Shown: piece by piece, positions 1 to 64,000 of the stretch
Position numbering within the stretch: the first letter of the stretch is position 1
How the letters are laid out: the number at the start of each line of letters is the position of its first letter
Assembly (NCBI GenBank): GCA_964624785.1
Contig: CAZUXR010000001.1
Coordinates: forward strand, 213 to 64,212
Length of the DNA: 64,000 nucleotides
Source of the DNA: an uncultured Candidatus Saccharibacteria bacterium
Lineage (GTDB): Bacteria; Patescibacteriota; Saccharimonadia; Saccharimonadales; UBA10212
Direction of reading: 5' to 3'
Position numbers and translations under genes: made by a program
The notes under the pieces: model-generated
The model's input: only the letters and a program-made list of their open reading frames with translations
Told to the model about the DNA's origin: nothing
The model's database searches: none

Positions 1-1
1 T

Positions 2-814
2 CGAAAATACGCGCTAAATTTAACTGTGGCCAACCAATATATTGCCCAGATGAGCGAAGAGGTACGCAGCGCCGTATTCGGCAACGTAGGAACGGTAATT
101 TCGTTCCGCGTAAGTCCAGATGACGCGCCGTTTTTGCAAAAATATTTTGAACCGCAGTTCGAGGCAGGGGATATAGTGCAGCAGCATAACCGCTACTTTA
201 TAACCAGTATGACTATCGGCGGAGAAAAGGCTCCGGCGTTTTCTGCCAAAACCCTTAACCTGCCAACTCCTCCTGGCGATTTAACGCCACAAATTATAGA
301 TGAATCCCGCCAGCGCTATGCAAAAGATCGCCAGGCCGTAGACGATGTAATCCGAAGTAACATTATAAATCAAACCATCGCTGGGGAGCCATCGAACCGA
401 CCATCAACTACTAAAGAACCCCAGCAAAAACCAATAGTGAGCCAAGCTGCACCCGCCGTGGACAAACCTAAGGCCCCCGCCCAAAGTACGCCGCCAGCTC
501 AAGCTGGCAACAAACCCAGGCCGCTAGGCAAAGTTGCTTCTACGTTAGTAAGGGCGGCTGTAAATGGTGTTGATTCGGCCTCGATGCAAGTCAGAGAGCC
601 CGAAGCCGGCCAGCAAGAAACCAACAAACCCAAGCGCCGCCGAACTCGCCGTGGGCGCGGAGGCGGCCAAAAATCACCCGATCCGCCGCAGCAACAGCAA
701 TTCAACCAGCATCAACAAACTCACCAAACACCCCACGAACCTAAAGTAATACATCCATCCAGCAACTCATCAGGCAAAACCCCAAACGAAGAACACACCA
801 TCCACCTCCGTTAG
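2..814 (+). CDS. C-terminal part of a VirD4/TraG/TraD-like type IV secretion coupling ATPase (5' end lies outside the window) with a long Pro/Gln/Lys/Arg-rich tail
   Basis: The frame is open from nt 2 (RKYALNLTVANQYIAQ...), so the GTG at 26 is not the true start. NQYIAQMSEEVRSAVFGNVGTVISFRVSPDDAPFL resembles the conserved C-terminal block of T4SS coupling / TraM-recognition-domain ATPases. Residues encoded after about nt 420 are low complexity. Confidence 0.5.
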   Translation, partial: RKYALNLTVANQYIAQMSEEVRSAVFGNVGTVISFRVSPDDAPFLQKYFEPQFEAGDIVQQHNRYFITSMTIGGEKAPAFSAKTLNLPTPPGDLTPQIIDESRQRYAKDRQAVDDVIRSNIINQTIAGEPSNRPSTTKEPQQKPIVSQAAPAVDKPKAPAQSTPPAQAGNKPRPLGKVASTLVRAAVNGVDSASMQVREPEAGQQETNKPKRRRTRRGRGGGQKSPDPPQQQQFNQHQQTHQTPHEPKVIHPSSNSSGKTPNEEHTIHLR

Positions 815-935
815 TTTTTGCATTATTGTTGGTTTAGTGTTAGAATATTGTTAGTTTGCTGAGCAGGGATGCTTCACGCGAATTCGCACACCCCATGAAC
901 GGGGCACACAACTGGGAAAGGGACGGTTTATAGCA

Positions 936-1301
936 ATGAACATTCTGCTTCACTGGGCACTGATATTCGCCTGTACGAGCATTGTCTGCTTCGTGGGGTC
1001 ATCGGTGCTCGATCGGTACTGGTGCCCCATCTTCGAACCTGAATGGCCGTTCACTGTTCTGGCCTTTGGGTCGGTGATGCCCGGCTTACTTGCCAGCATG
1101 TGCCTGGTGGCCTTCGTCGTAAGGGCAACCGATTTTTGGTTGCTCCCCATCACAGTGGTTTCGGGTCTGATGCTTGGATTCTTCTATTTGGTTGAGGATG
1201 ATGATGAGTACCTCGCCGCGCTGTCCGGAGCCAATGCGATGCTTGGTGGCAGCATAATCGCCGCGATCGGGGCAACAATCCCACCACCACCCTTTCTATA
1301 G
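936..1301 (+). CDS. hypothetical small membrane protein (about 4 TM) inside high-GC islet 1
   Basis: 121-aa ORF with hydrophobic segments. A hand count of nt 1021-1080 gives 35/60 G+C, against about 45% in neighbouring genes. No recognisable family. Confidence 0.45.
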   Translation: MNILLHWALIFACTSIVCFVGSSVLDRYWCPIFEPEWPFTVLAFGSVMPGLLASMCLVAFVVRATDFWLLPITVVSGLMLGFFYLVEDDDEYLAALSGANAMLGGSIIAAIGATIPPPPFL

Positions 1302-1609
1302 GGAGATAGGGGGCATCCCACCAACGAACGGGCCGGAGGCAAGGTGTGCGAGGTAATCCATCTCAGCAGACCCCTTGCTTCCGGCAGAAGTACTAAGTTA
1401 AATTTTATAACTGTATGAACATTTTGCGAACACGGTAATGGGCTTGGGTTTTATCGTGGAAGACAATATAGATTTATTCCTCACTAAAACTCTTAGTAGC
1501 AGGCGAGAAAGCTGTAATAAAAATAAATACGAATAATTAGCAGAGAATTTAGCGGCGAGCTAGTTACAAAAAAGTCAGGGGGGAATGTAGAAACAGAGCT
1601 GTGAACATA

Positions 1610-1637
1610 ACGTCGCACAATGTATATTTTGCGACTC
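1610..1637. other. candidate Xer/dif-like recombination site (11-6-11 layout)
   Basis: ACGTCGCACAA-TGTATA-TTTTGCGACTC. The arms GTCGCACAA / TTTTGCGAC are near-palindromic around a TGTATA core identical to the central hexamer of E. coli dif. The site lies in a 720-bp gene-free gap between convergent genes. Confidence 0.2.
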
Positions 1638-2022
1638 TGTATATGGTTAGCATAGTTGTTTAGTAATACCACCCTAACGGGGGAGTTTTTGAACTATTAC
1701 CCTTAATTATCATTATTACGTCTCGCTCGGCTGTTATCGACTACGCGATTATGTTGGGTCTCTACATTGCCTATATTAGAATGTTTGCATGTAAGTCATT
1801 GTGATATTTCACGCACGACTTATCCACAGCCCGCTTATGATTTGTTTGACTTTTGCCTATATCATTCTTTTATTATCTTTCCCCTGCTTTTCTTCAAAAA
1901 ATACAAATATTTGACTTTTATTAATTTAATATTAAAATATATATTTTCTGAGTACCCATTAAATAATTAATAACTGAACATATTACGAACAGGAAGAGGA
2001 GAGAGGGGTTGATAGTATAGAT

Positions 2023-2877
2023 TTACTTATAAAAGACTTTACCTTCAACTCTAGCATCAAGGTACTGGCTGGGTGTAGTTTTAGTGATTTCGAACTGGTG
2101 ACGCGCAGCCATAAACTGCCCTGCCTGACGATCAACCTTGCCACCTAAAAAGAATTTAACATAATAGGGTTGATCTGCGGTTTGTAAATCTAACTCCTGG
2201 GCGCGTACCGGTAAACTGAGTGATTTTACAGGAATTTTAGCCGACTTACAGATGGAAAGAAGCTGGTTTGTAAAATTAACGTTTGCCCCGCTCATAATTG
2301 GCTTGCCGCGCGTAACCTTAAAGCTAGACTGGTCCGTTATAACCGGAAGACCCTTCGTTACTCCAGGAAAACTAGAAGCAAGCCCAACAGCTATCCCATC
2401 GGTATCAATAATATATAACTGGCCGCCACTACTAACCACAAAGCTCGGCACCGATATCGTAATATGTAGCTTTGGAGTATGGTCTAGTAGGGGCAGTTCT
2501 ATCTGTAAATTAGATATTTCCGGAAATTTAGATTGTAGATTTTTAGTAATTTGATCTTCGTCCAAGCTAATCTTATTATGATTTTTTATACTACCAAACG
2601 CATCGGTCGCCGCTGATTGATAAGAACTCGATGGTCGGTAAGCCTGGCTAGAAACATTTACCTCTGGATTGGAGCCAAGAACCATACTGTACACGAGTCC
2701 GAAAATTATGCTTCCTAAAATGATTAGATCGATCGTACGGTTAAGAAATACTCTGAAGAAACCACGATTTTTAGGACGTTTCTTAGGATTAGAATCATCT
2801 TTTTTGCCGCTCGCCGAACGATAGTAGGTTAACGGAACTCTGCCTCTTGCTCTAGACTTTGGTTTTCTATCGCTCAT
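2023..2877 (-). CDS. ftsQ: FtsQ/DivIB-like cell division protein (N-terminal basic tail, single TM, POTRA-like region)
   Basis: It lies directly after murG in the dcw cluster. It has a TM segment (LIILGSIIFGLVYSMVL) followed by a beta-rich region (LHITISVPSFVVSSGGQLYIIDTDGIAV) typical of FtsQ. Confidence 0.55.
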   Translation of the reverse strand: MSDRKPKSRARGRVPLTYYRSASGKKDDSNPKKRPKNRGFFRVFLNRTIDLIILGSIIFGLVYSMVLGSNPEVNVSSQAYRPSSSYQSAATDAFGSIKNHNKISLDEDQITKNLQSKFPEISNLQIELPLLDHTPKLHITISVPSFVVSSGGQLYIIDTDGIAVGLASSFPGVTKGLPVITDQSSFKVTRGKPIMSGANVNFTNQLLSICKSAKIPVKSLSLPVRAQELDLQTADQPYYVKFFLGGKVDRQAGQFMAARHQFEITKTTPSQYLDARVEGKVFYK

Positions 2878-2883
2878 ATTAAA

Positions 2884-4068
2884 TTAACTTGCCTCGTGCA
2901 AAAGTAGTTTTGCAAGTTCGGTTGCGGCGGTTTTATGTTTATCTGTATAAATTTTGCGCGATAACTCTTCACGCCTCTGTTTATTTTGTAATAAGTCATT
3001 AGTAACATTGAACAAATTTTCTGGTGTTGTATTGTTTGCAACAATCTCCACTGCCCCACTCGCTTGCAGTATTTCGGCATTTTTAACCTGGTGCCCACCA
3101 GCTAGAGCCGGGTTTGGGATCAAAATACAAGCTTTGCCTTGAGTGGCGAATTCGGCAATAGCGTTAGCCCCTGCCCTGCTAATTATTAAATCGGCGGCGG
3201 CGCTAAGTTCATTAAAATTATTCACAAAATCATAAATTTTAACGCGTTTTAACAGATCTGGATTCAAAGTAGCACGATATTTTTGTTCAACTTCAACGAA
3301 GTCATAAGATCCCGCAATATGAATAAGGTACAGTTGATTATTAGAGTTTAGGAGTCGTTCTGCGATAGATGTAACTATATTATTTATATCCAAAGCTCCG
3401 GAACTCCCACCGGCTATTAATAAAACTAGGCTATCGCTACTTAACCCAAGTTGCTCCTTGCTTGCGGCCTGCGCGTTGGGCGAAACTTTTTCTAAATTAC
3501 TATCAATAAGATTGCCAACGTAGTGCTTACTGTGTCCCGCTGGAACTCCAGAGGTACGCACTTTCGACCAGCGACCAAGGACGCGGTTAGCCAACCCCGG
3601 GACACTGTCGGAATCATGTGTGACTATTGGAATGTGCTTTAGATGGGCAGCAACTCCAACCGGCAGCGCCACAAATCCCCCTTTGGAAAAAACTACGTCG
3701 GGTTTTGTTGTACCCAGAATTCTCAGGGCCGCTAGAGTGCTCGTTATAAATCTAAAAAGATCTCGGACGTTTAGCGCGATAGTTTTTACATCCAACAAGT
3801 GCGACAGAATGCTTTCGCCGTGATAACGCCTAAACTTTCCGGCCCGAATGTATTTAACATTATCAAAACAATCGTTTAAACGGTCCTTTAGATCGCCAAA
3901 ACTATCCCCTTTGTTTCCTATGTAAACGATAGTCGCATGCGGGTCTAGGTCCTTAACCGCGCGGGCGAGTGACAGGAGTGGGACTATATGCCCGCCCGTT
4001 CCGCCGCCGCTCAGGATTATTACTGGCGCTTTGCCCTTGTTCAAGGCTACTGCTGATCTCTGTGACAT
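2884..4068 (-). CDS. murG: UDP-N-acetylglucosamine--N-acetylmuramyl-(pentapeptide) pyrophosphoryl-undecaprenol GlcNAc transferase
   Basis: It carries the G-loop VIILSGGGTGGHIVP and GT28 architecture, in dcw context. Start chosen at the ATG at 4068 (MSQRSAV...); the ORF is open to 4107. Confidence 0.9.
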   Translation of the reverse strand: MSQRSAVALNKGKAPVIILSGGGTGGHIVPLLSLARAVKDLDPHATIVYIGNKGDSFGDLKDRLNDCFDNVKYIRAGKFRRYHGESILSHLLDVKTIALNVRDLFRFITSTLAALRILGTTKPDVVFSKGGFVALPVGVAAHLKHIPIVTHDSDSVPGLANRVLGRWSKVRTSGVPAGHSKHYVGNLIDSNLEKVSPNAQAASKEQLGLSSDSLVLLIAGGSSGALDINNIVTSIAERLLNSNNQLYLIHIAGSYDFVEVEQKYRATLNPDLLKRVKIYDFVNNFNELSAAADLIISRAGANAIAEFATQGKACILIPNPALAGGHQVKNAEILQASGAVEIVANNTTPENLFNVTNDLLQNKQRREELSRKIYTDKHKTAATELAKLLLHEAS

Positions 4069-5218
4069 TGTTACTAGTATAACGCGAAATCTGGAAAACA
4101 AGGCCAAGAGCAGCCGTCAAAAAGATTAAGCTTGTTCCGCCCTGACTAATTAACGGCAGAGTGATCCCCTTAAGCGGTAGTAGGCCAATCATGGCGCCTA
4201 CATTGATGACTAGCTGCGTGCTTAGCCACGCCAACACACCAACTACCACAAGACGGCTAAATTGGTCGCTGGTTCGATTAACTATACGCTTTAACCTGGT
4301 GATAAACGTGCCGTAAATTAGGATGATAGAGAATGTTCCTACAAAACCAAACTTTTCGGCAATGATTGCGAAAATTGAGTCGTTAGAGGCCTCTGGCAGG
4401 TAACCATAAGCTTGAACACTATATCCTAGCCCTAAACCAAAAACACCGCCAGAACCCACCGAAATGAGTGCCTGGCAGGCTTGATAGCCATTGCCCTGGC
4501 AGTTGCTTTGCGGATGCAGATAAGTAGCCAGACGCTCACGTCTGTAACCGCTACTAGAAACAGCCAGAATAGCAAGTATGACAACCAGTCCAACAATAAT
4601 TAACAATCGCTTGACTGGCACGCCCACGGCAAACACCATCATGCCAATCATTGCTATTATTACACCGGTAGATCCAAGGTCGCTTTGCAGTTTGGCCACG
4701 ACCACACCAACCCCAAGCAATACGATCAAAAGTGGCTTGAGCGTAGCATCAAAATCTGCCAACTGCCCACCACGCCACCTATCTGTCAAAAATTTTGCTA
4801 CCCACAGCAAGAGCGTAACTTTTATAAGTTCTACGATCTGGAAAGAAAATCCGCCAAGCCGTATCCAGCGGTGCGCCTGGTAAACTTCGTCAATCGGCGT
4901 AATCATCACAACTAGACACCCCGCCAAGGAAAGTAACACCATCGGCGTAATAGCGGCTCGCCAAAATTTAAGCGGCAAATAGGCAGCGATTCCGAATGTC
5001 ACTAGTCCCAGCCCAACGGCAATAAACTGCTTGATCACATAGTAGCTTTGGCTAACGTGGCGGCTAGCAGCCAGACCGGGGCTAATGGAATAAACTACCA
5101 CCAAACCTATAACTAGCAGCAGCGCCGAGAATATTAAAATAGAATAGTCCGGCTTAGTGCGGCGGGCCAAACGCTGGCCGCCACTATTATTGGTCGCAAT
5201 AGGTATACGATTACGCAT
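3953..5218 (-). CDS. ftsW: SEDS-family peptidoglycan glycosyltransferase FtsW/RodA
   Basis: About 10 TM segments and conserved motifs (SDLGSTGVI, LPEASNDSIFA, LPLISQGGTSL), in dcw context. Confidence 0.9.
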   Translation of the reverse strand: MRNRIPIATNNSGGQRLARRTKPDYSILIFSALLLVIGLVVVYSISPGLAASRHVSQSYYVIKQFIAVGLGLVTFGIAAYLPLKFWRAAITPMVLLSLAGCLVVMITPIDEVYQAHRWIRLGGFSFQIVELIKVTLLLWVAKFLTDRWRGGQLADFDATLKPLLIVLLGVGVVVAKLQSDLGSTGVIIAMIGMMVFAVGVPVKRLLIIVGLVVILAILAVSSSGYRRERLATYLHPQSNCQGNGYQACQALISVGSGGVFGLGLGYSVQAYGYLPEASNDSIFAIIAEKFGFVGTFSIILIYGTFITRLKRIVNRTSDQFSRLVVVGVLAWLSTQLVINVGAMIGLLPLKGITLPLISQGGTSLIFLTAALGLVFQISRYTSNNVTEISSSLEQGQSASNNPERRRNGRAYSPTPVTRPRG

Positions 5219-5227
5219 TGCAGCACT

Positions 5228-6268
5228 TTATAGGGGTACGCCAAGGATGAACAATATTAGCCCGCTGATCGCCGCCACTTGACCAATTATCCAAAAACGC
5301 ATTGTAACTTTTGTCTCTGGCCAGCCGATTGCTTCAAAGTGATGATGAATTGGTGAAGACAGGAATATTTTTTTGCCGTTTCTAAGCCGTTTACTAATTA
5401 ATTGAACAACTACGGATCCTGCTTCTGCAACAAACACCGCGCCAATGATTGGTAGCAGCAAAACGGTGTCGGTTAACATAGCAACTACTCCAAGCGCCGT
5501 GCCAAGTGCAAACGAACCCACGTCGCCCATAAAGAATCTTGCCGGATATACATTAAACCAGGTATAGGATAGCAACGCCCCAACGATAGTCATGCAAAAA
5601 CCGGCTAAGCCGTACTTTTTCTCAAGCAGAGCTATAACCGCGTAGGCGCCGAAAGCAATTGCCGCCAATCCCCCGGCTAGACCATCGAGCCCATCCGTCA
5701 TATTAACAGCGTTGGCTGTAGCAAAGATTACTATGATGAATAAAGGAATTATTAGCCAACCAAGATGAAGGCTACCGACAAATGGAATATTGATGCTAGT
5801 TACGCCAAGTTTTGCAAAAAACCACCATCCACCCACAAATGCCACGCCCGTTAATAACATGGCTTTTAGCTTGGTCCGCATTCCCGCAATATTCCCGCCC
5901 AGACCCCTGATATTTATCACGTCGTCAACCAGCCCTATCATTCCAGCTCCGGCCATAGCGGCCAAAGGAAGCCATGTTTCCGAGCGTACCAAATTTCCAG
6001 CCACAGTTACAATTAAGGTAGCAAGAACAAAAACTGCACCAGCCATTGTAGGAATGTTGCGAGCATGCTTAGCAGCGTGCAACTTGGTGAAAATCGGCGC
6101 TTTTTTGCCACTTACGTCGTGCGTTCGAGCTTTCTTCCACCATTTGCCAGTGAAAGCTGCCGTGGTGTACAAAGGCGTTAGAGCCATGCTGACCAAAAAG
6201 CCCATTAGCCCAAACAGAAAAACTTGTTCTATGGCTGTGGCGTCGGCTGTGATTTGAATGTTTATCAT
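5228..6268 (-). CDS. mraY: phospho-N-acetylmuramoyl-pentapeptide transferase
   Basis: Motifs NAVNMTDGLDGLA, FMGDVGSFALG and PIHHHFE, in dcw context. Confidence 0.95.
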   Translation of the reverse strand: MINIQITADATAIEQVFLFGLMGFLVSMALTPLYTTAAFTGKWWKKARTHDVSGKKAPIFTKLHAAKHARNIPTMAGAVFVLATLIVTVAGNLVRSETWLPLAAMAGAGMIGLVDDVINIRGLGGNIAGMRTKLKAMLLTGVAFVGGWWFFAKLGVTSINIPFVGSLHLGWLIIPLFIIVIFATANAVNMTDGLDGLAGGLAAIAFGAYAVIALLEKKYGLAGFCMTIVGALLSYTWFNVYPARFFMGDVGSFALGTALGVVAMLTDTVLLLPIIGAVFVAEAGSVVVQLISKRLRNGKKIFLSSPIHHHFEAIGWPETKVTMRFWIIGQVAAISGLILFILGVPL

Positions 6269-6293
6269 TTTTTTCCTTATTATTAATTTAACA

Positions 6294-8066
6294 CTATGGA
6301 CTCGTTTTTGGCAAAACGTTAAAGCTATTTACCAACATGTGCCCCAGACTGTTAAAAATTGGCTGGGCGGCGGCTGTTCCGGCATATCCGCCAACAGATG
6401 GATCATTAACTCGAACAACTATAACGTACTGCGGCTTATCCCCACCCACAAAACCCATGTATGTTCCGTTATATTTATTAGCAAAATAGCCGCCAGCCGG
6501 ATCGGCAATTTGGGCTGTACCCGTTTTGCCACCCACACTATATATGCTGCTAAATGACGGATTTAAGTGGTGATTGTCTACAACATATTCCATGAGCGAC
6601 TGAACTTGCGTGCTAACAGTCGGCGATACAACGTGCTCATTTAATACTTGCGACTTATTTATAGAGCTGTTACCGGACGAATCAATGGTCTGATCTACTA
6701 ACCTCGGCTTGTAATACTTCCCACCATTCAGTACAGCTGACAGCGCTGCGCCCATTTGCAGTGGCGTAGCGGTCATGGCCTGACCAAAGGATGTATTGGC
6801 GTACGCCAGCTGCAGCGCATAGCCTTTTTGAGCATCGGGAATATAACCACTAGCCTCGTAACCCTGCTCTATGCCGGTTGCCGCGCCCAAATGATAATGA
6901 TTCACCATATAGTCATGCCATTTTTGACGCGCAGCTAGATTCACCTGCCCTGTTTGGCCGCCCATTTGCATTAACATCCAGGTCGCACCGGTATTTATAG
7001 ACAGGTTTAAAATGCTTGCAATATTATGAGTGCCAGCACCGCCGTCCTCCTCGATATTTGTAATAGTGTGGCCGTCTAGATCCCAGCGGCTTGGGTCGTA
7101 GTAACTTGTGTCGGGCTTGATTGCCCCTTGGTCGAGCGCGGCGGCGGCGGTTAAAACCTTCATGATCGAACCTACTTCGAGCGGGCTAGAAACGGCGGCA
7201 TTATTAAATACATTGGCATCTTGTTCTTTGTAGTACTGGGCTGGATCGAACGTAGGCCAGTTGGCCATAGCTTTTACAGCACCGGTGTTAGGATCCATTA
7301 TTAGCGCACTGCCGGATTTTGAACCGGCTTTATCCAGCCCTTGTTTCAAAAGGCTTTCCAATTGTTTTTGCATGGCGAGATCAATGGTTAAAATAACTTT
7401 TTTACCGGGTTTAGGATCTATTTGAATGTTTTCTTTGCTGGCCGCCAGTGGAACTCCAGCCGCATCAGTAATGGCTTTTAGTTTGCCGGGCGTGCCAGAC
7501 AATTGCTTATCCATGGCTTGCTCGAGTCCGTAAGTTCCTTTGCCGTCGTTACTTACAAATCCAAGCAGCTGAGCCGCAAGATTACCCTGCGGGTAGTTGC
7601 GATAGTTTTGCGCTTGAGCGCCAACTCCTGGCAACTTTAAGCTAGTAATTTTGTTTTTTTGATCTTCGCTTAATCGTTTAGCCAGGATGACGTAGCGGCT
7701 TTTAGGGGTTTTCATAAGATCCACATACTGGGATTTATCGCCCCCTGTGATAGTAATTAGTTTTGCCGCACTCTTGCCAGCATCTTTAATAAAAGATGGG
7801 TCGGCATAAAGTGTGTACAGGGTTTGGTTAAGCACAACAGGCACTGTACTGTCGCCGTTTTGGGCTTCTATAGTGCCGCGCGGTGCAACCAGCGAATACT
7901 CTTTTAGCTGATCGCTTAACGCCTGCTGACGGTAATAATCGTGGCGAATAACTTGCAAGTAGAATAACCGGACCACAAACAATGCGAGAATAAATATAAG
8001 ACCAGCGTACCAAATATTAATACGGTACCTGGGAGTAATCGCAAGTTTGCTTTTTACCGGCTGCAT
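6294..8066 (-). CDS. ftsI: class B penicillin-binding protein (FtsI/PBP2-type transpeptidase)
   Basis: N-terminal TM anchor and a PBP dimerisation region. The transpeptidase motifs are GSIMK (SxxK-like), SFG (SxN-like region) and GKTGTA (KTG). Confidence 0.9.
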   Translation of the reverse strand: MQPVKSKLAITPRYRINIWYAGLIFILALFVVRLFYLQVIRHDYYRQQALSDQLKEYSLVAPRGTIEAQNGDSTVPVVLNQTLYTLYADPSFIKDAGKSAAKLITITGGDKSQYVDLMKTPKSRYVILAKRLSEDQKNKITSLKLPGVGAQAQNYRNYPQGNLAAQLLGFVSNDGKGTYGLEQAMDKQLSGTPGKLKAITDAAGVPLAASKENIQIDPKPGKKVILTIDLAMQKQLESLLKQGLDKAGSKSGSALIMDPNTGAVKAMANWPTFDPAQYYKEQDANVFNNAAVSSPLEVGSIMKVLTAAAALDQGAIKPDTSYYDPSRWDLDGHTITNIEEDGGAGTHNIASILNLSINTGATWMLMQMGGQTGQVNLAARQKWHDYMVNHYHLGAATGIEQGYEASGYIPDAQKGYALQLAYANTSFGQAMTATPLQMGAALSAVLNGGKYYKPRLVDQTIDSSGNSSINKSQVLNEHVVSPTVSTQVQSLMEYVVDNHHLNPSFSSIYSVGGKTGTAQIADPAGGYFANKYNGTYMGFVGGDKPQYVIVVRVNDPSVGGYAGTAAAQPIFNSLGHMLVNSFNVLPKTSP

Positions 8067-8075
8067 TTAGATTAG

Positions 8076-8423
8076 TTACTGAGAAACTACGCCGGACGGA
8101 GAAGCAGCAACAAGATTTTTAGCTGGTTGGCTAGAACTAACCCGATCAAGCGACTGCAAACGCGCAGACATTACTTCTAGATCAGCTTTTTGGTCGGTAA
8201 GTTTAGCTTGTTCTTGCTGTAAATTATTAATTGTGTAGCCAAAACTGTTAGTTTTTGTAACTTGGGTCAAATAAAGCAGGCCAATCAGACAGGCCAAAAC
8301 GATTAAAATAATCGCATTGCTAACAGGCCCTAAACTGCGAGCGCGAGCTTTAAACGATACTACATTTTGGTTTCGCCGGACGTATGTGCGCCGGCTCATG
8401 GCTACGGAGCTTGAATATGTCAT
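8076..8423 (-). CDS. ftsL: FtsL/DivIC-like septum formation initiator
   Basis: 115 aa with a single TM followed by a coiled coil (NNLQQEQAKLTDQKADLEVMSARLQSL). It sits between rsmH and ftsI. Confidence 0.6.
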   Translation of the reverse strand: MTYSSSVAMSRRTYVRRNQNVVSFKARARSLGPVSNAIILIVLACLIGLLYLTQVTKTNSFGYTINNLQQEQAKLTDQKADLEVMSARLQSLDRVSSSQPAKNLVAASPSGVVSQ

Positions 8424-8440
8424 ATTTTTGTTTTTCTTGG

Positions 8441-8569
8441 CCCCGCACCTGAAACTGCTTTTAACCTTGCGGTTAATTAATTGCTGTGACGCTTATTAAA
8501 CTTTCTAGATTAATTCGACTTTACTCTATTCTCGATACTAGAGCAGCGTAAGCAGTTTCAGGTGCGGGG
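8441..8569. repeat. 129-nt stem-closed element, copy 1 (20-bp perfect terminal inverted repeat)
   Basis: CCCCGCACCTGAAACTGCTT (8441-8460) pairs perfectly with AAGCAGTTTCAGGTGCGGGG (8550-8569). There is an internal hairpin TTAACC-ttgc-GGTTAA at 8461-8476. The element lies 17 nt upstream of the ftsL start. Confidence 0.85.
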
Positions 8570-8669
8570 GCCCGGTTCCCCAAGCTAGTTAGCGTTCGTG
8601 CACTATTCTAACTTGGACTTTTTGTTGCCGGGATCTATCTTTTACCTCAATTGACATTGAGAGTTATCC

Positions 8670-9587
8670 CTATCCTTTCTTTTTGCTCGTTATTTCTAAC
8701 GAGTGATTTTTTATTTTCGCTGCGGCTCGCAATTTTGCACTGCGGGCACGCGGATTTAAAACTATTTCATCAGTCGAAGCCGTAATTGGCTTCTTGGTAA
8801 GTAAACGCAGGTCAGCATCGTAAGTATCTGCGCCGTGACTTTTTAAAAACTGTTTAACAACTGCGTCCTCCAAACTATGGAAGCTTATTACAACTAGCCG
8901 TCCACCCGGATTTAGCAGTTCCAACCACAGTGGCAAACTTCTTTCCAGCTGCCCCAGCTCGTCGTTAACTGCGATCCGTAGTGCCTGAAAAGTGCGAGTG
9001 GCAGGATGAACCTTACTGTGGCCCGGCCAAACACTTTTGGCGATATCGGCAAGCTGAGTGGTAGTGCGCACTGGGCGGCTGCGAATAATGCGTTTGGCGA
9101 TAGAGCGAGCTTTTGGTTCCTGGCCATAATCTTTTAAGATTTGGGTCAGCTTATCCTCTTTATAGGTATTAACTATGCGGTAGGCATCCAGTTTTTGGCG
9201 CTCGTCCATTCGCATATCCAGCGGCGCTTCATTTTTAAAGCTAAACCCGCGTTCGGTTTTATCTAGATGAAGCGAACTTACACCTAGATCTGCCAGGATC
9301 ATATCAAATTGCTTACCCTCGCCTACCAGCTGTTCGCTAGCAGAAAAGAAGTCCGCATGAATGATTTGAGGTTTGTCGCCGAACTGTTTGGTTAGCTCAT
9401 CAACTGCTGATGCGTCTCGGTCAACTAGAGTTGTTTTGTTTGGACTTTTGGTCCGCTCAATAACTAAGCTAGCGTGGCCGCCGTAACCTGCCGTTAAATC
9501 CAAATATGACTCCCCACTATCGGGAGCCAGATATTCGAGTACTTCGATCGGCATGACTGGTGTGTGTTGTTTTTGTGTTTGTTTCAT
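8670..9587 (-). CDS. rsmH: 16S rRNA (cytosine1402-N4)-methyltransferase
   Basis: HTPVMPIEVLEYL, DLTAGYGGHA and DLGVSSLHLD motifs typical of MraW/RsmH. It follows mraZ. Confidence 0.95.
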   Translation of the reverse strand: MKQTQKQHTPVMPIEVLEYLAPDSGESYLDLTAGYGGHASLVIERTKSPNKTTLVDRDASAVDELTKQFGDKPQIIHADFFSASEQLVGEGKQFDMILADLGVSSLHLDKTERGFSFKNEAPLDMRMDERQKLDAYRIVNTYKEDKLTQILKDYGQEPKARSIAKRIIRSRPVRTTTQLADIAKSVWPGHSKVHPATRTFQALRIAVNDELGQLERSLPLWLELLNPGGRLVVISFHSLEDAVVKQFLKSHGADTYDADLRLLTKKPITASTDEIVLNPRARSAKLRAAAKIKNHSLEITSKKKG

Positions 9588-9712
9588 ATTTTTGTTTTTG
9601 CAAGATCACCTAATCAGCAGCCAGCTTTTTGTTTTAACGGTTGTTTTTGTTTTTGTTGAAGCTCATTAAGTGGTTAATGAGCTAATGTGAAGCGAAGAAG
9701 CGCGATTTTTTG

Positions 9713-9841
9713 CCCCGCACCTGAAACTGCTTTCAACCCTGTGGTTGAAAAGTTGCTCTGATACTTGCATGAAATTTCCTAGAATCGTTAGATTTTAGTT
9801 AATTTCGGTGCGAAGCAACATGAGCAGTTTCAGGTGCGGGG
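9713..9841. repeat. 129-nt stem-closed element, copy 2
   Basis: It has the same termini as copy 1 (CCCCGCACCTGAAACTGCT ... AGCAGTTTCAGGTGCGGGG) and the same length. The internal hairpin is TCAACC-ctgt-GGTTGA at 9733-9748. The element lies 125 nt upstream of the rsmH start. Confidence 0.85.
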
Positions 9842-10040
9842 TCTCTTACTTTTTCGCTTACGTTGTAAAAAGTCTTGTTAAGGGACTTTTTTAGGTGGAG
9901 TTTTGGGAGGTGTTAGTGAGAGAAAAATGTACGAGGGTTTTTAAAGGTGGTTACCCTATTGATCCACCTGCTGACTGCCGAATAGCTAATCTCGATAGTT
10001 CTTGTTTACTTACCAATTTGTTAAAGATCTACCTATCCCG

Positions 10041-10415
10041 CTATAGCGACTCGGCCGATTGCTTGCTCATTAGCCGCCAATATTGGCCAGCCCGAACAGC
10101 AACAACATCGCGTTCTATACCCGCGGTGTCCAGCAAATGCTGCGGCAACTGAATGCGGCCTTGCTTTTGGTCTATTCCGCCATCAGCTTTGCCCATCCTA
10201 AATTGCACGTTCAAATCAGCTGTTCGCTCATCCAGGATTTGTCCTGTAAGCTGCGGCTCGACCTGCAATTCCCACACTGCTTTGGGGTATAGGTGGAGAT
10301 AATTTTTTTTAAAACCTCTGGTTATAACTACTCCGTCTTCAAACTCAATCCTAAGTTCGGTCGGTATGGTCAACCGCCGCTTATCATCGAGTTTCCTTTC
10401 AAAGTAATCTCCCAT
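10041..10415 (-). CDS. mraZ: transcriptional regulator MraZ (tandem SpoVT/AbrB-like domains)
   Basis: Two DxxxR-type motifs (LDDKRRLTIP and IDQKQGRIQLP), 124 aa, first gene of the dcw cluster. Confidence 0.9.
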   Translation of the reverse strand: MGDYFERKLDDKRRLTIPTELRIEFEDGVVITRGFKKNYLHLYPKAVWELQVEPQLTGQILDERTADLNVQFRMGKADGGIDQKQGRIQLPQHLLDTAGIERDVVAVRAGQYWRLMSKQSAESL

Positions 10416-10465
10416 GGTTTTTCTACTAGTGGTTTTTGTTTTTAGTTAGGTAACCTGTTTTGGGT

Positions 10466-10513
10466 TACCCACATTTACCCACTGCCATGAATATACTACC
10501 CACCACTACCCAC
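10466..10513 (-). promoter_or_regulatory. probable MraZ operator: four direct GTGGGTA repeats (TACCCAC on the + strand)
   Basis: TACCCAC occurs at 10466-10472, 10476-10482, 10497-10503 and 10507-10513, with spacings of 10, 21 and 10 bp. The array lies 51-98 nt upstream of the mraZ ATG. Confidence 0.5.
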
Positions 10514-10636
10514 TTGCAAGTGTTTTATACTAAAAAAGCGCTCGCATACTGAGCACTTTTCCACAGGATCACAATTCCGCCCAGTATTACACAATATATG
10601 GCGTTTAGTACGATTTGGTAGACGCTATTGTGCAGA

Positions 10637-11923
10637 TTAACTAGATAGGTTTTTTATGCGCTGCGCGTACCATTTGGCGCTGGGGCGAATCTGACGCTTC
10701 ATCCCATGTTTTCTGTCCACGCTAACCAGTCCAAACTTGGGCCACCAACCGTAACTCCATTCAAAATTATCTAGCAAACTCCAGTGCATATAACCGCGAA
10801 CGTCCACCCCTTCGCTCAATGCCCGCTCTATTGCTACGATCGTCTCTTCTATATACCAGCGCCGATATTCGTCCTGCGAATCAGCTAAACCACCTTCTGT
10901 AACGATGATCGGTTTGCCATAATGCGCCCATATTCGCAGCAGCAACGGATAGATTCCTTCTGGCTCCATGTAACTGCCCACATCGCTCAAGGGTACCTTG
11001 GGGTCGTCGATCTTAAACGGCAATGCGAACCGATAGTAATCACTAAAGTAATAATTAACTCCTATAAAGTCTTGTTCGCGGCGAACGCGGCGCAAGAACC
11101 ACCAATTCCAAAAATATCGCATAAATTCTGTTACCAGCTCGTCGTAAAAATTATGCGGCCTTTTGGCTTGAATATTCGCCAGCTGCGAGGCCAGGCTAAT
11201 TTGCAAACCGGGCTTTTGATGCTTAAGAATGTAATAAGCGCGGCGGTGAGCTAATGTTAAATTGCGATAAACCCTGCCGAATTTTAGTAGGCCATGATCA
11301 TTGGGAGGCCACGGTCCGGTGTTGGGCTCCGGAGCTAAATACCCAAAAGATGCGTAAACATTGGGTTCGTTGAGAGTTAACACATACCTAACGTCTGCGA
11401 TAAGTTCCTGGCCTACTTTGTGTACAAAACGTTCAAAATACTTTAGGTTGCGGCGCTTTAAAAAACCGCCCTTGTCGGCAAACCATACTGGAACCGTCCA
11501 ATGCCACAAAGTTAACATCGGCTCGATCCCTCTTTTTTTCAGTTCACCAAGATAGTTTTTATAGTGTTCGATCTCGTCTAGATCCCACACGCCCTCTTTT
11601 GGCTCTATTCGGGACCATTCAATGCCTACGCGCATAGTGTTTAGGTTTAATTTTTTAGCTATATCAAAATCTTTTTTGTATAAATTATAGTGATCTATGC
11701 CCTTGCCAGAAATATAGTTGGCAGGTGTTTGCGCTTCTTTACTAAAATTCTTCCAACCAGGCAAGCCGCTTAAACGATCTTTAGCAGTGCGCGCATATTC
11801 ATCGGCGTGGTCCCTTTCCCATACAGTCCACTGATTATGATTCCCGCCCTCTGATTGGTGAGCAGAAAGACTCGCCCCCCATAAAAAATCCTTAGGAAAT
11901 TTAAAATCCGTTTGTTCTTGCAT
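10637..11923 (-). CDS. GH1 family beta-glucosidase / 6-phospho-beta-glucosidase-like glycoside hydrolase
   Basis: FPKDFLWGASLSAHQSEGG at the N-terminus, TLNEPN (acid/base Glu), IVTEGG (nucleophile Glu) and WSLLDNFEW near the C-terminus. Confidence 0.9.
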   Translation of the reverse strand: MQEQTDFKFPKDFLWGASLSAHQSEGGNHNQWTVWERDHADEYARTAKDRLSGLPGWKNFSKEAQTPANYISGKGIDHYNLYKKDFDIAKKLNLNTMRVGIEWSRIEPKEGVWDLDEIEHYKNYLGELKKRGIEPMLTLWHWTVPVWFADKGGFLKRRNLKYFERFVHKVGQELIADVRYVLTLNEPNVYASFGYLAPEPNTGPWPPNDHGLLKFGRVYRNLTLAHRRAYYILKHQKPGLQISLASQLANIQAKRPHNFYDELVTEFMRYFWNWWFLRRVRREQDFIGVNYYFSDYYRFALPFKIDDPKVPLSDVGSYMEPEGIYPLLLRIWAHYGKPIIVTEGGLADSQDEYRRWYIEETIVAIERALSEGVDVRGYMHWSLLDNFEWSYGWWPKFGLVSVDRKHGMKRQIRPSAKWYAQRIKNLSS

Positions 11924-11951
11924 TCTAAAATCTATTGTATCAGTTTTTGCC

Positions 11952-14900
11952 TCAGCGCTTGTGGTTTGTTAGTAGATAATCTTGCCAGGCTTTTGGCTGT
12001 GAACCATCAATGTCTAAGTCGCCCAAACACTTAACTAGCAGGCGACCGAGTTCGCCGTTGGTAATTAGTGGCAAGTGATTATCGATTGCTACACGCCGGA
12101 TAATGTAGCCGTCGTTTCCATCCAGCCCGTCTTCGGCCGGAATACTGATCATCAGCGATATTTTTTGGTCCGCAATTGCGGATTCTACGCTAGGTTCGCG
12201 GCGGTCTTTGATTTTATAAAGAAGCGTCGTCTGCACCCCGTGCTCTTTAAATAAGTCGTGCGTACCGGGAGTAGTATATACATTCCAGCCCTTTTTGATA
12301 AGCTTTGCCGTAACTTCAACAAACTTGAATTTATATTCATCCGGCAATGCGAGAAACAAATTTTTGCCTTTTAGATTTTGTTCGGTCGCCAACCACGAGC
12401 GCATAAATGCCTCGTCCAAGCTGCTGCCAAAGCAGGCCACTTCCCCGGTAGAAGCCATCTCTACACCCGCCACTGGATCGGCACCTTTTAGTCGATTGTA
12501 AGAAAATTGCGGACTCTTCACTCCAACGTAATCGTACTCCAAAGTTTGGTAGCGAATATTATTTTCTATTCCTAAAATCGCTTCTGCAGCAATTTGTATA
12601 AAGTTGTGCCCGGAAATTTTAGAAATAAACGGAAACGAACGCGACGCCCGCACATTGCATTCAATTACTTTTAGCTGGTTATCTTTGGCAATAAACTGCA
12701 CGTTGAACGGGCCGGTAATGTTTAGGTTGGCGACAATTTGGCGCGTAATATTTTTGGCTCGACGGACTGTTTCTAGATACAAACTCTGCGCCGGGAACAC
12801 CACAGTCGCATCGCCGGAATGTACGCCTGCATTTTCTACGTGCTCGCTTATGGCATATATAATCAGCTGGCCATTACTGGCAACTCCGTCAATTTCTAAC
12901 TCCTTCGCATGAGTAATAAACTGCGAAATCACCACCGGATGGTCGGGCGACAGTTTTGCTGCTTCTTTTAGATACCGGGCAAGTTCTTGCTCGTTACCAA
13001 CTACGTTCATCGCCCCGCCGGACAAAACATATGATGGGCGAATCAAAACCGGATAGCCAACACGAGCCGCAAAAACTTTGGCGCGCGCAAGGCTAGAAAC
13101 TTCTTGCCAGGCGGGTTGATCAATATTGAACTCGCCGAGCATGGCCGAAAATTTTTGCCGGTCTTCTGCGCGGTCGATGTCTTTAGCTTTTGTTCCAAGA
13201 ATCGGATAACCTGCCCGCTCTAGCGGCAACGCAAGGTTGTTAGCAATCTGCCCACCCACGGACACAATAATTCCCTGCGGGCGTTCAAAATCAGCAATAT
13301 CACGCATTCGCTCCAGCGTTAATTCCTCAAAATACAAGCGGTCGGAACGATCAAAATCGGTCGAAACCGTCTCTGGATTGGAGTTAACAATGATTGTTTT
13401 GCGCCCACGGGCCTGCAAAGTTTTAGCAGTATTAACCGCACACCAATCAAACTCCACCGACGAACCGATGCAATACGGACCAGAACCAACCACAACAACG
13501 GCCTTACCGTCCAGTGGCTCAATGTCGTCTTCCTGCCCGTGGTAGGTCGTATAAAGATAGTTAGTTTTAGCGTCAAACTCGCCAGCAAGTGTGTCGATTT
13601 GTTTAATTACGGGTTTGATTCCGAGCTTTAGTCGGCGTCTTCTAATTTCTTCTTCTGTCTTACCTTTTATAAAAGCCAGTGCTTTGTCGGAGAATCCGAC
13701 TTGCTTAGCCGCCCGCAGTAAATCCTCGTTCAGATTATTTTTTTTGACCTCGCTTTCCATATGCGCGATGTCGGCAACTTGACCCAAAAACCATTTGTCG
13801 ATTTTAGACAGATCGTGAATTTTGTCCACGCTTACCCCACTTTTAAGCGCCTCATAAATTGCAAACAACCGCCGATCAGTGGCACGAGTAATTTCTTCTA
13901 ATGGATCGTCAAAATCATGCAGCTCAGTGCTCAGTCCGTCGGCACCAATATTTAGCATACGCACTGCTTTTTGCAGAACTTCTGGGAACGACCGCCCCAA
14001 AGCCATAACTTCTCCCACGCTCTTCATTTCTGATCCAATTTGATGGTCGCTAGATTTTAGTTTGGTTAGATCCCAACGCGGCATTTTTAGTGCCAAATAA
14101 TCCAGCGCCGGTTCGTAAAATGCCGATGTTTGACCAGTCACAGCGTTTTTAAGCTCAGGCAAAAGCTTGCCCAAACTCAGTTTGGTTGCCACGAATGCCA
14201 GCGGATAGCCGGTCGCTTTAGACGCTAGCGCGCTGGAACGGCTAAGCCGAGCGTTAACTTCAATAACCCGATAGTCGCCATTTTCTGGGTTAAGGGCGTA
14301 CTGGATGTTGCACTCGCCAATTATTCCTAAGTGGTTAATGGTTTTGATCGCTACTTCACGCAAATGATGATATTCGCGGTTAGTTAAAGTTTGCGACGGT
14401 GCCACCACAATGCTCTCGCCAGTGTGAATTCCCATTGGGTCAAAGTTTTCCATGTTGCAGACCGTAATTGTGTTGCCTGCTCGGTCGCGCACAACTTCGT
14501 ATTCGATTTCTTTCCAGCCGCGCAGGTATTCTTCTATCAAAATTTGTGGGGCCGCTTTAAACGCCGGCGCGGCTTTTTTGCGAAGTTCGTCTGCATTGTT
14601 TACCCTGCCCGACCCCAGTCCGCCAAGACTAAAGCCCGAGCGCAGCATTACCGGATAGCCGATTTTTTCGGCCGCCGCAAGCGCTCCGCTTAAATCATAC
14701 GTGGCGATACTGCGAGCTGTTTTAATATCAATCTGTTTTAGCGCATCTTTAAAAAGTTCGCGGTCCTCGGTTATGTTGATCGTGTCGACCGGAGTACCCA
14801 GAACTTTAATGCCAAGTTTTTTAAACACGCCGATTTCGTATAATTTTAGTCCCAGATTTAGCGCGGTCTGGCCGCCAAAACTTAGCAGTACGGCGTCTGG

Positions 14901-15140
14901 TTTTTCGCGTTTTAGAATTTTGGTAACTTCGCCCACGTTAAGCGGCTGAAAGTAAACCCGGTCCGCCATATCGTGGTCGGTCTGCACGGTCGCAATGTTT
15001 GGATTAATCAGCACCGTTTCTATCCCATCCTCTTTTAATGCTTTAATGGCCTGCGATCCAGAATAATCAAACTCGCCAGCCTGGCCTATGCGCAGACCGC
15101 CAGAGCCGAAAATGATCGCCTTCCTTATTTTTGTGCTCAT
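11952..15140 (-). CDS. carB: carbamoyl-phosphate synthase large subunit
   Basis: 1062 aa with duplicated ATP-grasp halves and N-terminal GSGGLRIGQAGEFDYSG. Its start overlaps the carA stop (ATGA). Confidence 0.95.
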   Translation of the reverse strand: MSTKIRKAIIFGSGGLRIGQAGEFDYSGSQAIKALKEDGIETVLINPNIATVQTDHDMADRVYFQPLNVGEVTKILKREKPDAVLLSFGGQTALNLGLKLYEIGVFKKLGIKVLGTPVDTINITEDRELFKDALKQIDIKTARSIATYDLSGALAAAEKIGYPVMLRSGFSLGGLGSGRVNNADELRKKAAPAFKAAPQILIEEYLRGWKEIEYEVVRDRAGNTITVCNMENFDPMGIHTGESIVVAPSQTLTNREYHHLREVAIKTINHLGIIGECNIQYALNPENGDYRVIEVNARLSRSSALASKATGYPLAFVATKLSLGKLLPELKNAVTGQTSAFYEPALDYLALKMPRWDLTKLKSSDHQIGSEMKSVGEVMALGRSFPEVLQKAVRMLNIGADGLSTELHDFDDPLEEITRATDRRLFAIYEALKSGVSVDKIHDLSKIDKWFLGQVADIAHMESEVKKNNLNEDLLRAAKQVGFSDKALAFIKGKTEEEIRRRRLKLGIKPVIKQIDTLAGEFDAKTNYLYTTYHGQEDDIEPLDGKAVVVVGSGPYCIGSSVEFDWCAVNTAKTLQARGRKTIIVNSNPETVSTDFDRSDRLYFEELTLERMRDIADFERPQGIIVSVGGQIANNLALPLERAGYPILGTKAKDIDRAEDRQKFSAMLGEFNIDQPAWQEVSSLARAKVFAARVGYPVLIRPSYVLSGGAMNVVGNEQELARYLKEAAKLSPDHPVVISQFITHAKELEIDGVASNGQLIIYAISEHVENAGVHSGDATVVFPAQSLYLETVRRAKNITRQIVANLNITGPFNVQFIAKDNQLKVIECNVRASRSFPFISKISGHNFIQIAAEAILGIENNIRYQTLEYDYVGVKSPQFSYNRLKGADPVAGVEMASTGEVACFGSSLDEAFMRSWLATEQNLKGKNLFLALPDEYKFKFVEVTAKLIKKGWNVYTTPGTHDLFKEHGVQTTLLYKIKDRREPSVESAIADQKISLMISIPAEDGLDGNDGYIIRRVAIDNHLPLITNGELGRLLVKCLGDLDIDGSQPKAWQDYLLTNHKR

Positions 15141-16243
15141 TTTATTAGCTCGTAAAATTTAGTGAATAAATGATTAGTATCGGTGGGCCCGGGGGCGGCT
15201 TCCGGATGAAACTGCACTGCAAAGAATGGTTTGGATTTATGAATAATTCCTTCTACGGAATTATCATTTAAGTTGCGGAACCATACACGCCAGCCACTTG
15301 GTAGTTTTTTATCGTCAAGCGCGTAACTGTGATTCTGGCTGGTAATGTAGCATTTACCCGAGCCCGATTCCTGGCATGGCTGGTTGTGGCCACGGTGCCC
15401 AAACGGTAATTTATAAGTAGAAGCGCCGGCCGCCAATCCCATAATTTGGCTTCCCAGGCAAATCCCAAAAACCGGTTTGTTACGAGCTAAGACTTTCTTG
15501 ACGATCGCCACCGTGGCCCTATAATCCGTTGGATCGCCCGGGCCGTTAGACAAAAGTACGCCGTCGTATTCCTCGCCGCTAAAATCATAGTCCATCGGTA
15601 CATGCTTAACCTGCACGGGCAGCTTTAGCAGCTCGCGCAAAATGTTGGCTTTTGCTCCGCAGTCTACCAAAATAACCTTCTTTTTTTGGTTTGCATTGTA
15701 AATTTCTGGACGAGCGATCGTTACGAACTTGGGCTCAAAGCTGAATTTTTTTGGATCAACTTTGCCAGCACTAATCGCTCCAAGCATTGTGCCGCGAGTT
15801 CGCAAATGTTTGGTTAATGCCCTGGTATCTACTCCAAAAATGATCGGCACGCTCTGGCTTTTTAGCCATTCCAATAGCGAACTTTTGGCCTTCGCATGAG
15901 CGTAATGCACGGCCGCCTCACTCACAATAACGCCGCTAGCTTGGATTTTGCCAGACTCCCCGTCATCCGGATTAACCCCGTAATTTCCAATCAGCGGATA
16001 GGTAAAAGTTAGTATTTGCCCGGCGTAACTTGGATCGGTCAGTGACTCAACATAACCACTCATTCCGGTATTAAACACCACCTCGCCCTCAAACACACCG
16101 TCTTGCCACATCGGCTGCCGTCCACTAAATTCTCTACCATCGCCGAGAGTTAGAATAGCTTTTTTAAAAGAAAAATCGCCCCTTGCGGAGCGATTATTAT
16201 CCGATTTTGCTTTAGAATAAGTTGTTAGATTTTTACTCAACAC
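15137..16243 (-). CDS. carA: carbamoyl-phosphate synthase small (glutamine amidotransferase) subunit
   Basis: GATase triad context (GICLGSQIM, HRGHNQP, FHPEA). It is translationally coupled to carB. Confidence 0.9.
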   Translation of the reverse strand: MLSKNLTTYSKAKSDNNRSARGDFSFKKAILTLGDGREFSGRQPMWQDGVFEGEVVFNTGMSGYVESLTDPSYAGQILTFTYPLIGNYGVNPDDGESGKIQASGVIVSEAAVHYAHAKAKSSLLEWLKSQSVPIIFGVDTRALTKHLRTRGTMLGAISAGKVDPKKFSFEPKFVTIARPEIYNANQKKKVILVDCGAKANILRELLKLPVQVKHVPMDYDFSGEEYDGVLLSNGPGDPTDYRATVAIVKKVLARNKPVFGICLGSQIMGLAAGASTYKLPFGHRGHNQPCQESGSGKCYITSQNHSYALDDKKLPSGWRVWFRNLNDNSVEGIIHKSKPFFAVQFHPEAAPGPTDTNHLFTKFYELIK

Positions 16244-16370
16244 TTAAATATAGATTGTACTAGAATATCTCACGGCCCGCAAATTTTATGCACGTACTCA
16301 CTACATCGTGGACACTTGGCGACCCAACAGCTTTAGCCATACAAGAACCACCCCTAAATTGAAGTTTATT

Positions 16371-16414
16371 CAAATTATCATAAAATCGGCGATCGCCGAT
16401 TTTATGATAATTTG
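16371..16414. repeat. 44-bp perfect palindrome with GCGATCGC core
   Basis: CAAATTATCATAAAATCGGCGATCGCCGATTTTATGATAATTTG is its own reverse complement. It lies in the divergent carA / 16477 promoter region. Confidence 0.9.
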
Positions 16415-16476
16415 TGTTAGTTTTTACACCATTCATGCTTATAAGATTAAAAAATCGTATATAATCAAGGCTATTC

Positions 16477-17319
16477 ATGAATCAAAAAGTTTTAATGTCT
16501 GGGGCGGAATATTTTACGGATGAATTCGCCATTAATCCTTACTACGGCTCCGGTCCTGCGGTAGATACCGCCGCAGCTGTCGCCGAACACAAGTCAATCC
16601 AAGCCGCACTTAAAAAAGCCGGGGTAGAAATAGTTAAGGTTGACGCCCCGCCTGGCTGCCAGGACGGCGTCTACACTGCCAACTGGGGACTTTGCCGCGG
16701 CAACAAGTGCGTGTTGTCTTCCCTGCCAAACAAACGCTCGAGCGAGGAACCTTATGCAGAAAAAGTACTCCATGAACTCGGCAAAGAAGTCACTAAACCA
16801 CCTATGCGTTTTAGTGGCCAGGGCGACGCCTTGCCCTGCGGCGATTACTTATTCGCCGGATCTACCTACCGCACCGACCCAGCAATTCACAAATTTTTAG
16901 CCGACACTCTTGGTTTTAAAGTAATTTCCTTGCAAACCGTTCCTAAATTAGACGATTATGGCCAACCACTGATCAACTCCGTTACTGGCTGGCCGGACAG
17001 TTTTTTCTACGACATCGACCTGGCGCTGTCCGTACTCACACCCAACCTTATAGCATGGTGCCCAAGCGCGTTTACGCCGCAAAGTCAGGACAAAATCAGC
17101 GCCTTGCCGATGGGCAAAATCGAAGTCAGCCACAAAGAAGCCGTCGAAAATTTTGCCTGCAACCTACTTAGCACCGGTCAAACTGTGGTAATGAGCAACA
17201 GCGCGCCGCAGTTTAAAGCAGCCATAGAAGCCCGCGGCCTAAAAACCATTACGCCGCGCATCACAGAACTCGGCAAAGGCGGCGGCTACATCCGCTGCAC
17301 CACTCTTACCTTGGAATAA
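16477..17319 (+). CDS. guanidino-group modifying enzyme superfamily protein (amidinotransferase / DDAH / arginine deiminase-related fold)
   Basis: 280 aa ending ...GKGGGYIRCTTLTLE (C-terminal catalytic Cys motif of the superfamily). The N-terminal VLMSGAEYF...INPY is typical of this family. Confidence 0.6.
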   Translation: MNQKVLMSGAEYFTDEFAINPYYGSGPAVDTAAAVAEHKSIQAALKKAGVEIVKVDAPPGCQDGVYTANWGLCRGNKCVLSSLPNKRSSEEPYAEKVLHELGKEVTKPPMRFSGQGDALPCGDYLFAGSTYRTDPAIHKFLADTLGFKVISLQTVPKLDDYGQPLINSVTGWPDSFFYDIDLALSVLTPNLIAWCPSAFTPQSQDKISALPMGKIEVSHKEAVENFACNLLSTGQTVVMSNSAPQFKAAIEARGLKTITPRITELGKGGGYIRCTTLTLE

Positions 17320-17360
17320 ATTTTTGCGTTATTAGTTAATTAGTAGTATAATATCGTTAT

Positions 17361-17404
17361 CTTTTGCGGTTCGCCAGATTTGGCAGATCCAAAAGGAGTT
17401 TTTT
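17361..17404 (+). terminator. candidate intrinsic terminator after the 16477 gene
   Basis: Stem CTTTTG (17361-66) / CAAAAG (17390-95) with inner stem GCCA/TGGC, followed by a T6 run at 17399-17404. Confidence 0.4.
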
Positions 17405-17407
17405 AAC

Positions 17408-17710
17408 AAGGCAGGGTTTTTATATGCTCAAGGAACGCTTTTCCGGGTAGTGCTTCTTCTTTTTAGGGAACCAAACCTCAACCGACTGGAGCAAAAAAGC
17501 AATGAGCGATGATGACTACATCACAGAAGAGATCGATGCGATGCTCAGGAACTACGCAGCCTTGACGGGCAGGGTCAGGAGGTTCATCCGACGACTATTC
17601 CGAGCGCGCTAGGCGCTGCGCCTAACGCGCAGCGATACAATCAAAATCTCTCGCCAGGACGGTGCCGCCCCAAAAGCATCGTCCTGGCACAGCCACTAAA
17701 ACCCTGCCTT
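17408..17710. other. high-GC islet 2: 303-bp module closed by a 13-bp inverted repeat
   Basis: AAGGCAGGGTTTT (17408-17420) pairs with AAAACCCTGCCTT (17698-17710). The interior is GC-rich (nt 17581-17640 hand count 37/60) and has a GCCAGGACG...CGTCCTGGC hairpin. Confidence 0.7.
17502..17612 (+). CDS. possible 36-aa micro-ORF (acidic N-terminus, Arg-rich amphipathic C-terminus)
   Basis: MSDDDYITEEIDAMLRNYAALTGRVRRFIRRLFRAR. A GGAG lies 12 nt upstream. It is below the ORF-track cutoff and there is no homology evidence. Confidence 0.25.
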   Translation: MSDDDYITEEIDAMLRNYAALTGRVRRFIRRLFRAR

Positions 17711-17742
17711 AATTTTTTATAACACAACTAATTCACCGCATT

Positions 17743-17897
17743 GGACTTTCGCACTTTTCCATAGCAACAGACCATAGCTGACTGACCAACAAACTGCCTA
17801 TCTTTTCTCGGTGTAGCTATAGCTACTCCTCAAAAACCTAAACAGTTTTCGTCCAAACCAGCTACACCCTGTTATCTACAGAAAAGTGCGAAAGTCC
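17743..17897. repeat. 155-nt stem-closed element in the pyrB leader (17-bp perfect terminal inverted repeat)
   Basis: GGACTTTCGCACTTTTC (17743-17759) pairs with GAAAAGTGCGAAAGTCC (17881-17897). There is an inner stem GGTGTAGCT / AGCTACACC. Confidence 0.8.
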
Positions 17898-17968
17898 TAT
17901 AAAGCCCGCACGCAAACAATTTGAGTTTTACCAGCTAATAATAAATACTGGGACATAGAAAACAGGAG

Positions 17969-18904
17969 GTGCGTATGCATGTGATTTCTATTAACCAGTT
18001 TAGCGTGGGTCAAATGGACAAGCTTTTTAAGCGAGCTGACGAAATTAGGCAAGAGCATTCTGCGGTCGCCGGTCGCGCCAAGCTGGCCAAACTCCACTAC
18101 GGCAAACAACTTTGCAGCATTTTTTACGAACCATCCACCAGAACACGAACCAGTTTTGAAACAGCCGCGCTTAAGCTGGGAATGGGCGTGGTTAGTACAG
18201 AAAACGCCCGCGAATTTTCTTCTGCCGCTAAGGGCGAAACTATCGAAGACACTTTTCAAATGTTCAATCAATACCACTTTGACGCAGTAGTGATGCGTCA
18301 TCACGAAGCCGGTGCCGCCGCCCGCGCGGCTTGCATTAGCACTGCCCCGCTCATCAATGCCGGCGACGGCAAAGGCGAACACCCCACCCAAGCCCTGCTT
18401 GATGCCTACACAATCAAACGTTGCCACGGCCGCCTAGATAATTTAAAAATTGTAATCGGCGGAGACCTTAAATACGGCCGCACCGCTCGCTCGCTCGCCC
18501 TACTGCTGTCTAATTTTAAAGACAATCACATCACCTTTGTTTCTACAAAAGCTTTTAAAATTGGTGACGACATAAAATCAGCGCTTGTTAGTTCTGGTAC
18601 ATCGTTTTCCGAAACCGACAGCATGGCAGATGCGTTCAAGAATGCCGATGTAGTCTACTGGACCAGGCTGCAAAAAGAGCGACTAGAAGACGGTGAACAA
18701 GACCCAGGCAACGGATTTATTATTGATACTAACGCTCTAAAGCTTATGCCAAAAAACACAATAATTATGCACCCATTGCCCCGCGTGGACGAAATTACCC
18801 CAGAGGTAGACAGCGACCCGCGAGCAAAATACTTTGAACAAGCCGGCAACGGCCTCTGGCTAAGAATGGCGCTTTTAGATATGCTTTTGACTAACAAATT
18901 ATGA
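17969..18904 (+). CDS. pyrB: aspartate carbamoyltransferase catalytic subunit
   Basis: STRTR motif (EPSTRTRTSFE) and HPLPR motif (HPLPRVDEI). GGAGG SD upstream; ATG at 17975 is an alternative start. It overlaps pyrC by ATGA. Confidence 0.9.
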   Translation: MRMHVISINQFSVGQMDKLFKRADEIRQEHSAVAGRAKLAKLHYGKQLCSIFYEPSTRTRTSFETAALKLGMGVVSTENAREFSSAAKGETIEDTFQMFNQYHFDAVVMRHHEAGAAARAACISTAPLINAGDGKGEHPTQALLDAYTIKRCHGRLDNLKIVIGGDLKYGRTARSLALLLSNFKDNHITFVSTKAFKIGDDIKSALVSSGTSFSETDSMADAFKNADVVYWTRLQKERLEDGEQDPGNGFIIDTNALKLMPKNTIIMHPLPRVDEITPEVDSDPRAKYFEQAGNGLWLRMALLDMLLTNKL

Positions 18905-19950
18905 GTAAAATAATTACTCTTCCCGGCCTGATCGACATGCATGTGCATCTGCGTGACCCTGGCCAAACTCATAAAGAAGATTTTTACAGCGGCTCGTCCG
19001 CAGCGCTTGCCGGCGGGTTCACAACGGTTTTTGATATGCCAAACAACTTGCAGCCTATCACCACCGCGCAGCGATTAGATGCCAAAACTGCCAGCGCAGC
19101 CAAACAAACTGCGTGCGACATCGGCTTTTATTTTGGAACTCTGGGCGATAATTTTGATCAGTTCGCTAAAGTCGTAGATAAAGTGCAAGGGTTAAAAGTT
19201 TACCTAAATTTAACTACCGGCGGATTTATAATCAACAAAGACAAACTGACCGATATCTACAAAGCATGGCAGATTAATAAACCAATTCTTTTGCACGCCG
19301 AAGACGATGTATCTGATTTGGTTTTGTCGACTCTGCGCGCCAACCCAAAACCAACCCACATTTGCCACGTATCCAGCCGCGCAGAATTAGAATTCGTAAT
19401 GCGCGCCAAAGAAGAAGGACTTCCAATTACCTGCGGTATCACGCCGCACCATCTATTTTTAACCAACAAAGATGCCGAATTGCTTGGCGCCTATGCCCAC
19501 ATGAAGCCATATTTAAAAACCAAAGCCGAGCAAGACTTTTTATGGCAACATTTGGACGCTGTAGATGTAATCGAATCCGACCACGCTCCGCACACTAGGG
19601 ACGAAAAAGTTAGTACTGAGCCACCATTCGGTGTCCCCGGCCTAGAAACCACCCTGCCCTTAATGTTAACGGCTGAAGCCGAAGGCAAACTAAACCGCAA
19701 AAAACTTCTTGATCTGCTGCATTATTCCCCAGCTAAAATTCTTGGCTTAAAAATTGACAGGGAAACGTTTATCAAGCTCGACATGAGCGAATATCAAATT
19801 AGCAACGAGGGTTTGCAAACCAAATGCGGCTGGACACCATTTGCCGGCCGACGCGTAATCGGCAAAGTCCAATCCGCAACTATCCGCGGAGTTAGTGTCT
19901 ACAACAAAGGAAGAATCCTAGTCTCACCCGGTTCCGGAAAAGTTTTATAA
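18901..19950 (+). CDS. pyrC: dihydroorotase (short form)
   Basis: N-terminal metal-binding motif DMHVHLRDPG and a later DHAPH motif. It is coupled to pyrB. Confidence 0.85.
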   Translation: MSKIITLPGLIDMHVHLRDPGQTHKEDFYSGSSAALAGGFTTVFDMPNNLQPITTAQRLDAKTASAAKQTACDIGFYFGTLGDNFDQFAKVVDKVQGLKVYLNLTTGGFIINKDKLTDIYKAWQINKPILLHAEDDVSDLVLSTLRANPKPTHICHVSSRAELEFVMRAKEEGLPITCGITPHHLFLTNKDAELLGAYAHMKPYLKTKAEQDFLWQHLDAVDVIESDHAPHTRDEKVSTEPPFGVPGLETTLPLMLTAEAEGKLNRKKLLDLLHYSPAKILGLKIDRETFIKLDMSEYQISNEGLQTKCGWTPFAGRRVIGKVQSATIRGVSVYNKGRILVSPGSGKVL

Positions 19951-20014
19951 AATGAAGAACCCCCGACGAGGCCAGGGGCCTTCAAGTCGGGGGGTTAGTG
20001 GGGGGCCTCCTCGC

Positions 20015-20221
20015 TCAGCTGGCGGGGTGAGTCCGTCTTGCTGGCGGGTTGTCAAGCCGGTCGTGCCAGCCAGGTTCTGAAACGTCGAGCTCTTGCTCAA
20101 GCTGGCGGACCTGCGCATCATGTCTGGCAATGACTGCAGCTGCACCGTCCCAGCCGTCACTGGGATAACTATTCATCAAGTACAGCCACCCTCGGCTGTC
20201 GGACTTGACTGCGTAGTTCAT
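20015..20221 (-). CDS. hypothetical 68-aa protein in high-GC islet 3
   Basis: The ORF shows strong G/C third-position bias (aac tac gca gtc aag tcc gac agc ...). nt 20041-20100 hand count is 36/60 G+C. An overlapping alternative ORF (19945..20160) cannot be excluded. Confidence 0.35.
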   Translation of the reverse strand: MNYAVKSDSRGWLYLMNSYPSDGWDGAAAVIARHDAQVRQLEQELDVSEPGWHDRLDNPPARRTHPAS

Positions 20222-20317
20222 TGACTGGCACCGAACCTTTCTTTTTGATTTGCAATTAAACTTCTGTCCAATCTGTTAAAAATTGTAGTCTAAATCTTGA
20301 CCTTTGCAAGCATAAGC

Positions 20318-21400
20318 CTAAAGAGCAGTTTTGATCTCGGCGGCTAGGTTTGGGTTCCACATCACGCCGGTAAGCCCCATCACAAAATCGGCGCCAGCTG
20401 CGCGGTGATCGTGGAAATCTTGGGCGTTCATAACTCCTCCAACCCCAATTATTTTAAAATCATAGCCAAACTCGTCACGATGTTTTTTAAGCCTTTTTAC
20501 CATATCAATAGCCAGCGGCTTTATTGCCGCCCCACTCACTCCGGCTTGAAGACGTGAATCGCCACCAGAAAATGCCTGCTTCCCATTCATGTCTACAATA
20601 TTCTGCGGCACGGTATTTATCGCGGTAATGCCGACCACTATCGGGCCAATCCGCCTAATAAAATCATGCAAATATTTATCGTCGCTTATATAAGAAATTT
20701 TTGTAATTAATTTTAATTTAGGGTAATTTCGCATTATTTCATGTACAATCTGGCTCGTAGTTTTAAGGTCAAAACAAAGTAGATTTGAATGTCCCTCATT
20801 CGGACAGCTCAGGTTTAGTTCGATGATTTTCGCACCAACATCCATTAACTTACCGATGCCTTCAATATGATCGTTAATGAATGCGCTATGTCCGCCAGCG
20901 GCAGGAATTGTGCCTTGAAAAGCGATTAGCAACACCTGTCCTTTGCCTATTAGCCTGAGTGATTCTTTGATTTCTTGCTGCCAAACTTCCGGCTCAAAAG
21001 AAGGAATTCCAAACGAGTTAGCTATGCTAAGTGGCGGCTCGAAATCATTTTTTACTTTAATCGACCTGCTACTCATAAGGTCGATATCACTAGCATCGAG
21101 CGGGTAGACATTGGGGTGATCGTGGCATGGATATTGGTGAGAGCGAACAGTTTTAAAAGTGACAATATCAAACCCGCGATCAAGCGCCGAAGCTATAAAC
21201 TTTGCTCTTGGCAGCGGCCCAGCAGCAATGCCAAATGGCGAATAAACAGGCGTGTCAAAAAAATCACACTGGGGCTGGCCGCTATTTTTGTATTTTAGTT
21301 GTTTGTTAAAGTCGCCAAACGGACCGTATTTAAGGTTATCTGCATAGCTGTATTTAGGATCATACAGCCATGGTGGTAATATTTGTCCCATGCTTCGCAC
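20318..21400 (-). CDS. pyrD: class 1-type dihydroorotate dehydrogenase-like flavoprotein
   Basis: ELNLSCPN active-site Cys motif, FGIAAGP, and C-terminal GVGGV...GADFV FMN-binding motifs. The ATG at 21391 is an alternative start to the GTG at 21400. Confidence 0.75.
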   Translation of the reverse strand: MRSMGQILPPWLYDPKYSYADNLKYGPFGDFNKQLKYKNSGQPQCDFFDTPVYSPFGIAAGPLPRAKFIASALDRGFDIVTFKTVRSHQYPCHDHPNVYPLDASDIDLMSSRSIKVKNDFEPPLSIANSFGIPSFEPEVWQQEIKESLRLIGKGQVLLIAFQGTIPAAGGHSAFINDHIEGIGKLMDVGAKIIELNLSCPNEGHSNLLCFDLKTTSQIVHEIMRNYPKLKLITKISYISDDKYLHDFIRRIGPIVVGITAINTVPQNIVDMNGKQAFSGGDSRLQAGVSGAAIKPLAIDMVKRLKKHRDEFGYDFKIIGVGGVMNAQDFHDHRAAGADFVMGLTGVMWNPNLAAEIKTAL

Positions 21401-21454
21401 TTAGTGTAGCACGACGAGGTTAATTGTTTCCGCCTGGCCGTTTAAATCTTACGT

Positions 21455-22699
<1,245 letters not shown>

Positions 22700-22853
22700 C
22701 TAAAAATAAAGATGACCTGGACCAGAAATATGTAGAGCTCGCCGGAGGCAGAACAATACACATTTCTGGCACAGACCACGGGAACGAGCATCCTTGCTCT
22801 AGCTCCCGTGCCAGGATCAGTCTGTGTTTCAAGACGGGCGATGATTGCTGGCG

Positions 22854-23150
22854 CTACTCGACGGCAGCAAAGAACATCGTCAGTGCCGAGAGAACGGTCA
22901 GTAGCCCTCCGAACCCCCAGTAGCCGGCGATCGGCTCACTTCCGTGGCCCTGTGCCACGAAGTAACTCTGCGAATCAACGCCGAAGCCGGCGAAGACCGC
23001 GACAGCCACCAACCACAGCAGCGCCGCTGGCAAGCGCATCCACGAGTTCAACCCACCGGATTCCGCGGCGTAGATGAAGCTGAGGAGTGCTATCACTACC
23101 GGCAGCAACGCCGTAATGCACAGAAGTCCGACGCGAATACCATCCGACAT
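22854..23150 (-). CDS. hypothetical 98-aa membrane protein (3 TM) in high-GC islet 4
   Basis: Hydrophobic ORF. nt 22861-22920 hand count is 36/60 G+C. Several overlapping alternative-frame ORFs are typical of GC-rich DNA. Confidence 0.45.
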   Translation of the reverse strand: MSDGIRVGLLCITALLPVVIALLSFIYAAESGGLNSWMRLPAALLWLVAVAVFAGFGVDSQSYFVAQGHGSEPIAGYWGFGGLLTVLSALTMFFAAVE

Positions 23151-23272
23151 GGTCGCGCACCTTTCTACTCACAAGAAAACAGGATTGTTTTCTATCAACA
23201 CATACTATACACTACTTGTCAAAATTAGTCCAGTTATTACGCGTCCAAACTCAACACAGCAGTGACACTTTT

Positions 23273-23845
23273 TTATTGAGGTTTTAGTTTTTTAAAGCGG
23301 CGTTTGTCGCGATATTCCAGTTGGCGGCGGTGCTGATCGATGCGTTCGATGTAACTTTCGTATTTATTAAATAGATTTGAGTAACGAGCATTTGGAGTAA
23401 GAATTTTATGCAATTTACCACGCGCCTCTAGGTACTCTACCAGCGCAAAAAAGTCACCGTCACCAGATACAATTATGGCTTTATCGTATTCATTAATGTC
23501 TTTCATTGCCCAAAGTACCAGCTCTACGTCCACGTTGCCTTTGATTGGCTTTTTTTCTTCCGGTGGTTCGGATGGATCGGCTTCTGGACGTGGCCGCGTC
23601 ATGTCGTAAGTTGGTTTTAAAACTATGCTGTAGCCGTCTTCGTGCAGCTTTTCGTACATATCTTCGAATTCCGGAACGTACCCAATAAACATTAACGCAC
23701 GGGTTACGCCGTATTTTTCGGCCAGGAATTTATGGAACTCCCGCCAGTTCATCTTCCAGCCTAGCTTTTGTATGCTGACGTTTAGGTTCTGGCTATCTAT
23801 AAACGCGTAAATTTGCGGTTTTTGCTGTTTTTGTGGTTGCTGCAT
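23273..23845 (-). CDS. NYN-domain (LabA/DUF88-like, PIN-related) putative RNase
   Basis: IYAFIDSQNLN ... GNVDVELVLWAM ... AIIVSGDGDFFALVEYL match the NYN acidic-residue motifs. Confidence 0.8.
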   Translation of the reverse strand: MQQPQKQQKPQIYAFIDSQNLNVSIQKLGWKMNWREFHKFLAEKYGVTRALMFIGYVPEFEDMYEKLHEDGYSIVLKPTYDMTRPRPEADPSEPPEEKKPIKGNVDVELVLWAMKDINEYDKAIIVSGDGDFFALVEYLEARGKLHKILTPNARYSNLFNKYESYIERIDQHRRQLEYRDKRRFKKLKPQ

Positions 23846-23894
23846 TACTAATATAATACCAGTTTGAGAATTTTAAGATAATATCCGTAAGTTT

Positions 23895-24770
23895 TTAATA
23901 AATATTAAGCAAGATTATCCCCGCCACAACGCTAACCGCCCCTAGCCGCTTTATAAGCCCAACTCGTTCCCCATCAAAAACCGCTCCAAGCAATGAAGTT
24001 ACGAGCGGAGCGGCAGATGCAATAACCGCCGGAATCAACGCACTGCCGTTCTTTTCGGTACCATAGTAAAGCCCTACCGCTCCGATTGCTAAAGCTACAC
24101 CCGAGTACAAAGCGAGCCTGTTTTTTTGAATCCGCTTTAAGCTTTTTATAGCCTTTCTTTTTTGGACGATAATCAACAAAATCAAAGCGACTAATGCCGT
24201 AAGCGTGCCTTCTATGCCTGCGATTACTTGCCAGGTAGTTTTATCGGCAATCGTGTTAAGGAAGAATATGCCCAAACCCCAAAAGAGCGTGGCCAGTAGC
24301 GCAAAGGCCGATTCCATGTGCAATTCTTTGAATGAGAGTTTTTCGTTATTTTTTTCATAAGCCAGCAAAACTGCGCCCGCTACGATCATAACCATAAAAC
24401 CCAGTTCTAACCCGCTAAATTTTATCGTTAAAAAAATAGCGGACATCAAAATAACTATGAGAGGGTAAATGTTGGCCAAGGGTACAACGATTCCAACCTT
24501 GCCAGTTGACAGTGCTTTTATGAAACATACCCACCCCGCTACGTAAAAAAGAGCCATTAGAAAAAGGCTCAATAACACACCCTTGCCAGGTAACGACTGG
24601 CCAGACATAACGAATACAGGCAAAAGTATTGCAAAGGAAGGAATCTGAATAGCTAGGTTTGTTTCTAGTTCCTCGAACTTTTTGCTGCTCCGACTGGCCA
24701 GCCAATCGCTCAAGCCAAATAAAACAAGTGCTATCATTCCGCCCAAAGTAGCAATAAAAATCGTGTTCAC
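23895..24770 (-). CDS. EamA/DMT-superfamily transporter (10 TM)
   Basis: Two EamA-like halves. Start assigned to the GTG at 24770, which overlaps the pdaD TGA stop (GTGA). The longer ORF to 24821 would overlap pdaD by 55 nt. Confidence 0.75.
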   Translation of the reverse strand: MNTIFIATLGGMIALVLFGLSDWLASRSSKKFEELETNLAIQIPSFAILLPVFVMSGQSLPGKGVLLSLFLMALFYVAGWVCFIKALSTGKVGIVVPLANIYPLIVILMSAIFLTIKFSGLELGFMVMIVAGAVLLAYEKNNEKLSFKELHMESAFALLATLFWGLGIFFLNTIADKTTWQVIAGIEGTLTALVALILLIIVQKRKAIKSLKRIQKNRLALYSGVALAIGAVGLYYGTEKNGSALIPAVIASAAPLVTSLLGAVFDGERVGLIKRLGAVSVVAGIILLNIY

Positions 24771-25255
24771 GAGTTTGCTTTCCAGGGTTCTGATTCGAAT
24801 ACCGCAACAACTAATGCGCAAACGCCTTTGCCGTCGGTACAGGTTGTACCAGCCAGCTTCATGTGTATCGGCCCAAATTTATGCCGCCGATTTTTTGCCA
24901 GGTCCGCCAAACTATTTTTAATGTCAGCCGTAACCGCTGCTTTGGAGTAGCCTTCGTGTTCGACAAGCAACCCCTTACCATCGGTTTTGTCTTGCATCCA
25001 ACCAATGCCCGCCCAAACTTCTTTGTTGAGGTCCGATGTACGCTGTTGCGCCATAACAACATACAGCTTATCACCCCAAGTACCTTCTGGATTTATTGGC
25101 CTATCACTGACTATCACTTTACTGCCAGGCGGCAAAATCGAACTTAAGTATATCAAATTAAAATTAGCTGCCCCGGCATTGCATAAAGCCTGGTCAAAAG
25201 CGGACATTTCCGTAGAACCCTTACCTGTCGCACTGCTTAAATATATTTTCGCCAT
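24767..25255 (-). CDS. pdaD: pyruvoyl-dependent arginine decarboxylase
   Basis: 162 aa. The N-terminal region GKGSTEMSAFDQALCNAGAANFNLIYLSSILPPG carries the self-cleavage Ser-Ser context typical of PvlArgDC. Confidence 0.85.
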   Translation of the reverse strand: MAKIYLSSATGKGSTEMSAFDQALCNAGAANFNLIYLSSILPPGSKVIVSDRPINPEGTWGDKLYVVMAQQRTSDLNKEVWAGIGWMQDKTDGKGLLVEHEGYSKAAVTADIKNSLADLAKNRRHKFGPIHMKLAGTTCTDGKGVCALVVAVFESEPWKANS

Positions 25256-25286
25256 TCAAATACTCTACCCTACAGAAAGCTTCCCC

Positions 25287-26216
25287 TCAAGTTTTCGACT
25301 TATCCTTAATCGAATATTTTTTAAAGAAACTAACTGGTCTTAGACCCTTTTTATGTTTTCGCAAGCCCTCTAGACCTAAATCCATTTCGATATTAATAAA
25401 TTCTACGCCGTTGCTTACTGCTACTTTAGCTAGTTGATTGAACGCGTAGTCGAAGATATTAGATAGCGAATAATCCACCTTCAAATGATTAGCGATATAG
25501 TAATTTTTATTAGCAGATTGATGATACAAAAGCACTGCCATTAACTTCCCGCCCACATAGACGCAGAGGTTCTTCATTCCTAGCATATCGTAATTATTTA
25601 ATGTTTTTTCTATAGCTAACTTTTCTTCGAACTCCGGGTCATTTTCTGTTTTGAATTTTTCGCTCCAGCCAGCTATGGCCGCAAAGACCTCTTGTCTTGT
25701 TCTCTCATCCGACAAATTAAGCTCTTTTGTTTGCAGTTCTCTACCACCCACTTCCCGTAAGAATCGACTAATCTGCTGCCTTAATCGAGCGTGGCTGGAG
25801 CCCTTCAATTCCGCAAGTTCATGACTATTTAATACATACTCGTTGTCATCTTGTTGCTCTTCGATTTCGAATTGGTCGGGGTATTTAATTGCACTTACCA
25901 CGAATTCTGCAATATGCATTAGTTTGGCTTGCTTGTTCTGAGCCTTTAGTTCTTTGAATATGATTTTTATAGATTCGTCGATCTTGTACGTGCCAACTAA
26001 TCCCAAGCCCGAATCCTGTATTTCTAAAGGCTGGTTATAGCTAATTACCATATTGCCATTCAGATCAGAAACAGTAAGTTTATCGTCTAAATTCCACCAT
26101 ATTTGTAGCGATGCAAAAGAGATATCGGACACTCCAGGGTAGCCTGCTACGAGTTGATCGTAGTTTTGTTTATCCTCCAGCGTAAGAGGTCTAAATCTTG
26201 GGAACTCCGGAAACAT
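25287..26216 (-). CDS. DUF2156 / MprF C-terminal (aminoacyl-phosphatidylglycerol synthase-like, GNAT-fold) domain protein
   Basis: FRPLTLEDKQNYDQL...SDISFASLQIWW is the typical N-terminus of stand-alone DUF2156 proteins. Its length of 309 aa fits the family. Confidence 0.6.
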   Translation of the reverse strand: MFPEFPRFRPLTLEDKQNYDQLVAGYPGVSDISFASLQIWWNLDDKLTVSDLNGNMVISYNQPLEIQDSGLGLVGTYKIDESIKIIFKELKAQNKQAKLMHIAEFVVSAIKYPDQFEIEEQQDDNEYVLNSHELAELKGSSHARLRQQISRFLREVGGRELQTKELNLSDERTRQEVFAAIAGWSEKFKTENDPEFEEKLAIEKTLNNYDMLGMKNLCVYVGGKLMAVLLYHQSANKNYYIANHLKVDYSLSNIFDYAFNQLAKVAVSNGVEFINIEMDLGLEGLRKHKKGLRPVSFFKKYSIKDKSKT

Positions 26217-26266
26217 AGGTTTGATTATATGCTATGCGCTTTCTTTAAGCCAAACATATCTTATTA

Positions 26267-26296
26267 TTGACACGAGCATAATCAACAGATTAAAAT
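26267..26296 (+). promoter_or_regulatory. candidate sigma70-type promoter for the 26306 operon
   Basis: TTGACA (26267-72), an 18-nt spacer, then TAAAAT (26291-96), 10 nt before the GTG start. Confidence 0.35.
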
Positions 26297-26305
26297 TAGA
26301 CTTGA

Positions 26306-27133
26306 GTGAATAACTTACAAACAAAAATTATATTATTACCAGTCGCAGTTTTTTCAGCCTTTTTTCTTTGGTGGCTCAATCTTCAGCCTCTCGTTAGCGA
26401 ACAGGGCCTATCGGTACAATGGTTTGGTGGTACCTACGGTGTAATGGCCCTGCTCGGCGCAATTATTGGCCTGATTAGCGCTCATAAGTGGGGTGGCTTT
26501 AAAACTGTAATGGGCAGGGCTTTAACCTTCTTTTCCATTGGGCTCCTACTGCAAGAAGCTGGGCAGCTCATTTATACCTACTATGTTTATGGAGCACATG
26601 TTCAGATCCCCTATCCATCGCTTGGCGATGTAGCATACTTTGGCAGCACACTATCATACATTTGCGGTGCGGCGTTACTCGCAAAAGCCATGGGCGTAAA
26701 ATTCGCGCTTAAAATGAATCGTTATAAAGTTATCGCTACTCTTATCCCGGCCATTTTAATCGCGTTGTCGTATTTTATATTTTTACGAGGTCACGAGTAT
26801 GATTTCTCTAAACCACTTACCGTCTTTTTGGACTTTGGCTACCCCGTAGGTGAAGCTGTTTATATCTCTCTAGCGCTCGCTGCTTATTTAATATCCAAAA
26901 AAATGCTTGGTGGTGCCATGCGGCCCGGAATTATCTTGATTATTTTTGCCCTAGTAATACAGTACACCGCTGATTTTACATTTATTTACCAGAGTAATCG
27001 AGGTACTTACCTCTCTGGCAAATACGTAGATCTTCTTTATTTATCCGCTTACTTCACTATGACCATTGCTATGATTAAGTTCTACCTTATTTATAAGAAT
27101 CTAAAATCACCCAAAAAGGTTGTTGCGAAATGA
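26306..27133 (+). CDS. hypothetical polytopic membrane protein (about 8 TM), possible sensor module
   Basis: 275-aa hydrophobic ORF with a GTG start. Its stop overlaps the next ATG (ATGA). Confidence 0.6.
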   Translation: MNNLQTKIILLPVAVFSAFFLWWLNLQPLVSEQGLSVQWFGGTYGVMALLGAIIGLISAHKWGGFKTVMGRALTFFSIGLLLQEAGQLIYTYYVYGAHVQIPYPSLGDVAYFGSTLSYICGAALLAKAMGVKFALKMNRYKVIATLIPAILIALSYFIFLRGHEYDFSKPLTVFLDFGYPVGEAVYISLALAAYLISKKMLGGAMRPGIILIIFALVIQYTADFTFIYQSNRGTYLSGKYVDLLYLSAYFTMTIAMIKFYLIYKNLKSPKKVVAK

Positions 27134-27423
27134 ATCCGTATATGCAAATTGCTGAGAGTATAATTTCCGAGCAAGAGAATATTATTGGTCCACTGGCGAT
27201 CGAACAGGCTAAAAGCGTGGAGCATTTAGAAGTTAATTGGTCTAGTGACGAACATGAGATTACGTTTAGCGGCGATGAGCGCCAAGTGATAGATTCGTTA
27301 ATCAGGAGTTATTCGGCCGTATTTGGGCAATTGTCTGTAGAAGTTTGCAAAGAAGCCGCCAAACCCTTTCTTACTCATATGGAAAATAAACAAATACCAG
27401 GCTTATTAAAGGCTGCGGGCTAG
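27130..27423 (+). CDS. hypothetical 97-aa soluble protein coupled to the membrane protein and kinase
   Basis: ATGA overlap upstream and a 9-nt gap to the kinase gene. No recognised family. Confidence 0.55.
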   Translation: MNPYMQIAESIISEQENIIGPLAIEQAKSVEHLEVNWSSDEHEITFSGDERQVIDSLIRSYSAVFGQLSVEVCKEAAKPFLTHMENKQIPGLLKAAG

Positions 27424-27432
27424 ACGATCATC

Positions 27433-28887
27433 ATGAAATTAGGGTGGAATAGCAACGTAAAAGCAACTGACAGCGAAGCAGAACTTGCTCACATCACGCA
27501 GGAAATCTATAAACGCAACCTAGAACTATCCGAGCGCAACAAAACTCTGCTTTTATTGCAACATATCGACGAGGCGGTTTTAAGTTCAACCGGTCAGCTT
27601 AGCGCCGTAATTCAAACAATCACCGACTTGCTAATTAGCGAGGGCGAGTTTGGATTTGCATCGATTTACCTGGCTGGCAAAAGTAGTAGCCTTGGCACGG
27701 CGCGCGGCTTTAGCACGAGCAAAACCATCCGCCCCGAACGTTTGGATTTAATAAAAAATCAGTTTGGCGCGCTCAACCTTACTCCGTCAAAAGACAACGA
27801 TCTATCCTATGCCATGCTAAGCGGAGATATTCAGGTTATTACTAGTTTCCGAGGGTTCAGGCCAGAGATTTCGGAAGAAGACGACGCTTCGCTAAAGGCC
27901 CTGCTAGAGGTCGACACGTTCTTTATATGCCCCCTTAAGTCCACCGGCCAAAGCTTGGGCGTAATGATTATCGGTCTGGTAAAAACCGCCGCATCTGTAA
28001 GCGAATACAAGATGAACCTAATTAAACGCCTTACAAACTCAATTAGCATAGCCGTACAAAACTACCTACTCTACGAAGAGCTAGAAGTCGCTAGCGATAA
28101 ACTTACCGAGCAGAACGCCACCCTGCAAAAGCTGAATCATTTAAAAGATGATTTTATGTCTATGGCAACGCACCAGCTTGGCACACCAATGGCTGTTGTG
28201 GATGGGTATATTTCTACAGTTATTCACCCAACGCACGGCGCTAATGTTAATAAGGATGAGCTACTGGGCAAAGCGCTTGCACGTCTGCGGCTTATGAAGC
28301 GTTTGGTCGAGGATTTTCTAAATGTGAGTCGAATGGAAACTGGACGATTTATAATTACCCGCACGCCAACCGATCTAAATAAAATGGTAGAGCAGGAAGT
28401 CGAACTTCTCGCGCAAAAAGCCAAAGAAGAAAATATAGAATTAAAATACAAAAAACCTGATCATCAGGTGCCGGTAATTTCTATCGATGAGCAAAAAACC
28501 CGCCAAGCAATCATGAATTTGATAGACAATGCCATCTACTATTCACCCGGAGCTACCGTAACAGTCAGCCTAAAGTCAGATGAACAAAATATCACTTTTC
28601 AGGTAGAAGACAGCGGAATTGGAATCGATGAGGAATCGCAAAAAAACTTATTCACCAAATATTACCGTGCAGACAACGCTAAAAAACAACGCCCCGACGG
28701 CAGCGGAATCGGCCTGTTTTTGGTCAAAAAAGTTATACAAGCCCAGGGCGGCCGATTGATTTTTAACAGCCAGCTGGGCGTAGGATCAACTTTTGGATTT
28801 ATCTTGCCAATAAAAAATCCCCCTGAACCAGAACAAGATATAGGACTGCCCAGCGAGCCAAAAATGCAACCCGAAACAGAAATTTAA
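27433..28887 (+). CDS. cytoplasmic sensor histidine kinase (GAF-like, HisKA, HATPase_c)
   Basis: H-box FMSMATHQLGTPM, N-box NLIDNAIYYS, G1 DSGIGI and G2 GSGIGLFLV. No TM segment. Confidence 0.85.
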   Translation: MKLGWNSNVKATDSEAELAHITQEIYKRNLELSERNKTLLLLQHIDEAVLSSTGQLSAVIQTITDLLISEGEFGFASIYLAGKSSSLGTARGFSTSKTIRPERLDLIKNQFGALNLTPSKDNDLSYAMLSGDIQVITSFRGFRPEISEEDDASLKALLEVDTFFICPLKSTGQSLGVMIIGLVKTAASVSEYKMNLIKRLTNSISIAVQNYLLYEELEVASDKLTEQNATLQKLNHLKDDFMSMATHQLGTPMAVVDGYISTVIHPTHGANVNKDELLGKALARLRLMKRLVEDFLNVSRMETGRFIITRTPTDLNKMVEQEVELLAQKAKEENIELKYKKPDHQVPVISIDEQKTRQAIMNLIDNAIYYSPGATVTVSLKSDEQNITFQVEDSGIGIDEESQKNLFTKYYRADNAKKQRPDGSGIGLFLVKKVIQAQGGRLIFNSQLGVGSTFGFILPIKNPPEPEQDIGLPSEPKMQPETEI

Positions 28888-30413
28888 CTGTGAGTTTTTA
28901 GTTCCGCGACGGCATCCTCGCCAAAGTGTTTTTTGAGTCTGGCTCGGATGGAGCCGGGGTGGCGACCAAATTCCTCGGTTAATTTTTTGACTGTAATCGG
29001 CTTACCTGCAGAAAAGAACCCTACCAACCTAGCATCGTCATCCGCAGACCACGGTTTATATGCATTTGGATATTTTGAACGCATTTTATCCAGCTTGTCA
29101 TTCCAGCTCCCACTAGATTTTATTATGATCGGCTCCTTAGAACGCTTACGTGCGCTTTCTCTCAAATGTTCGAACTTTTTAGCATCAATAACTGACTTTT
29201 TGCGCAATGTTTTATCTATCTCGAGAGCCTCGGGGCTTACCCGAAGCGCCATTTGGTTAATCCCTGCCAGGCTCAAAGTGTCCAAGCTGCGCACTCGGCT
29301 TAATGCCACATAGCCCATGCCTTCCACAAACGCCCGGCGTAAATCAATCCGTGCAGCGTCCAATGTCATTCCCTGACTTTTGTGCACCGTGATCGCCCAG
29401 GCTAGCCGCAGCGGAATTTGGCTCAAAGACGCACGTTTTTTGTCACCGTCGCGTAGCTCCCACGACTCCGGCGTAATTACTAATTTGCGGCCGCTTTTAA
29501 GTTCAACTTTTGGGTAGCCCGTTCCCTCTTCAAAACCCACAACCGTGCCGAGCGATCCGTTGACATACTTTTTTTCCGGATTATTTTTTATGCACATAAT
29601 CAACGCGCCTTTTTTTAATGTAAGAGTTTCTGCCGCCAAACAAGCTCGCTTGAGTGATTCCACATAGCTGGCTTTTCCGGTGGTACTCATGTGATATTGG
29701 CGCTCTTCGCTATCTAGTTTATGAAGCTGGCTAGAGTTTAGCTCGTCTACATCTACGTTTGTGGTGTGCAGCTGCGTAGCTTCGCCGACGTCCGCACTTT
29801 GGCGCGAAAGCAAAAGTTCCGCGTGGTGTCGGCGTATATCATTGCCCCTCAGCGCGTTCAAAATTTCTAAAAACTCATCGTCGTTTTGGCGATGCTGTTC
29901 GCTCAAATAACAAACTACCGGGTCTAGTTCTTCCCATACAACTGAATTCACCACAAATTCGCCAAGCTCCTCGCCGCGCTTGCTTACCGGGGGCAGCTGG
30001 AAAAAGTCGCCGCAAATCACCACCTGTAAACCGCCAAAAGGTTCGTTGACTTTACGCACGCTTCGCGCAATCTGATCTACCATATCCAGGCGAAAATGAT
30101 GCAGCATAGAAATCTCATCAATAATCAAAACATCTGTTTTAGCGATTGTGTCACGTCGGCCTTTAGTTAAATTTTCTATGATCCCAGGCGCCAGCTGGTT
30201 GTGGATTCCTATTCCGCTCCACGAATGTATGGTGTTGCCGTTTAGATGAGTCGCAGCCAATCCTGTCGTTGCCGTAACAGATACATGTTTGCCACTAGCC
30301 CGGGCGCGGCGAATAAAATCATTCAGAACAAAAGTCTTGCCAGAGCCTGCTGGCCCGGTCAGCAAAACGTTCTGCCCAGCTAACAGAATCTCTAGCGCAA
30401 GTTCTTGATCCAT
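28884..30413 (-). CDS. PIF1/RecD-family AAA_30 helicase with C-terminal helicase-associated HTH tail
   Basis: Walker A LLTGPAGSGKTF, Walker B VLIIDEISML, and the C-terminal motif ITVHKSQGMT. Confidence 0.85.
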   Translation of the reverse strand: MDQELALEILLAGQNVLLTGPAGSGKTFVLNDFIRRARASGKHVSVTATTGLAATHLNGNTIHSWSGIGIHNQLAPGIIENLTKGRRDTIAKTDVLIIDEISMLHHFRLDMVDQIARSVRKVNEPFGGLQVVICGDFFQLPPVSKRGEELGEFVVNSVVWEELDPVVCYLSEQHRQNDDEFLEILNALRGNDIRRHHAELLLSRQSADVGEATQLHTTNVDVDELNSSQLHKLDSEERQYHMSTTGKASYVESLKRACLAAETLTLKKGALIMCIKNNPEKKYVNGSLGTVVGFEEGTGYPKVELKSGRKLVITPESWELRDGDKKRASLSQIPLRLAWAITVHKSQGMTLDAARIDLRRAFVEGMGYVALSRVRSLDTLSLAGINQMALRVSPEALEIDKTLRKKSVIDAKKFEHLRESARKRSKEPIIIKSSGSWNDKLDKMRSKYPNAYKPWSADDDARLVGFFSAGKPITVKKLTEEFGRHPGSIRARLKKHFGEDAVAELKTHS

Positions 30414-30419
30414 CTATGA

Positions 30420-30580
30420 ATAGTTTATCGTTTTTGGTTTATGGTTGATAGTTTTTTTCAAAAATCCGAATCTCCCAGATTATTTCCGGGGTTTAATTCT
30501 GGAAATATGGGTTCTGGCTTCCTGCTTTTTTGCTCTGGACTACCGGCTCTCAGCTACAAGCTAATCCGAACGGTTTTTAT
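30420..30580. repeat. phase-locked heptanucleotide mosaic, copy H
   Basis: About 23 consecutive 7-mers in one register. The blocks are ATAGTTT ATCGTTT TTGGTTT ATGGTTG ATAGTTT, then AAATCCG AATCTCC, then TTCTGGA AATATGG GTTCTGG CTTCCTG, then GCTCTGG ACTACCG GCTCTCA GCTACAA GCTAATC. It overlaps the DUF167 stop. Confidence 0.7.
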
Positions 30581-30790
30581 TCGCGATTTATGGCCGCGTA
30601 CAATTTCGACATTCGATTTTGGCACTTCATAAAAATCCGCCAGCAACCCAATCACCGCCTTATTAGCTCGGCCATCAATCGCCGGTTCGCTGGTATAAAC
30701 CAAAAGCTCGCCAGTCAAACTCGGCTGCACCAAAGAACCTTTTTTGCTCGCTGGTTTAACCCGTACCGTAATCTCAAAAACCTTATCCAT
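30554..30790 (-). CDS. DUF167 (YggU-like) family protein
   Basis: MDKVFEITVRVKPASKKGSLV...AIDGRANKAVIGLLADFYEVPKSNVEIVRGHKSRIKTVRI is the YggU pattern. Start set at the ATG at 30790, not the longer ORF. Confidence 0.75.
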   Translation of the reverse strand: MDKVFEITVRVKPASKKGSLVQPSLTGELLVYTSEPAIDGRANKAVIGLLADFYEVPKSNVEIVRGHKSRIKTVRISL

Positions 30791-30803
30791 TCCTAAAACG
30801 TAC

Positions 30804-31442
30804 CTAACTTTTTGGGGGCAAAAGTCGTTTAAAATCCCAGGTTCCATGGCGCATCGTATAATTTTTATTCCCAACAGCTTTATCCAAAATAATATTGTCG
30901 GTCTTGAACTTCCTTGCGTAAATATCTTGGTAGGCAATCTTTGCTACCAGCTTAGCTGGGCCTTCTGCCATAACCTCGTCCAGGGCTTTTTTAGCTTCGA
31001 GGTCCATCATAACTAACTCGCTCTCTTCTACTGCCAGACTACGGTTGGAACTAATCTTTATTTTCCCCACATAAACATCAACATATTTTGCCGGACCCTT
31101 ACCCAAATTGCGCAAGTATAACTTTTGCAGATTGCCGTTTTTTATTATCGGCCCCTTGCCCTTTTGAAGTGGTTCGATTATCGGCAAAAATTCGTTAAGC
31201 ATTATTTCTTCCTGCATATCCACTTGCTTGCTGGTGCTCATTTTTAGCTGGTAAGTTTCGTAGGCATACCAAAAAATCCCTAGTGCTGTTAGCCACAAAA
31301 CCGTGTCGCTAACCCGCCCGTCGTCAGAAAGGTTCACCCAACTGAGCCGCCCGCCAAGCCAAATAAATCCCGCACCCAACAAAAAACACAAAAACAAAAC
31401 AGGAATTATATTCTCCTTAACAATTTGCTTTAACTTTTTCAT
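30804..31442 (-). CDS. hypothetical protein with 2 N-terminal TM segments
   Basis: 212-aa ORF. No family recognised. Confidence 0.5.
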   Translation of the reverse strand: MKKLKQIVKENIIPVLFLCFLLGAGFIWLGGRLSWVNLSDDGRVSDTVLWLTALGIFWYAYETYQLKMSTSKQVDMQEEIMLNEFLPIIEPLQKGKGPIIKNGNLQKLYLRNLGKGPAKYVDVYVGKIKISSNRSLAVEESELVMMDLEAKKALDEVMAEGPAKLVAKIAYQDIYARKFKTDNIILDKAVGNKNYTMRHGTWDFKRLLPPKS

Positions 31443-31465
31443 CAGATTTCAATCATAACATTGAA

Positions 31466-32035
31466 CTAGCTTAAGGTGCGTCGCCGGTATAAAACCGTAA
31501 ACATAATAGCGCAGTTAATTAGCAAGAGGTAAATTGCAAAACTCAAAGAGGCAACATTGAATTTATCTAAAGACACAAGTGTTAATACCGAGGCAATGGA
31601 TATAACAAAGAATGTCTGCCAGGTTTCTTCGCCTGGATTAATCCATGAATGGCGAAGTGTAGGAATAGCGGCTATAAGATCGATTATAACTGCGGCAACG
31701 ATTGCGACTTCTGGCGAGTTAAAAATTAACCATAAGGCCAAGCCTACCACTGCCGCAGCCTGGCATAGACCATCAAACCAAGAGAATTTGGCAATTCCAT
31801 ATTTTAGACCCAGTAAAAGTGTAGTGCCAGTACCAATCAGATCTCCTAAAGTCAAAAATGCACTTCTTGGTTCGTGCGCCACAAATGCAGCGCTGGTCGC
31901 AATGGCTAGAAGTATTGTCCATGTCAACCAAGATACAACATTCGGTTTTGTTCTACCGTGAATTATGTCAATTATATACGGAATAATTGCTACGACCGCT
32001 AACACTCCAGCAATAATTGCCAATATTTCTTTCAT
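31466..32035 (-). CDS. hypothetical polytopic membrane protein (about 6 TM)
   Basis: 189-aa hydrophobic ORF. It has a 4-nt overlap with the upstream gene's stop. Confidence 0.55.
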   Translation of the reverse strand: MKEILAIIAGVLAVVAIIPYIIDIIHGRTKPNVVSWLTWTILLAIATSAAFVAHEPRSAFLTLGDLIGTGTTLLLGLKYGIAKFSWFDGLCQAAAVVGLALWLIFNSPEVAIVAAVIIDLIAAIPTLRHSWINPGEETWQTFFVISIASVLTLVSLDKFNVASLSFAIYLLLINCAIMFTVLYRRRTLS

Positions 32036-32769
32036 CTTGGGTTCATTTTAGCACCTTTGGCTCGCATGTAATGTTGGCGTTGGGTGGGATTTAGATGTTC
32101 TAAGCTGTAACGCAGAGCGGTGCGGCGCATTTGGTGGGCGTGTTCGTCCAAGAACTCGAGCAAAGCCTGCCTATCCACGTCACCGGCGCAGCGCAACATC
32201 CAGCCAACGGCTTTGTGAATTAAATCATGATCGTCATTTAATAAAACCTTGGCCAGCGCGAACGTATCATCCAACTGCCCAGCACGAATAAATTGCAGTG
32301 TGCTAACCATTGCCACTCGTTTTGCCCACAGATTTTTTGATTCAGCCAATTTGTAAAGCGGCGCGTGATTTTTACCTAGCAAATACCCACCAACGACTCC
32401 CGGACAGCTAATATCCACCAGGTCCCAATTATTGATGTGTTTAATGTTTTTTAGATAGCTTTTGTAGAGTCGTTTTTTAAGTTCCGGATCAGCTCGTTTA
32501 GCCTGTTCGGTCATGATCACCAGCGCCGCCATTCGATGCTCGTGCATGGGACTAGCAAGCAATTTTTCGATTTCTGGCAGCGGCAAACTTTTATATTGTT
32601 TGCAGATTTTGCGAATCACCGGAACCCGTATTCCTAAAAATTTATCACCCGCGCCATATTGCCCTTCGGCCGTTTTAAAGAACCGCGCAGCAAACCTCGC
32701 CACATCCCCATCCGCCAACTCGTCCAAATCCCGCCTAACACTCCCTGCTGTCATCACGGGAATATCCAT
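32032..32769 (-). CDS. DNA alkylation repair protein (AlkD-like HEAT-repeat glycosylase family)
   Basis: FLGIRVPVIRKI...HEHRMAALVIM...INNWDLVD...KAVGWMLR are typical of the family. Start set at the ATG at 32769 to avoid a 77-nt overlap. Confidence 0.8.
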   Translation of the reverse strand: MDIPVMTAGSVRRDLDELADGDVARFAARFFKTAEGQYGAGDKFLGIRVPVIRKICKQYKSLPLPEIEKLLASPMHEHRMAALVIMTEQAKRADPELKKRLYKSYLKNIKHINNWDLVDISCPGVVGGYLLGKNHAPLYKLAESKNLWAKRVAMVSTLQFIRAGQLDDTFALAKVLLNDDHDLIHKAVGWMLRCAGDVDRQALLEFLDEHAHQMRRTALRYSLEHLNPTQRQHYMRAKGAKMNPR

Positions 32770-32773
32770 ACTT

Positions 32774-33172
32774 CTATGAGACACAGAGCTCTTTAAAACC
32801 TGTTGCTTCATCCATGCTTCTGCGAAAGCTCGCTCCTTCTTCGTAACCAATCACCAATTCTAACGTAGTTTTAACGCGTCCCCCTTTTAGGTGACCCCCT
32901 TTAACGATCCCATCTTTATCGGATAAAGATATGTGAAGATGATGACCGTCAACAGAAAACGTTCCAACCAACGAAACTATTTCCAATTCTTCTTTGAATG
33001 TTCGAATGTCTTCAACTTTTGGAGTTGCGCCAGCCATACGGCAAGTCACCTCGCTCAAGCAACCAACAGCCGTAATTACAAAACCAGCTCTAACTCCGTG
33101 GTTTTTAACCACTTTATCCATGCTAGCTTTGAGCTCTTCCCCTGGTTTAAGTCGAATCGTAACAGTCTTCAT
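32774..33172 (-). CDS. PPC/DUF296 domain protein
   Basis: RLKPGEEL...GFVITAVGCLS...EIVSLVGTFS...HLHISLSD...GGHL matches the PPC-domain pattern. Confidence 0.75.
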   Translation of the reverse strand: MKTVTIRLKPGEELKASMDKVVKNHGVRAGFVITAVGCLSEVTCRMAGATPKVEDIRTFKEELEIVSLVGTFSVDGHHLHISLSDKDGIVKGGHLKGGRVKTTLELVIGYEEGASFRRSMDEATGFKELCVS

Positions 33173-33230
33173 ACTACCCTAATCATAGCACTTAATAAGA
33201 TGTATGGTGCCCAGATCTTTGTGAGTGTTT

Positions 33231-33620
33231 TCAGGATTTATTGGGTTTGGAGTGATTTTTAAACCAGGCAGCGATTGCTGGAACATTCAGGTGTTCTACC
33301 GCCACCCGCACCGCAAAATCCTCCAGCTCTTTAGGCAATGCTACCGGCTTATAACCATTTCGCATCAAAAATAGCGACGCCAAGGTAATCGCTGAGCGCT
33401 TATTTCCGTCCACAAACGGATGGTCGGCAATGATAGAGCGTACGTAAACTGCCGCTTTTTCAAATACGGAGGGATACAGCTCCTTACCAAAAACATCTTG
33501 TGCCGGAGCCGCCAAGGCGGACTGCAGCCGTCCTTCATCGCGTACCCCGTGTGAGCCGCCAAATTCTTCGATAATCACATGGTGTAAGAGCAATAACTCT
33601 TCAATATCAAAATAACGCAT
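33231..33620 (-). CDS. doc: Doc (death-on-curing) Fic-fold toxin
   Basis: Fic/Doc motif HPFVDGNKR. 129 aa, 6 nt downstream of a small AbrB-type gene. Confidence 0.85.
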   Translation of the reverse strand: MRYFDIEELLLLHHVIIEEFGGSHGVRDEGRLQSALAAPAQDVFGKELYPSVFEKAAVYVRSIIADHPFVDGNKRSAITLASLFLMRNGYKPVALPKELEDFAVRVAVEHLNVPAIAAWFKNHSKPNKS

Positions 33621-33626
33621 GGTCAG

Positions 33627-33848
33627 TTATCTCTGCGAAAGGTTTTTAAGAGTTTCGCTGTATTGCTGCTTGAATTTCTCGTAGTCCGTCAGTAATTGTT
33701 CGTTTTTAGTTACTTTTTCTGTTGGCTGGAGCGTAACATCAACTTCGCTACCTGCCATAATACCGGCACTACGAGCCTCACGAGCCGGAATAGTAACCGC
33801 CAGGCTACTGCCAACTTTTATAACTTTTTGAATAGATTTAATGGTCAT
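33627..33848 (-). CDS. AbrB/MazE/SpoVT-type antitoxin
   Basis: VIKVGSSLAVTIPAREARSAGI is a swapped-hairpin AbrB motif. 73 aa, immediately upstream of doc. Confidence 0.75.
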   Translation of the reverse strand: MTIKSIQKVIKVGSSLAVTIPAREARSAGIMAGSEVDVTLQPTEKVTKNEQLLTDYEKFKQQYSETLKNLSQR

Positions 33849-33969
33849 GCTTACATCCTAGCATTATTATAATATTATTACAATATTTTCTTCTTATAGT
33901 GGTTCTAGGTGGAGCCACTCACCTTCAAAAATCACCCCCACCTCCCTATGATTTAAAATTGGGTTTTGT

Positions 33970-35319
33970 TTATAGGTCGGATATTTTTACGCGGGTTTGT
34001 TTGGTGGTGTCGCGGTCGCGGACTGTTACGGTGTTGTCTTCCAGGGTTTGAAAGTCGATAACCACACAATACGGTGTGCCGATTTCGTCTTGGCGACGGT
34101 AGCGTTTGCCGATGTTGCCATTATCATCCCACTCGCAAGGGAATTTTTTGCTCAATTCCCCGTAAACTTCGCGGGCTTTTGCCACCAACTCCGGCTTATT
34201 TTTGAGCAGCGGCGAAACGGCGTAGCGGACCGGGGCCAGATCGGGATTTAGTTTTAGCACAGTTCGGCTCTCGCCGTTAATCTCTTCTACCGTATAGGCG
34301 TCGCTAATAACCGCCAAAAACATGCGACCCAGACCAACAGAAGTTTCTAAAATCCAGGGAATGTATTTCTCGTGCGTTTCCGGATCCTGGTAGTTCAAAT
34401 CCGTGCCAGAAAACTTCATGTGCTGGCTTAAGTCGTAGTCTGTCCGGTCGTGCACGCCCTCCATCTCATCAAAGCCAAGCGACGGATAATTATACTCAAT
34501 ATCCCAGGCATCCGACGCGTAAAATACCAGGTTGTCATGCTGCTTCCAGCGCAAATTTTGTTCTTTAATACCAATATCCAAATACCACTGCCAGCGGTTT
34601 TGCTTAATCTTTTCGTAAGCTTCTTTGTTCTGGTGCGGTTTTACAAAATACTGCGTATCGGCTTGTTCTAGTTCGCGGGTGCGAAACAAAAAGTTGCGCG
34701 GACTAATCTCGTTGCGAAAAGCTTTGCCAATTTGAGCGATGCCAAACGGCACTTTCATGCGCGTGGTGTCGACCACATTTTTAAAATTCAAATAAATCCC
34801 CTGGCAGGCTTCGCCGGGCAAATAAACCGGTCGATCGTCTTCACCGGCAAAATCACCCAGGTTTGATTTAACTAACAGATTAAAGGCTTTTGCTCCTGTA
34901 AAATCTTTGTTGCCGCACTTTGGGCATTTGATTTTGTCGCGACTAGCGTCGAATAATTTATTGAGTTCAACTTCGCCCATTTTTTCGTCAGCCGCCACGC
35001 CGACGTTGCCTAGTTCTTTATCCACCCGAATTCGCGTATGACAAACTTTGCATTCAGCCAACGGATCAGAAAATCCAGTAGTATGCCCAGACGCTTCCCA
35101 TACTTTTGGGTTTTTAAAAATCGCCGAATCCAAACCTACGTAATTTTCGCGATTTTGCACATTTGCCTGCCACCAAGCCCGCTTAAGGTTGTTGAGCAGC
35201 TCAACACCGTACGGCCCAAAATCATACAATCCGGCTTCCCCGCCGTAAATTTCTGACCCTTGGTAAATAAACCCGCGGCGCTTACACAAACTAACAATAT
35301 CTTCTAAATTTGCACTCAT
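33970..35319 (-). CDS. glyQS: glycine--tRNA ligase (homodimeric class II type)
   Basis: RRGFIYQGSEIYGG...LYDFGPYGVELLNN, FRNEISPR and the C-terminal anticodon-binding domain. Start at the ATG at 35319. Confidence 0.9.
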   Translation of the reverse strand: MSANLEDIVSLCKRRGFIYQGSEIYGGEAGLYDFGPYGVELLNNLKRAWWQANVQNRENYVGLDSAIFKNPKVWEASGHTTGFSDPLAECKVCHTRIRVDKELGNVGVAADEKMGEVELNKLFDASRDKIKCPKCGNKDFTGAKAFNLLVKSNLGDFAGEDDRPVYLPGEACQGIYLNFKNVVDTTRMKVPFGIAQIGKAFRNEISPRNFLFRTRELEQADTQYFVKPHQNKEAYEKIKQNRWQWYLDIGIKEQNLRWKQHDNLVFYASDAWDIEYNYPSLGFDEMEGVHDRTDYDLSQHMKFSGTDLNYQDPETHEKYIPWILETSVGLGRMFLAVISDAYTVEEINGESRTVLKLNPDLAPVRYAVSPLLKNKPELVAKAREVYGELSKKFPCEWDDNGNIGKRYRRQDEIGTPYCVVIDFQTLEDNTVTVRDRDTTKQTRVKISDL

Positions 35320-35365
35320 CTTGATGAAAATTATACGCAATCACCTCCCCAAAGTACACTTAGCC

Positions 35366-35396
35366 TTCAAATAAAATAAGCGATAGGTTATTTTAT
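35366..35396. repeat. left copy of the 31-bp inverted repeat flanking the 35401 gene
   Basis: TTCAAATAAAATAAGCGATAGGTTATTTTAT is the exact reverse complement of 35982-36012. It is itself a hairpin (AAATAAAATAA / TTATTTTATT). Confidence 0.85.
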
Positions 35397-35400
35397 TAGT

Positions 35401-35985
35401 ATGGCTAAAAACGAAAGTACATCTGCGATTGTTGACGGAGTGTTAAGATTTACAGTGGTCGGTGGTTCAATCGCCGCCGGATTGTTCCTGCCTAACCTTT
35501 TAGTCACGCTGGATAAACCACTTAACAAATACTTTGCCCACCTTGATAAAAACGCTCGCGAAAGAGAAGTTCGAAGAGTGCTTAGCTATATGAAATCGCA
35601 CAAACTATTAACAGAAAATTACGAACACGGCATTGTGCTTACAGAAACGGGCAAAAAGCGCCTAGAACAGGCTGAGTTTGAATCACTTAAAATTAAACCG
35701 CTCAAAGAGTGGGATTATAAATGGCGTATCGTACTATATGATATCCCAGAAAATAAAAAAGTTGACAGACGAATACTGCAATTAAAGTTACAAAAGCTAG
35801 GGTTTAGACAGCTTCAACGCAGCGTACTGATTCACCCCTTCCCTTGTCGAGAAGTTATCGAATCCGTTTCCAACCACTACAAGCTAAGCGTGTATGTCAG
35901 CTATATAGAAGCAACTGGAATCGACAATCAAGCTGCCCTGATATCAAAATTCCAAAAAAGCTTACCAAACACATCCTTCAAATAA
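35401..35985 (+). CDS. membrane-anchored winged-helix / PaaX-like (Cas2-fold) putative regulator
   Basis: N-terminal TM, a wHTH-like segment (VLSYMKSHKLLTENYEHGIVLTETGKKRL), and WDYKWRIVLYDIPENKKVDRRILQLKLQKLGFRQLQRSVLIHPF typical of the PaaX-like middle domain. Confidence 0.5.
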   Translation: MAKNESTSAIVDGVLRFTVVGGSIAAGLFLPNLLVTLDKPLNKYFAHLDKNAREREVRRVLSYMKSHKLLTENYEHGIVLTETGKKRLEQAEFESLKIKPLKEWDYKWRIVLYDIPENKKVDRRILQLKLQKLGFRQLQRSVLIHPFPCREVIESVSNHYKLSVYVSYIEATGIDNQAALISKFQKSLPNTSFK

Positions 35986-36012
35986 AATAACCTATCGCTT
36001 ATTTTATTTGAA
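35982..36012. repeat. right copy of the 31-bp inverted repeat flanking the 35401 gene
   Basis: ATAAAATAACCTATCGCTTATTTTATTTGAA. It overlaps the stop codon of the 35401 gene. Confidence 0.85.
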
Positions 36013-36215
36013 ACCGGAGCGGATGTTAGGGTGGATAAATTTGCACAATATATTTATGCAAAAAATAAAAACCTAGCTCATTATTCGCGACATAACGCAA
36101 CCCTACCAAGAGATTGTAAGAATAATCACAAAAAAACCCTTGCGCTTAAGCTTATAAAATGGTACACTGCGTCGTATAAATCACTATTAATGTTCCTAGG
36201 ATTCAGAAAAATAAA

Positions 36216-36926
36216 ATGAATAAGAGCTCCGAAGAATCAGTAATACCCGTTCTTAAAATCATAGAAAAAGGCCGATCAGGGCACTTGGTCAGCCCCCAAG
36301 TTTTGCGACCAAAACGGAAGGAGGATGTTTCAAACCCCGAACTCGCAGCATCAATGGACCTTGCCGCCGCCATCGAGGCACTTAGAAGTGGTGATGTGAA
36401 AAAAGCAGAAGAAGACGCGAATAAAGCATACGGAGAGTATCATGCAGCATTTGCATTAAGGAGATCTACGACGGGTGACAGTGTTCCCAAATCTGGCGAC
36501 TTGTTGGGCTTAGCGGCTGCTAAAGATACTGTTTTAGCAACTTGGGAATTAGATCCAGAAGCGCACAAAGATCAAATAAAAAAGGCCCGCGACGAAGTGA
36601 GTGATTTCTTACTACTGGCACGTGAATTGCTTGGAAGTGAAGTAGACTCTGGAGATGTTGATCCCGAGTCTCCTGAATATGCTCAGAGACTAGCCGCTCT
36701 AGCGGTTTTGGAGGCCCAAACATATATAGCCGAGGGTAAGCCTGTGGAAGCATTTTGGACAATTGCACATACTACTCAAAATCTTAATGGCAGCACACCT
36801 GGGCACGTGGAAAATATCTTAAGCGAAGAAGCTACGATCTTAGCTATGATGGCAGAGCATGAAGGTACTACGCCTCCTCGATCAATTCGCTGCAATGGCG
36901 CACGAGTTCTAGCGCTAGCTGCTTAG
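36216..36926 (+). CDS. hypothetical alpha-helical protein
   Basis: 236-aa ORF. A possible TTGCGC-17-TACACT promoter lies about 70 nt upstream. No family recognised. Confidence 0.5.
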   Translation: MNKSSEESVIPVLKIIEKGRSGHLVSPQVLRPKRKEDVSNPELAASMDLAAAIEALRSGDVKKAEEDANKAYGEYHAAFALRRSTTGDSVPKSGDLLGLAAAKDTVLATWELDPEAHKDQIKKARDEVSDFLLLARELLGSEVDSGDVDPESPEYAQRLAALAVLEAQTYIAEGKPVEAFWTIAHTTQNLNGSTPGHVENILSEEATILAMMAEHEGTTPPRSIRCNGARVLALAA

Positions 36927-37621
36927 GGGCGGGTGTAGTTTTTTAGCATTGTTTGAATTATATTTTGAGTTTCCGCTGTTAGTTTAACGTGATTCTCTAC
37001 CCTGCTTAGTACTTTTGGGCTAGCAGCGCTAAACCCCAAGCGTAAGAATTTTATATGGTTGGCGGTAAAAATTCCGCTGCTGGAAGGTTCCGGAACAAAA
37101 TGCATATTATCTATTTGGAAGTTATATTTTTTACTTGGCAAAAGTTTGGAACCTTGGTTGTCAGTATGCAGATTTGGGGCGTGGCCAGCTATTTTAAGCA
37201 GCTGCATATAAAACCACAGTTTGGTGATTTGCTGATCTAGGTCTAAGTCGTTCAATGCTTCCAGCCCAGTCGCTAACAGATTGAAATAGTCAGATTCTGT
37301 CGCATCTTCGGTATTTTTATTAATCAAACTCAAGAACTCGTAAGCCGAGTTGGTCCGATCTATGTCCTTAACAATATCGCCAAAATGCTTCACTAGCCGC
37401 GCGGAAATCAAAGTATAAATTTCGCTGCGGCCAACAATATAGCTAATGTCGCTAACACTAAAAAGTTCTACGCTGCCAGCTAATTTGCTTTTTTTAAGCC
37501 GTACACCTTTGGCAATAACCGTGATTTTGCCGTGATCGGGCGTAAGAAATTTAATAATGCGGTCACCTTCGCCAAAATCCGTACGTGTCAGCACAATTCC
37601 GGTTGTACTAGTCGAATTCAT
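36923..37621 (-). CDS. recO: DNA repair protein RecO
   Basis: N-terminal OB-fold pattern GIVLTRTDFGEGDRIIKFLTPDHGKITVIAKGVR. 232 aa. Confidence 0.85.
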   Translation of the reverse strand: MNSTSTTGIVLTRTDFGEGDRIIKFLTPDHGKITVIAKGVRLKKSKLAGSVELFSVSDISYIVGRSEIYTLISARLVKHFGDIVKDIDRTNSAYEFLSLINKNTEDATESDYFNLLATGLEALNDLDLDQQITKLWFYMQLLKIAGHAPNLHTDNQGSKLLPSKKYNFQIDNMHFVPEPSSSGIFTANHIKFLRLGFSAASPKVLSRVENHVKLTAETQNIIQTMLKNYTRP

Positions 37622-37995
37622 GCGACTAAAGCTGTGCTGAGGCTCTGCCCTAGACGGTCAAGTGAAGTAGTTGGTTTGTAATGATAGTTTGTGATTTCTA
37701 GTTGGCTTAACACTTCTTGGCAGTAAATTAACTCTTCTGGGGCCAAGCTGCTAAAAACGATTACTGGCAAGCGGTTCCATTCTGGATAACTGCGTAATTC
37801 GTATAAAAATTCCACGCCGCTATGGCCCGCGAGCAGCAGGTCCATAATAATAGCATCTGGTGTTTTGGTGTCGGCCTGGCAAATTGCGGACTGCGAATCC
37901 GCACACCACACCACGTTGTGACCCAAACCATCAAAAAATTTGGTTATGTTATTAGCCACCAATCGGTCTGATTCAAGAAGTAAAATGTTGCTCAT
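37618..37995 (-). CDS. single-domain response regulator (receiver only)
   Basis: ILLLESD ... AIIMDLLL (phospho-acceptor Asp context) ... VIVFSS. Start at the ATG at 37995, 1 nt after the upstream stop. Confidence 0.8.
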   Translation of the reverse strand: MSNILLLESDRLVANNITKFFDGLGHNVVWCADSQSAICQADTKTPDAIIMDLLLAGHSGVEFLYELRSYPEWNRLPVIVFSSLAPEELIYCQEVLSQLEITNYHYKPTTSLDRLGQSLSTALVA

Positions 37996-37996
37996 T

Positions 37997-38725
37997 TTAG
38001 ATAAAATTAAGTTGCTTGGTCGCAGGAATGCTTGTAGCCAGTCCACTCATTTTGTGATGCGCCGCCGCTCGCAAAGGCTGCCACATTGAAGCACAAAGCA
38101 TATCGGCAATTAAAACACCGGCAGCAGAACCCAGCGGTAATCCAGCGACTGGCTGACGAGCGCGACCAGCCATTCGGTGAGCATTGCGCAATGTTTGACT
38201 GCTAAAACCCTCTAGACTACTAAAAACTCCTGTGGTTATAAAATTATTAGCGGAACGATGTGCACCTAGCAATAATGATTGGCGATCTTTGTCGGCCGCC
38301 GCCGACTGTCCCCGAATAATGCTTGTTCCTAGCACTTGCAGCGCGGCCGCTAGGCTTGGCTTGTGGGCTAAAACTGGCGCGAGCTTGCCGCTTATATCTA
38401 CCTCTACCTCTGTAGAATAATGTTTAGCGTAAGGGTAAAGTTGGTGCGCCACATCTTGTAAAACCGCACCAACAGCCACAGGTTCGAGATCTAAATTATG
38501 CCCCCCCATAAGCGCTAATCTGTATGCTTCTATAAGTTGCAGCCCGGCCTCCATACTGACCAGCATTGCATCTTTGTTTTCGAGGCTAATGTCCCCAGCA
38601 GATTCCAGGTTAGTCTTTATCTGCAAAAAAGGCAGCATAAGGTCATTGCTAAGTGCCGCCAGCACCGATTTTTGGCGTGCAAGCTCGGCGAACTCCCTAT
38701 CAATATAGTGTTTTTTAACCCCCAT
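37997..38725 (-). CDS. degenerate histidine-kinase-like protein (no phospho-acceptor His, degraded ATP-lid motifs)
   Basis: The layout parallels HisKA plus HATPase. The H-box position reads AALSNDLMLPF, the N-box position LQVLGTSIIRG, and the G-box positions are degenerate. Confidence 0.45.
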   Translation of the reverse strand: MGVKKHYIDREFAELARQKSVLAALSNDLMLPFLQIKTNLESAGDISLENKDAMLVSMEAGLQLIEAYRLALMGGHNLDLEPVAVGAVLQDVAHQLYPYAKHYSTEVEVDISGKLAPVLAHKPSLAAALQVLGTSIIRGQSAAADKDRQSLLLGAHRSANNFITTGVFSSLEGFSSQTLRNAHRMAGRARQPVAGLPLGSAAGVLIADMLCASMWQPLRAAAHHKMSGLATSIPATKQLNFI

Positions 38726-38786
38726 TGCTAATCAGTATACACCTGGTTGTCAGGCTTAAATTGAGTATTTAAAACATCACGGACAG

Positions 38787-39449
38787 CTAAGGAGTGAATG
38801 TGAGCGAGGCTAAAACGGTATTATTAAAATCAGCAGCAAAATCGTTAGACATCGTATAAATTTTTAAAGTTTTATCACGAACCTTAATAACAACTAATGA
38901 CCCAGGCTGAGTCCTTGAATCGCTAGACAAATACCCATCGATTTTTGTTCCAGGTTGCAAGTTGGGCGCTCCAACCATTTTTGGCGGAATATAGGCAATG
39001 GCTTTTGCTTTGCCGACCTTTACCTGCTGCGAGAACTGCTGCATCACCTGGCTGTATGTAAGATTTACCAGCTCAACCCTGAGCGCAAATGCCGTCTGGC
39101 TTTGGGCGGCCGGTACGATATTTGGATTAAAATACCCGTTTATTGGAGTCGATAGGTTGGTTTCGTCTACGTATGCACTCCAGGTTTTTGGATAATTGAA
39201 TGTCACAGATCCGTAAGTTGGCGAACCCTGATAAACCTTGTTCGGATTTTTGTAATCTTCGTCAAATTTTAGCTTGAGCTTGGCGGCTTGGGTTTCCTCT
39301 GCTTTAGTAACTGCTACCGCGGACTTTTGGTCGCTGCGATCTTTATAGTCCTGACGGCTCATAAACGCCCAGGCTCCAAACGCCAGCGCGCTAAGCAAAA
39401 AGAACGATAGCAATGCTACCACAACAACCGAGCCTCTTTGGTTTTTCAT
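38787..39449 (-). CDS. hypothetical exported / membrane-anchored protein
   Basis: N-terminal TM or signal anchor (VVVVALLSFFLLSALAFGAWAF) followed by a beta-rich domain. Confidence 0.5.
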   Translation of the reverse strand: MKNQRGSVVVVALLSFFLLSALAFGAWAFMSRQDYKDRSDQKSAVAVTKAEETQAAKLKLKFDEDYKNPNKVYQGSPTYGSVTFNYPKTWSAYVDETNLSTPINGYFNPNIVPAAQSQTAFALRVELVNLTYSQVMQQFSQQVKVGKAKAIAYIPPKMVGAPNLQPGTKIDGYLSSDSRTQPGSLVVIKVRDKTLKIYTMSNDFAADFNNTVLASLTFTP

Positions 39450-39489
39450 ATACGCTTATGTTAACTCAAATGCCACCCTCGTTGCAAGA

Positions 39490-39981
39490 TTAGAACTTAT
39501 ACATAAATATGGCTTCGCGTTCGGCGATGGGTTTGCGGCCGGGAAGGGCGAATGCGTAACTGGCGATTTTTGGCTTGCCCAGCCGCTTTTGGTTTTTTAA
39601 AAATGGTGCAAACTTGGCCATGTACGAGTCGCTTAAAAATACGAATATGCCCTCGGCGGGTTCTAGTTGCTTGCTCCAAAAATTACCCCAAACCACTTTG
39701 ACTCTGCCCCGGTAGCGGCGGGTTCTAAGCCACACAATGACTACCAGCAAGGGGTTAATTTCGTATCCCGTGGCCCGTAGTCCACGTTTAGCGGCGGCTA
39801 TTAGTAGCGCTCCATCGCCGCAGCCCAGATCGATCAAATGCTGACCGGGTTTTAGATGGAGCATATCTAACGCAATTCCCCGTTGGCGCCGCAAGGTTCG
39901 CAAATACGGCGGACCAATAAAAATCACCGTAAATTGCAACGCTATGACTAGCCCGAGTAGCGCAAGCCATATAGCGATCAC
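39490..39981 (-). CDS. small class I SAM-dependent methyltransferase with N-terminal TM
   Basis: Motif I LIDLGCGDGALL. 163 aa. Confidence 0.7.
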   Translation of the reverse strand: MIAIWLALLGLVIALQFTVIFIGPPYLRTLRRQRGIALDMLHLKPGQHLIDLGCGDGALLIAAAKRGLRATGYEINPLLVVIVWLRTRRYRGRVKVVWGNFWSKQLEPAEGIFVFLSDSYMAKFAPFLKNQKRLGKPKIASYAFALPGRKPIAEREAIFMYKF

Positions 39982-39985
39982 GTTT

Positions 39986-40183
39986 TTAAACCTTAATTGA
40001 TAGTTTGCGAACTTTATTTTCGGCAGTTTTTAGGTAAGCTTCCATTTTTTTTATAAGTTCAACCGCTTGTTGGTGTTTTGCTACAGCTTCGTCTAAATCC
40101 AGGTTATCGCCTTCAAACCAAGCCAGCAATTGTTCTAGCTGGGCAGACATTTCTCGGTAGCTTTTTGGGCTAGCTTTTGGCAT
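39986..40183 (-). CDS. xseB: exodeoxyribonuclease VII small subunit
   Basis: 65 aa with LEQLLAWFEGDNLDLDEAVAKHQQAVELIK. It overlaps the xseA end. Confidence 0.8.
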   Translation of the reverse strand: MPKASPKSYREMSAQLEQLLAWFEGDNLDLDEAVAKHQQAVELIKKMEAYLKTAENKVRKLSIKV

Positions 40184-41294
40184 TATTCACTCCGATTACT
40201 TTCGCTTTAATTGTACCATCACTTAAATTTATGACCAGAAGGTCGTTAGCTTTGACCAGTTTAATACTCGCGATATGTTTGCCTTGGCTACGCACCAGTG
40301 CATAACCACGCCGCAAAACCGCCGATGGATCGTAAACACCGGCCAATCGATGTGCGGATTGTAAATATTCCCTGTTTTTATTGAACAAATTATTAGTGCT
40401 GGCAGCGATAGCTTCGGCCTGGGTTTTTAGCAAGTTAGTTTGTTCTTGAGCAATGCCCTCTATTCTACGAACAACACAGCTCAGCGTAGTTTGCAGCTGC
40501 GCAATTTTGTGAGCACGATCCGGAACCAGAATCATGGCAGCGTTTGTGGGCGTGCTAGCACGTTTGTCTGCAGCCATTTCTGCCAAGCTAATATCTACTT
40601 CGTGGCCGATAGCTACAAGTGTAGGAATCCGACTTGACGCCACCGCTCGAACTACGCGCTCATCGTTGAATGCCGCAAGATCTTGCTCACTGCCGCCGCC
40701 GCGCGTAATAACTAACACTTCCGGCGGGTCAGGCAGTTGATTAAAATGATTAATCGCGGCAATAATCTGGCCAGCAGCTTGTTCGCCCTGAACATACACA
40801 TCGCTTAACCACACATTCAATCCACCCCAGCGCTCGTTTAATATTTTTATAAAATCAGCAGCCGCAGCAGAACCAGCGGCAGTAATTAAGCCAATGTTTT
40901 CTGGCAAATCTGGCAAGGTACGTTTGCGAGAATCTTCAAACAATCCTTCCACGGTTAATTTACGCAGCAACAAATCTGCAGCTTTTTTGAGCGAACCCTC
41001 TCCCACCGGAGTTATTGACTGAAAACTAATGGTAAAACCAAACTTTGGGTGGTAGCGCGGACTACCAACAACCCGCACTGTTAGACCATCTTGCAACGGC
41101 CCGGGGAGTTGGAACACACTGCCAAAAAACGGCACGCTCGATATGTCGTCTTTTAGATCAAAGTACACCCAGCGATTTTTTGACACTCTAAATCCGCTTA
41201 ATTCCCCTTCTATAGTCACGATTGGGTAGGCAAATTCTAAGGTCTGATTTAAAACACCAACAAAATCTGTGGGCGTAAATACAATAGCATCCAT
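40170..41294 (-). CDS. xseA: exodeoxyribonuclease VII large subunit
   Basis: N-terminal OB fold (VTIEGELSGFRVSKNRWVYFDLKD) and the catalytic region ITRGGGSEQDL...AIGHEVD. Confidence 0.9.
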   Translation of the reverse strand: MDAIVFTPTDFVGVLNQTLEFAYPIVTIEGELSGFRVSKNRWVYFDLKDDISSVPFFGSVFQLPGPLQDGLTVRVVGSPRYHPKFGFTISFQSITPVGEGSLKKAADLLLRKLTVEGLFEDSRKRTLPDLPENIGLITAAGSAAAADFIKILNERWGGLNVWLSDVYVQGEQAAGQIIAAINHFNQLPDPPEVLVITRGGGSEQDLAAFNDERVVRAVASSRIPTLVAIGHEVDISLAEMAADKRASTPTNAAMILVPDRAHKIAQLQTTLSCVVRRIEGIAQEQTNLLKTQAEAIAASTNNLFNKNREYLQSAHRLAGVYDPSAVLRRGYALVRSQGKHIASIKLVKANDLLVINLSDGTIKAKVIGVNNAKS

Positions 41295-42349
41295 TACTTT
41301 TTAGGCGTGCCCAAACCGTTATGAACGGCCTTTTGATAGAAGTAATAACCAGGAATCAACTGGATGCTCATATTTAGAACTCTATACATGATCGTGACTG
41401 GGATGCTCAAAGATGCTGGAATTCCGCAGGCCACCAAAACAGCCGTCATTAAGCCTTCGTAAATACCTATTCCTGCTGGCAAAACAGAAATCAATCCGGC
41501 AAAGTTGGCGACCGCGTAAGCAATCACCACCGCGCCAAAATTAACAAAGTGTCCAAAGGCCACGTAGACAGTGTAAACCGCCGCCACTTCGGTAATATTG
41601 GCAATCGTAAGATACATAAACGGCTTTTTTAGCTGCGACCAGTCTTTCCGATAGATATTATAGTTTTCGTGCAGTTCTATAAAAGTCTTTTGTGCTCCTT
41701 CAATACTAATAGTTTCTGGATGTTTGGGACGGACAAGATGAACGATTCTGTTAATAAGTTTTGTCACAAAAGTTAAAAAGCTGTTAATACGGCTGCGGCT
41801 TTCTACAATATAAACGCCAACAAAAGTACCAACGATCACAAGGGTTACGATTGTGCTGGTAATGAGCATTATTAGATTGTTGACATGCCCGCCGATGGCT
41901 AAAACCAAAAGGCCAAAAATCAAAATTGGCTGAAAGCTAATGTATAGAATGAGCAACTTCATCACCTGCGCGAGCGTTGACTGGGCGGTTGTTATGCTCA
42001 TGGTTTTTGTACGGACATTAAAGTAGCTAATGCCGCTCACCCCACCGCTTGGCAAAATATGATTCACAAAGTTAAGCTCCAGCATCAACTTAAACATATC
42101 TTTGTATTCGACTTTTTTGCCTAGAGTCTTAAACTGGTTCTGGTGCAATTTGGCGTAAACATGATAGTTGAGCCACTCGATTGGGATCAAAAGAAAAAGT
42201 ACTAGTGAGTGTACTTTTCCAAAATCTCTGATCACCTGGTGGATTTGGCTGCGAAGAGTGTATATCAAAATAGCTAGTGCCAGGAATGACAGCACATTCA
42301 GAATCAACTTCCAGCGGGATTTCTTGAGTAGTACTTGTTCGGGCTCCAT
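41294..42349 (-). CDS. flippase-like / lysylphosphatidylglycerol synthase TM-region (UPF0104) family membrane protein
   Basis: About 8 TM with the N-terminal pattern KKSRWKLILNVLSFLALAILIY...; the family assignment is by overall pattern only. Confidence 0.65.
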   Translation of the reverse strand: MEPEQVLLKKSRWKLILNVLSFLALAILIYTLRSQIHQVIRDFGKVHSLVLFLLIPIEWLNYHVYAKLHQNQFKTLGKKVEYKDMFKLMLELNFVNHILPSGGVSGISYFNVRTKTMSITTAQSTLAQVMKLLILYISFQPILIFGLLVLAIGGHVNNLIMLITSTIVTLVIVGTFVGVYIVESRSRINSFLTFVTKLINRIVHLVRPKHPETISIEGAQKTFIELHENYNIYRKDWSQLKKPFMYLTIANITEVAAVYTVYVAFGHFVNFGAVVIAYAVANFAGLISVLPAGIGIYEGLMTAVLVACGIPASLSIPVTIMYRVLNMSIQLIPGYYFYQKAVHNGLGTPKK

Positions 42350-42398
42350 ATCTAATTATTATAACTATAAATGTTTAATATGGGGTAAAATTATACAA

Positions 42399-43655
42399 AT
42401 GGATAAAATTAAAACAGTTGCAATTCTTGGCCGGCAGAAGTCGCTGGGACTTGCCGAACTAGAAAGTCTTTATGGCGCGGAGCATGTGCGCTCCTTGGGC
42501 GACAACGCCGCTGTTTTAGATATTCCAGCCACGGAAATGGATTTTAGACGGCTTGGCGGCGCTGTAAAGCTTGCCCAGGTACTGGCCGAACTACCTACCA
42601 CCAACTGGCCGGACATGGTTAAGTTTTTGGGCGATAAAATTCCTGAGCATATTCAATACATGCCAGAAGGCACCTTTACACTTGGGGTAAGTGTTTATGG
42701 AATAGTGGTTAAGCTAGAAACCTTGAACAGAAATTTACTTGGAATCAAAAAAATTATTAAAGCTGCTGGCAAATCAACGCGAATTGTACCTAATAAATCG
42801 CTGGGACTTAACAGCGCCCAAGTCCTGCACAACAAACTCACAACCAAGGGTGGCTGGGAGCTAATATATATTCGCGATGGCGAGCACACCTTGCTGGCAC
42901 AAACTTTATTTATTCAAGATATCGAGGCCTACGCAGCGCGAGATCAAGCCCGTCCAAAACGCGATGCCCGAGTGGGAATGCTACCACCAAAGCTAGCGCA
43001 GATTATGGTCAACCTTGCCAGTGGCAAGGTCGGGTCACCAGTCACTAGTCACCAGTCGACAGTCACCGGACAAACGACTGGCGACCGACCACTAGTGACT
43101 AACAAGCCTTTGGTTTTGCTAGATCCATTTTGTGGCACCGGCGTAATCCTACAAGAAGCGCTATTAATGGGCTATACAGTCTATGGTACGGATGCGGAAC
43201 CGCGAATGATAGATTATACCAAAGCCAATTTAGACTGGCTTGATTTGCGTGGCGCCAGCAAAGAAGGGCGGATTGAACTAGAAGTAGGCGACGCTACAAA
43301 ACATCAATGGGCTCCACCCCCCAATCTTGTAGCCAGCGAAACATACCTAGGCCGGCCGTTCACTTCCCCGCCGCGACCCGAAATTTTAACCCAAAATATC
43401 AGCGACTGCAATGTAATAATTAAAAAGTTCTTGAGCAATATCCACTCGCAATTAGAAAGCGGGACAAGATTATGCCTGGCTGTGCCGGCTTGGCAAGTTC
43501 AGCCCGGGGTATTTAAGCACTTACCTCTTATTGACCAAGTTGGCAATCTGGGATATAATCGACTGAGCTTTGTTCATGTCAAAGATCAGGATTTGATCTA
43601 TTACAGACCAGACCAAATCGTTGGACGTGAACTAATCATATTAGCTAGAGTATAG
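42399..43655 (+). CDS. THUMP-like / UPF0020-type RNA (guanine-N2 or adenine-N6) methyltransferase
   Basis: Motif I LLDPFCGTGVIL preceded by PPKLAQIMVNLA. Start at the ATG at 42399; the upstream ORF extension overlaps the convergent 41294 gene. Confidence 0.7.
   Translation: MDKIKTVAILGRQKSLGLAELESLYGAEHVRSLGDNAAVLDIPATEMDFRRLGGAVKLAQVLAELPTTNWPDMVKFLGDKIPEHIQYMPEGTFTLGVSVYGIVVKLETLNRNLLGIKKIIKAAGKSTRIVPNKSLGLNSAQVLHNKLTTKGGWELIYIRDGEHTLLAQTLFIQDIEAYAARDQARPKRDARVGMLPPKLAQIMVNLASGKVGSPVTSHQSTVTGQTTGDRPLVTNKPLVLLDPFCGTGVILQEALLMGYTVYGTDAEPRMIDYTKANLDWLDLRGASKEGRIELEVGDATKHQWAPPPNLVASETYLGRPFTSPPRPEILTQNISDCNVIIKKFLSNIHSQLESGTRLCLAVPAWQVQPGVFKHLPLIDQVGNLGYNRLSFVHVKDQDLIYYRPDQIVGRELIILARV
43034..43103. 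repeat. in-frame heptanucleotide array inside the methyltransferase gene
   Basis: GTCACCA GTCACTA GTCACCA GTCGACA GTCACCG GACAAAC GACTGGC GACCGAC CACTAGT GACTAAC. It encodes SPVTSHQSTVTGQTTGDRPLVTN just before SAM motif I. Confidence 0.75.
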
Positions 43656-43671
43656 AAGGACAGATTAACAG

Positions 43672-43944
43672 ATGAGTAAAACCAAAGCAGGCGGTACCGC
43701 CAAAAATATCCACGACAGCCCCGGCCAACGACTGGGTGTTAAAGTATACGGCGGCCAAAAAGTTAAAACCGGCAATGTTATTGTTCGCCAAGTCGGTTTA
43801 ACTAAGCGCGCTGGTGCTGGTACCTTTTTAAGCCGAAATTACACAATCCACGCCGCAAAAGACGGCACCGTTAAATACGTTAAGCGCCGCGTTAAACACT
43901 TTAGCGGACGTTCAGTTCCTCGCACCGAAGTAACCGTTGAATAA
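43672..43944 (+). CDS. rpmA: 50S ribosomal protein L27
   Basis: KAGGTAKNIHDSPGQRLGVKVYGGQKV..GNVIVRQ.G matches the L27 signature. 90 aa. Confidence 0.9.
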   Translation: MSKTKAGGTAKNIHDSPGQRLGVKVYGGQKVKTGNVIVRQVGLTKRAGAGTFLSRNYTIHAAKDGTVKYVKRRVKHFSGRSVPRTEVTVE

Positions 43945-43950
43945 AAACTA

Positions 43951-44097
43951 GCTCTAAGCTAAGAGCCCAGAGCTTAGAGCGGGCTTCAAGGTTTATGGTT
44001 TGTAGTTTATGGTTTTTGGGCTAACGCCGAACGCTAGCTTTTTTCATTCTCTATTCTCAATTCTCTAATTCCTGCTCTTAAGCTAAGGACTCTTAGC
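43951..44097. repeat. phase-locked heptanucleotide mosaic, copy A
   Basis: 21 consecutive 7-mers in one register. The blocks are GCTCTAA GCTAAGA GCCCAGA GCTTAGA, then TTATGGT TTGTAGT TTATGGT TTTTGGG, then CTAACGC CGAACGC, then CTCTATT CTCAATT CTCTAAT, then CTTAAGC TAAGGAC TCTTAGC. The first block forms a 10-bp hairpin (43951-43980). Confidence 0.8.
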
Positions 44098-45707
44098 TAT
44101 AGTGCTGCTTTTATAAGGCCTAGGAACAACGGGTGGGCTCGGCCGGGTCGAGAGCGAAATTCCGGGTGAGCCTGAGTGGTTACAAAATACGGATGATCAA
44201 TGGCTTCTACCATTTCTACTAGCTGCCCGTCGGGCGATACGCCGGATTCTATAATTCCCCACGATTTATAATCCTTACGATAATCGTTATTGGCTTCGTA
44301 GCGGTGGCGATGACGCTCGATAATATTTTCGGCTCCGTAGAGTTTACGAGCCTTTGTTCCAGATTTGATTACGCAGGGATAATCGCCTAGGCGCATCGAC
44401 GCACCGGTGTTTTCTTTGCCTTTTTGATCTTCCATGGTGCTTACAACGGCGTGTTTAGGTTTAGGATCAAACTCTGTAGAATTAGCACCGGCTAAGCCCG
44501 CTCGGCGAGCAGCAGCAATGATCCCAACCTGCAGCCCCAGACAAATCCCTAGGTATGGCAATTTATTATCAAGAGCGAAGGCGGCGGCGGCAATTTTGCC
44601 CTCTACCCCGCGCCCACCAAATCCGCCAGGAACAATGATCCCGTCTAGGTCGGCCAAAACATTAACGGCTTTTTTGTCTTTTTCTAGGTCTTCGGCATTA
44701 ACCCATACAATATCTACATTGCATTCGTTAGCCCAGGCTGCGCTTCGCACCGCCTCGAATACAGACATATAGGTGTCTTGATTGTCGATATACTTAGCTA
44801 CCACGCCAATTCGTACGGTTTTGCGGTAATTAGCTAGTGCAGACTTAACCGTGCGCTCCCAGCTCTTCATATCGGGCTTATGAGCCTTTAGACCTAGGCG
44901 CTTAACGATAATATCGGCGATATTGGTGGACTCTAGAGTTAGCGGCACCTGATAGACAGTTTGAGCATTTGGCATCAGCACGATTGCTTCTTTGTCCACG
45001 CCACTAAATAGGCTTAGTTTGGGTATAACCGCTTTAGCTGGGGGCTTAGATTCGCTTCGGGCTGCCAGAACATCTGGCACAATGCCAAGTCCGCGAAGCT
45101 CACGGACAGAATTTTGCGCTGGCTTAGTTTTAAACTCACCACTGGCGCCCAGATATGGAATGTAAACAACGTGCACGAACATGCAGTTTTCTAGCCCAAC
45201 GCGCATGGACATTTCGCGGATGGCTTCTACAAAGCTCAATGATTCGTAATCGCCAACCGTGCCGCCAATTTCTGCGATGTGCACGTCAAAACCTTTGCCA
45301 GCACGCTCGATATACCCTTGGATGGCAGCAGTTAAGTGCGGAATAATTTGTACGTCTTCGCCTTTATATTTACCGGCGCGTTCGTCGCTGATAACTTTTT
45401 GCAGGACTTGCCCGCTCATCAAGCTGCTGCTTTGGGTCAGCTCCTCGTCTAAAAATCTTTCGTAGTGGCCAAGGTCCAAGTCTGTTTCTGCACCGTCTTT
45501 GGTTACAAAAACTTCGCCGTGTTCACGCGGATTTAACAGCCCAGCATCAACGTTTAGGTACGGGTCGCACTTTTGGATGTTAACGGATATTCCGCGGGCT
45601 TTTAAAATGGTGCCGATAGAAGCAGCCGTAATGCCTTTGCCAACGCCGGATAAAACCCCGCCGGTCACAAAAATATACTTAGTCTGCGGCTTAGTCCCTA
45701 GCGCCAT
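44097..45707 (-). CDS. pyrG: CTP synthase
   Basis: N-terminal KYIFVTGGVLSGVGKG, GATase domain GICLGLQ, and HPEF near the C-terminus. 536 aa. Confidence 0.95.
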   Translation of the reverse strand: MALGTKPQTKYIFVTGGVLSGVGKGITAASIGTILKARGISVNIQKCDPYLNVDAGLLNPREHGEVFVTKDGAETDLDLGHYERFLDEELTQSSSLMSGQVLQKVISDERAGKYKGEDVQIIPHLTAAIQGYIERAGKGFDVHIAEIGGTVGDYESLSFVEAIREMSMRVGLENCMFVHVVYIPYLGASGEFKTKPAQNSVRELRGLGIVPDVLAARSESKPPAKAVIPKLSLFSGVDKEAIVLMPNAQTVYQVPLTLESTNIADIIVKRLGLKAHKPDMKSWERTVKSALANYRKTVRIGVVAKYIDNQDTYMSVFEAVRSAAWANECNVDIVWVNAEDLEKDKKAVNVLADLDGIIVPGGFGGRGVEGKIAAAAFALDNKLPYLGICLGLQVGIIAAARRAGLAGANSTEFDPKPKHAVVSTMEDQKGKENTGASMRLGDYPCVIKSGTKARKLYGAENIIERHRHRYEANNDYRKDYKSWGIIESGVSPDGQLVEMVEAIDHPYFVTTQAHPEFRSRPGRAHPLFLGLIKAAL

Positions 45708-45869
45708 TTAGCCTCTGTTTTCTCCTACCCTGTCTCATAATTACTCCTGATATGCTACCACGGAAGTAGCGATGAGCCAATACCTTGAAGCCAAGACTCC
45801 TTGGTTGGTGGCTGAAAGGCCTGAAATTCATAATGCAGAGTTGAGAATGCGAAACTTCCGTCACCAACA

Positions 45870-45907
45870 AATCAAATAAAATAAGCGATCGCTTATTTTA
45901 TTTGATT
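45870..45907. repeat. 38-bp perfect palindrome with GCGATCGC core
   Basis: AATCAAATAAAATAAGCGATCGCTTATTTTATTTGATT lies between the S41 peptidase stop and the pyrG start. Confidence 0.9.
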
Positions 45908-45969
45908 CGTTTAATAGTTCAGGGTTCAGAGTTTTATGTTCTTGAACTTTAGCTTCTATAAACTCTCGG

Positions 45970-47229
45970 CTATGGGCTCTTAGTACCCTGCATTTTGCTG
46001 CGTAAAATTTCGTAAGCTTTGTCTTTTTGGGCGTCTTTGCCACTGGCTTGGCTATCTCCGTCGGCTGGTTTAACTTCCGTATCCGGCTTAATTCCCTGCT
46101 TATCTATGTTTTTGCCGCCCGGTGTATACCAATGAGCGATTGTGACTTTTATTTCGCTGCCATCTTTAAGATTTATTACCTGTTGAACACTGCCTTTGCC
46201 AAAGCTTTTTTCGCCAGCTAAGATTGCCGCGCCGTTGTCATGCAAAGCACCGGCTGTAATTTCGCTGGCGCTGGCGCTACCGCCATCAATCAAAACAACT
46301 GTTGGCAGTCCTTTCAAGGTGGCTTCGCCGTTAGAATATTCTGTTTGCGTAACTTTTCCACCATGTTTTTGGGCAACAACTGTTTTACCAGAATCAAACC
46401 ACAAGCTAGAAACATCCACAGCTCCGCTTAAATATCCGCCGGGGTTGCCACGCAGATCAAGCACGATGCCTTTAACGCCCTTCGCTTTGAATTCATCGGC
46501 GGCTTGGCGTGCCAACCTAACCGTGTCTCCGTTAAATTGGCTGATTTTTATATACCCTACATCCTCGTCAATTTGCCATTTTACGCTGGCAACTTCTATC
46601 TTTGCCCTGGTCAAAACTACGTCGAACGGTTGACCCGATCCGCGCACAATAGTAAGAGTTACTTTAGTATTTTCTGGACCACGTATTTTTTTAACTACCG
46701 CATCTATGCGCATCCCGCTGGTTGACTGGCCGTTTATTGCGGCAATTATATCCCTGGGTTTTAGTCCGGCTTTATCTGCCGGGTAGCCCGATAGCGGCGA
46801 AACGATAATGATATTATTGTCAGCATCGCTGCCAAGTTCCGCGCCGATTCCCGTAAAGCTACCGGATAGCTGATCGCCAAATTCCTGTGCTTCTTTAGGC
46901 GTAAAGTAGGTGGTGTAAGGGTCGCCGGTTGCCTCTACCAAACCGGTGTTTATGCCGTCCATAAGTTTATTTTTGTCTAGGTTACCATCAAAGTTCTTTT
47001 TTAAAATGCCATATAGCTGATCTGCAGATGAATAATCTAAGTGTTCAGAATTTGAAGTATCAAGCTGCTGAGTACTTAGCCCACTGACAGTAAGATTACC
47101 ATGCCCAGCCAAATAACCAATACTAAAAATACTAAACCCAGCCAGCAAAAATATCGCTCGCCTACCAAATAGCCCAAGCTTCTTGTGCCCTCGTCTTATT
47201 TTGTCTGTTTTTAGTTTATTTTTTAACAC
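45970..47229 (-). CDS. ctpA: S41-family C-terminal processing peptidase with PDZ domain
   Basis: PDZ region (VSPLSGYPADKAGLKPRDIIAAING) and catalytic region DLRGNPGGYL ... GGSASASEI ... FGKGSVQ. Confidence 0.85.
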   Translation of the reverse strand: MLKNKLKTDKIRRGHKKLGLFGRRAIFLLAGFSIFSIGYLAGHGNLTVSGLSTQQLDTSNSEHLDYSSADQLYGILKKNFDGNLDKNKLMDGINTGLVEATGDPYTTYFTPKEAQEFGDQLSGSFTGIGAELGSDADNNIIIVSPLSGYPADKAGLKPRDIIAAINGQSTSGMRIDAVVKKIRGPENTKVTLTIVRGSGQPFDVVLTRAKIEVASVKWQIDEDVGYIKISQFNGDTVRLARQAADEFKAKGVKGIVLDLRGNPGGYLSGAVDVSSLWFDSGKTVVAQKHGGKVTQTEYSNGEATLKGLPTVVLIDGGSASASEITAGALHDNGAAILAGEKSFGKGSVQQVINLKDGSEIKVTIAHWYTPGGKNIDKQGIKPDTEVKPADGDSQASGKDAQKDKAYEILRSKMQGTKSP

Positions 47230-47271
47230 AATACTCCCATTGTACTAGACTACGAACGGTTTAGTATCTTT

Positions 47272-48447
47272 TTAGAATTCGCGAGAAAGCGAGTGGAATT
47301 GGCCGTCAAGGTATGAATTATACTCGTAAGTTTGGAATGTATTACCGGACACACCTATTACGTACATTGCGTGTCCCCAATAACCGCCCGTACTAATTGC
47401 AACGTCGCCAGGTTGTGGCGTGCGAGAAACTTGAATCCCGCGCGCATAAGCAGCTCCTACCCAGTCAGCAGCATTACCCCAGTACATTGGTGCTGATCGG
47501 CCAGATGCAACTACTGCCCAAGCCGCAAACGACACGCATTGACGAGTACAGTAACCCCATTGATCCGGACCATCATTATTCACACAACCCCCAGGGCTCA
47601 TCCCAAAACCAGCGTTCTTGTATGGATAATTGCCAGGACTGATGCTGTTGATAGCTCCCGGGAACCGCAGGAAGTAATATCCTCCATCTGGACTAAAGTT
47701 AGCTTTGCGCTGCTGTGCAATCAGCGCATCTATTTTACTTTGGTTATCTTTGGTTTTTTGGTTATAGCTGGCTTGCTGGCTTTCGTTATACGAAAGCAGG
47801 TTATTCTGTTCGGCGCGACTGGCCTGTTGATTAGCTTGCTGCACTTTTTGCTGCGAAAGGAGCGCTTCTATCTGTTCCTTCTGCGTCTTTAGCTGAATCC
47901 TTAGAGCAGTAATTTTATCTACGGTATTTTTAATTTTGGTTTGAACAGAGTTGCGATATTCTTCTTTGTTCACATAATCACTGATGTTTTTGCTGCTGGC
48001 TAGCATCTCGAGCGTAGAGACTTTGCCCTCCAAATACATAGCTTTTATGTTTTCGCTCAAGACATTTTTTTGCTTGACCAATTCGGCCTCGGCCGCCGTT
48101 ATTTCCGCTTGCAACCGATTCTGCTCTGCGGTGTTAGCATCTATCTGAGCTTGCAGAGCGCTTATTGCCGCCTGCAATTTATTGATTGCATCCTGGTAGC
48201 TTGTAGCCTGATCTTCCAGCTGAGCGACAGTGTTTTGATTGGCGGCGTTTTCTTGCTGGAGAGCATTGATTTCATCGCTTATACTTGCCTTTGCATGGGG
48301 CGTTGCAAGCGTACCAAAAGCCAAAACAATAACAGAAGCAAGTACCAACACCTTTGTGGCGTGATTAGCAGAGCCTAAAATACTTTTTTTGAATTTTTGT
48401 TTTAGCATGAGCACTTTGATCATACCACCCCCGTACAGCCAATGCAA
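47272..48447 (-). CDS. PcsB-like secreted peptidoglycan hydrolase (N-terminal coiled coil, C-terminal CHAP domain)
   Basis: Long Q/A/L-rich coiled coil and the CHAP motifs QCVSFAAW ... GDVAI ... GHAMYV. It is adjacent to ftsX/ftsE. The start is ambiguous (M1, M9 or M14). Confidence 0.8.
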   Translation of the reverse strand: MHWLYGGGMIKVLMLKQKFKKSILGSANHATKVLVLASVIVLAFGTLATPHAKASISDEINALQQENAANQNTVAQLEDQATSYQDAINKLQAAISALQAQIDANTAEQNRLQAEITAAEAELVKQKNVLSENIKAMYLEGKVSTLEMLASSKNISDYVNKEEYRNSVQTKIKNTVDKITALRIQLKTQKEQIEALLSQQKVQQANQQASRAEQNNLLSYNESQQASYNQKTKDNQSKIDALIAQQRKANFSPDGGYYFLRFPGAINSISPGNYPYKNAGFGMSPGGCVNNDGPDQWGYCTRQCVSFAAWAVVASGRSAPMYWGNAADWVGAAYARGIQVSRTPQPGDVAISTGGYWGHAMYVIGVSGNTFQTYEYNSYLDGQFHSLSREF

Positions 48448-48504
48448 GCAGTATCCAGCACGGGCTCTATTATTAAATTTAAAGTATTTAGTTTGTTGTC
48501 CTTA

Positions 48505-49455
48505 CTATTTATGTAACTTTAGGTAGCGGCGGGTAGCAATACTGGAAGATGCCGCTCCTATCATTATACCAACAGCAACTTGGCTGCTAAGGATCAGCCA
48601 CATATGCTGTTTAAAGAAGTGGCTAGAATATCCAATATCAAGAAGGCCTAAGCTACTGGCCTGCAAGGTAGATGAAGCAACGGCAAACAGCGTTGCACAG
48701 ACGGCTAGCGACAAAGCTGCCGCCACCGCCCCGTAAAGCATTGTCTCTACAATAAACGGACCACGGATATATCCAGGCGTAGCACCAAGCAAACGCATAA
48801 TCACAAGCTCGTCGCGGCGATTGAATATGGTCATGCGAATAGTGTTAAAGATAATCAGCATAGATATAATTACAAAAACCACAATTCCCACTACTCCAGC
48901 TTCCTGAAAAAAGTGCGTTGCTTTGGTAATTTTGTCTATTGCCGCTTTACGGTCGCCAGAATAAGAAGTTGGATCGGACTGCAAAGCCAACACCGCCGGT
49001 TTGTCTAAAAAGTCTTTAATATCTTGCAGCTGGTTGGTATTGCGTGGCTGAATGTTAAGCGACGCCGGTAACGGGTTGCTTGTTTGCGATATCGCACTCA
49101 GCAATGCCGGGTTATTGGCGTTTTGCTGTTCGTATGCGGCAAGCGCTGCGGCCTTGCTTACATATTTGACCGATTTAACATTACCAACCCCCTTTAGCTG
49201 CTCGATAAGCTGGTCGCGCTGGCTATCTTTTATACCGTCTTTTAAATAAACCGACACGTCTATGTGACTAGTTATGTCGGCGATGGTGTGGTTAAAAGTC
49301 GCGTTCGCTACAATCGCGAACAGTAAAATCGTAAGGGTTATGCTCATCATGGCAATGGCGGCAATCGCTAGCCAAATGTTGCGCCAAAAGTTAACAAAAC
49401 CGTTCTTAACAATTCGCTCTAGGGTTATAAATCTGTGATCTTTGTCAGAACCCAT
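48505..49455 (-). CDS. ftsX: cell division ABC transporter permease-like protein FtsX
   Basis: 4 TM with a large first extracytoplasmic loop, downstream of ftsE. Confidence 0.85.
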   Translation of the reverse strand: MGSDKDHRFITLERIVKNGFVNFWRNIWLAIAAIAMMSITLTILLFAIVANATFNHTIADITSHIDVSVYLKDGIKDSQRDQLIEQLKGVGNVKSVKYVSKAAALAAYEQQNANNPALLSAISQTSNPLPASLNIQPRNTNQLQDIKDFLDKPAVLALQSDPTSYSGDRKAAIDKITKATHFFQEAGVVGIVVFVIISMLIIFNTIRMTIFNRRDELVIMRLLGATPGYIRGPFIVETMLYGAVAAALSLAVCATLFAVASSTLQASSLGLLDIGYSSHFFKQHMWLILSSQVAVGIMIGAASSSIATRRYLKLHK

Positions 49456-49497
49456 TTTAAATCCCCCTGCTATAACAAAAAACTACCCGGCACATAG

Positions 49498-50178
49498 TCA
49501 TGATTTGTATTTTCCAACTGCTTTATCGCTTACAATATGCCCGTCTTTTATGGTTACCACGCGGCGCTTTAGCGCATTAACAATCTCTTGATTGTGGGTG
49601 GTCAGCAGTACGGTGGTACCAAAGCGGTTAACTTTTTCTAGAACTTTTATAACGTCCCAGGCGTGCTTAGGGTCCAAGTTGCCGGTAGGTTCGTCGGCGA
49701 TCAGGATTTTGGGCTGGCGAACAATTGCCCTAGCGATCGCCACGCGCTGGCGCTCGCCGCCAGAAATTTCTAGCGGGTAGCTGTGTTCTTTACCCTTTAA
49801 CCCTACCAGATCAATTACTTTTGGCACTGTGTGTTTGATCTCTGCTGTTGGGATTCCGGCGATTTCTAGTGCGAAGGCTACGTTTTCGTAAACGGTTTTA
49901 TTAAGCAGCAACTTAAAGTCCTGGAACACCACGCCAATCTTGCGGCGCAATAACGGAATATCTTTGTCTTTTAGGTGTTCGTAGTCGATCCCGCCAACGA
50001 TTATTTTGCCGCTTGTGGGCTTTTCTTCCCTGGTGAGCAGTTTGAATAATGTAGACTTACCCGCCCCGGACTGGCCAACAATAATTACAAATTCCTTAGG
50101 CTCGACATGCAAAGAAATACGCTCTAGCGCTGGCCCTCTGTGGGTGTAACTCTTAGTCACTCTGTCGAGTAAAATCAT
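49498..50178 (-). CDS. ftsE: cell division ATP-binding protein FtsE
   Basis: Walker A GQSGAGKST, signature ISGGERQR and Walker B ILIADEPT. 226 aa. Confidence 0.9.
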   Translation of the reverse strand: MILLDRVTKSYTHRGPALERISLHVEPKEFVIIVGQSGAGKSTLFKLLTREEKPTSGKIIVGGIDYEHLKDKDIPLLRRKIGVVFQDFKLLLNKTVYENVAFALEIAGIPTAEIKHTVPKVIDLVGLKGKEHSYPLEISGGERQRVAIARAIVRQPKILIADEPTGNLDPKHAWDVIKVLEKVNRFGTTVLLTTHNQEIVNALKRRVVTIKDGHIVSDKAVGKYKS

Positions 50179-50179
50179 C

Positions 50180-50346
50180 AGGACTTACGCGCCATACCCT
50201 TCCAAGCCGGGCAAAGCACGCCATTGAATGCTATTTTTGACACAATAGTTAATTTTTGTCTGCGATACTCGCGCACCGTACCACTTGTACGCCTTGCTCC
50301 GTTTCTCGCCAAGAAATTCACTCTTGCGCTCAAACGCGTAAGTCCT
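50180..50346. repeat. 167-bp stem-closed module (12-bp perfect terminal inverted repeat)
   Basis: AGGACTTACGCG (50180-50191) pairs with CGCGTAAGTCCT (50335-50346). It encloses most of a doubtful 56-62-aa minus-strand ORF. Confidence 0.7.
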
Positions 50347-50387
50347 GTTAGCCATATGAACCCAGTATAACATGAGCGGTTTAGGCT

Positions 50388-50906
50388 TTATATTCTGGGT
50401 AGAGTAACGCCAGTTTTAAGAGACACTTCTTTTGCCCAACTGATCATAATGGCAAGTTTTTGCTCTAGCTCTAAAGATTCTTGAGCTTTAAGATTGGGAT
50501 GTCGTTTTTCTAGAGCAACTATCCGCATATAAATTTCTTTGATATCGCTTTCTACGCCCATCAGGCGATTGTCGATTTTTTCCATCCACTCGGCCATTTC
50601 CTGGTGCCCGCGCTCCAGGCTGGTCATTCGACCTTCCAGGCTTCCCATGCGCCCTTCTATATTTTCCATACGTCCATCAAGACTCTCAAAGCGCTGGTCA
50701 ATCTGCTCAAAACGCTGGTCAATCTGCTCAAAACGCTGGTCGACTTGCTCAAAACGTTTATCCATATTTATAGCCAAAGCACCGATCGATTCGGCAACAC
50801 TTGTAGCGAGATCACTGATCGACTCAGCAATATCGTTCACACTTGCCGTAAGAGTGCTTATCGACTTGGTAATGTCATCCTTATTTGTGCTTCCCGTAGT
50901 TGCCAT
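50388..50906 (-). CDS. coiled-coil protein with tandem 7-aa (21-nt) repeats
   Basis: FEQVDQR FEQIDQR FEQIDQR FESLDGR MENIEGR MGSLEGR MTSLERG. The underlying 21-nt tandem repeats span about 50620-50765. Confidence 0.6.
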   Translation of the reverse strand: MATTGSTNKDDITKSISTLTASVNDIAESISDLATSVAESIGALAINMDKRFEQVDQRFEQIDQRFEQIDQRFESLDGRMENIEGRMGSLEGRMTSLERGHQEMAEWMEKIDNRLMGVESDIKEIYMRIVALEKRHPNLKAQESLELEQKLAIMISWAKEVSLKTGVTLPRI

Positions 50907-51168
50907 AAATTAATTATACCTAAAAAACCTTAACAAGTTCTTTGTATTTATTACGTCAACTCGATTCGCTGTTTACAGCTTTTTTTGTTTTTGAATCATC
51001 TGTAGTCGAGTCAACGGGAGCTCGCCGTGCTTATTGCTTGATCGCGGTTGCGATCGAGCACGCACAGGCGAGTCCCGCCGGAGAGGTTTAATTTGGCTAA
51101 TCCTCTCTAAAAGCCACTTATCACGGTCGACGCTACTTCGCGAGATACTGTCTATGGTCCGAATCGAG

Positions 51169-51420
51169 TCAGTTACGCTCGAAGGTCATGACCTTGACCA
51201 GCCTTTCCCACGCGGTCGTACCTGGCCAGCGCTTACGCGAGTTCCAGATAACGATGTAGACGAGGTTGCCAATGAGTACCAGAATAGTACCCAAGTTGCT
51301 TACAGCCCACGCCGCATCACCATGTCCTACGGCAAACAGACAGGCCGCAGCAATGATGATGACGACGAGGGGGGCAACAACAGTCCAGCACGCCTTTACA
51401 AAATTCACCTTTATTTTCAC
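51169..51420 (-). CDS. hypothetical 83-aa membrane protein (2 TM) in GC-elevated islet 5
   Basis: Hydrophobic ORF. Hand counts are 37/60 (51181-51240), 27/60 (51241-51300) and 34/60 (51301-51360) G+C. GC-rich hairpins lie downstream at 51030-51110. Confidence 0.4.
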   Translation of the reverse strand: MKIKVNFVKACWTVVAPLVVIIIAAACLFAVGHGDAAWAVSNLGTILVLIGNLVYIVIWNSRKRWPGTTAWERLVKVMTFERN

Positions 51421-51492
51421 CTCCTCTTAGCTAGGCATAGCGAGTTTTGTAGTAATATTTATAACACAATGTTATAAATAGAGCAATTATAT

Positions 51493-52575
51493 TTAGATGT
51501 TGTGTTCGAGCCAGGATTCGATTAGGGGGTCTAGGTTGCCGTCTAGGACGGTTTGGGGGTCGGAAGTTTCGTAGCCGGTGCGCAGGTCTTTGACTTGTTT
51601 ATAGGGGTGTAAAACGTAGCTGCGGATCTGATTGCCCCACTCTGCCGATTGATTTGGGCCTTTAAGCTCACTCAACTTTTCGGCGTGCTGTTGCAGTTGC
51701 AAGGCCGCCAAGCGGGAGCGCAAAATCGTCATGGCTGTTTCTTTGTTTTGAACCTGAGAACGCTCGTTTTGAATACTTACCGTTAGGCCGGTTGGAACGT
51801 GCGTTATGCGCACAGCCGAGTCGGTGGTATTTACTGATTGGCCGCCGTGGCCGCCAGCACGATAAACGTCAACTTTAAGATCATTGTCATCAATTTCTAG
51901 CTCGCCAGGTTTGTCGATTTTTGGCATTACCTCTACCTTGGCAAAACTGGTTTGGCGCAGGTTGTCGGAATTATAAGGGCTCAACCGCACCAGGCGGTGC
52001 ACACCGTGCTCGCCCGCTAAACGGCCGTACAAAAAATTACCGCCGGAAAGTTCGAGTACAGCGCTTTTTATCCCGGCTTCTTCTCCAGAAGTTTGAGAAT
52101 CGGTTTGGACTTTTAGCCCGTGCTTTTCGGAGTAGCGAACATACATGCGCAGCAGCATAGCAGCCCAATCCTGAGCATCGGTGCCGCCCGCGCCGGCGTA
52201 AATTCCTAAAATTACATCGTGGTTGTCGTAGGGGCCACTAAAGCGAAGCTCGCGCTTAAGGGACGAGAATTGAGAATTGAGAATTGAGAATTTAGCTTCG
52301 AGTTCGGGCTCTAGGCTGGAATCATTTAGGCTAATTAATTCCGCTAGTTCGCGGGCGTCTTTTTGCAGGTTTTCCCAGGGTTGAATGCGAGAACTAAGCG
52401 CCGATTCTTGCTTACTTATATCCTGAGCCTTAGTGCTATCTTGCCAAAAATCCGGCTCCGCTATAGCAGTTCGCAAACCCGCTAATTCCGACTTTAGTTC
52501 ATCTAATTTTAGCTGAGCAACCGTCTGGGTAATGTCTTTATTAAGCTCACTAGCCCGCCTTTTAAGCTGTTCCAC
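51493..52575 (-). CDS. prfB: peptide chain release factor 2 (uninterrupted ORF, no programmed frameshift)
   Basis: GGQ motif (GGHGGQSVNTTDSAVRITH). The RF2-type recognition loop reads LVRLSPYNS (SPY at the SPF position). Confidence 0.9.
   Translation of the reverse strand: MEQLKRRASELNKDITQTVAQLKLDELKSELAGLRTAIAEPDFWQDSTKAQDISKQESALSSRIQPWENLQKDARELAELISLNDSSLEPELEAKFSILNSQFSSLKRELRFSGPYDNHDVILGIYAGAGGTDAQDWAAMLLRMYVRYSEKHGLKVQTDSQTSGEEAGIKSAVLELSGGNFLYGRLAGEHGVHRLVRLSPYNSDNLRQTSFAKVEVMPKIDKPGELEIDDNDLKVDVYRAGGHGGQSVNTTDSAVRITHVPTGLTVSIQNERSQVQNKETAMTILRSRLAALQLQQHAEKLSELKGPNQSAEWGNQIRSYVLHPYKQVKDLRTGYETSDPQTVLDGNLDPLIESWLEHNI
52265..52292. repeat. four perfect GAGAATT heptamers (AATTCTC on the coding strand) inside prfB
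   Basis: gagaatt occurs 4 times at 52265-52292 and encodes AKFSILNSQFS in RF2 domain 1. The same 7-mer occurs in the intergenic mosaics. Confidence 0.9.
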
Positions 52576-52663
52576 GCGGAACTCCTTCGGAGTTATTTAT
52601 CATTTGCCGCTGCGTATTTTTCATTAATTTCATCATCTATCATTTTACACTTGAACGATACTA

Positions 52664-52747
52664 GCGTACAGCGGCCAGGGGTTAGCGGACAGGAATTTCG
52701 GATCTGAACGCTAAACGCTATACGCAGTACGCTAGCCGGTTTATATA
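52664..52747. repeat. heptanucleotide mosaic, copy D (partial)
   Basis: GCGTACA GCGGCCA GGGGTTA GCGGACA ... GAACGCT AAACGCT ATACGCA GTACGCT AGCCGGT TTATATA. The AACGCTA block shares about 30 nt with copy B. Confidence 0.65.
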
Positions 52748-52831
52748 AACAGATACGAAGTTCTAAATCTCAAGGATTAACCCCCGAGCGCTAAAAAAAG
52801 CGCCCGGGGTAATCCCCACAGCAGCAAACCG

Positions 52832-53473
52832 CTACAGCAGCAAACCGGCGCGCTCAGCTCTTTTCTGGAGTCGGTTGAAGTGACCGAGCAGGATGCGCGC
52901 TTCTTCTGGGTCCACCATCGTCTGGTCGACGCTGTTGAGCCCGTCGAGTCCGCGACCCAGCTCAAGTAAACCTTTACGGATCAGCCCGAGGGTGATCTCT
53001 CTGCGGTGAGTATCGGCATACTCACGGTCGGAGCCTGACAGCATGCGGATGACCTCGTCGTGGATCTTGTTGGAGTCGGCATCGAAGTCGAGCAGGATGC
53101 GCGAGGCCACACCATCGTCCTCGCGCACCAGCCCGAGCAGGATGTGCTCGGTGCCGATGTAGTTGTGCCCCAGGGCCAGCGCCTCGCGAAACGCCAGCCC
53201 GAGGACCTTCTTGGCCCTCGGGGTGAACGGGATCTGCCAGAAGGTGACCTCCTCGCCGGAACCGACGGCTCGCACGATCTGGACGCGCACGCGCTCGACG
53301 GTGATGTCGAGGCTCTGAAGGACCCGCGCGGCCAGGCCTTCCTCCTCGCGGAGGAGCCCAAGCAGAATGTGCTCGGTGCCGATGTAGTTGTGCTTGAGGG
53401 TTCTGGCTTCTTCCTGCGCAAGCATGACCACTTGCCGCGCCCGTTCGGTATACCTTTCGAACAACTTTCTCAC
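52832..53473 (-). CDS. stand-alone Clp N-terminal (double Clp_N repeat) domain protein, ClpC1-NTD-like, in high-GC islet 6
   Basis: FERYTERARQVVMLAQEEARTLKHNYIGTEHILLGLL ... IPFTPRAKKVLGLAFREALALGHNYIGTEHILLGLV closely parallels the actinobacterial ClpC1 N-terminus. There is no AAA+ module. The likely true start is the TTG at 53464, preceded by AGGTGA, giving MFERY... nt 53101-53160 hand count is 41/60 G+C. Confidence 0.8.
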   Translation of the reverse strand: MRKLFERYTERARQVVMLAQEEARTLKHNYIGTEHILLGLLREEEGLAARVLQSLDITVERVRVQIVRAVGSGEEVTFWQIPFTPRAKKVLGLAFREALALGHNYIGTEHILLGLVREDDGVASRILLDFDADSNKIHDEVIRMLSGSDREYADTHRREITLGLIRKGLLELGRGLDGLNSVDQTMVDPEEARILLGHFNRLQKRAERAGLLL

Positions 53474-53645
53474 CTGTCTTTCGCTAGTCTTGCTTGTAGG
53501 GATTTTTGAGGATTTTAACTAAACGCAAAATACACGTTTGATCAAAAAGAACCTCATATCTATTTATAAAAAGTGCTAAAACCCCGATAAACCTCGAAGG
53601 CAATAGCTATATTATAAAACAGCCATCAGCAAAAAGCAAAGATCC

Positions 53646-53799
53646 GGCTTTGAGTTATGGTTTGTAGTTTATGGTTTATGGGCTAACCCTGAACACTAAA
53701 CGCTATCCGCTGTACGCTTTTCTTCATTCTCAATTCCCCATTCTGAATTCTAAATTCCTGGTATTTAAGCTCTGGGCTCTCAGCTCTTAGCTTCCCAGA
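53646..53799. repeat. phase-locked heptanucleotide mosaic, copy B
   Basis: 22 consecutive 7-mers in one register. The blocks are AGTTATG GTTTGTA GTTTATG GTTTATG, then GGCTAAC CCTGAAC ACTAAAC GCTATCC GCTGTAC GCTTTTC, then TTCATTC TCAATTC CCCATTC TGAATTC TAAATTC, then TTAAGCT CTGGGCT CTCAGCT CTTAGCT. It overlaps the last codons of the M16 gene. Confidence 0.8.
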
Positions 53800-55075
53800 G
53801 GGGTTGGATAGTTTCGTTCAGCTTATCCGTCAAAGCGCGAGTTTTACTATCACCCAGCAGCCCTAACCCGCCAATTCCATCACTAAACATGCGCTCCGAT
53901 GCCCGCACAATACGGCTTTTAGTTATGGCTTTAATGCGTTTTGGAATAGCGTCGTAATCGTCGATTACATTATCAAAGTAGTAGCGGCTAGAGTAGCCGG
54001 ACATAATTCCGCCAACAGTCTGGCCACTGCGCTGGTAGCGCCCTAATAGGTACTGCTTTGCGGCCTCTAAATCTTCTTCGCTGATTTCCCCTGCCCGCAC
54101 GCGGTTGACCTCACGGACGATGATTTCAAACAGCGGCAAAGCGTTTTTAGGAATCACCTGCGCGCCAAACCACCATACCGAACTGTCTTTTGTGGTGTCT
54201 AAATTAGAGCTCATGGAATAAACCAGTCCGCGCTCGCGGGCTTCGCCCAAAATACGTGAATTTAGAGTAGCAGTTAGCATAGTGTTGACCAGCCCAAGCG
54301 CGTCCCATTCCGAGTCCGAAAAGCGATGATTAGCAAACGCGTCAATATAAAAATGCGTAGTATTAACAGATGGGCGCGACACAAAAACGGGCTTTGGTGG
54401 AGCACTCGGAAGTTCTGATGGTAACTCAATTCGCTCGCGGCCTTTTGGTAGTCCGATATTTTCTAGCAGTTGTTTGATTTGGCTGGTGCGCCCCCGCAAA
54501 TTACCGGCAATTATAAACCGCATATTGCGGGTAGTGTGGGTGTTTTTGTAATGCTCTACAACATCTTTTAGCTTAACGTTTTTCATTAGTTTTAGGCATT
54601 CGCGGTCGGTCATGGCCAGCAGCCCATAAGCCTGACGAGTCACAGCATGCAAGTGCAAAAAGTGGTTGTTTGCCCGAGCCGCACGCTCGTCTTTCACGTT
54701 ACCAAATTCGGCCTTAAATTCGTCGCGCAAAAAAAGCGGCTTGCTAATTGCGGTAAGCATTAGCTCTAGCACGCGTTGCCACTCAAAGTCGGCGGCTTCG
54801 GCTTCGTAGGTTACATGATATGTGCTGGTGTGTGCATTAGAATACGCACCGTTTTTTTCGAACTCTGCCTGAAACGCCCGCGCTTTTGGATATTGCTTAT
54901 TAGCGCCAAGCAGTACATGTTCCATTAAATGCGGAGCTTCCCATTTGTCTTTTGGTACCAGGTATTCGCCCGCTCTAAAGTTAAATTCATAATCCATAAC
55001 AGTGGCGCCAGGCACATCGATCAAAATACCTTTTGCGCCATTTTTTAGTTCAATCTCGGTTGCGGTGTGCTTCAT
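53780..55075 (-). CDS. M16-family (pitrilysin/insulinase-like) zinc peptidase
   Basis: Inverted zinc motif HLMEH (HxxEH) near the N-terminus. 431 aa with two-lobed M16 architecture. Confidence 0.85.
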   Translation of the reverse strand: MKHTATEIELKNGAKGILIDVPGATVMDYEFNFRAGEYLVPKDKWEAPHLMEHVLLGANKQYPKARAFQAEFEKNGAYSNAHTSTYHVTYEAEAADFEWQRVLELMLTAISKPLFLRDEFKAEFGNVKDERAARANNHFLHLHAVTRQAYGLLAMTDRECLKLMKNVKLKDVVEHYKNTHTTRNMRFIIAGNLRGRTSQIKQLLENIGLPKGRERIELPSELPSAPPKPVFVSRPSVNTTHFYIDAFANHRFSDSEWDALGLVNTMLTATLNSRILGEARERGLVYSMSSNLDTTKDSSVWWFGAQVIPKNALPLFEIIVREVNRVRAGEISEEDLEAAKQYLLGRYQRSGQTVGGIMSGYSSRYYFDNVIDDYDAIPKRIKAITKSRIVRASERMFSDGIGGLGLLGDSKTRALTDKLNETIQPLWEAKS

Positions 55076-55131
55076 GGAATTAGAATCTCGAATTTGGATT
55101 ATGGAATTTGGAATTAAGATTTATCGAATTT
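55076..55131. repeat. heptanucleotide array, copy C (GAATNNN block)
   Basis: GGAATTA GAATCTC GAATTTG GATTATG GAATTTG GAATTAA GATTTAT CGAATTT fills the M16-secA intergenic gap. It is the reverse-complement type of the NNNATTC block of copy B. Confidence 0.75.
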
Positions 55132-55146
55132 TTCAAAATATGTCCT

Positions 55147-57804
55147 TTATTTCTTACGTCGACCTTTAGTTTTGCGTTTGCGTTCGGCTTTGCGGGCTTT
55201 TTTGCGCTGCGCTTTTACCCGAGCTTCTTTGGCCTGCTCTTCGCGCTCCGGGGTAAAATCGGTTTCGTGGAACTCCTCGGCGGCTAGAATTTTACTGGCG
55301 TTATCTACCGATCCGCGGGCCGCGCGAGTCAGGTCGGTTTCTACTGGGCGATTTAGCGATGACTCGTCCACTGGCTGGGCGCTCATGATTGCGCGAACAA
55401 TTTCTTGGCGCAGAATCATTTGCATATCGTCAAACAATCGTTGGCCCTGGCGGCGATATTCTACCAACGGATCGCGCTGACCAACACTAATCCAGTGAAT
55501 TCCTTCGCGCAAGTGATCCATGTTCTCTAGGTGTTGCATCCATAAGTTATCCAAAACTTGCAAGTAAATATCGCGTTCTACTTTGCGCATAACTTCCGCG
55601 CCAAAGAGCTTTTCGCGACTCTTATACAGCTTTACAGCTGATTCGCTCAGCAAACCTTTAAACTTGTCGGTTTCGGCATCAAACAAAGTGTCTAGAGTCT
55701 TGTCGGTTAGCGGGAAGACTTCTGTTAAGATCGACTCGTAATTTTCGCTCGTGGATTCTGAATGGTTAGCTAGCGCTTCTGCCTCTTCCTGGATAAGTTT
55801 TTTGATTCGAGGGGCGATGTCGTCGCTTGTTAGAATCTCGCGGCGCATGGCGTAAATGGCGCGGCGGTGACGGTTCATTACGTCGTCGTATTGCACCACG
55901 TTTTTGCGAGTATCAAAGTTAAAGCCTTCGACCTTCTTCTGTGCGCCTTCTAGGGCTTTGCTTATCCGGCGACTTTCTAGCGGAGTTTGCTCATCTACCT
56001 TTAGAAGATTCATCAGCGAGGCAATTTTTTCGCCGCCGTAAATACGCATTAGATCATCCTCTGTACTTACATAGAATTGAGTTTTGCCTGGGTCCCCCTG
56101 GCGACCGGCGCGCCCGCGGAGCTGGTTGTCTATGCGGCGCGATTCATGTCGTTCGCTTCCTAGTACAAACAGTCCGCCCAGATCTTTGATCCCATTGCCT
56201 AGCACAATGTCCGTTCCGCGTCCGGCAATGTTGGTAGCCAATGTTACCGCGCCTTTTTCACCGGCTTTAGCTACAATCGAGGCTTCTTTTTCGTTATTTT
56301 TGGCGTTTAAAATTTCGTGCGGAATCCCGGCTTTTTTAAGCAGTCCAGAAAGTAGTTCGTTGCGCTCAATACTCACCGTACCAATCAAAACCGGCTGGCC
56401 TTTTTTGTGAAGATCCTGGACTTCTTTGGCTATGGCGTTAAACTTGCCTGTCTCGCTCTTGTAAATTCGGTCTGGCAAGTCTTGGCGGACCAGTTTGCGG
56501 TTTGATGGGACCTCTACCACGCTAAGTTTATAGACCTGGTGGAATTCTTCTTCTTCGGTCAAAGCCGTACCAGTCATACCGCCAAGCTTGTTATACAAAC
56601 GAAAGTAGTTTTGGAAGCTGATAGACGCTAGAGTCATAGATTCTTCTTGGACCTCTACGCCTTCTTTGGCTTCGATTGCCTGGTGCAGGCCTTCGTTATA
56701 ACGCCGGCCTTTAAGCAAGCGCCCAGTAAAGTCATCAACGATTACGATTTCGCCGTCTTTAGTGACCACGTAATCTTTGTCGCGCTTGAACAAAACTTCA
56801 CCCTTAAGCGCTTGTTCTAGGTGATAAATAGTGCGTAAGTTTTCGGTTGCGTACAAACTTTTTATTCCTAGGATTTTTTCTACCAGCTCTACGCCGTCGT
56901 CGGTTAGAATCACGCTGCGGCGTTTTTCATCTTTTTCGTAGTGGTCGGTCTCTTTTAACGAACGCACGACCTTGGCAAATTGCTGGTAAGCCGCACCGCT
57001 GGCAGTTGCCGGAGCGCTGATAATTAGCGGTGTGCGGGCTTCGTCAATTAGGATTGAGTCGACTTCGTCTACGATGGCGTAGTGTAAGTCGCGCTGGCGC
57101 AGCTGGTCTACTTCGCGGACCATGTTGTCGCGCAAGTAATCAAAGCCGAATTCGTTGTTGGTTCCGTAAGTAATATCGGCGGCGTAAGCGTCCTGACGAC
57201 TAGCTGGGCGCAAATGCTTCATTCGTTCGTCGTAATGGTCTTTGTTTTGATAATCCAGATCGAAAACAAAAGACTGGTCTGGAATAATTACCCCGACACT
57301 AAGTCCTAAGAAGTTATAAACTTGCGCCATCCAGCCGGCATCACGCTGCGCTAGGTAATCGTTAACTGTTACAACATGTACACCTTTGCCTTCCAAGGCG
57401 TTTAAATAAACCGGCAGTGTGGCAACCAGGGTTTTACCTTCTCCGGTCTTCATCTCTGCTACGTTGCCTTCATGCAGCACCATACCACCGATTAATTGCA
57501 CATCAAAGTGACGCTGTTTTAGAGCGCGGCTTGCGGCCTCGCGCACTACGGCGAACGCATCTGGCAAAAGTGAATCTAACTTTGCGCCATCCGCTAAACG
57601 CTTTTTAAGAATATTTGTCTGATCCTTGAGCTTAGCGTCGGTCATGACCTTGTATTTTTGCTCGAGCGCGTTGACCTGTTTTACCCGCTTGCGCATTCGC
57701 TTAATAGTAGCTACTTGCGGATCACCCAGGACACGCTTTACCGCTTTTTTACCAACTTTTCCTACAGATATTTTCAAAAAAATCCCTCTTCCAAGACCCA
57801 CCAA
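55147..57804 (-). CDS. secA: preprotein translocase ATPase SecA
   Basis: 885 aa with DEAD-like motor motifs (MKTGEGKTLV, IVDEVDSILIDEARTPLIIS, TNIAGRGTDI). The exact start is uncertain. Confidence 0.95.
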   Translation of the reverse strand: MVGLGRGIFLKISVGKVGKKAVKRVLGDPQVATIKRMRKRVKQVNALEQKYKVMTDAKLKDQTNILKKRLADGAKLDSLLPDAFAVVREAASRALKQRHFDVQLIGGMVLHEGNVAEMKTGEGKTLVATLPVYLNALEGKGVHVVTVNDYLAQRDAGWMAQVYNFLGLSVGVIIPDQSFVFDLDYQNKDHYDERMKHLRPASRQDAYAADITYGTNNEFGFDYLRDNMVREVDQLRQRDLHYAIVDEVDSILIDEARTPLIISAPATASGAAYQQFAKVVRSLKETDHYEKDEKRRSVILTDDGVELVEKILGIKSLYATENLRTIYHLEQALKGEVLFKRDKDYVVTKDGEIVIVDDFTGRLLKGRRYNEGLHQAIEAKEGVEVQEESMTLASISFQNYFRLYNKLGGMTGTALTEEEEFHQVYKLSVVEVPSNRKLVRQDLPDRIYKSETGKFNAIAKEVQDLHKKGQPVLIGTVSIERNELLSGLLKKAGIPHEILNAKNNEKEASIVAKAGEKGAVTLATNIAGRGTDIVLGNGIKDLGGLFVLGSERHESRRIDNQLRGRAGRQGDPGKTQFYVSTEDDLMRIYGGEKIASLMNLLKVDEQTPLESRRISKALEGAQKKVEGFNFDTRKNVVQYDDVMNRHRRAIYAMRREILTSDDIAPRIKKLIQEEAEALANHSESTSENYESILTEVFPLTDKTLDTLFDAETDKFKGLLSESAVKLYKSREKLFGAEVMRKVERDIYLQVLDNLWMQHLENMDHLREGIHWISVGQRDPLVEYRRQGQRLFDDMQMILRQEIVRAIMSAQPVDESSLNRPVETDLTRAARGSVDNASKILAAEEFHETDFTPEREEQAKEARVKAQRKKARKAERKRKTKGRRKK

Positions 57805-57865
57805 AACTGTTTAAATGATTACCTAATATTCTACCGCAAATTTGCGATAAGTATAAGATCTAAAT

Positions 57866-59164
57866 TTACATCAGTTCACGGCCACCCATAAGGGAGCGCA
57901 AAACTTCCGGAATTCGAACGCGGCCATCGGCCTGCTGATTGTTTTCGATTATAGCGATTAGTGGACGCTGCGAAAAAGCCGTGGCATCATTATTGTGTAC
58001 AAATTCTATAATGCCGTTTTTACGCTTAACCCTGGTGTTGGTGCCGCGTGCCTGGAAATCCGTTATGTAATCGGCAGTGTGAGTCTCTCGGTATTTATCC
58101 TGTCCTGGTAACCAAACGTTTATGTCCATGCCACGGGCGTTTGGAAAACCAATGTCTGCTGTGCATTTATTAAGAAGCTGGTACGGCAAGCCCAGTTGCT
58201 GCATTAAATATTCTTGGATTGCGACCATAAACAGATGCTCGTTCATGGAATGTTCTGCTAGGTTAAAGCTCTCCATCTCGAGCTTGTTGAACTGATGCAA
58301 ACGCAAAATCCCTTCCATGTCTTTGCCGTAAGTTCCGGCCTCGCGGCGAAAGGCTGTAGTGTGACCGACATAGCGCAGCGGAAAGTCGTCTTCGTTCAAA
58401 ATCTCGCCCATATACATTGGTGCCAGAGTGTGTTCGGCGCTGGCGTTTAGCCACAATTCATCGTCTTCTAGCTTGTAGGTTTGCTCTTCTTTGTTTAGGC
58501 GACCGGTTGCTTCGAAAACTGCAGTTTTAGCTACGGCCGGCGGTATAACAGGTATGAATGGCTTGTCACTAACGTTCAAATTATTTTCGCTTATAATTTT
58601 CTGCAAAATTTCTTGATTAGTTAAAACACTCAGGCCAAACTGCCACAAAGCAAATTCCAGCATGACCAGATCGCCTTTTAGGTACACAAACCGGCTGCCG
58701 GCAACTTTGGCGCCGCGCTCCTTATCCAACCAGCCTTTTGCCTGCGCAATCTGGGCATGGTTTTTAATAGCAAAATCAAACTGCGGCTTCTGCCCCCAAG
58801 TTTTTACGACTACGTTTTGGTCTTCGCTAGCGCCAATCGGCACATCACCTGCTGGCATGTTTGGAACTTTTTTAAGCTCAGCTAGCCAAGTGCTTTCGGT
58901 TTCGTTTAGTAGCTCTTCCCTTTTGGCTAGTTCTAGTTTGATCTGCTTGCCTTCGTTGATTAGCTCTTCGGTCGGGCGGCCGGCCTTTTTAATAGCTTCG
59001 GAATTAGCATTGCGGCGGGCACGCAGCGATTCGACAGTTTCTAGCAACTGTAAACGTTCGGAATCCAGCGCCAAAAGCTGGTCAATGTCCACGTTGGCCC
59101 CTTTTTGCGCGGCTTTTACTTTAACAACTTCCGGATTATCGCGGACAAACCTAATATCAATCAT
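57866..59164 (-). CDS. serS: serine--tRNA ligase
   Basis: N-terminal coiled-coil arm (MIDIRFVRDNPE...) and class II motifs (FRREAGTYGKD, TSCSNCTD-like region, GSGLAVGRT-like C-terminus). Confidence 0.95.
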   Translation of the reverse strand: MIDIRFVRDNPEVVKVKAAQKGANVDIDQLLALDSERLQLLETVESLRARRNANSEAIKKAGRPTEELINEGKQIKLELAKREELLNETESTWLAELKKVPNMPAGDVPIGASEDQNVVVKTWGQKPQFDFAIKNHAQIAQAKGWLDKERGAKVAGSRFVYLKGDLVMLEFALWQFGLSVLTNQEILQKIISENNLNVSDKPFIPVIPPAVAKTAVFEATGRLNKEEQTYKLEDDELWLNASAEHTLAPMYMGEILNEDDFPLRYVGHTTAFRREAGTYGKDMEGILRLHQFNKLEMESFNLAEHSMNEHLFMVAIQEYLMQQLGLPYQLLNKCTADIGFPNARGMDINVWLPGQDKYRETHTADYITDFQARGTNTRVKRKNGIIEFVHNNDATAFSQRPLIAIIENNQQADGRVRIPEVLRSLMGGRELM

Positions 59165-59210
59165 GGGTTTTATTATACGTTAATTGCACTAATATTTCGT
59201 TGCTTGCACT

Positions 59211-60167
59211 TTAAACTTCTACAGCAATATGGCCTACATGCAATGCTTTACTAACGCGAACAGTACGGTCCCTACCAACCACCTCTGGTCTAATTTTAGG
59301 AGCATCTTCTTTATCTAGACCTAACAATCTACCGGTTTTCGCAATTATTTCAGGTGACATGCTAGGCATTTCTGCTATTAGAAGTTGGTTTATTTCTGCT
59401 TTATTTAATTTAGGGCGGTCGGGTTCATGTTTACGTGAAGCCATTGCCTGAGCGGCATCTACCCAGGCAACAATTTTTATGGCAAACAAGTCATCCTGGG
59501 TTAGTATTTTTTCTTGGTATAATTCATGGTCGTTAAAAGGATACGGGTCCTTTTCTTTAACGCCATGGTGAAGAAGGATAACTTTTGCCGCAATTGACTC
59601 AGGATCTCCGCCAGCTTCTACGTATCTATCATGGCCAATCTGTGAATGCGTCGCCAATATTGCTCGCTGTATTGGATCTGGCTGTTCAGGCGTATCAAGA
59701 GCGTCGCGCATAGGTGTGCCTTTTTCGGATATTTTGCCGATGTCATGAAGGAGTGCGGCAATCGTAAGATCCTGCAGTTCCTGCCCCCTTTTGCCAAGCC
59801 TGTAGCCAAGAGCCGCGGTCATTTGCGCTACCTCTTGAGTATGTGTCCATGTGTATACATCTTCAACACCGCAAAGCATCTCTTTCATGAATCGCTTTAC
59901 GATTGGGTCTTGTTCTGCCGACCTTAATACATCGGCGACTTCATACCTAAGCTCTTCATCTAGCTCAAATAAGTGATTGGCGCTATGCCGAGCCATGCTC
60001 TCCTTAAGATCACTGAGCGGCTTGAGTTCTCTAAATACATCAGCTTGTGCCGAATCCGGAGCGACTACGAAAGAGTCAAGATCGCTAGGTTGGAGGTGTG
60101 ATGCTTCTGCTATTGCCATAATTAAGCCTTTGCGCTTAGTTATACTCCCTAAAAGTTTAAAATACAA
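59211..60167 (-). CDS. HD-domain phosphohydrolase of the HD-GYP type (degenerate GYP)
   Basis: AALLHDIGK ... THSQIGHDRY ... LLHHGVKEKDPYPF follows the HD-GYP spacing (HD ... H ... HHExxDGxGYP), with GYP replaced by PYP. It abuts the upstream nuclease gene with no gap; the ATG at 60119 is an alternative start. Confidence 0.7.
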   Translation of the reverse strand: MYFKLLGSITKRKGLIMAIAEASHLQPSDLDSFVVAPDSAQADVFRELKPLSDLKESMARHSANHLFELDEELRYEVADVLRSAEQDPIVKRFMKEMLCGVEDVYTWTHTQEVAQMTAALGYRLGKRGQELQDLTIAALLHDIGKISEKGTPMRDALDTPEQPDPIQRAILATHSQIGHDRYVEAGGDPESIAAKVILLHHGVKEKDPYPFNDHELYQEKILTQDDLFAIKIVAWVDAAQAMASRKHEPDRPKLNKAEINQLLIAEMPSMSPEIIAKTGRLLGLDKEDAPKIRPEVVGRDRTVRVSKALHVGHIAVEV

Positions 60168-60941
60168 CTATTTTTTCTTCTGTAAGGCGGCGATTGTTAA
60201 CTCTGTCCTAGCGCGCGCATAGGCACAATGTTCGCACTCCCCACCCATGGCTGCGACACCTACTTTTGGCATGTTGCCTTCCAGGCAGTCTTTCATTTTA
60301 AGCAAAGTTGACTCAATCCACGAATCATCCCCGGTATATGAAATAATTTTTGTACGAAATTCAATACGGTCATTAAATCCATCCACATCCATGCGGCCAT
60401 TGGTATAAACAAAGTAACCGGTGTTATTAACCTTAAAACCATTTGCGCGCAGCAACCATTGGTAAATCTCCATCTGGCGCTTATACATAATTTGCCAGTC
60501 GGCGTCCAAAGTAATCTCTGCGTTTTTAGCGGTAGCTTTGTAGTCGACTACAATGAGCTCGCCTTCGTCATTAACCCAAATATCGTCCACGGCACCAAAG
60601 ATATGCAAGTTAGTCGGCTTATGCAAAGTAGAAACGCCGGTAAAGTTGTGCCGCCATGTATCTAGATCCTTATGCGCGTATGGAATCGCTTTGATCTGGT
60701 TGTCGGTCATTAGTGGGTGGGGTTCTGACTTGGCGCGGTAAATATCAAACTCTTTTTTGAACAGTTCATCAATAGCTTTGTTAATTTGGAAAGGCGGACT
60801 GCTGGGGCGTTTGATTTTAAGACGCTCGCCCAACCAAAAACAGCGCGGACACTGCGTAAAAAGTTCTATTTTGGAACGACTTAATTTGTGAGCAGTGGTC
60901 TGGCCGGGTTTGTAAGCCGGGCTGCGTTCGTAATAAGCCAT
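60168..60941 (-). CDS. PD-(D/E)XK (Cas4/RecB-like) nuclease family protein with CxxC pairs
   Basis: N-terminal CPRCFW, core GAVDDIWVNDEGELIVVDYK (D ... DxK), and C-terminal GGECEHCAY. Confidence 0.7.
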   Translation of the reverse strand: MAYYERSPAYKPGQTTAHKLSRSKIELFTQCPRCFWLGERLKIKRPSSPPFQINKAIDELFKKEFDIYRAKSEPHPLMTDNQIKAIPYAHKDLDTWRHNFTGVSTLHKPTNLHIFGAVDDIWVNDEGELIVVDYKATAKNAEITLDADWQIMYKRQMEIYQWLLRANGFKVNNTGYFVYTNGRMDVDGFNDRIEFRTKIISYTGDDSWIESTLLKMKDCLEGNMPKVGVAAMGGECEHCAYARARTELTIAALQKKK

Positions 60942-60944
60942 TTC

Positions 60945-61055
60945 TTAACCCGCTAACTGCACTGCGATAAACGACAGAATCGCCAGCACAACTGCCACGC
61001 CAGCTAATATCAACGACTTTTTGTACGGGGTTGGAGTTGGAGCTTCTGGAGGCAT
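60945..61055 (-). CDS. possible 36-aa single-TM micro-protein
   Basis: MPPEAPTPTPYKKSLILAGVAVVLAILSFIAVQLAG. A GGGAGA SD lies 7 nt upstream. It sits 15 nt after the heliorhodopsin stop and 3 nt before the nuclease start, and is below the ORF-track cutoff. Confidence 0.35.
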   Translation of the reverse strand: MPPEAPTPTPYKKSLILAGVAVVLAILSFIAVQLAG

Positions 61056-61070
61056 CTTGATCTCCCGCAG

Positions 61071-61892
61071 CTATGGCCTAAGCGTACCGGCAAAAACTTG
61101 CCAAGCAAGAGCCGTTTTAGCAATTAGACTCAAAATAATATACACACGTTCGCCGTAAAGATAGTTCGACCAATGTCCAATCTTTTTGTACTGCAAGTAC
61201 ATATTGACGGCAAAGCTGCTAAATAAGATAAACAAACTAATGTAGATCGCGTACACAAAGCCAGGAACACCGCTTCCGTAGGTGTGAGCACTCCAAGTAT
61301 AGATCGCCAAAACAACCCATGGAGCCACGCCGCTCAGGCAGCCCACGTAGTAATTTGCCCAGTCAACTTTGTCTGAATTCTGGTTGCGCAGTTCCATTAC
61401 TAAGCCGGACAAACTCATGATTGCTACAAGAATAAAGATCATTACCAAACTAGAAAAGTCAAAAATGCCCGAAAGAAGCGCGATCCCCACCATCATCGTG
61501 CTGGCAGAAACAGAATATTCTATCCAGCGAGCGCGGTTAATACCCTTCTTAAGATCAGCTTCATAATGTTTGCGATAGCGGGTAGCCACAATCATGTGAG
61601 CAGCCGCACTCATAAAAAAGAACGCGGCAACGATGTAGGCAAGATTAATATCAAATAAGTGACGGCTGGCACTGGCTAAAACTGGGTGTCCACTGGACGT
61701 AGAAGCGACTTTGTCTAAAGCTAAAAAGTTAGTGGTAATCGGCTGGGAGCCATGGCTTGGATCGCTGATAACAAGCACTAATATACCCTGTAATGCGTGG
61801 GTGGCGGCCGCTATTAGATTGTACTTTCGCAGATTTTTGAATGTAATTTTTCCGGACTTTGGAGCTAAGCTTAATTGTTTAGGGACCCTCAT
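61071..61892 (-). CDS. heliorhodopsin (7-TM retinal protein, inverted-topology family)
   Basis: Collinear by eye with heliorhodopsin 48C12: NRARWIEYSVSASTMMVGIA (counterion Glu), VPGFVYAIYISLFILFSSFAVNMYLQYKKIGHWSNYLYGERVYIILSLIAKTALAWQVFAGTL (Schiff-base Lys in SLIAK), N-terminal THALQ and AAAHMIV His positions. Confidence 0.85.
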   Translation of the reverse strand: MRVPKQLSLAPKSGKITFKNLRKYNLIAAATHALQGILVLVISDPSHGSQPITTNFLALDKVASTSSGHPVLASASRHLFDINLAYIVAAFFFMSAAAHMIVATRYRKHYEADLKKGINRARWIEYSVSASTMMVGIALLSGIFDFSSLVMIFILVAIMSLSGLVMELRNQNSDKVDWANYYVGCLSGVAPWVVLAIYTWSAHTYGSGVPGFVYAIYISLFILFSSFAVNMYLQYKKIGHWSNYLYGERVYIILSLIAKTALAWQVFAGTLRP

Positions 61893-61984
61893 GAATACCG
61901 CCGACCTTTCTGGTTTTGAATTATTACTCTCTAGAGTTTACTACTTGATTGATCTGTACGCAAAACTCACTTATTGAGCCTGTC

Positions 61985-62356
61985 TTACCCTCCGAGTTCG
62001 TGGATGCGTTTGTGACCTAAACCATAGTAATGGGCTACTTCGTGCCAGATTGTTTTGTTGATTTTATCTTTAAGATCAGCAGTATCGGCGCTAATCGACA
62101 AAAGCGGATTTTTAAACAAGGTAATTTTATCCGGCAAAATTTTAACATCACTATTGCGCTGCGGCAACGGAATCCCTTCGTACAAACCAAGCAGAAGCTG
62201 ATTGTAACGCACGCCTAATTTGGTCTTTTGCTGCTCGCTAGGTCCGTCCTCTACTATGAATGCCACATTCTGCAAGTGCTCGCTATAGGTTTTTGGTATA
62301 GCATCAATCCCAGCCGCCACATAGTCGTTGAACTGCTTGTCGCTAATATTAATCAT
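61985..62356 (-). CDS. small zincin-like metallopeptidase family protein (DUF1025-type)
   Basis: C-terminal HEVAHYYG (HExxH). 123 aa. Confidence 0.7.
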   Translation of the reverse strand: MINISDKQFNDYVAAGIDAIPKTYSEHLQNVAFIVEDGPSEQQKTKLGVRYNQLLLGLYEGIPLPQRNSDVKILPDKITLFKNPLLSISADTADLKDKINKTIWHEVAHYYGLGHKRIHELGG

Positions 62357-62429
62357 TTAAATATACTACCATTTAGTAGTGGCGATTTATTGAATCACTT
62401 CCGTTTGAAGCCAGGAGTATAATACTTGT

Positions 62430-63107
62430 ATGGCTACCCTTAATGATAAAAAGCCTGCCGACCGGTTACGGTCGCTATTCAGAAGTGGTCGCGCGCAAAC
62501 TTGCCCAAAAAATCAGATAATACAATACCGTGGCGATGACCTTAATAACATTTACCTTATAAAAAAGGGTTTCGTCAAAGCTTACACCATATTAGATAGC
62601 GGCGACACCAGAACGTTGTTTATTCTGGGACCGAATGACATATTCCCTATCGCTTATTCTTTGGATACAAATTGGAAGAATTACAAAGTTCAATATTTTT
62701 ACCAAGCAATGACTGCTGTAGAAATGAGCATGATAGATAGCCTGCGGTTAAAAAAATCTATAGACTCCGAGATTGCTTTCACACACGCCTACCTGGGGTA
62801 TATGGCAAAAATGAACAGAGTTATAATGGCGCAGCTAGAAATTATGAAGAACAAAAAAGCGGTCGATAAAATGCTTTTACTGCTTCCTTATTTAATTAAA
62901 AAGATTGGCCGACAAATAAAGTCCAACACCTATCAATTTAAAGTTAAGTTGTCGCATCAAGAAATGGCAGATTTATCGGGGGTAACCCGAGAAACAACAA
63001 CCACCCTAATTAACCAGCTCGAGAAAAAGGGCAAAATACAACAAAAGAAGGGCAAGTGGATTATCAAGACAACCGAAGAAGAAGATAATCAAATAGATGA
63101 GTTTTAA
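62430..63107 (+). CDS. Crp/Fnr-family transcriptional regulator (cNMP-binding domain plus C-terminal HTH)
   Basis: A beta-roll region (IIQYRGDDLNNIYLIKKGFVKAY) and the HTH segment SHQEMADLSGVTRETTTTLINQLEKKG. Confidence 0.85.
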   Translation: MATLNDKKPADRLRSLFRSGRAQTCPKNQIIQYRGDDLNNIYLIKKGFVKAYTILDSGDTRTLFILGPNDIFPIAYSLDTNWKNYKVQYFYQAMTAVEMSMIDSLRLKKSIDSEIAFTHAYLGYMAKMNRVIMAQLEIMKNKKAVDKMLLLLPYLIKKIGRQIKSNTYQFKVKLSHQEMADLSGVTRETTTTLINQLEKKGKIQQKKGKWIIKTTEEEDNQIDEF

Positions 63108-63204
63108 AGACTGCAGTCCACTATTAACTCCGATACCAGGGGTTACGGGTTAAAATAGTTACAGCCGCCTGGGAGGGATCTGTGCTAAGCTTAGGCTGCG
63201 AAAT

Positions 63205-63711
63205 ATGGAGGTTGCTATGATGACTCAAAACCCACAAAACACAGGTAGCCTAACACTCCAACTGACTAGCCCCGTTTTCAGAGAAGGAGGAGTAATCCCA
63301 CCCCAATACACATGCAAGAGCAAAAGTAATGTTAATCCGCCGTTAAATATTGCTGGTGTACCAGATGCTGCAAAAAGTTTAGTGTTAATAGTGCACGATC
63401 CAGACGCTGTAGGCACCGATTATTTACACTGGATGATGTGGGACATTAGTCCAAAAATCGAGACGATTGGCGCTAATTCTGTGCCTGCTGGCGCGATTCA
63501 AGGCATTAATAGTGCCGGCACAAACTCTTACGTTGGCCCCTGCCCTCCCGTTGGATCAGGAACCCATCGCTATATTTTTGAGCTGTATGCGCTAGATACA
63601 ATCCTAGGTATGAATAACGAAAACTACACCTGGCGGGGACTGAAAGAAATTATGAAAACACACATTTTAGACCAACACAGGTTAACTGGCTTGGTGGCTG
63701 CAAGTTCTTAA
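63205..63711 (+). CDS. YbhB/YbcL-family PEBP (Raf kinase inhibitor-like) protein
   Basis: PPQYTC, LIVHDPDA and GPCPPVGSGTHRYIFELYALD motifs. The start is ambiguous among the first Met codons. Confidence 0.85.
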   Translation: MEVAMMTQNPQNTGSLTLQLTSPVFREGGVIPPQYTCKSKSNVNPPLNIAGVPDAAKSLVLIVHDPDAVGTDYLHWMMWDISPKIETIGANSVPAGAIQGINSAGTNSYVGPCPPVGSGTHRYIFELYALDTILGMNNENYTWRGLKEIMKTHILDQHRLTGLVAASS

Positions 63712-63717
63712 ATCCAA

Positions 63718-64000
63718 CTAGAAAGTCGAGTAGTAACTTTTAACCGTATCGAGGCATTCGGCTGTTAAGCCCGCGGGCAAGCTGTTGCATAGTTCTTTTG
63801 CCTGTGTATCGCTGTGGAAATAAGAGACAAAGTCCATGGCGGCACCCCGTATGCAGCTCCTTTGGGCCTCCTCTGTAGGGCCCAACAAACATCTGGTTCT
63901 GGTCTGGGTTACGTCACTAATACTATTGCCAGAAGCATCCCGCCCCAGACTGGTATAGCAAGTATCCCGATATAGCTCGTCTACGCCAGAACACAAGCTA
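63718..64000 (-). CDS. C-terminal part of a Cys-rich hypothetical protein (5' end outside the window)
   Basis: The frame is open to the window edge. 6 Cys in the 92 aa visible. No family recognised. Confidence 0.4.
   Translation of the reverse strand, partial: SLCSGVDELYRDTCYTSLGRDASGNSISDVTQTRTRCLLGPTEEAQRSCIRGAAMDFVSYFHSDTQAKELCNSLPAGLTAECLDTVKSYYSTF

Follow-up and report, generated by a model that had tools for sequence, protein, structure and literature searches.

A PaaX-like gene bracketed by paired palindromes in Saccharibacteria and other CPR bacteria looks like a self-regulating gene with two predicted operator sites

PaaX is the phenylacetyl-CoA-responsive repressor of Escherichia coli and Pseudomonas (PDB 8a39 and 3l09). 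In the lac (O1-O2), gal (OE-OI), and deo systems, an operator at the promoter is combined with a second, often stronger one located hundreds of base pairs downstream. The CPR/Patescibacteria have tiny genomes with very few recognizable regulators, and to our knowledge mapped regulatory circuits are essentially lacking for them. PaaX blocks its own Px promoter through steric hindrance of RNA polymerase, its operator is a 39-bp inverted repeat (TGATTC-N27-GAATCA), and its central Cas2-like domain is a dimerization motif (PMC9493321).

Here, we describe a PaaX-like gene and its flanking palindromes in a 64,000-nucleotide stretch of Saccharibacteria DNA (referred to as the window). The gene lies on the plus strand at positions 35401 to 35985, and its 194-amino-acid product was assigned on the basis of a PF20803 match, its fold, its hydropathy, and membership in a conserved family. 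The protein is laid out as a hydrophobic segment (residues 19 to 37), a predicted winged helix (residues ∼50 to 95), and a PaaX-type Cas2-like domain (residues 102 to 175). The PaaX_M model (PF20803) matched residues 102 to 175 with an E value of 5.3e-18 and 65.3 bits against a cut-off of 24. The full-length PaaX equivalog model TIGR02277 scored 34.2 bits against a cut-off of 264.55 and matched at profile positions 62 to 162 only. No match to PaaX_C was obtained with Pfam, the C-terminal effector domain being absent from the 194-residue protein, and the sequence matches of the winged helix were below threshold (CggR_N, E = 0.01; HTH_12, E = 0.08). Since a sequence search of the PDB returned a Cas2 as its sole match (3exc, E = 0.034), the relationship to PaaX had to be found by fold. 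An AlphaFold2 model built from 21 homologs (pLDDT 78) had E. coli PaaX 8a39 as its best fold match in the PDB (E = 2e-5, probability 1.00), with 191 aligned columns and a TM score of 0.44. The next matches were Rv0674 and then many Cas2 structures, several of them at probability 0.9 to 0.99. Taken together, we consider it rather probable that the gene encodes a minimal PaaX-like protein without the C-terminal effector domain and with predicted DNA-binding activity.

A hydrophobic 19-mer with a Kyte-Doolittle mean of at least 1.6 was found in 19 of the 21 homologs. Judged by hydropathy, residues 19 to 37 are probably a membrane anchor; the AlphaFold2 model is poor over residues 21 to 37 (pLDDT <50). 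Lysine and arginine residues are more numerous after the hydrophobic segment than before it, a distribution that would fit an N-out, C-in anchor. The recognition helix carries the conserved motif RERExRRxLxYMK, and the Cas2-like domain has the invariant polar residues D105, R109, D114, E117, R123, Q139, S141, R150, E170, and D175, among which the Asp D114 is retained in a YDIPE motif. Models for Cas2 itself scored below their cut-offs (TIGR01573, 20.5 versus 24.5; PF09827, 13.5 versus 23.8). The family comprises 288 clusters (50% identity) at an E value of ≤1e-30 and 2,794 at ≤1e-10, and the best 80 of 261 relatives from species-representative genomes are mostly labeled as Saccharibacteria or other Patescibacteria. 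A phage or defense origin was rejected on the basis of the absence of a match in PHROGs, of PADLOC matches that were to Cas2 only and below threshold, and of a single weak relative among 2.9 million viral contigs.

What lies at the two ends of this gene? Segments 35366 to 35396 and 35982 to 36012 are exact reverse complements of 31 nt each, as the initial annotation of this DNA had claimed; the upstream segment reads TTCAAATAAAATAAGCGATAGGTTATTTTAT. Each copy is itself a hairpin-type palindrome of the form AAATAAAATAA-N8-TTATTTTATT, with the upstream copy reading AATAAAATAA-GCGATAGG-TTATTTTATT and the downstream copy reading TTCAAATAAAATAA-CCTATCGC-TTATTTTATTTGAA. The upstream palindrome (35366 to 35397, plus strand) has arms at 35370 to 35379 and 35388 to 35397 around the core GCGATAGG (35380 to 35387) and holds the putative promoter of the gene. 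The downstream palindrome (35977 to 36012, plus strand) has perfect 14-bp arms at 35977 to 35990 and 35999 to 36012 around the core CCTATCGC (35991 to 35998). It covers the last codons and the stop codon of the gene (TTC AAA TAA), with the same reading in relative L001, and its RNA fold has an energy of -12.6 kcal/mol (z = -5.7). Because each copy is a palindrome, the pair is at once an inverted repeat and a direct repeat (D1, 34 nt, 88%), and the orientation of the pair is visible solely at two asymmetric core positions. The 13-bp terminal inverted repeats proposed earlier (AGGTTATTTTATT) do occur at both gene ends, and only there in the window, as a trivial outcome of each copy being a hairpin.

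Palindromes of this kind are few in the window but more numerous than expected by chance. The 30-mer AAATAAAATAAGCGATCGCTTATTTTATTT, with up to 3 mismatches allowed, had 3 matches (35369, 35980, and 45874) versus 0 in 100 shuffles. The whole 64-kb window contains about 5 to 7 strong palindromes, compared to 0 to 2 in shuffles, and the top four are all members of this core family. The window's copies were not called in a terminator scan, and one copy of each pair sits in a promoter; they do not fit intrinsic (rho-independent) terminators, for which a G+C-rich stem with a following T run would be expected at 3′ ends only. In some relatives (L001, L019, and L061), the downstream copies do fit a terminator pattern, an A-tract/stem/T-tract with a bidirectional look. 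We infer that the upstream and downstream palindromes are candidate cognate sites for the product of the gene that they bracket. As a conjecture, the downstream copy could be read as a second cognate site, either an auxiliary operator, a barrier or terminator, or both. The center-to-center distance is about 605 to 619 bp in the closest loci, among which no common helical phase was found.

The upstream palindrome coincides with the predicted promoter of the gene. In the window, a -35-like TTCAAA (35366 to 35371) is followed by a 17-nt spacer, a -10-like TATTTT (35389 to 35394), 6 nt, and the ATG, such that the palindrome spans the -35 to -1 region of the putative promoter. The geometry is conserved: of 32 full-length orthologs, 18 have a TAnnnT hexamer with precisely 6 nt between its end and the ATG, and several orthologous loci contain TTGnnA-N17-TAnAAT-N6-ATG. 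Given that the -10 element ends 6 nt before the ATG and that no Shine-Dalgarno sequence was found ahead of the gene, the mRNA is probably leaderless, its predicted first base being the A of the start codon. As a rule, the upstream palindrome is less perfect than the downstream one, since the -10 element must be accommodated in its right arm; the downstream copy frequently extends over the stop codon.

The bracket is a property of the family. We refer to loci of relatives by L-numbers, with L087 to L097 being related loci without the gene. Palindromes of 28 to 52 bp flank the gene on both sides in Saccharibacteria, Parcubacteria, Uhrbacteria, Moranbacteria, and other lineages. The bracket occurs in at least 41 homologous loci across CPR phyla, the number of loci in which the upstream and downstream palindromes formed a cognate pair (≥77% identity over 30 nt); shuffles gave no such pair. 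Among 38 loci with both palindromes called, upstream-downstream identity averaged 0.81 within a locus versus 0.40 between loci, and 29 of the 38 within-locus pairs were above the 99th percentile of the between-locus values. The center is conserved as RCKA/TMGY; of 182 half-sites, 97% have a C at position ±3, and the arms carry little information across the same set. The arms are lineage and paralog specific, as evidenced by paralogs of one genome with different arms (L013/L026, L036/L082, and L067/L069), and they retain their symmetric state, with perfect palindromes of up to 46 to 52 bp in L040, L061, L067, and L074. A frameshifted copy of the gene (L035) has decayed palindromes, and no such palindromes were found in the related loci without the gene (L087 to L097, about 59 kb). 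Extra cognate copies are rare, with 6 in 774 kb, which led us to reject a dispersed REP-like repeat family. The palindrome-gene-palindrome unit is best read as an old, vertically inherited CPR feature whose core is conserved across phyla.

The neighborhood of the gene was also compared. The initial annotation had placed the gene downstream of glyQS; it lies upstream of glyS, in divergent orientation. The order glyS (minus), gene (plus), recO (minus) is common to the window and to L001, L003, L008, L010, and L011, five relatives with GlyRS identities of 43 to 67%. In four distant Patescibacteria, the gene is directly downstream of glyS. The recurrent neighbors recO, xseA, and glyS are all housekeeping genes; the neighborhood also includes a response regulator and exonuclease VII genes. 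Neighbor clustering revealed no conserved operon partner, a KwaB-like gene recurring in one clade only. No cas1 or CRISPR array was found nearby (33 to 38.5 kb), and neither a partner ATPase nor paa genes were found near the gene. In the three closest GlyRS relatives (83 to 85% identity), the gene is absent beside glyS, which implies loss of the module in part of the lineages or, with lower probability, its gain in the remainder.

Two further palindromes of the window share the core family. The solo cognate palindrome at 45866 to 45911 (strand not assigned) has a perfect GCGATCGC core, the same arms as the gene-end copies, and 23-bp arms with 1 mismatch; an S41 protease gene borders it with its 3′ end and pyrG with its 5′ region. 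The copy within it (45874 to 45903) agrees in its arms at 28 of 30 positions, making it a plausible candidate for an extra site. The palindrome at 16371 to 16414 (strand not assigned) is 44 bp long and perfect, with a GCGATCGC core and different arms, and it lies where carA and a DDAH-like gene diverge. Through the 8-bp core, which is all that it shares, it is a member of the core family, but it is not cognate by its arms; a second PaaX_M paralog, a possible partner for it, was not found in the window. Do these sites define a pyrimidine regulon? The pyrG genes of L010 and L028 have no upstream palindrome, and no carA homolog was found among the relatives' loci examined. In relatives, the genes beside the extra cognate copies are unrelated (NYN/MBL, beta-lactamase/Kelch, TIM/oxidoreductase, GDSL/YchF, and NUDIX/DUF167), and they may be arranged in tandem, divergently, or even convergently. 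A conserved carA/pyrG pyrimidine regulon was rejected on these grounds. Thus, of the earlier proposal that the gene is flanked by two sites of a palindrome family also found upstream of carA and pyrG and encodes a candidate regulator for that motif, the descriptive part is largely supported: the two flanking sites belong to one palindrome family, the bracket recurs in at least 41 loci, the gene's own promoter is overlapped by the upstream copy, and the product has a PaaX fold and is a candidate binder. The regulon part is not supported, with the carA site sharing only the 8-bp core.

On balance, we favor a minimal PaaX-like autorepressor with its own promoter in one cognate palindrome and a second palindrome at the 3′ end, and we do so with moderate confidence. 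A dimer bound to the upstream palindrome, which covers the -35 element, the spacer, and the -10 element, would exclude RNA polymerase and repress its own gene, in a manner modeled on PaaX at the Px promoter. The role of the downstream copy would be that of a further operator, for cooperative or looped repression over about 610 bp, and, alternatively or in addition, that of a barrier to convergent transcription. An occasional additional target would be the third cognate copy, which lies near pyrG. The PaaX fold, the PaaX precedent, the conserved bracket, the promoter geometry, and the conservation of the core all count for the autorepressor, as do the paralog-specific arms, the palindromes that travel with the gene, vertical inheritance, and a signal at the level of DNA. 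Anatomy, conservation, promoter geometry, fold, and covariation were established directly; binding of the protein to these sites, repression through such binding, and insertion into the membrane are each predicted. Several observations count against the autorepressor. Perfect palindromes of up to 46 to 52 bp exceed the footprint of a simple dimer. The arms are low in information, yet the recognition helix is conserved, and the specificity of the arms is not accounted for by autorepression. Extra copies between convergent genes make little sense for an operator, and the closest GlyRS relatives without the gene beside glyS reveal that loss or gain does occur.

Quasi-palindromes tend to be perfected through template switching. 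Where the upstream and downstream copies of a locus differ, a matching change on the opposite arm was much commoner than expected, with 21 compensated changes versus 3.0 ± 1.6 (maximum of 9 in 2,000 permutations), and orthologous solo sites in L016, L021, and L027 covary (CT..AG, TC..GA, and CC..GG). The symmetry of the arms is thus actively maintained. G.T mismatches had no sense-strand bias (17 versus 18), which argues for a cause at the level of DNA, and a sense-strand RNA hairpin was rejected on the basis of this lack of G.U bias. A known RNA family was likewise rejected, as the palindromes had no match in Rfam. Possible causes of the symmetry are selection for hairpin or cruciform formation and template-switch perfecting of quasi-palindromes. 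A dimer whose half-sites are read independently of one another would not, on its own, yield compensated changes; we therefore retained explanations driven by structure and explanations in which the protein is more than a repressor.

In the first of these, the palindromes would act through cruciforms or DNA/RNA hairpins independently of binding by the encoded protein, as an insulator, a terminator active in both directions, or a supercoiling switch embedded in the promoter, with the copies kept alike via gene conversion. We consider this unlikely. The compensated symmetric changes (21 versus about 3 expected) speak for it, and they also count against the autorepressor by pointing to a hairpin or cruciform or to template-switch symmetrization. 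The long perfect palindromes (up to 52 bp), the stable RNA folds (-12.6 to -27 kcal/mol; z, -5.7 to -8.8), and a conserved apex with a covarying stem, a pattern typical of hairpins, are in line with it. So are the downstream copies that resemble bidirectional terminators with an A-tract, stem, and T-tract (L001, L019, and L061) and the extra copies between convergent genes. However, the palindromes are nearly confined to the ends of genes of this one family and were not found in related loci without the gene, and paralogs of one genome keep distinct arms. Moreover, the upstream copy is in the promoter and outside the predicted leaderless transcript, neither a sense-strand G.U bias nor an Rfam family was found, and the window's downstream copy was not called in the terminator scan. 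As is generally known, symmetrization can also arise by template switching without selection on structure.

A broader proposal, which we regard as rather unlikely, is a previously undescribed CPR-wide nucleic acid system in which a membrane-anchored winged-helix/Cas2-like protein would recognize hairpin or cruciform sites. The invariant C-NNNN-G apex and the covarying stems would be the features recognized, and the system might act in something other than ordinary repression, such as site-specific DNA processing, module mobility, or the tethering of defined chromosomal sites to the membrane. A related proposal, quite improbable in our assessment, makes regulation of its own gene secondary for a protein that would be either a structure-specific binder or nuclease acting through its Cas2-like domain or a membrane tether of the ParB/parS or Noc type for chromosome organization. 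The N-terminal hydrophobic segment conserved in the family, the many invariant polar residues of the Cas2-like domain, and the weak but consistent matches to Cas2 profiles would agree with such roles. Recurrence of the gene beside the DNA repair genes recO and xseA and the lack of conserved target genes would agree as well. So would the small number of sites per genome, with those seen lying within 2 to 19 kb of the gene, but the loci span ≤20 kb and cannot reveal whether sites cluster around it. The invariant residues are mostly signatures of PaaX_M in general, and the PaaX domain is described as a dimerization motif. The Cas2 models remained below their curated cut-offs, and no cas1, CRISPR array, or partner ATPase is nearby, all of which count against a role beyond regulation.

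The weakest alternative is a mobile 600-bp single-gene unit that entered a palindrome of the GCGATCGC type through an exchange at its central AT, which we regard as very improbable since the orientation of the core is mixed, synteny is conserved, and no recombinase was found; the initial annotation had offered it as an insertion with a 2-bp duplication. Such an event would have left the reciprocal hybrid sites GCGAT/AGG and CCTAT/CGC, the 45874 copy would be an unoccupied target, and the junction of an excised circle would read AAATAAAATAACCTATAGGTTATTTTATT. Indeed, the upstream left half joined to the downstream right half gives the exact palindrome upstream of pyrG, as previously claimed (at 45872 to 45903, corrected from 45870), and the downstream left half joined to the upstream right half is also a perfect palindrome. 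This reciprocal reconstitution is equivalent to the downstream copy being the reverse complement of the upstream copy. A similar reciprocal pattern in L083, the absence of the gene at glyS in the three GlyRS relatives closest to the window, the presence of at least two paralogous modules in each of several genomes, an integrase gene after the module in L005, and the invariant Asp of the YDIPE motif (D114) would fit an insertion. Against these stand a bracket that is universal in the family and the 34 pairs scored for core orientation, of which 7 had asymmetric cores in direct and 9 in inverted orientation and 18 were symmetric, a mixture that would not be predicted from integration into a palindrome. 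The window's inverted core is therefore one of two equally common orientation states, and not a terminal-inverted-repeat rule. In addition, the position and orientation of the gene between glyS and recO are kept at GlyRS identities of 43 to 67%, its recurrent neighbors glyS, recO, and xseA are housekeeping genes, and cognate copies standing alone are rare. Pfam, NCBIfam, PADLOC, and PHROGs gave no transposase or recombinase domain for the protein, and the viral contigs contained one weak relative. In L089, recO and glyS are about 50 nt apart, which by itself would suit an empty site, but the uninterrupted palindrome expected there is absent, a weak test given a GlyRS identity of only 83%. Taken as a whole, the locus looks like a self-regulating gene with two predicted operator sites and not like a recent insertion.

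These results connect a protein family that is widespread and unnamed with candidate DNA sites that are defined by their sequence and directly readable from each genome. Each gene and its palindromes form a candidate protein-DNA pair, often with several paralogs per genome, that is testable without culturing the organism. The loci also document a predicted leaderless, sigma70-type promoter architecture in these bacteria, and they provide a natural example of long palindromes with coevolving arms, which bears on whether such palindromes are maintained by structure, template switching, or protein symmetry. In the searchable literature, we found no description of the palindrome-gene-palindrome arrangement in CPR bacteria, of PaaX in Patescibacteria, or of GCGATCGC in Saccharibacteria.

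The locus has partial likenesses to several described systems. The C-terminal domain of the window protein shares the Cas2 fold and the YD(I/V) motif with Cas2/VapD, but it is fused to a predicted winged helix, scores below the cut-offs, and is without cas1 or CRISPR. As with REP/RAYT elements, a single-copy gene is flanked by its own lineage-specific palindromes, occasional intergenic copies occur elsewhere, and different paralogs have different repeat variants. Unlike RAYTs, the protein has a PaaX/Cas2-like fold instead of an HUH/Y1 transposase fold, the extra copies number 6 in 774 kb compared to tens to hundreds of dispersed repeats, and the upstream repeat doubles as the promoter of the gene. 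The two candidate sites would allow looping, as is generally known for the lac, gal, and deo layouts, whereas here the second candidate site marks the 3′ terminus of the regulator gene itself, over the stop codon, in an arrangement conserved across the family. The window protein has a Cas2-like central domain in common with PaaX, preceded by a predicted winged helix in the same order, and the 39-bp PaaX operator is comparable to the palindromes of 32 to 46 bp found here, one of which is on the promoter of the gene. It differs from PaaX in ending at 194 amino acids without the PaaX_C effector domain, in its TIGR02277 score (34 bits versus a cut-off of 265), in its extra N-terminal hydrophobic segment, and in being encoded by a monocistronic gene with no paa genes nearby. 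It differs further in that the whole candidate operator is palindromic with a conserved RCKA/TMGY center and in that a second palindrome at the 3′ end of the gene is the rule.

The glyS/recO link of the window, in which the PaaX-like gene lies between these two genes, persists in distant Patescibacteria in a different arrangement. In four of their loci (L057, L059, L060, and L075), glyS is followed by the family gene directly downstream on the same strand, with recO ∼3.7 kb upstream. In the window itself, a mechanical ORF call places the start of the glycyl-tRNA synthetase (GlyRS) at TTG 35340. Alignment with relatives indicates ATG 35322 as the start instead (MSANLEDIV... compared to MDKVSLEDI... 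and MSDVKLEDIV... in the relatives). A TATAAT sequence is located 10 nt upstream of this ATG.

Just downstream of glyS, a Fic/Doc-family gene (33231-33620, minus strand) lies directly 3′ of a MazE/AbrB-like antitoxin gene (33627-33848, minus strand), and the two look like a toxin-antitoxin pair (33231-33848). Between the PaaX-like module (the gene with its flanking palindromes) and recO is an ORF encoding 236 aa (36216-36926, plus strand) with no match in Pfam, PADLOC, or PHROG. Nothing occupies this position in the relatives' loci L001 and L003, so the ORF is a lineage-specific addition. Immediately 3′ of the downstream palindrome of the L003 module (6640-6700), GGGCGTTT is repeated in tandem in ∼8 copies.

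In the complete genome CP064992, the second family copy (L035, 9815-10590) is broken into two reading frames and is probably a pseudogene; its upstream palindrome is present only in degenerate form, and its downstream palindrome is absent. In L065 (5092-5766), the arms of the upstream palindrome differ from those of the downstream palindrome, which is similar to the pair in L079. Neighboring modules or a site exchange may therefore be involved. The window also carries two unrelated palindromes: TATTTATAACACAATGTTATAAATA (51456-51480), at an ORF end, and the G+C-rich GCGCGCTAGGCGCTGCGCCTAACGCGC (17604-17630).

A tyrosine recombinase (Phage_integrase) gene directly after the module was observed in L005 (6681-7601) and in none of the other loci examined. 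A gene resembling KwaB of the Kiwa defense system lies directly upstream of the family gene, on the same strand, in a clade of Saccharibacteria whose cores are of the CGGCCG type; the clade is represented by L013 (8877-9890), which was checked individually, and by five further loci. An RND/MMPL-type transporter gene lies 5′ of the KwaB-like gene.

Follow-up and report, generated by a model that had tools for sequence, protein, structure and literature searches.

An ancient in-frame array of mirrored heptamers in a Trm11-like methyltransferase gene of Saccharibacteria

The methyltransferase gene and its heptamer array

The window, by which we mean the whole 64,000-nucleotide stretch of Saccharibacteria DNA analysed here, carries on its forward strand an open reading frame whose product combines a THUMP-type N-terminal domain with a class I Rossmann methyltransferase fold that includes motif I. 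An AlphaFold2 model of the protein (pLDDT 91) finds its top Foldseek matches in the archaeal Trm11 structures 6zxw (6zxw_G) and 5e71 (TM-score 0.72–0.76, E 1e-21), and SAM motif I, DPFCGTG, is invariant in the host family. In overall fold and in motif I the protein thus resembles archaeal and eukaryotic Trm11, the tRNA m2G10 methyltransferase. It differs in that its TIGR01177 score, 56.4 bits, lies below the curated cut-off of 316.55, in its extra loops, among them the loop that bears the insert described below, and in the replacement of the catalytic motif: motif IV, (D/N)PP(Y/F), is absent from the protein, whose aligned segment reads vaSEvYLG against vatDPPYG in 5e71. Across the family the (D/N)PPY position is occupied by SE(T/V)YLGRP, with E314, L317, G318 and R319 invariant. 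The Pfam UPF0020 and TIGR01177 matches both begin only at residue ~239. The gene has kept its synteny with rpmA and pyrG, and in the protein collection searched nothing was closer to the window's own gene than the next-best match, at 58% identity. The features of the locus are as follows.

42399..43655, + strand: host methyltransferase gene; open reading frame of 418 aa, THUMP-type fold and Rossmann fold, Trm11-like SAM methyltransferase
43020..43118, + strand: whole insert-bearing loop, SGKVGSPVTSHQSTVTGQTTGDRPLVTNKPLVL, between protein helix 197–208 and strand 239–242
43034..43068, + strand: arm 1, five GTCnnnA heptamers with core A-GTC (GTCACCA GTCACTA GTCACCA GTCGACA GTCACCG)
43069..43103, + strand: arm 2, five GACTnnn heptamers carrying the arm-1 core reverse-complemented (GACAAAC GACTGGC GACCGAC CACTAGT GACTAAC)
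43104..43116, + strand: short stem-loop AAGCC-TTT-GGTTT, a weakened copy of 5 bp including one G-U

The original prediction described a single array of ten phased heptamers ahead of motif I. Ten in-phase heptamers do lie in frame at 43034–43103, where they encode SPVTSHQSTVTGQTTGDRPLVTN between PPKLAQIMVNLA and LLDPFCGTG, and they share one 7-nt phase throughout; they form, however, two families of five, since the arm-2 units are not copies of GTCACCA but a second, inverted family that follows arm 1 with the phase unbroken. The arm cores, AGTC and GACT, are mutual reverse complements, so that the arms are able to pair. Tandem Repeats Finder calls only 43034–43067 (period 7, 4.9 copies, 77% matches, score 47). 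When all of the window is scanned in sliding 35-nt steps, the array site gives 25/35 lag-7 matches, the mean being 8.95 (sd 2.78). A 19-nt pattern taken from the array has a single match in the window, at 43034–43066; chance alone would give 0.01. The insert as a whole spans ~83–85 nt and consists of the two mirrored heptamer runs and the small stem-loop.

An insertion shared by divergent lineages

Alignment with orthologues bears out the proposed insertion. The spacing from NLA to LDPF is 32 residues in the window against 7 in insert-free orthologues, an excess of ~25, and that from PPKLAQ to DPFCGTG (markers included) is 53 residues against 28–29 in distant homologues and many orthologues; the alignment of archaeal Trm11 to the host protein starts only downstream of the insert. 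As judged from these alignments, the insert is supported as derived relative to the ancestral state. A same-length peptide encoded without DNA periodicity had been named as the finding that would speak against an insertion, but the same-length orthologues are themselves periodic, with lag-7 identities of 0.48–0.65 in the seven measured. Among 120 orthologues the length at the site runs from 7 to 64 residues, and the insert variant P0053 has 85 aa. In the AlphaFold2 model the insert forms a low-confidence loop (10-residue block mean pLDDT 51, 42 and 65 over residues 211–240, with values below 50 at 220–234), probably a disordered and tolerant surface loop immediately ahead of strand β1 and SAM motif I.

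Ten other Saccharibacteria lineages, at ~57% protein identity, share this architecture without a change of site or length, which makes 11 with the window. Both the copy number of 5+5 and the nucleotide core are kept in all 11 of these divergent array-bearing lineages, and the insert peptides of this subgroup have the pattern V.S.QS.V...T.D..L.T in common. By this comparison of sequences the array is ancient and conserved, and its sharing by at least 11 divergent lineages, copy number and core included, speaks against the recent or passive invasion first envisaged. Many close relatives have at the site either no insert (7 residues) or an unrelated one, and the units found there in other lineages include GAGAAT, GAGAACG, AAACAG and CCTCAGC; heptamer arrays of differing unit occur in other lineages at the insert site and at two further sites of the methyltransferase gene. 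A crude NJ order, too weak for counting gains and losses, interleaves array-bearing, insert-free and other-insert genes.

Because the unit length is no multiple of 3, slippage-prone heptamers might in principle toggle the methyltransferase by frameshift, making the gene a contingency locus. Haemophilus offers a known case of phase variation by heptanucleotides (PMC8262952), and two relatives carry four perfect arm-1 units each, GTCAACA in L162 and GTCGGCA in L164. Length polymorphism is nevertheless not what we see: the copy number of 5+5 is identical across the 11 divergent lineages, each of the genes keeps its frame and the same unit count, and the window's own array is imperfect. Within four groups of close proteins, three of them 90%-identity clusters (a small sample of 11 proteins), there are no copy-number variants, and the insert peptides are identical inside each group. 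A frameshift switch at this locus is therefore extremely unlikely.

Conservation follows the heptamer phase

Across the 11 lineages, conservation of the array tracks 7-nt phase, not codon phase, and is DNA-level rather than protein-level. Identity by codon position is 0.74/0.83/0.40 in the flanks and 0.69/0.66/0.73 in the array interior, whereas by heptamer phase it is 1.00, 1.00,.57,.53,.31,.64 and.85 in arm 1 and.55, 1.00, 1.00,.76,.52,.45 and.49 in arm 2. A different conserved class of insert, 'ICDIPAG', taken as a control, shows the usual codon signature (0.64/0.69/0.34), and its 7-phase profile is flat. The core tetranucleotides of the array are conserved at all three codon positions, though synonymous sites in these lineages are near saturation.

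If selection acted on the repeat peptide for some function within the enzyme, the periodicity of the DNA would follow as a side effect; the peptide pattern common to the subgroup could be read in this way, as could the heptad-like amphipathic pattern that a second coding array, in prfB, contributes to a helical domain (see below). A protein repeat, however, would yield a 21-nt period and not a 7-nt one, and third codon positions in the array (0.73) are conserved like the first and second. The conserved residues are no more than a three-frame reading of the core nucleotides, in a segment predicted to be disordered (block mean pLDDT 42–65) and in a loop that is missing or unrelated in close relatives. 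We consider selection for the peptide very unlikely.

The only demand that the protein visibly makes of the array is that it hold no in-frame stop. It had been argued that the orientation is the sole one compatible with an open frame, and the arithmetic is sound, (GTCACCA)n being open in three frames and (TGGTGAC)n containing TGA; the conclusion is not supported, as arm 2 has the reverse-complement core, and in its common units in relatives, GACTAAn and GACTAGn, a TAA or TAG lies outside the reading frame. At positions 4–6 of arm-2 units 1–5, TAA, TAG or TGA occurs in 5, 7, 0, 9 and 3 of 11 sequences, respectively. Stops are purged solely from unit 3, the one unit read in that frame, and to this extent the array is, as proposed, filtered by selection.

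The complementarity of the arms is reflected in predicted folds. The RNA of the window's array folds at −32.7 kcal/mol (z −3.9), its minus strand at −42.9 (z −5.8) and the DNA of the array at −16.6 (z −3.0); arm 1 pairs with arm 2 in the minimum-free-energy fold, as in 8/8 subgroup members folded. Across 11 sequences the core helices are 88% paired, against 9–39% when the partner is slid, and in some units a C-to-T change in arm 1 is matched by G-to-A in arm 2. The inner 3+3 positions of the units are paired just 27–30%, so that the predicted hairpin would be a chain of 4-bp helices whose thermodynamic stability is marginal in some lineages; on the same figures a continuous helix along the arms was dropped. 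The stem-loop that follows the array has 7 bp in relatives (alignment A3, columns 92–108) and is 92% paired. In this second hairpin 5/7 pairs change on both sides, with 16 such cells and none of 500 shuffles as high, a signal drawn from only 11 sequences, in which kinship can let sequences beat shuffle controls without structure. The mismatches carry no wobble signature of the sense strand (5 G-U against 13 A-C, which do not discriminate); the minus strand, if anything, pairs better than the sense strand. No Rfam 15 family matches at its gathering score, the hits being generic miRNA-precursor hairpins at 20–26 bits against 58–100.

One reading of these patterns is that the 5+5 array is selected as a nucleic acid, either as a hairpin for mRNA stability or ribosome pacing or as a series of 7-bp-spaced AGTC/GACT sites bound by a protein. 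A comparable case is omega, the RHH protein of plasmid pSM19035, whose targets are rows of direct and inverted 7-bp heptads, WATCACW, that resemble AGTCACT. Conservation of the core tetranucleotides at three codon positions despite near-saturated synonymous sites would then find a ready cause, as would the constancy of copy number and architecture, the covarying second hairpin inside coding sequence and the significant fold z-scores. Yet many close relatives are insert-free or carry a different insert, which makes any function dispensable; units at the same site are wholly different in other lineages (for example GAGAAT and CCTCAGC), the inner positions are mostly unpaired, and no Rfam family matches. 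We regard a functional element, and with it a cellular role that the predicted hairpin might have, as possible but on balance improbable.

Heptamer arrays across the lineage and in known repeat systems

Lag 7 is the sole lag from 2 to 15 that reaches at least 26/35 anywhere in the window (35-nt scan). The 64 kb hold eight arrays, six of them in the non-coding ~12%, with units that include GGTTTAT, ATTCTCN, AACGCTA, TGGAATT and GTCACCA, and 627 kb of Saccharibacteria loci hold 28 lag-7 arrays against 0–1 for each other lag. GTCACCA does not recur in the 64-kb window, so what the methyltransferase array shares with the intergenic ones is their class (period 7) and not their sequence. The earlier suggestion that the process filling intergenic regions also invades genes thus stands as regards a lineage-wide 7-nt class, and falls as regards a unit shared with the window's intergenic arrays. 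The window's other coding array is the following.

52265..52292, − strand: array in prfB (RF2, 51493–52575), perfect in-frame (AATTCTC)x4, encoding FSILNSQFS

Its unit is that of the intergenic arrays at 44046 and 53726, and the encoded pattern (L..L...) is the amphipathic one noted above. An orthologous prfB array of another unit, (CTCTCAG)x4.5, was predicted in L171 from the peptide and then found. The segment is invariant in length (39 aa in 119/120 orthologues), so the array did not arise there by simple insertion, and the array at the second site of the methyltransferase gene apparently involves no length change either. Inspection of the prfB sequence revealed no obvious inverted partner, and pairing therefore cannot be a general rule for coding arrays.

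The insert might instead be a copy of a transposable hairpin element (a MITE, a REP or a Rickettsia palindromic element, RPE) that inserted in frame where the loop tolerates it. RPEs provide the precedent, being palindromic DNA in frame in unrelated metabolic or housekeeping genes, with an added peptide that is compatible with the fold (PMC10969869). The insert likewise is in frame in a surface loop, palindromic and predicted to form a hairpin, its presence and length vary among relatives, and the window also holds a dispersed composite intergenic element made of heptamer sub-arrays. Within the 64 kb, however, the array has no second copy; nothing consistent in the way of target-site duplications or terminal repeats surrounds 13 arrays; the 11 related copies are orthologues rather than scattered paralogues; and the prfB array lies in a segment that simple insertion does not explain. 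Mobility of this kind is, in our estimate, very unlikely. The composite intergenic element was also considered as a hairpin, which its fold does not support (z = −0.75).

We favour, as reasonably probable, an old in-frame insertion of heptamers at the nucleic-acid level into a tolerant loop, belonging to a class that pervades Saccharibacteria DNA mostly intergenically and having its origin in slippage and template switching. Under this explanation arrays would arise and homogenise by slippage or conversion in a 7-nt register, and the mirrored arm would arise, and stay complementary, through intrastrand template switching or through selection for pairing. Protein-level selection would do little beyond removing in-frame stops, and copy number would be locked at 5+5 since, with a unit length indivisible by 3, the gain or loss of one unit shifts the frame of a useful gene. 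Arm 1 bears the mark of concerted evolution, both in the perfect units of L162 and L164 and in an identity at its variable positions of 0.70 within genomes against 0.51 between; arm 2 does not (0.47 within against 0.51 between), which counts against this explanation. Neutral homogenisation alone leaves unexplained why, from one lineage to the next, the same four core nucleotides stay fixed and the remaining three drift.

A bolder proposal, and a rather doubtful one, is that Saccharibacteria keep heptamer arrays as functional nucleic-acid elements in essential genes (three sites in the methyltransferase, and RF2), written and homogenised by a dedicated 7-nt-register process or by a factor that binds 7-nt-spaced motifs, even overwriting coding sequence at unchanged length. 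Were this so, parts of proteins would be dictated by a DNA or RNA repeat code read in three frames. As a rule it is selection on the protein that shapes coding sequence; in this case part of a conserved gene follows a 7-nt repeat logic, and the same behaviour is found in RF2 and at three methyltransferase sites across the lineage. If general, it would offer a clean natural system in which repeat-generating mutation creates protein loops, show how copy number becomes locked when the unit length is not divisible by 3, make it possible to test for a role of heptamer arrays in bacteria, and serve as a practical warning for annotation and dN/dS in candidate-phyla-radiation (CPR) genomes.

Among known systems, the long SSRs of many bacteria are most often heptamers, for which slippage has been proposed (PMC4679880, PMC4692102), and some of the short tandemly repeated repetitive (STRR) heptamers of cyanobacteria form hairpins from inverted arrays (PMC2670836). 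The Saccharibacteria arrays are like both in being tandem 7-nt units, typically in 3–6 copies and mainly intergenic (the methyltransferase array itself has at least three head-to-tail), and like STRRs in the many, mostly intergenic arrays and several differing units per genome, and in the inverted arrays that form hairpins, as arms 1 and 2 can in predicted folds. The L162 unit, (GTCAACA)n, is equivalent to (CAACAGT)n, which is probably one of the Calothrix STRR units. Unlike STRRs, the methyltransferase array belongs to the Saccharibacteria phylum, lies in frame in a housekeeping gene, is orthologous with its copy number conserved over divergent species, and is conserved by 7-nt phase within coding sequence; unlike slippage-prone SSRs, it stays at 5+5 in 11 lineages, with no copy-number variants among close relatives in the small sample. 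Our literature search found heptamer repeats to be mainly intergenic and under-represented in coding sequence, and no conserved coding array of this kind. With the coding-repeat contingency loci (opa CTCTT of Neisseria; the tetra- and heptanucleotides of Haemophilus) the array shares a tandem unit that is no multiple of 3, in or near a gene, and it differs from them in being imperfect, mid-gene, joined to an inverted arm and free of copy-number variation at the depths sampled. RPEs and intragenic MITEs are matched in the in-frame palindromic DNA, the fold-compatible peptide and the varying presence among orthologues. RPEs, though, are dispersed families of ~150 bp whose many copies are nearly identical and whose peptide is conserved, in contrast to an insert of ~83 nt with internal 7-nt periodicity, no second copy in 64 kb and neither TSD nor TIR, in a lineage where coding arrays in prfB, and apparently at the second methyltransferase site, come without length change. 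We rate the array as a variant on two known themes, the STRR-like heptamer repeats and the in-frame palindromes of Rickettsia.

An inverted pair of heptamer arrays in a Trm11-like gene

The array consists of ten 7-nt units (GTCACCA GTCACTA GTCACCA GTCGACA GTCACCG GACAAAC GACTGGC GACCGAC CACTAGT GACTAAC) and lies in frame within a methyltransferase gene, where it encodes SPVTSHQSTVTGQTTGDRPLVTN, flanked by PPKLAQIMVNLA and LLDPFCGTG.

Features of the methyltransferase locus
42399-43655 (+), Trm11-like methyltransferase gene, 418 codons
43034-43103 (+), heptamer array
43034-43068 (+), arm 1, five GTCnnnA units
43069-43103 (+), arm 2, five GACTnnn units
43104-43116, second hairpin, shrunk to 5 bp in the window

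The predicted in-frame heptamer array was confirmed by the sequence itself, by Tandem Repeats Finder (43034-43067, period 7, 4.9 copies, 77% matches) and by a sliding lag scan across the entire window, in which the array matches at 25 of 35 positions at lag 7 (window mean 8.95, s.d. 2.78) and lag 7 alone, among lags 2-15, yields windows with at least 26 of 35 matches. A 19-nt pattern of the array has no second occurrence in the 64-kb window (0.01 chance matches expected).

Comparison with the DNA of ten relatives (~57% protein identity to the window) revealed one architecture, shared by all ten at the same place: five GTCnnnA units, five GACTnnn units and a short GC-rich stem-loop. Since A-GTC, the core of the first five units, is the reverse complement of GACT, the core of the second five, the ten units form two inverted arrays; the window array contains TAGTGAC, the exact complement of its unit GTCACTA, as well as TGGCGAC, one base off the complement of GTCACCA. 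Seven relatives were measured for lag-7 identity of the segment and give 0.48-0.65, compared with 0.15-0.33 for aperiodic inserts; some relatives carry cleaner arrays than the window's, with four perfect GTCAACA units in locus L162 and four perfect GTCGGCA units in L164.

Alignment bears out the proposal that the segment is an insertion relative to orthologues.

Distance from PPKLAQ to DPFCGTG in 120 orthologues
28-30 residues: 11 proteins
50 residues: a large clade whose insert, 'ICDIPAG', is conserved and aperiodic
53 residues: the window and its subgroup
up to 85 residues: one protein

In most of the more distant homologues this distance is 28-29 residues, and solved Trm11 sequences align to the host protein only after the insert; the short state is thus ancestral, and the window gene carries ~25 residues beyond it. 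An AlphaFold2 model of the host protein (70 orthologues; pLDDT 91, pTM 0.90) places the insert between helix 197-208 and strand 239-242, with mean pLDDT of 51, 42 and 65 in the 10-residue blocks of residues 211-240 and values below 50 at 220-234; the insert forms a loop of low confidence that is probably disordered. The model's top structural matches are the archaeal Trm11 enzymes 6zxw_G and 5e71 (TM-scores 0.72-0.76). Pfam UPF0020 and NCBIfam TIGR01177 match the gene only 3' of the array, the latter with a score far under its cut-off, and an invariant SE(T/V)YLGRP stands in place of the canonical (D/N)PPY catalytic motif (residues ~310-320). Because of this replacement we call the gene Trm11-like, without an assigned substrate; its automatic name, 'tRNA G10 methylase', may be wrong about what the enzyme modifies. 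LPG-synthase, methyltransferase, rpmA and pyrG stand in a conserved order. Source names assign the organism to Saccharibacteria (TM7).

Nucleotide-level conservation, reading frame and pairing

Conservation profile (identity) of six genes of equal length
Flanks, codon positions 1/2/3: 0.74 / 0.83 / 0.40
Inside array, codon positions 1/2/3: 0.69 / 0.66 / 0.73
Arm 1, heptamer positions 1-7: 1.00 1.00 0.57 0.53 0.31 0.64 0.85
Arm 2, heptamer positions 1-7: 0.55 1.00 1.00 0.76 0.52 0.45 0.49

The profile indicates that conservation of the array acts at the nucleotide rather than the protein level, and that the seemingly conserved peptide V.S.QS.V ... T.D..L.T represents core nucleotides in three reading frames. 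In the ICDIPAG insert, a control from 13 loci, identity follows the codon positions in the normal way (0.64/0.69/0.34) and is flat across the 7-nt phase. Arm 1 undergoes concerted evolution: at its variable positions, identity is 0.70 among units of one genome versus 0.51 for the same unit across genomes. None was seen in arm 2 (0.47 within versus 0.51 between genomes).

At positions 4-6 of arm-2 units 1-5, TAA, TAG or TGA occurs in 5, 7, 0, 9 and 3 of 11 sequences, respectively, and unit 3 is the sole unit in which these positions form an in-frame codon. That stops are absent only from this unit implies that the motif itself is stop-bearing and that selection purges stops only where they are read. 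The original interpretation stands in part: this pattern supports filtering by selection and refutes the idea that a single orientation fits an open frame. The stop-codon arithmetic for GTCACCA and TGGTGAC was right. Six of the eight window arrays lie in non-coding DNA, which makes up ~12% of the window. The 5+5 unit count is constant across the subgroup, perhaps simply because a change of ±7 nt would shift the frame, and insert peptides are identical inside four groups of closely related proteins, of which three are 90%-identity clusters. Array-bearing genes are intermixed with insert-free ones in a crude neighbour-joining ordering, which indicates that the site gains or loses inserts over long times.

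When eight subgroup members were folded, the two arms paired with each other in every minimum-free-energy structure.

Predicted folding of window 43026-43112
+ strand RNA: -32.7 kcal/mol, z -3.9
minus strand RNA: -42.9 kcal/mol, z -5.8
+ strand DNA: -16.6 kcal/mol, z -3.0

Across 11 aligned sequences, pairing reaches 88% in the five 4-bp core helices, versus 9-39% with the partner slid, and nine cells are altered on both sides; the inner 3+3 unit positions are just 27-30% paired. The 7-bp hairpin 3' of the array is 92% paired, versus 69 ± 3.8% in shuffles, with both-side changes at five of its seven pairs. Arm mismatches show no excess of G-U (5) over A-C (13), and the relevant pairing molecule may be mRNA, antisense RNA or DNA. 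Template switching between the arms may also yield such complementarity without selection. The array may have a real cis-acting function, though we consider this less likely than not. No Rfam family matches the region.

Heptamer arrays at other sites and in other genes

Related loci totalling 627 kb contain 28 lag-7 arrays, whereas each of the other lags between 4 and 12 yields 0-1. Counted from coordinates, 21 of the 28 fall within orthologues of the host gene, 13 of these at the insert site with quite different units.

Examples of units at the insert site
L004, (nGAGAAT)5 then (nAATTCn)5
L030, GAGAACG/TTCCTCG
L012, AAACAGn
L002, AGACAAG
L022, CCTCAGC

The L017 array sits at about the same gene position, with flanking marker motifs undetected. 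The remaining seven occupy two further sites, and the one in L011 is an almost perfect palindrome built of GGGGAAC/GTTCCCC units. In-frame arrays that other lineages carry at these two sites include CGTCTAC x5 and ACTACAA x4 at ~+200 nt of the gene and, past the AVPAW motif, CGACATC x6 besides the palindrome; at site 2, some arrays seem to leave the length unchanged.

In-frame arrays at further sites
L030 2330-2382; L093 2301-2349; L164 3847-3886; L163 1484-1525
L161 3463-3507; L108 2254-2294; L011 2575-2654; L070 2544-2605

Arrays in prfB
52265-52292 (-), perfect in-frame (AATTCTC)x4, inside prfB 51493-52575
L171 10277-10322, (CTCTCAG)x4.5 at the prfB position, encoding QLSALSSQLSAL

The window's prfB array encodes FSILNSQFS and shares its unit with two intergenic arrays in the window. 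Of 120 RF2 orthologues, 119 have an array-bearing segment or its counterpart of 39 residues, and the array looks like one that overwrote coding sequence at constant length. Many RF2 orthologues carry QLSALSSQLSALK at this position, which predicted an (AGCTCTC)n array; CTCTCAG x4.5 was found in L171, from another Saccharibacterium. With lineage-specific units in both prfB and the methyltransferase, orthologous coding arrays are not limited to one gene.

A composite intergenic element of ~150-180 nt occurs twice (window 43945-44096 and 53600-53779), one copy between convergent rpmA and pyrG; it has TIR-like ends CTAAGAGC...GCTCTTAAG and contains (GGTTTAT)x4, GGGCTAAC..GAACnCTA and (ATTCTCn)x3-4, and the fold of the whole element lacks significance (z -0.75). 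Other intergenic heptamer arrays lie at window 30419-30454, 52691-52735 and 55073-55132, with units GTTTATG-like, AACGCTA/TACGCTA and TGGAATT/GGAATTT. An ORF at 50388-50906 (-) holds 21-nt tandem repeats (50614-50657 and 50685-50756; 3.4 copies, 92% matches, unit CTCAAAACGCTGGTCAATCTG) in which heptamer periodicity is absent by eye. A distant relative has (GCCAACT)x4-5 in a flanking 473-aa ORF (L155 282-334, +), which suggests that coding heptamer arrays reach past the close Saccharibacteria clade.

Proposed maintenance and known systems

On balance we think it probable that the array is an ancient in-frame inverted heptamer pair, which homogenisation in 7-nt register plus complementarity of the arms would maintain, while the reading frame would lock its copy number and selection on the protein would be limited to stop avoidance.

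At L162 3615-3642 and in arm 1 of L166, L169 and L170, units such as (GTCAACA)n, equivalent to (CAACAGT)n, and GTTAACA appear to have a CAGT core in common with cyanobacterial STRR units and with the Beggiatoa/cyanobacterial TAACTGA repeat when the latter is reverse-complemented. Translated in reverse orientation, that repeat gives LSVISYQ, which resembles the array peptide xSVxSxQ.

Our literature search found no paper joining Saccharibacteria with heptamer repeats. Heptamers have been reported to be the most frequent class of long SSR in many bacteria, and slippage of the polymerase is the proposed cause (PMC4679880, PMC4692102); in intergenic regions, the 7-bp STRR repeats of cyanobacteria can form hairpins, and they have no known function (PMC2670836); and Rickettsia palindromic elements are in-frame insertions in housekeeping genes (PMC10969869). 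The methyltransferase array joins traits of all three. Unlike them, it has no dispersed copies in the 64-kb window and no TSDs were found for it, and it is orthologous, coding, conserved in copy number and 7-nt phase, and carried by a different phylum.

Follow-up and report, generated by a model that had tools for sequence, protein, structure and literature searches.

The window (the whole stretch of 64,000 nucleotides analysed here; G+C content 45.9%) carries genes that are closest to those of Candidatus Saccharimonadales / Saccharibacteria, judged by pyrG and the surrounding synteny. Within it, rpmA (ribosomal protein L27; 43672-43944, + strand, stop codon at 43942-43944; PF01016 in the orthologous locus) and pyrG (CTP synthase; 44097-45707, - strand, stop codon at 44097-44099) are convergent genes separated by a spacer of 152 nt. 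Positions 43950-44096 of this spacer, here called mosaic A, consist wholly of heptanucleotide units with no bases between them. The first-pass annotation had described twenty-one 7-mers in a single register and in five blocks, and this arrangement is confirmed at 43950-44096, the earlier frame having been off by one base. At a lag of 7 nt, mosaic A is identical to itself at 73 of 141 positions (0.52, against a background of 0.25; binomial p = 1.4e-11), with harmonics at lag 14 (0.43) and lag 21 (0.36) and with all remaining lags at or below 0.31.

Each block, read on the + strand, has its own unit type. Block 1 (43950-43984, AGCTnAG type) is made up of the five units AGCTCTA, AGCTAAG, AGCCCAG, AGCTTAG and AGCGGGC, and houses a perfect hairpin of 10 bp. 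Block 2 (43985-44019, GGTTTAT type) is made up of TTCAAGG, TTTATGG, TTTGTAG, TTTATGG and TTTTTGG (five units), and contains a 23-nt run identical to a second copy of the mosaic, copy B. Block 3 (44020-44040, GCTAACG type) has three units (GCTAACG, CCGAACG, CTAGCTT) and a short hairpin. Block 4 (44041-44068, ATTCTCn type) has four units (TTTTCAT, TCTCTAT, TCTCAAT, TCTCTAA), and its unit is also that of an array within prfB at 52265-52292. Block 5 (44069-44096, CTnAGCT type; four units, TTCCTGC, TCTTAAG, CTAAGGA and CTCTTAG) is the inverted counterpart of block 1 and adjoins the pyrG stop codon, CTA being the three bases right after 44096. The ends of mosaic A coincide with the stop codons of rpmA and pyrG, and form inverted arms of 20 nt (43957-43976 and 44079-44098) that are 85% complementary, in agreement with the earlier description of the two ends as imperfect inverted copies of each other. 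No target-site duplication was seen on inspection of the ends (flanks ...AAAAACT on the left and ATAGTGC... on the right).

Several of the blocks form hairpins. The arms of the block-1 hairpin (43951-43960 and 43971-43980) are 100% complementary over 10 bp, and the hairpin is stable on either strand (-16.7 and -16.3 kcal/mol). On the + strand, in the rpmA direction, it is followed by GGGCUUCAAG, without a U tract; on the - strand it is followed by AGUUUUUAUU, and the U tract overlaps the rpmA stop codon. The hairpin noted earlier in the first block is present and perfect, but its proposed role as an rpmA terminator does not hold, since a U tract follows it only on the - strand and faces transcripts in the pyrG direction. 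The corresponding terminator-like site (- strand, 43974->43950; 11 pairs, tail AGTTTTTATT, -16.3 kcal/mol) is the highest-ranked in 14 kb and sits about 125 nt past the pyrG stop codon. Its make-up, a GC-containing stem-loop of 11 pairs followed by a U-rich tail, is that expected of an intrinsic terminator, so that the block-1 hairpin looks like a terminator for pyrG-direction transcripts; unlike an ordinary intrinsic terminator, it is embedded in a much larger repeat, and the corresponding junction of relatives carries no terminator. The sole terminator-like site facing rpmA is a weak hairpin with a U6 tract (44018-44044, -6.0 kcal/mol), formed by the block-3 hairpin (44018-44040, followed by T6), which on the - strand reaches -9.9 kcal/mol. 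Block 5 has a 7-bp hairpin of its own (-12.1 kcal/mol). Folded as a whole, with its ends paired, mosaic A reaches -47.9 kcal/mol on the + strand (z = -2.4) and -46.9 kcal/mol on the - strand (z = -3.6). In the region around mosaic A, terminator-like matches are in modest excess (27, against 17.3 +/- 3.9 in shuffled sequences).

Copies of mosaic A and period 7 in the window

Copy B (53617-53800, + strand) lies 9.6 kb from mosaic A. Its blocks keep the order and orientation that they have in A, 19 units are in register from 53661 onwards, and lag-7 identity is 0.60 over 53655-53796. Its left arm is degenerate (AGCCATC, AGCAAAA, AGCAAAG, ATCCGGC), and its right block shares bases with the stop codon of the gene for the M16 peptidase (53780-55075, - strand). 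The 23-nt run in block 2 (TTATGGTTTGTAGTTTATGGTTT, at 43993 and 53655) is the longest exact match between A and B; GGGCTAAC, TTCATTCTC.ATTC and AATTCCTG are also common to the two, in unchanged order. The stretches that the first-pass annotation quoted as aligning with copy B are indeed shared and in order, but the quoted 26-mer occurs only in A, and one of the patterns needs three wildcards, not two. Local alignment of A with B scores 83, compared with 16.4 +/- 2.4 for mononucleotide shuffles and 24.5 +/- 5.0 (maximum 48 in 500 trials, z = 11.7) when the heptamers of B are permuted. Because the score lies far above both nulls, the resemblance is one of collinear homology and not of shared low complexity; A and B are truly homologous, as had been proposed. 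The number of units per block differs between the two, and the offsets of the indels (+18, +6, +8) are not clean multiples of 7. Variant units hold matching positions in both copies (GGTTTGT, then AGTTTAT), so the block was copied whole, and unit number per block diverged later.

A probable third copy, copy C (30414-30570, + strand), has a GGTTTAT-type block on its left, which adjoins the start codon of a PIF1-like helicase gene, and TTCCTG...GCTCTGG...CTCAGCT on its right, where the block overlaps the stop codon of a DUF167 gene. It shares both end blocks with A and B at similar spacing; its interior is unlike either, its ends are not complementary, and its local scores are borderline (z = 2-3). 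The expectation of further copies beyond A and B is borne out by copy C, on weaker evidence than that for B. The two nearest relatives by the PIF1-like helicase gene (78% and 77% identity) contain no period-7 regions, and one of them has a spacer of 37 nt at the site of copy C, an empty site. The helicase gene itself was considered as a possible link to repeat biology and rejected: it has more than 8000 highly similar homologues, its closest relatives lie in heptamer-free contexts, and it looks like a widespread conserved gene.

In A, B and C, the AGCT-type end adjoins or overlaps a minus-strand stop codon (of pyrG, the M16 peptidase gene and the DUF167 gene, respectively), and the AGCTnAG unit, when read on the minus strand, provides a TAA, TGA or TAG stop. 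Mosaic A is probably non-coding and a copy of a small dispersed family comprising A, B and probably C. A profile of the three found no more members in 80 related loci (about 1.3 Mb), and neither a member nor a conspecific contig was found among at least 120 metagenome stretches matching a degenerate GGTTTAT-block pattern. Among all sequences compared, the family is confined to this window. Several of the inspected metagenome contigs with the GGTTTAT-block pattern are long satellites beside TTTAGGG telomere-type repeats, and are probably eukaryotic.

Across the window, no periodicity other than 7 stands out: 49-nt segments with more than 0.6 identity under a sliding scan number 109 at lag 7, 1 at lag 3 and 0 at each other lag from 4 to 12. 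The 64 kb contain eight period-7 regions, namely A, B, the two end arrays of C, 52650-52735, 55076-55131, an array in prfB and an array in a methyltransferase gene; six of the eight lie within or overlap intergenic DNA, which makes up about 11% of the window. TRF scores of individual arrays range from 36 to 56. The region at 52650-52735 is an inverted pair of AACGCTA/CGCTGTA-type heptamers that forms a long hairpin upstream of prfB (-33.9 kcal/mol, z = -3.9) and has units in common with block 3 of copy B. At 55076-55131, GGAATTn units occupy the spacer between the SecA and M16-peptidase genes as far as the start codon, which lacks a Shine-Dalgarno sequence; this array is less structured than shuffled sequence (z = +2.2 to +2.7). 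The prfB array (52265-52292, - strand) consists of four AATTCTC units on the coding strand of the gene, which encodes RF2. The methyltransferase array (43034-43100, + strand; z = -3.5) consists of five GTCACCA units with an inverted partner, inserted in-frame into the linker region of this gene, which immediately precedes rpmA. The unit types of the window include GGTTTAT, GCTAACG, ATTCTCn, AGCTnAG, GTCACCA and GGAATTn, and dozens of further period-7 units occur in related loci. With units as diverse as these, one sequence-specific binding site is a poor explanation, and a process that inherently works in 7-nt steps is a better one.

Heptamer arrays in related genomes

Among species-representative genomes (related loci and genomes are denoted here by L-numbers), the best pyrG relatives are 65-75% identical to the window. 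The sole 100% match to the protein is on a single NCBI contig of 65.8 kb, and the next closest pyrG, on a contig of 2.2 kb, is 80% identical; exact look-ups of the pyrG and L27 proteins gave no conspecific strain. The convergent arrangement of pyrG and rpmA is found in 70 of 80 related loci. In 11 relatives the gap between the two genes is 1-60 nt (1 nt in L026, 4 nt in L001, 12 nt in L023, 16 nt in L018 and 20 nt in L019), and no heptamer structure is present in the gaps displayed; these short gaps therefore represent empty sites, of the kind that the first-pass annotation had envisaged. L009 has a gap of 123 nt filled by a different heptamer mosaic (GATCAAn / GAACATA) that is not alignable with A.

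Other junctions behave similarly. The ftsE-ftsX, secA-M16, ctpA-pyrG and methyltransferase-rpmA junctions measure -16 to +30 nt in most relatives, and are inflated to 70-170 nt, with lag-7 identities of 0.4-0.7, in L009, L022, L016, L026, L002, L041 and L052. The ftsE and ftsX genes, which overlap or lie less than 15 nt apart in most genomes, are separated by 142 nt in L009, 130 nt in L022 (lag-7 identity 0.70) and 103 nt in L041. The heptamer-rich genomes (the window, L002, L009, L013, L016, L022, L024, L026 and L041, with L029 as an outlier) fall mostly into one clade of a concatenated eight-protein tree, in which they are interspersed with heptamer-poor ones. Examples by accession are JACPKF01, JBEKOJ01, JACPKG01, JBBDKW01 and JAQGHE01 for heptamer-rich Saccharimonadales genomes, and DATIHL01, JACDFN01 and OZ246413 for heptamer-poor ones. 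The L009 genome, which is the only population sample, is available in three independent assemblies with 100% identical mosaics, and its short-read contigs break inside mosaics. At heptamer-rich loci, 22% of mosaics fold at z < -2, compared with 5.6% of control segments, so hairpin formation as a general property of mosaics holds in part only. Arrays adjoining start codons (55076-55131 in the window, and others in L002, L009 and L026) replace the Shine-Dalgarno sequence and are less structured than shuffled sequences.

A second dispersed family, with a palindromic layout and here called ATTTACC, surfaced in an all-against-all comparison of mosaics from related genomes. Its copies are organised as [CATTTAC]n [CATTTnT]n, a loop, and [AAATGnT]n [GTAAATG]n, after which a GGAGG Shine-Dalgarno sequence usually comes. 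Three copies are present in L022 (at 2687, 4112 and 6191) and one each in L026 (4509), L009 (5911), L024 (9278) and L021 (10351). They occupy non-orthologous junctions and score 9-18 standard deviations over the unit-permuted null, and the pyrG of each host species is only about 70-73% identical to that of the window. Taken with A and B, the placement of the ATTTACC copies at non-orthologous junctions indicates that whole composites are copied between sites, and that families persist across species; an alternative cause of this persistence would be selection on a function of the family.

Of the side observations, the most striking is that a helix of RF2 has been converted into heptamer arrays without a change in length. 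The segment of prfB encoding this helix is 7-nt periodic in six genomes, with AATTCTC units in the window, L002 and L009, GAATCTC-like units in L016 and AGCTCTC units in L022 and L026, and the RF2 alignment over the segment is gap-free, so that its length is preserved in all six. In place of a charged peptide such as that of L001 (ELERQLVDLENDYEELKEDL), the heptamer genomes encode xSxLxSQ-like sequences, and the periodic pattern is absent from about 17 other genomes that have the region. In the methyltransferase linker, the arrays are in-frame insertions that expand the linker in the window, L009, L016 and L022. Arrays at such tolerant places within genes fit a frequent process acting at the DNA level and filtered by selection.

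Comparison with known repeats

Since 1990, heptanucleotide repeats have been known from some bacterial genomes, but no explanation of their origin or function has gained acceptance; the STRR heptanucleotide sequences of heterocystous cyanobacteria were reportedly described in that year by Mazel et al. Mosaic A is of this known kind, the heptamer repeats of cyanobacteria and a few other bacteria, and our literature search found no report of such repeats in Saccharibacteria, nor any paper linking them to Patescibacteria.

As in the cyanobacterial STRR (PMC4692102), tandem 7-nt units form short arrays that are mostly intergenic and occupy many loci per genome, with several unit families per genome and some inverted pairs. 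The present repeats differ from STRR in their host, which belongs to the Saccharibacteria/Patescibacteria and is not a heterocystous cyanobacterium, and in that several unit types abut without spacers, so that composites of about 150 nt arise, which are dispersed in their turn. None of the canonical STRR units (STRR1 CCCCAGT, STRR2 TTGGTCA, STRR3 CAACAGT) occurs even twice in tandem in the 64-kb window. Mrazek et al. 2007, as related in PMC4679880 and PMC4692102, found an excess of heptamers in some bacteria and proposed polymerase slippage. The long simple sequence repeats of that kind (5-11-nt units; PMC4679880, PMC4692102) resemble the present arrays in that period 7 is specifically in excess of the periods next to it, in their preference for intergenic DNA and in their patchy occurrence across the phylogeny. 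The arrays here differ in being short, imperfect and joined in ordered mosaics, with homologous copies at different loci.

Also comparable are the repeats with the unit TAACTGA in marine Beggiatoaceae, cyanobacteria and Bacteroidetes (MacGregor 2015, PMC4679880) and those with GGGAATC / GGGGAYT units in Xanthomonas and Nostoc (Rehm et al. 2015, PMC4692102), which likewise form arrays beside gene ends, some upstream of starts that lack a Shine-Dalgarno sequence and some as inverted pairs between convergent genes, and which keep their position between related genomes as length and sequence vary. Binding by cold-shock or S1-type proteins has been suggested for the TAACTGA repeats, and reporter evidence from Nostoc points to modest effects of heptamer repeats on expression (bioRxiv 10.1101/2022.06.06.494920). 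Those systems have one dominant unit per genome, whereas many units are combined here in mosaics; the present units are not G-rich and hence have no G-quadruplex potential. Neither TAACTGA nor GGGAATC / GGGGAYT units are tandemly repeated in the window.

In being dispersed, modular and hairpin-forming, the mosaics come closest to MITE-like or mosaic intergenic repeats, such as REP/BIME and REPIN sequences (PMC3116915), the pneumococcal BOX elements and the Neisseria Correia elements. With these they have in common a length of about 100-200 nt, multiple intergenic copies, hairpin formation, a modular build in which the number of internal modules differs from copy to copy, and orthologous sites that are empty in relatives. 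They differ from REP/BIME, REPIN, BOX and Correia elements in that the modules are 7-nt arrays instead of units of 35-60 nt, and in that the terminal arms are not kept in all copies. Hairpins of 7-11 bp do occur within the blocks of A, but the basic unit is a 7-mer and no RAYT is present in the window. Of the features of a MITE, the A family has terminal inverted repeats (in A only), similar copies (A, B and C) and empty sites (between pyrG and rpmA, and upstream of the PIF1-like helicase gene).

Origin and possible roles of the mosaics

The most likely explanation, which we hold to be somewhat more probable than not, is that mosaic A is a lineage-specific heptanucleotide-array repeat, produced by slippage or misalignment with a 7-nt step, arranged in inverted blocks and copied between intergenic sites, with the hairpins and terminator-like sites as by-products. 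As part of a genome-wide phenomenon in one Saccharimonadales clade, spacers that are tiny in relatives would have become filled with heptanucleotide arrays, often as inverted blocks. The arrays would arise by replication slippage or transient misalignment with a step of 7 nt, new unit variants would amplify locally, and strand switching would make the inverted arms. Composites may then reach other intergenic sites in copy-and-paste fashion, through recombination (illegitimate or ectopic) or by being mobilised in trans. Slippage alone cannot give composite copies at unrelated sites, and a separate dispersal step therefore has to be postulated. Also against this explanation stand the indels between A and B, which are no clean multiples of 7, the identity of the mosaics in all three L009 assemblies, the persistence of the ATTTACC family across species and the small share of mosaics (22%) that clearly fold better than shuffled sequences. 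Between the convergent genes, mosaic A would fold into a long imperfect stem, whether as RNA or as single-stranded DNA; transcripts in the pyrG direction would meet a terminator-like hairpin with a U tract, those in the rpmA direction a weak one. Locally, mosaic A is probably a by-product that is tolerated or slightly useful, and not one that the cell requires.

It is possible, though we hold this only tentatively, that mosaic A is instead a non-autonomous element like a MITE or REPIN, with inverted terminal blocks on which a transposase from another part of the genome acts, and with arrays that serve as multiple binding sites or as secondary decoration. The 20-nt imperfect terminal inverted repeats of A, the three related copies in 64 kb and the empty sites in relatives are all expected of such an element, as are the composite palindromic ATTTACC copies at non-orthologous junctions in the five species listed above and the breaks of short-read L009 assemblies within mosaics, where multi-copy repeats would cause them. 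The MITE-like outline seen by the first-pass annotation is nevertheless not sustained as a true MITE: mosaic A shows no target-site duplication at its ends, the left arm of B is degenerate, the ends of C are not complementary, and a Pfam scan of the 60 ORFs of the window found nothing but housekeeping genes, and neither a transposase nor a RAYT or reverse transcriptase. Mosaic A also has no match in plasmid and phage collections. Mobility of this kind would leave unexplained the 7-nt periodicity of unrelated families with their many unit sequences, as well as the length-preserving RF2 array and the other arrays within genes.

More doubtful is a reading of the mosaic as a selected cis-acting element, whether a bidirectional terminator or insulator, a stabiliser of mRNA 3' ends, or a landing site for a protein, for instance of the cold-shock or S1 type, that binds RNA or DNA with a footprint of about 7 nt. 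It would account for the strong - strand stem-loop with its U tract, the weaker + strand hairpin with U6 and the better folding of A relative to shuffles, and it fits the conservation of the ATTTACC family across species. The start-adjacent arrays, which stand in place of the Shine-Dalgarno sequence and are unusually unstructured, parallel those of MacGregor 2015 (PMC4679880), and by analogy the Nostoc reporter evidence (bioRxiv 10.1101/2022.06.06.494920) suggests that heptamer repeats may influence expression. Close relatives, however, manage with a hairpin-less spacer of 1-20 nt between pyrG and rpmA, mosaics are also found in operons where termination would be harmful (e.g. ftsE-ftsX), and units of such varied sequence could hardly all be bound by the same protein. 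Terminator-like matches are only modestly enriched, and Rfam 15 gives no match at or above the gathering score in the whole window. Given the modest terminator excess, the hairpin-less junction in relatives and the presence of mosaics inside operons, termination by mosaic A is at most incidental.

Chance low-complexity sequence or an assembly artefact is highly improbable, for although individual arrays are short (3-5 units), imperfect and of modest TRF score, the lag-7 signal in A and the A-B alignment are far from chance, no other period behaves alike, and equivalent mosaics recur in many independent assemblies, including the three identical ones of L009.

Beyond the array-repeat explanation favoured here, it is conceivable, if unlikely, that the clade has a dedicated or strongly biased process that copies DNA at a 7-nt offset (a peculiarity of polymerase or repair, or an unrecognised repeat-writing enzyme). 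Such a process would turn intergenic DNA, and even conserved coding DNA such as the RF2 helix of the six genomes, into heptamer arrays, and would spawn self-propagating composite hairpin elements that bring their own stop codons or Shine-Dalgarno sequences. If true, ultra-small bacteria would harbour a class of genomic parasite, or a form of genome architecture, that has not been described before. The mosaics inflate intergenic regions, and in annotation they may mimic terminators, MITEs or small-RNA genes. Saccharibacteria genomes are small and tightly packed, and non-functional DNA should therefore be purged from them fast; with junctions that can be compared filled and empty in many relatives, composites dispersed within and between species, and arrays in essential genes confined to places that the protein can tolerate, they offer unusually clean material for separating mutation, mobility and function.

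Heptamer arrays at gene junctions

A second composite heptamer family, palindromic in layout and named ATTTACC, is common to 5 species and occupies non-orthologous gene junctions. Copies of this family are found in the related Saccharimonadales L022 (2687-2768, 4112-4183 and 6191-6357), L026 (4509-4634), L009 (5911-6040), L024 (9278-9377) and L021 (10351-10432), and often end in a GGAGG Shine-Dalgarno sequence immediately ahead of the downstream start codon. Heptamer arrays are also present at the secA|M16 junction of the window (55076-55146) and at the same junction in the heptamer-rich relatives L002, L009 and L026. Here the arrays extend as far as the M16 peptidase start codon, in place of the strong AGGAGG of the heptamer-poor relative L001. 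Compared with shuffled sequence, the window's secA|M16 array shows a deficit of structure (z = +2.2 to +2.7).

Mosaics in assemblies and metagenomes

Three independent short-read (Logan) assemblies of the L009 genome (L201-L204) are 100% identical to the MAG. Their contigs begin or stop within heptamer mosaics (L201 positions 5932, 11689 and 12727), which suggests that these mosaics are multi-copy repeats that break assembly. Dense heptamer mosaics are also present on unrelated environmental contigs of 31-55% G+C (L119, L124, L137 and L143), so that the mosaic architecture appears to extend beyond Saccharibacteria. The mosaic of L124 (3024-3227 of metagenome contig Ga0209863_10000225) has a nested and inverted layout, [AAAGCCn]n [TATCGTn]n [ACGATnn]n [GGCTTTn]n. 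Three further metagenome contigs (L093, L107 and L177) carry long GGTTTAT or GGTTTAG satellites that adjoin TTTAGGG-type telomere repeats; these are probably eukaryotic (algal) subtelomeres caught by the pattern scan, and have no relation to the heptamer mosaic between rpmA and pyrG.

Other features of the window

Directly downstream of mosaic C, a probable further copy of the window's heptamer-array family, lies a gene for a PIF1-like helicase (28884-30413, minus strand; PF05970, 1e-36). With over 8000 closely similar homologues listed in the protein database, the helicase gene seems to be widespread and conserved; it does not follow heptamer richness. Neighbouring genes for a Fic/DOC-family protein and a MazE-like antitoxin (33231-33848, minus strand) probably form a toxin-antitoxin module. 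The spacer upstream of pyrG contains a near-perfect AT-rich palindrome, AAATCAAATAAAATAAGCGATCGCTTATTTTATTTGATT (45875-45912), a possible operator or terminator. A coiled-coil protein gene (50388-50906, minus strand) includes tandem repeats at 50614-50657 and 50685-50756, with a 21-nt (7-aa) unit in 3.4 copies that are 92% identical; 21 is 3 x 7, and no 7-nt sub-periodicity was detected within these repeats. A heliorhodopsin gene is located at 61071-61892 (minus strand; PF18761, 1e-88).

Heptamer arrays within coding sequences

In a methyltransferase ORF (42399-43655, plus strand), a heptamer array and its inverted partner (43034-43100; RNA fold z = -3.5) form an in-frame insertion within the linker ahead of the DPFCGTG methyltransferase motif. 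Linker arrays are also found in L009 (12471-12528) and L016 (12532-12612). Expansion of this linker, present in 4 heptamer-rich genomes, amounts to 17-19 aa in three and 54 aa in L022, and the heptamer units differ between the four.

In 6 heptamer-rich genomes, a 7-nt tandem array within prfB encodes one and the same release factor 2 (RF2) helix. The array lies at 52265-52292 of the window (prfB 51493-52575, minus strand), and at L002 3301-3383, L009 3950-4024, L016 4615-4674, L022 4515-4606 and L026 4908-4993; it is absent from about 17 other genomes having that RF2 region. Three of the six use AATTCTC units and two use AGCTCTC, while the L016 unit is GAATCTC-like. The array leaves the helix length unchanged and alters the peptide to xSxLxSQ-like repeats. 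Gain or loss of a single unit would throw this essential gene out of frame.
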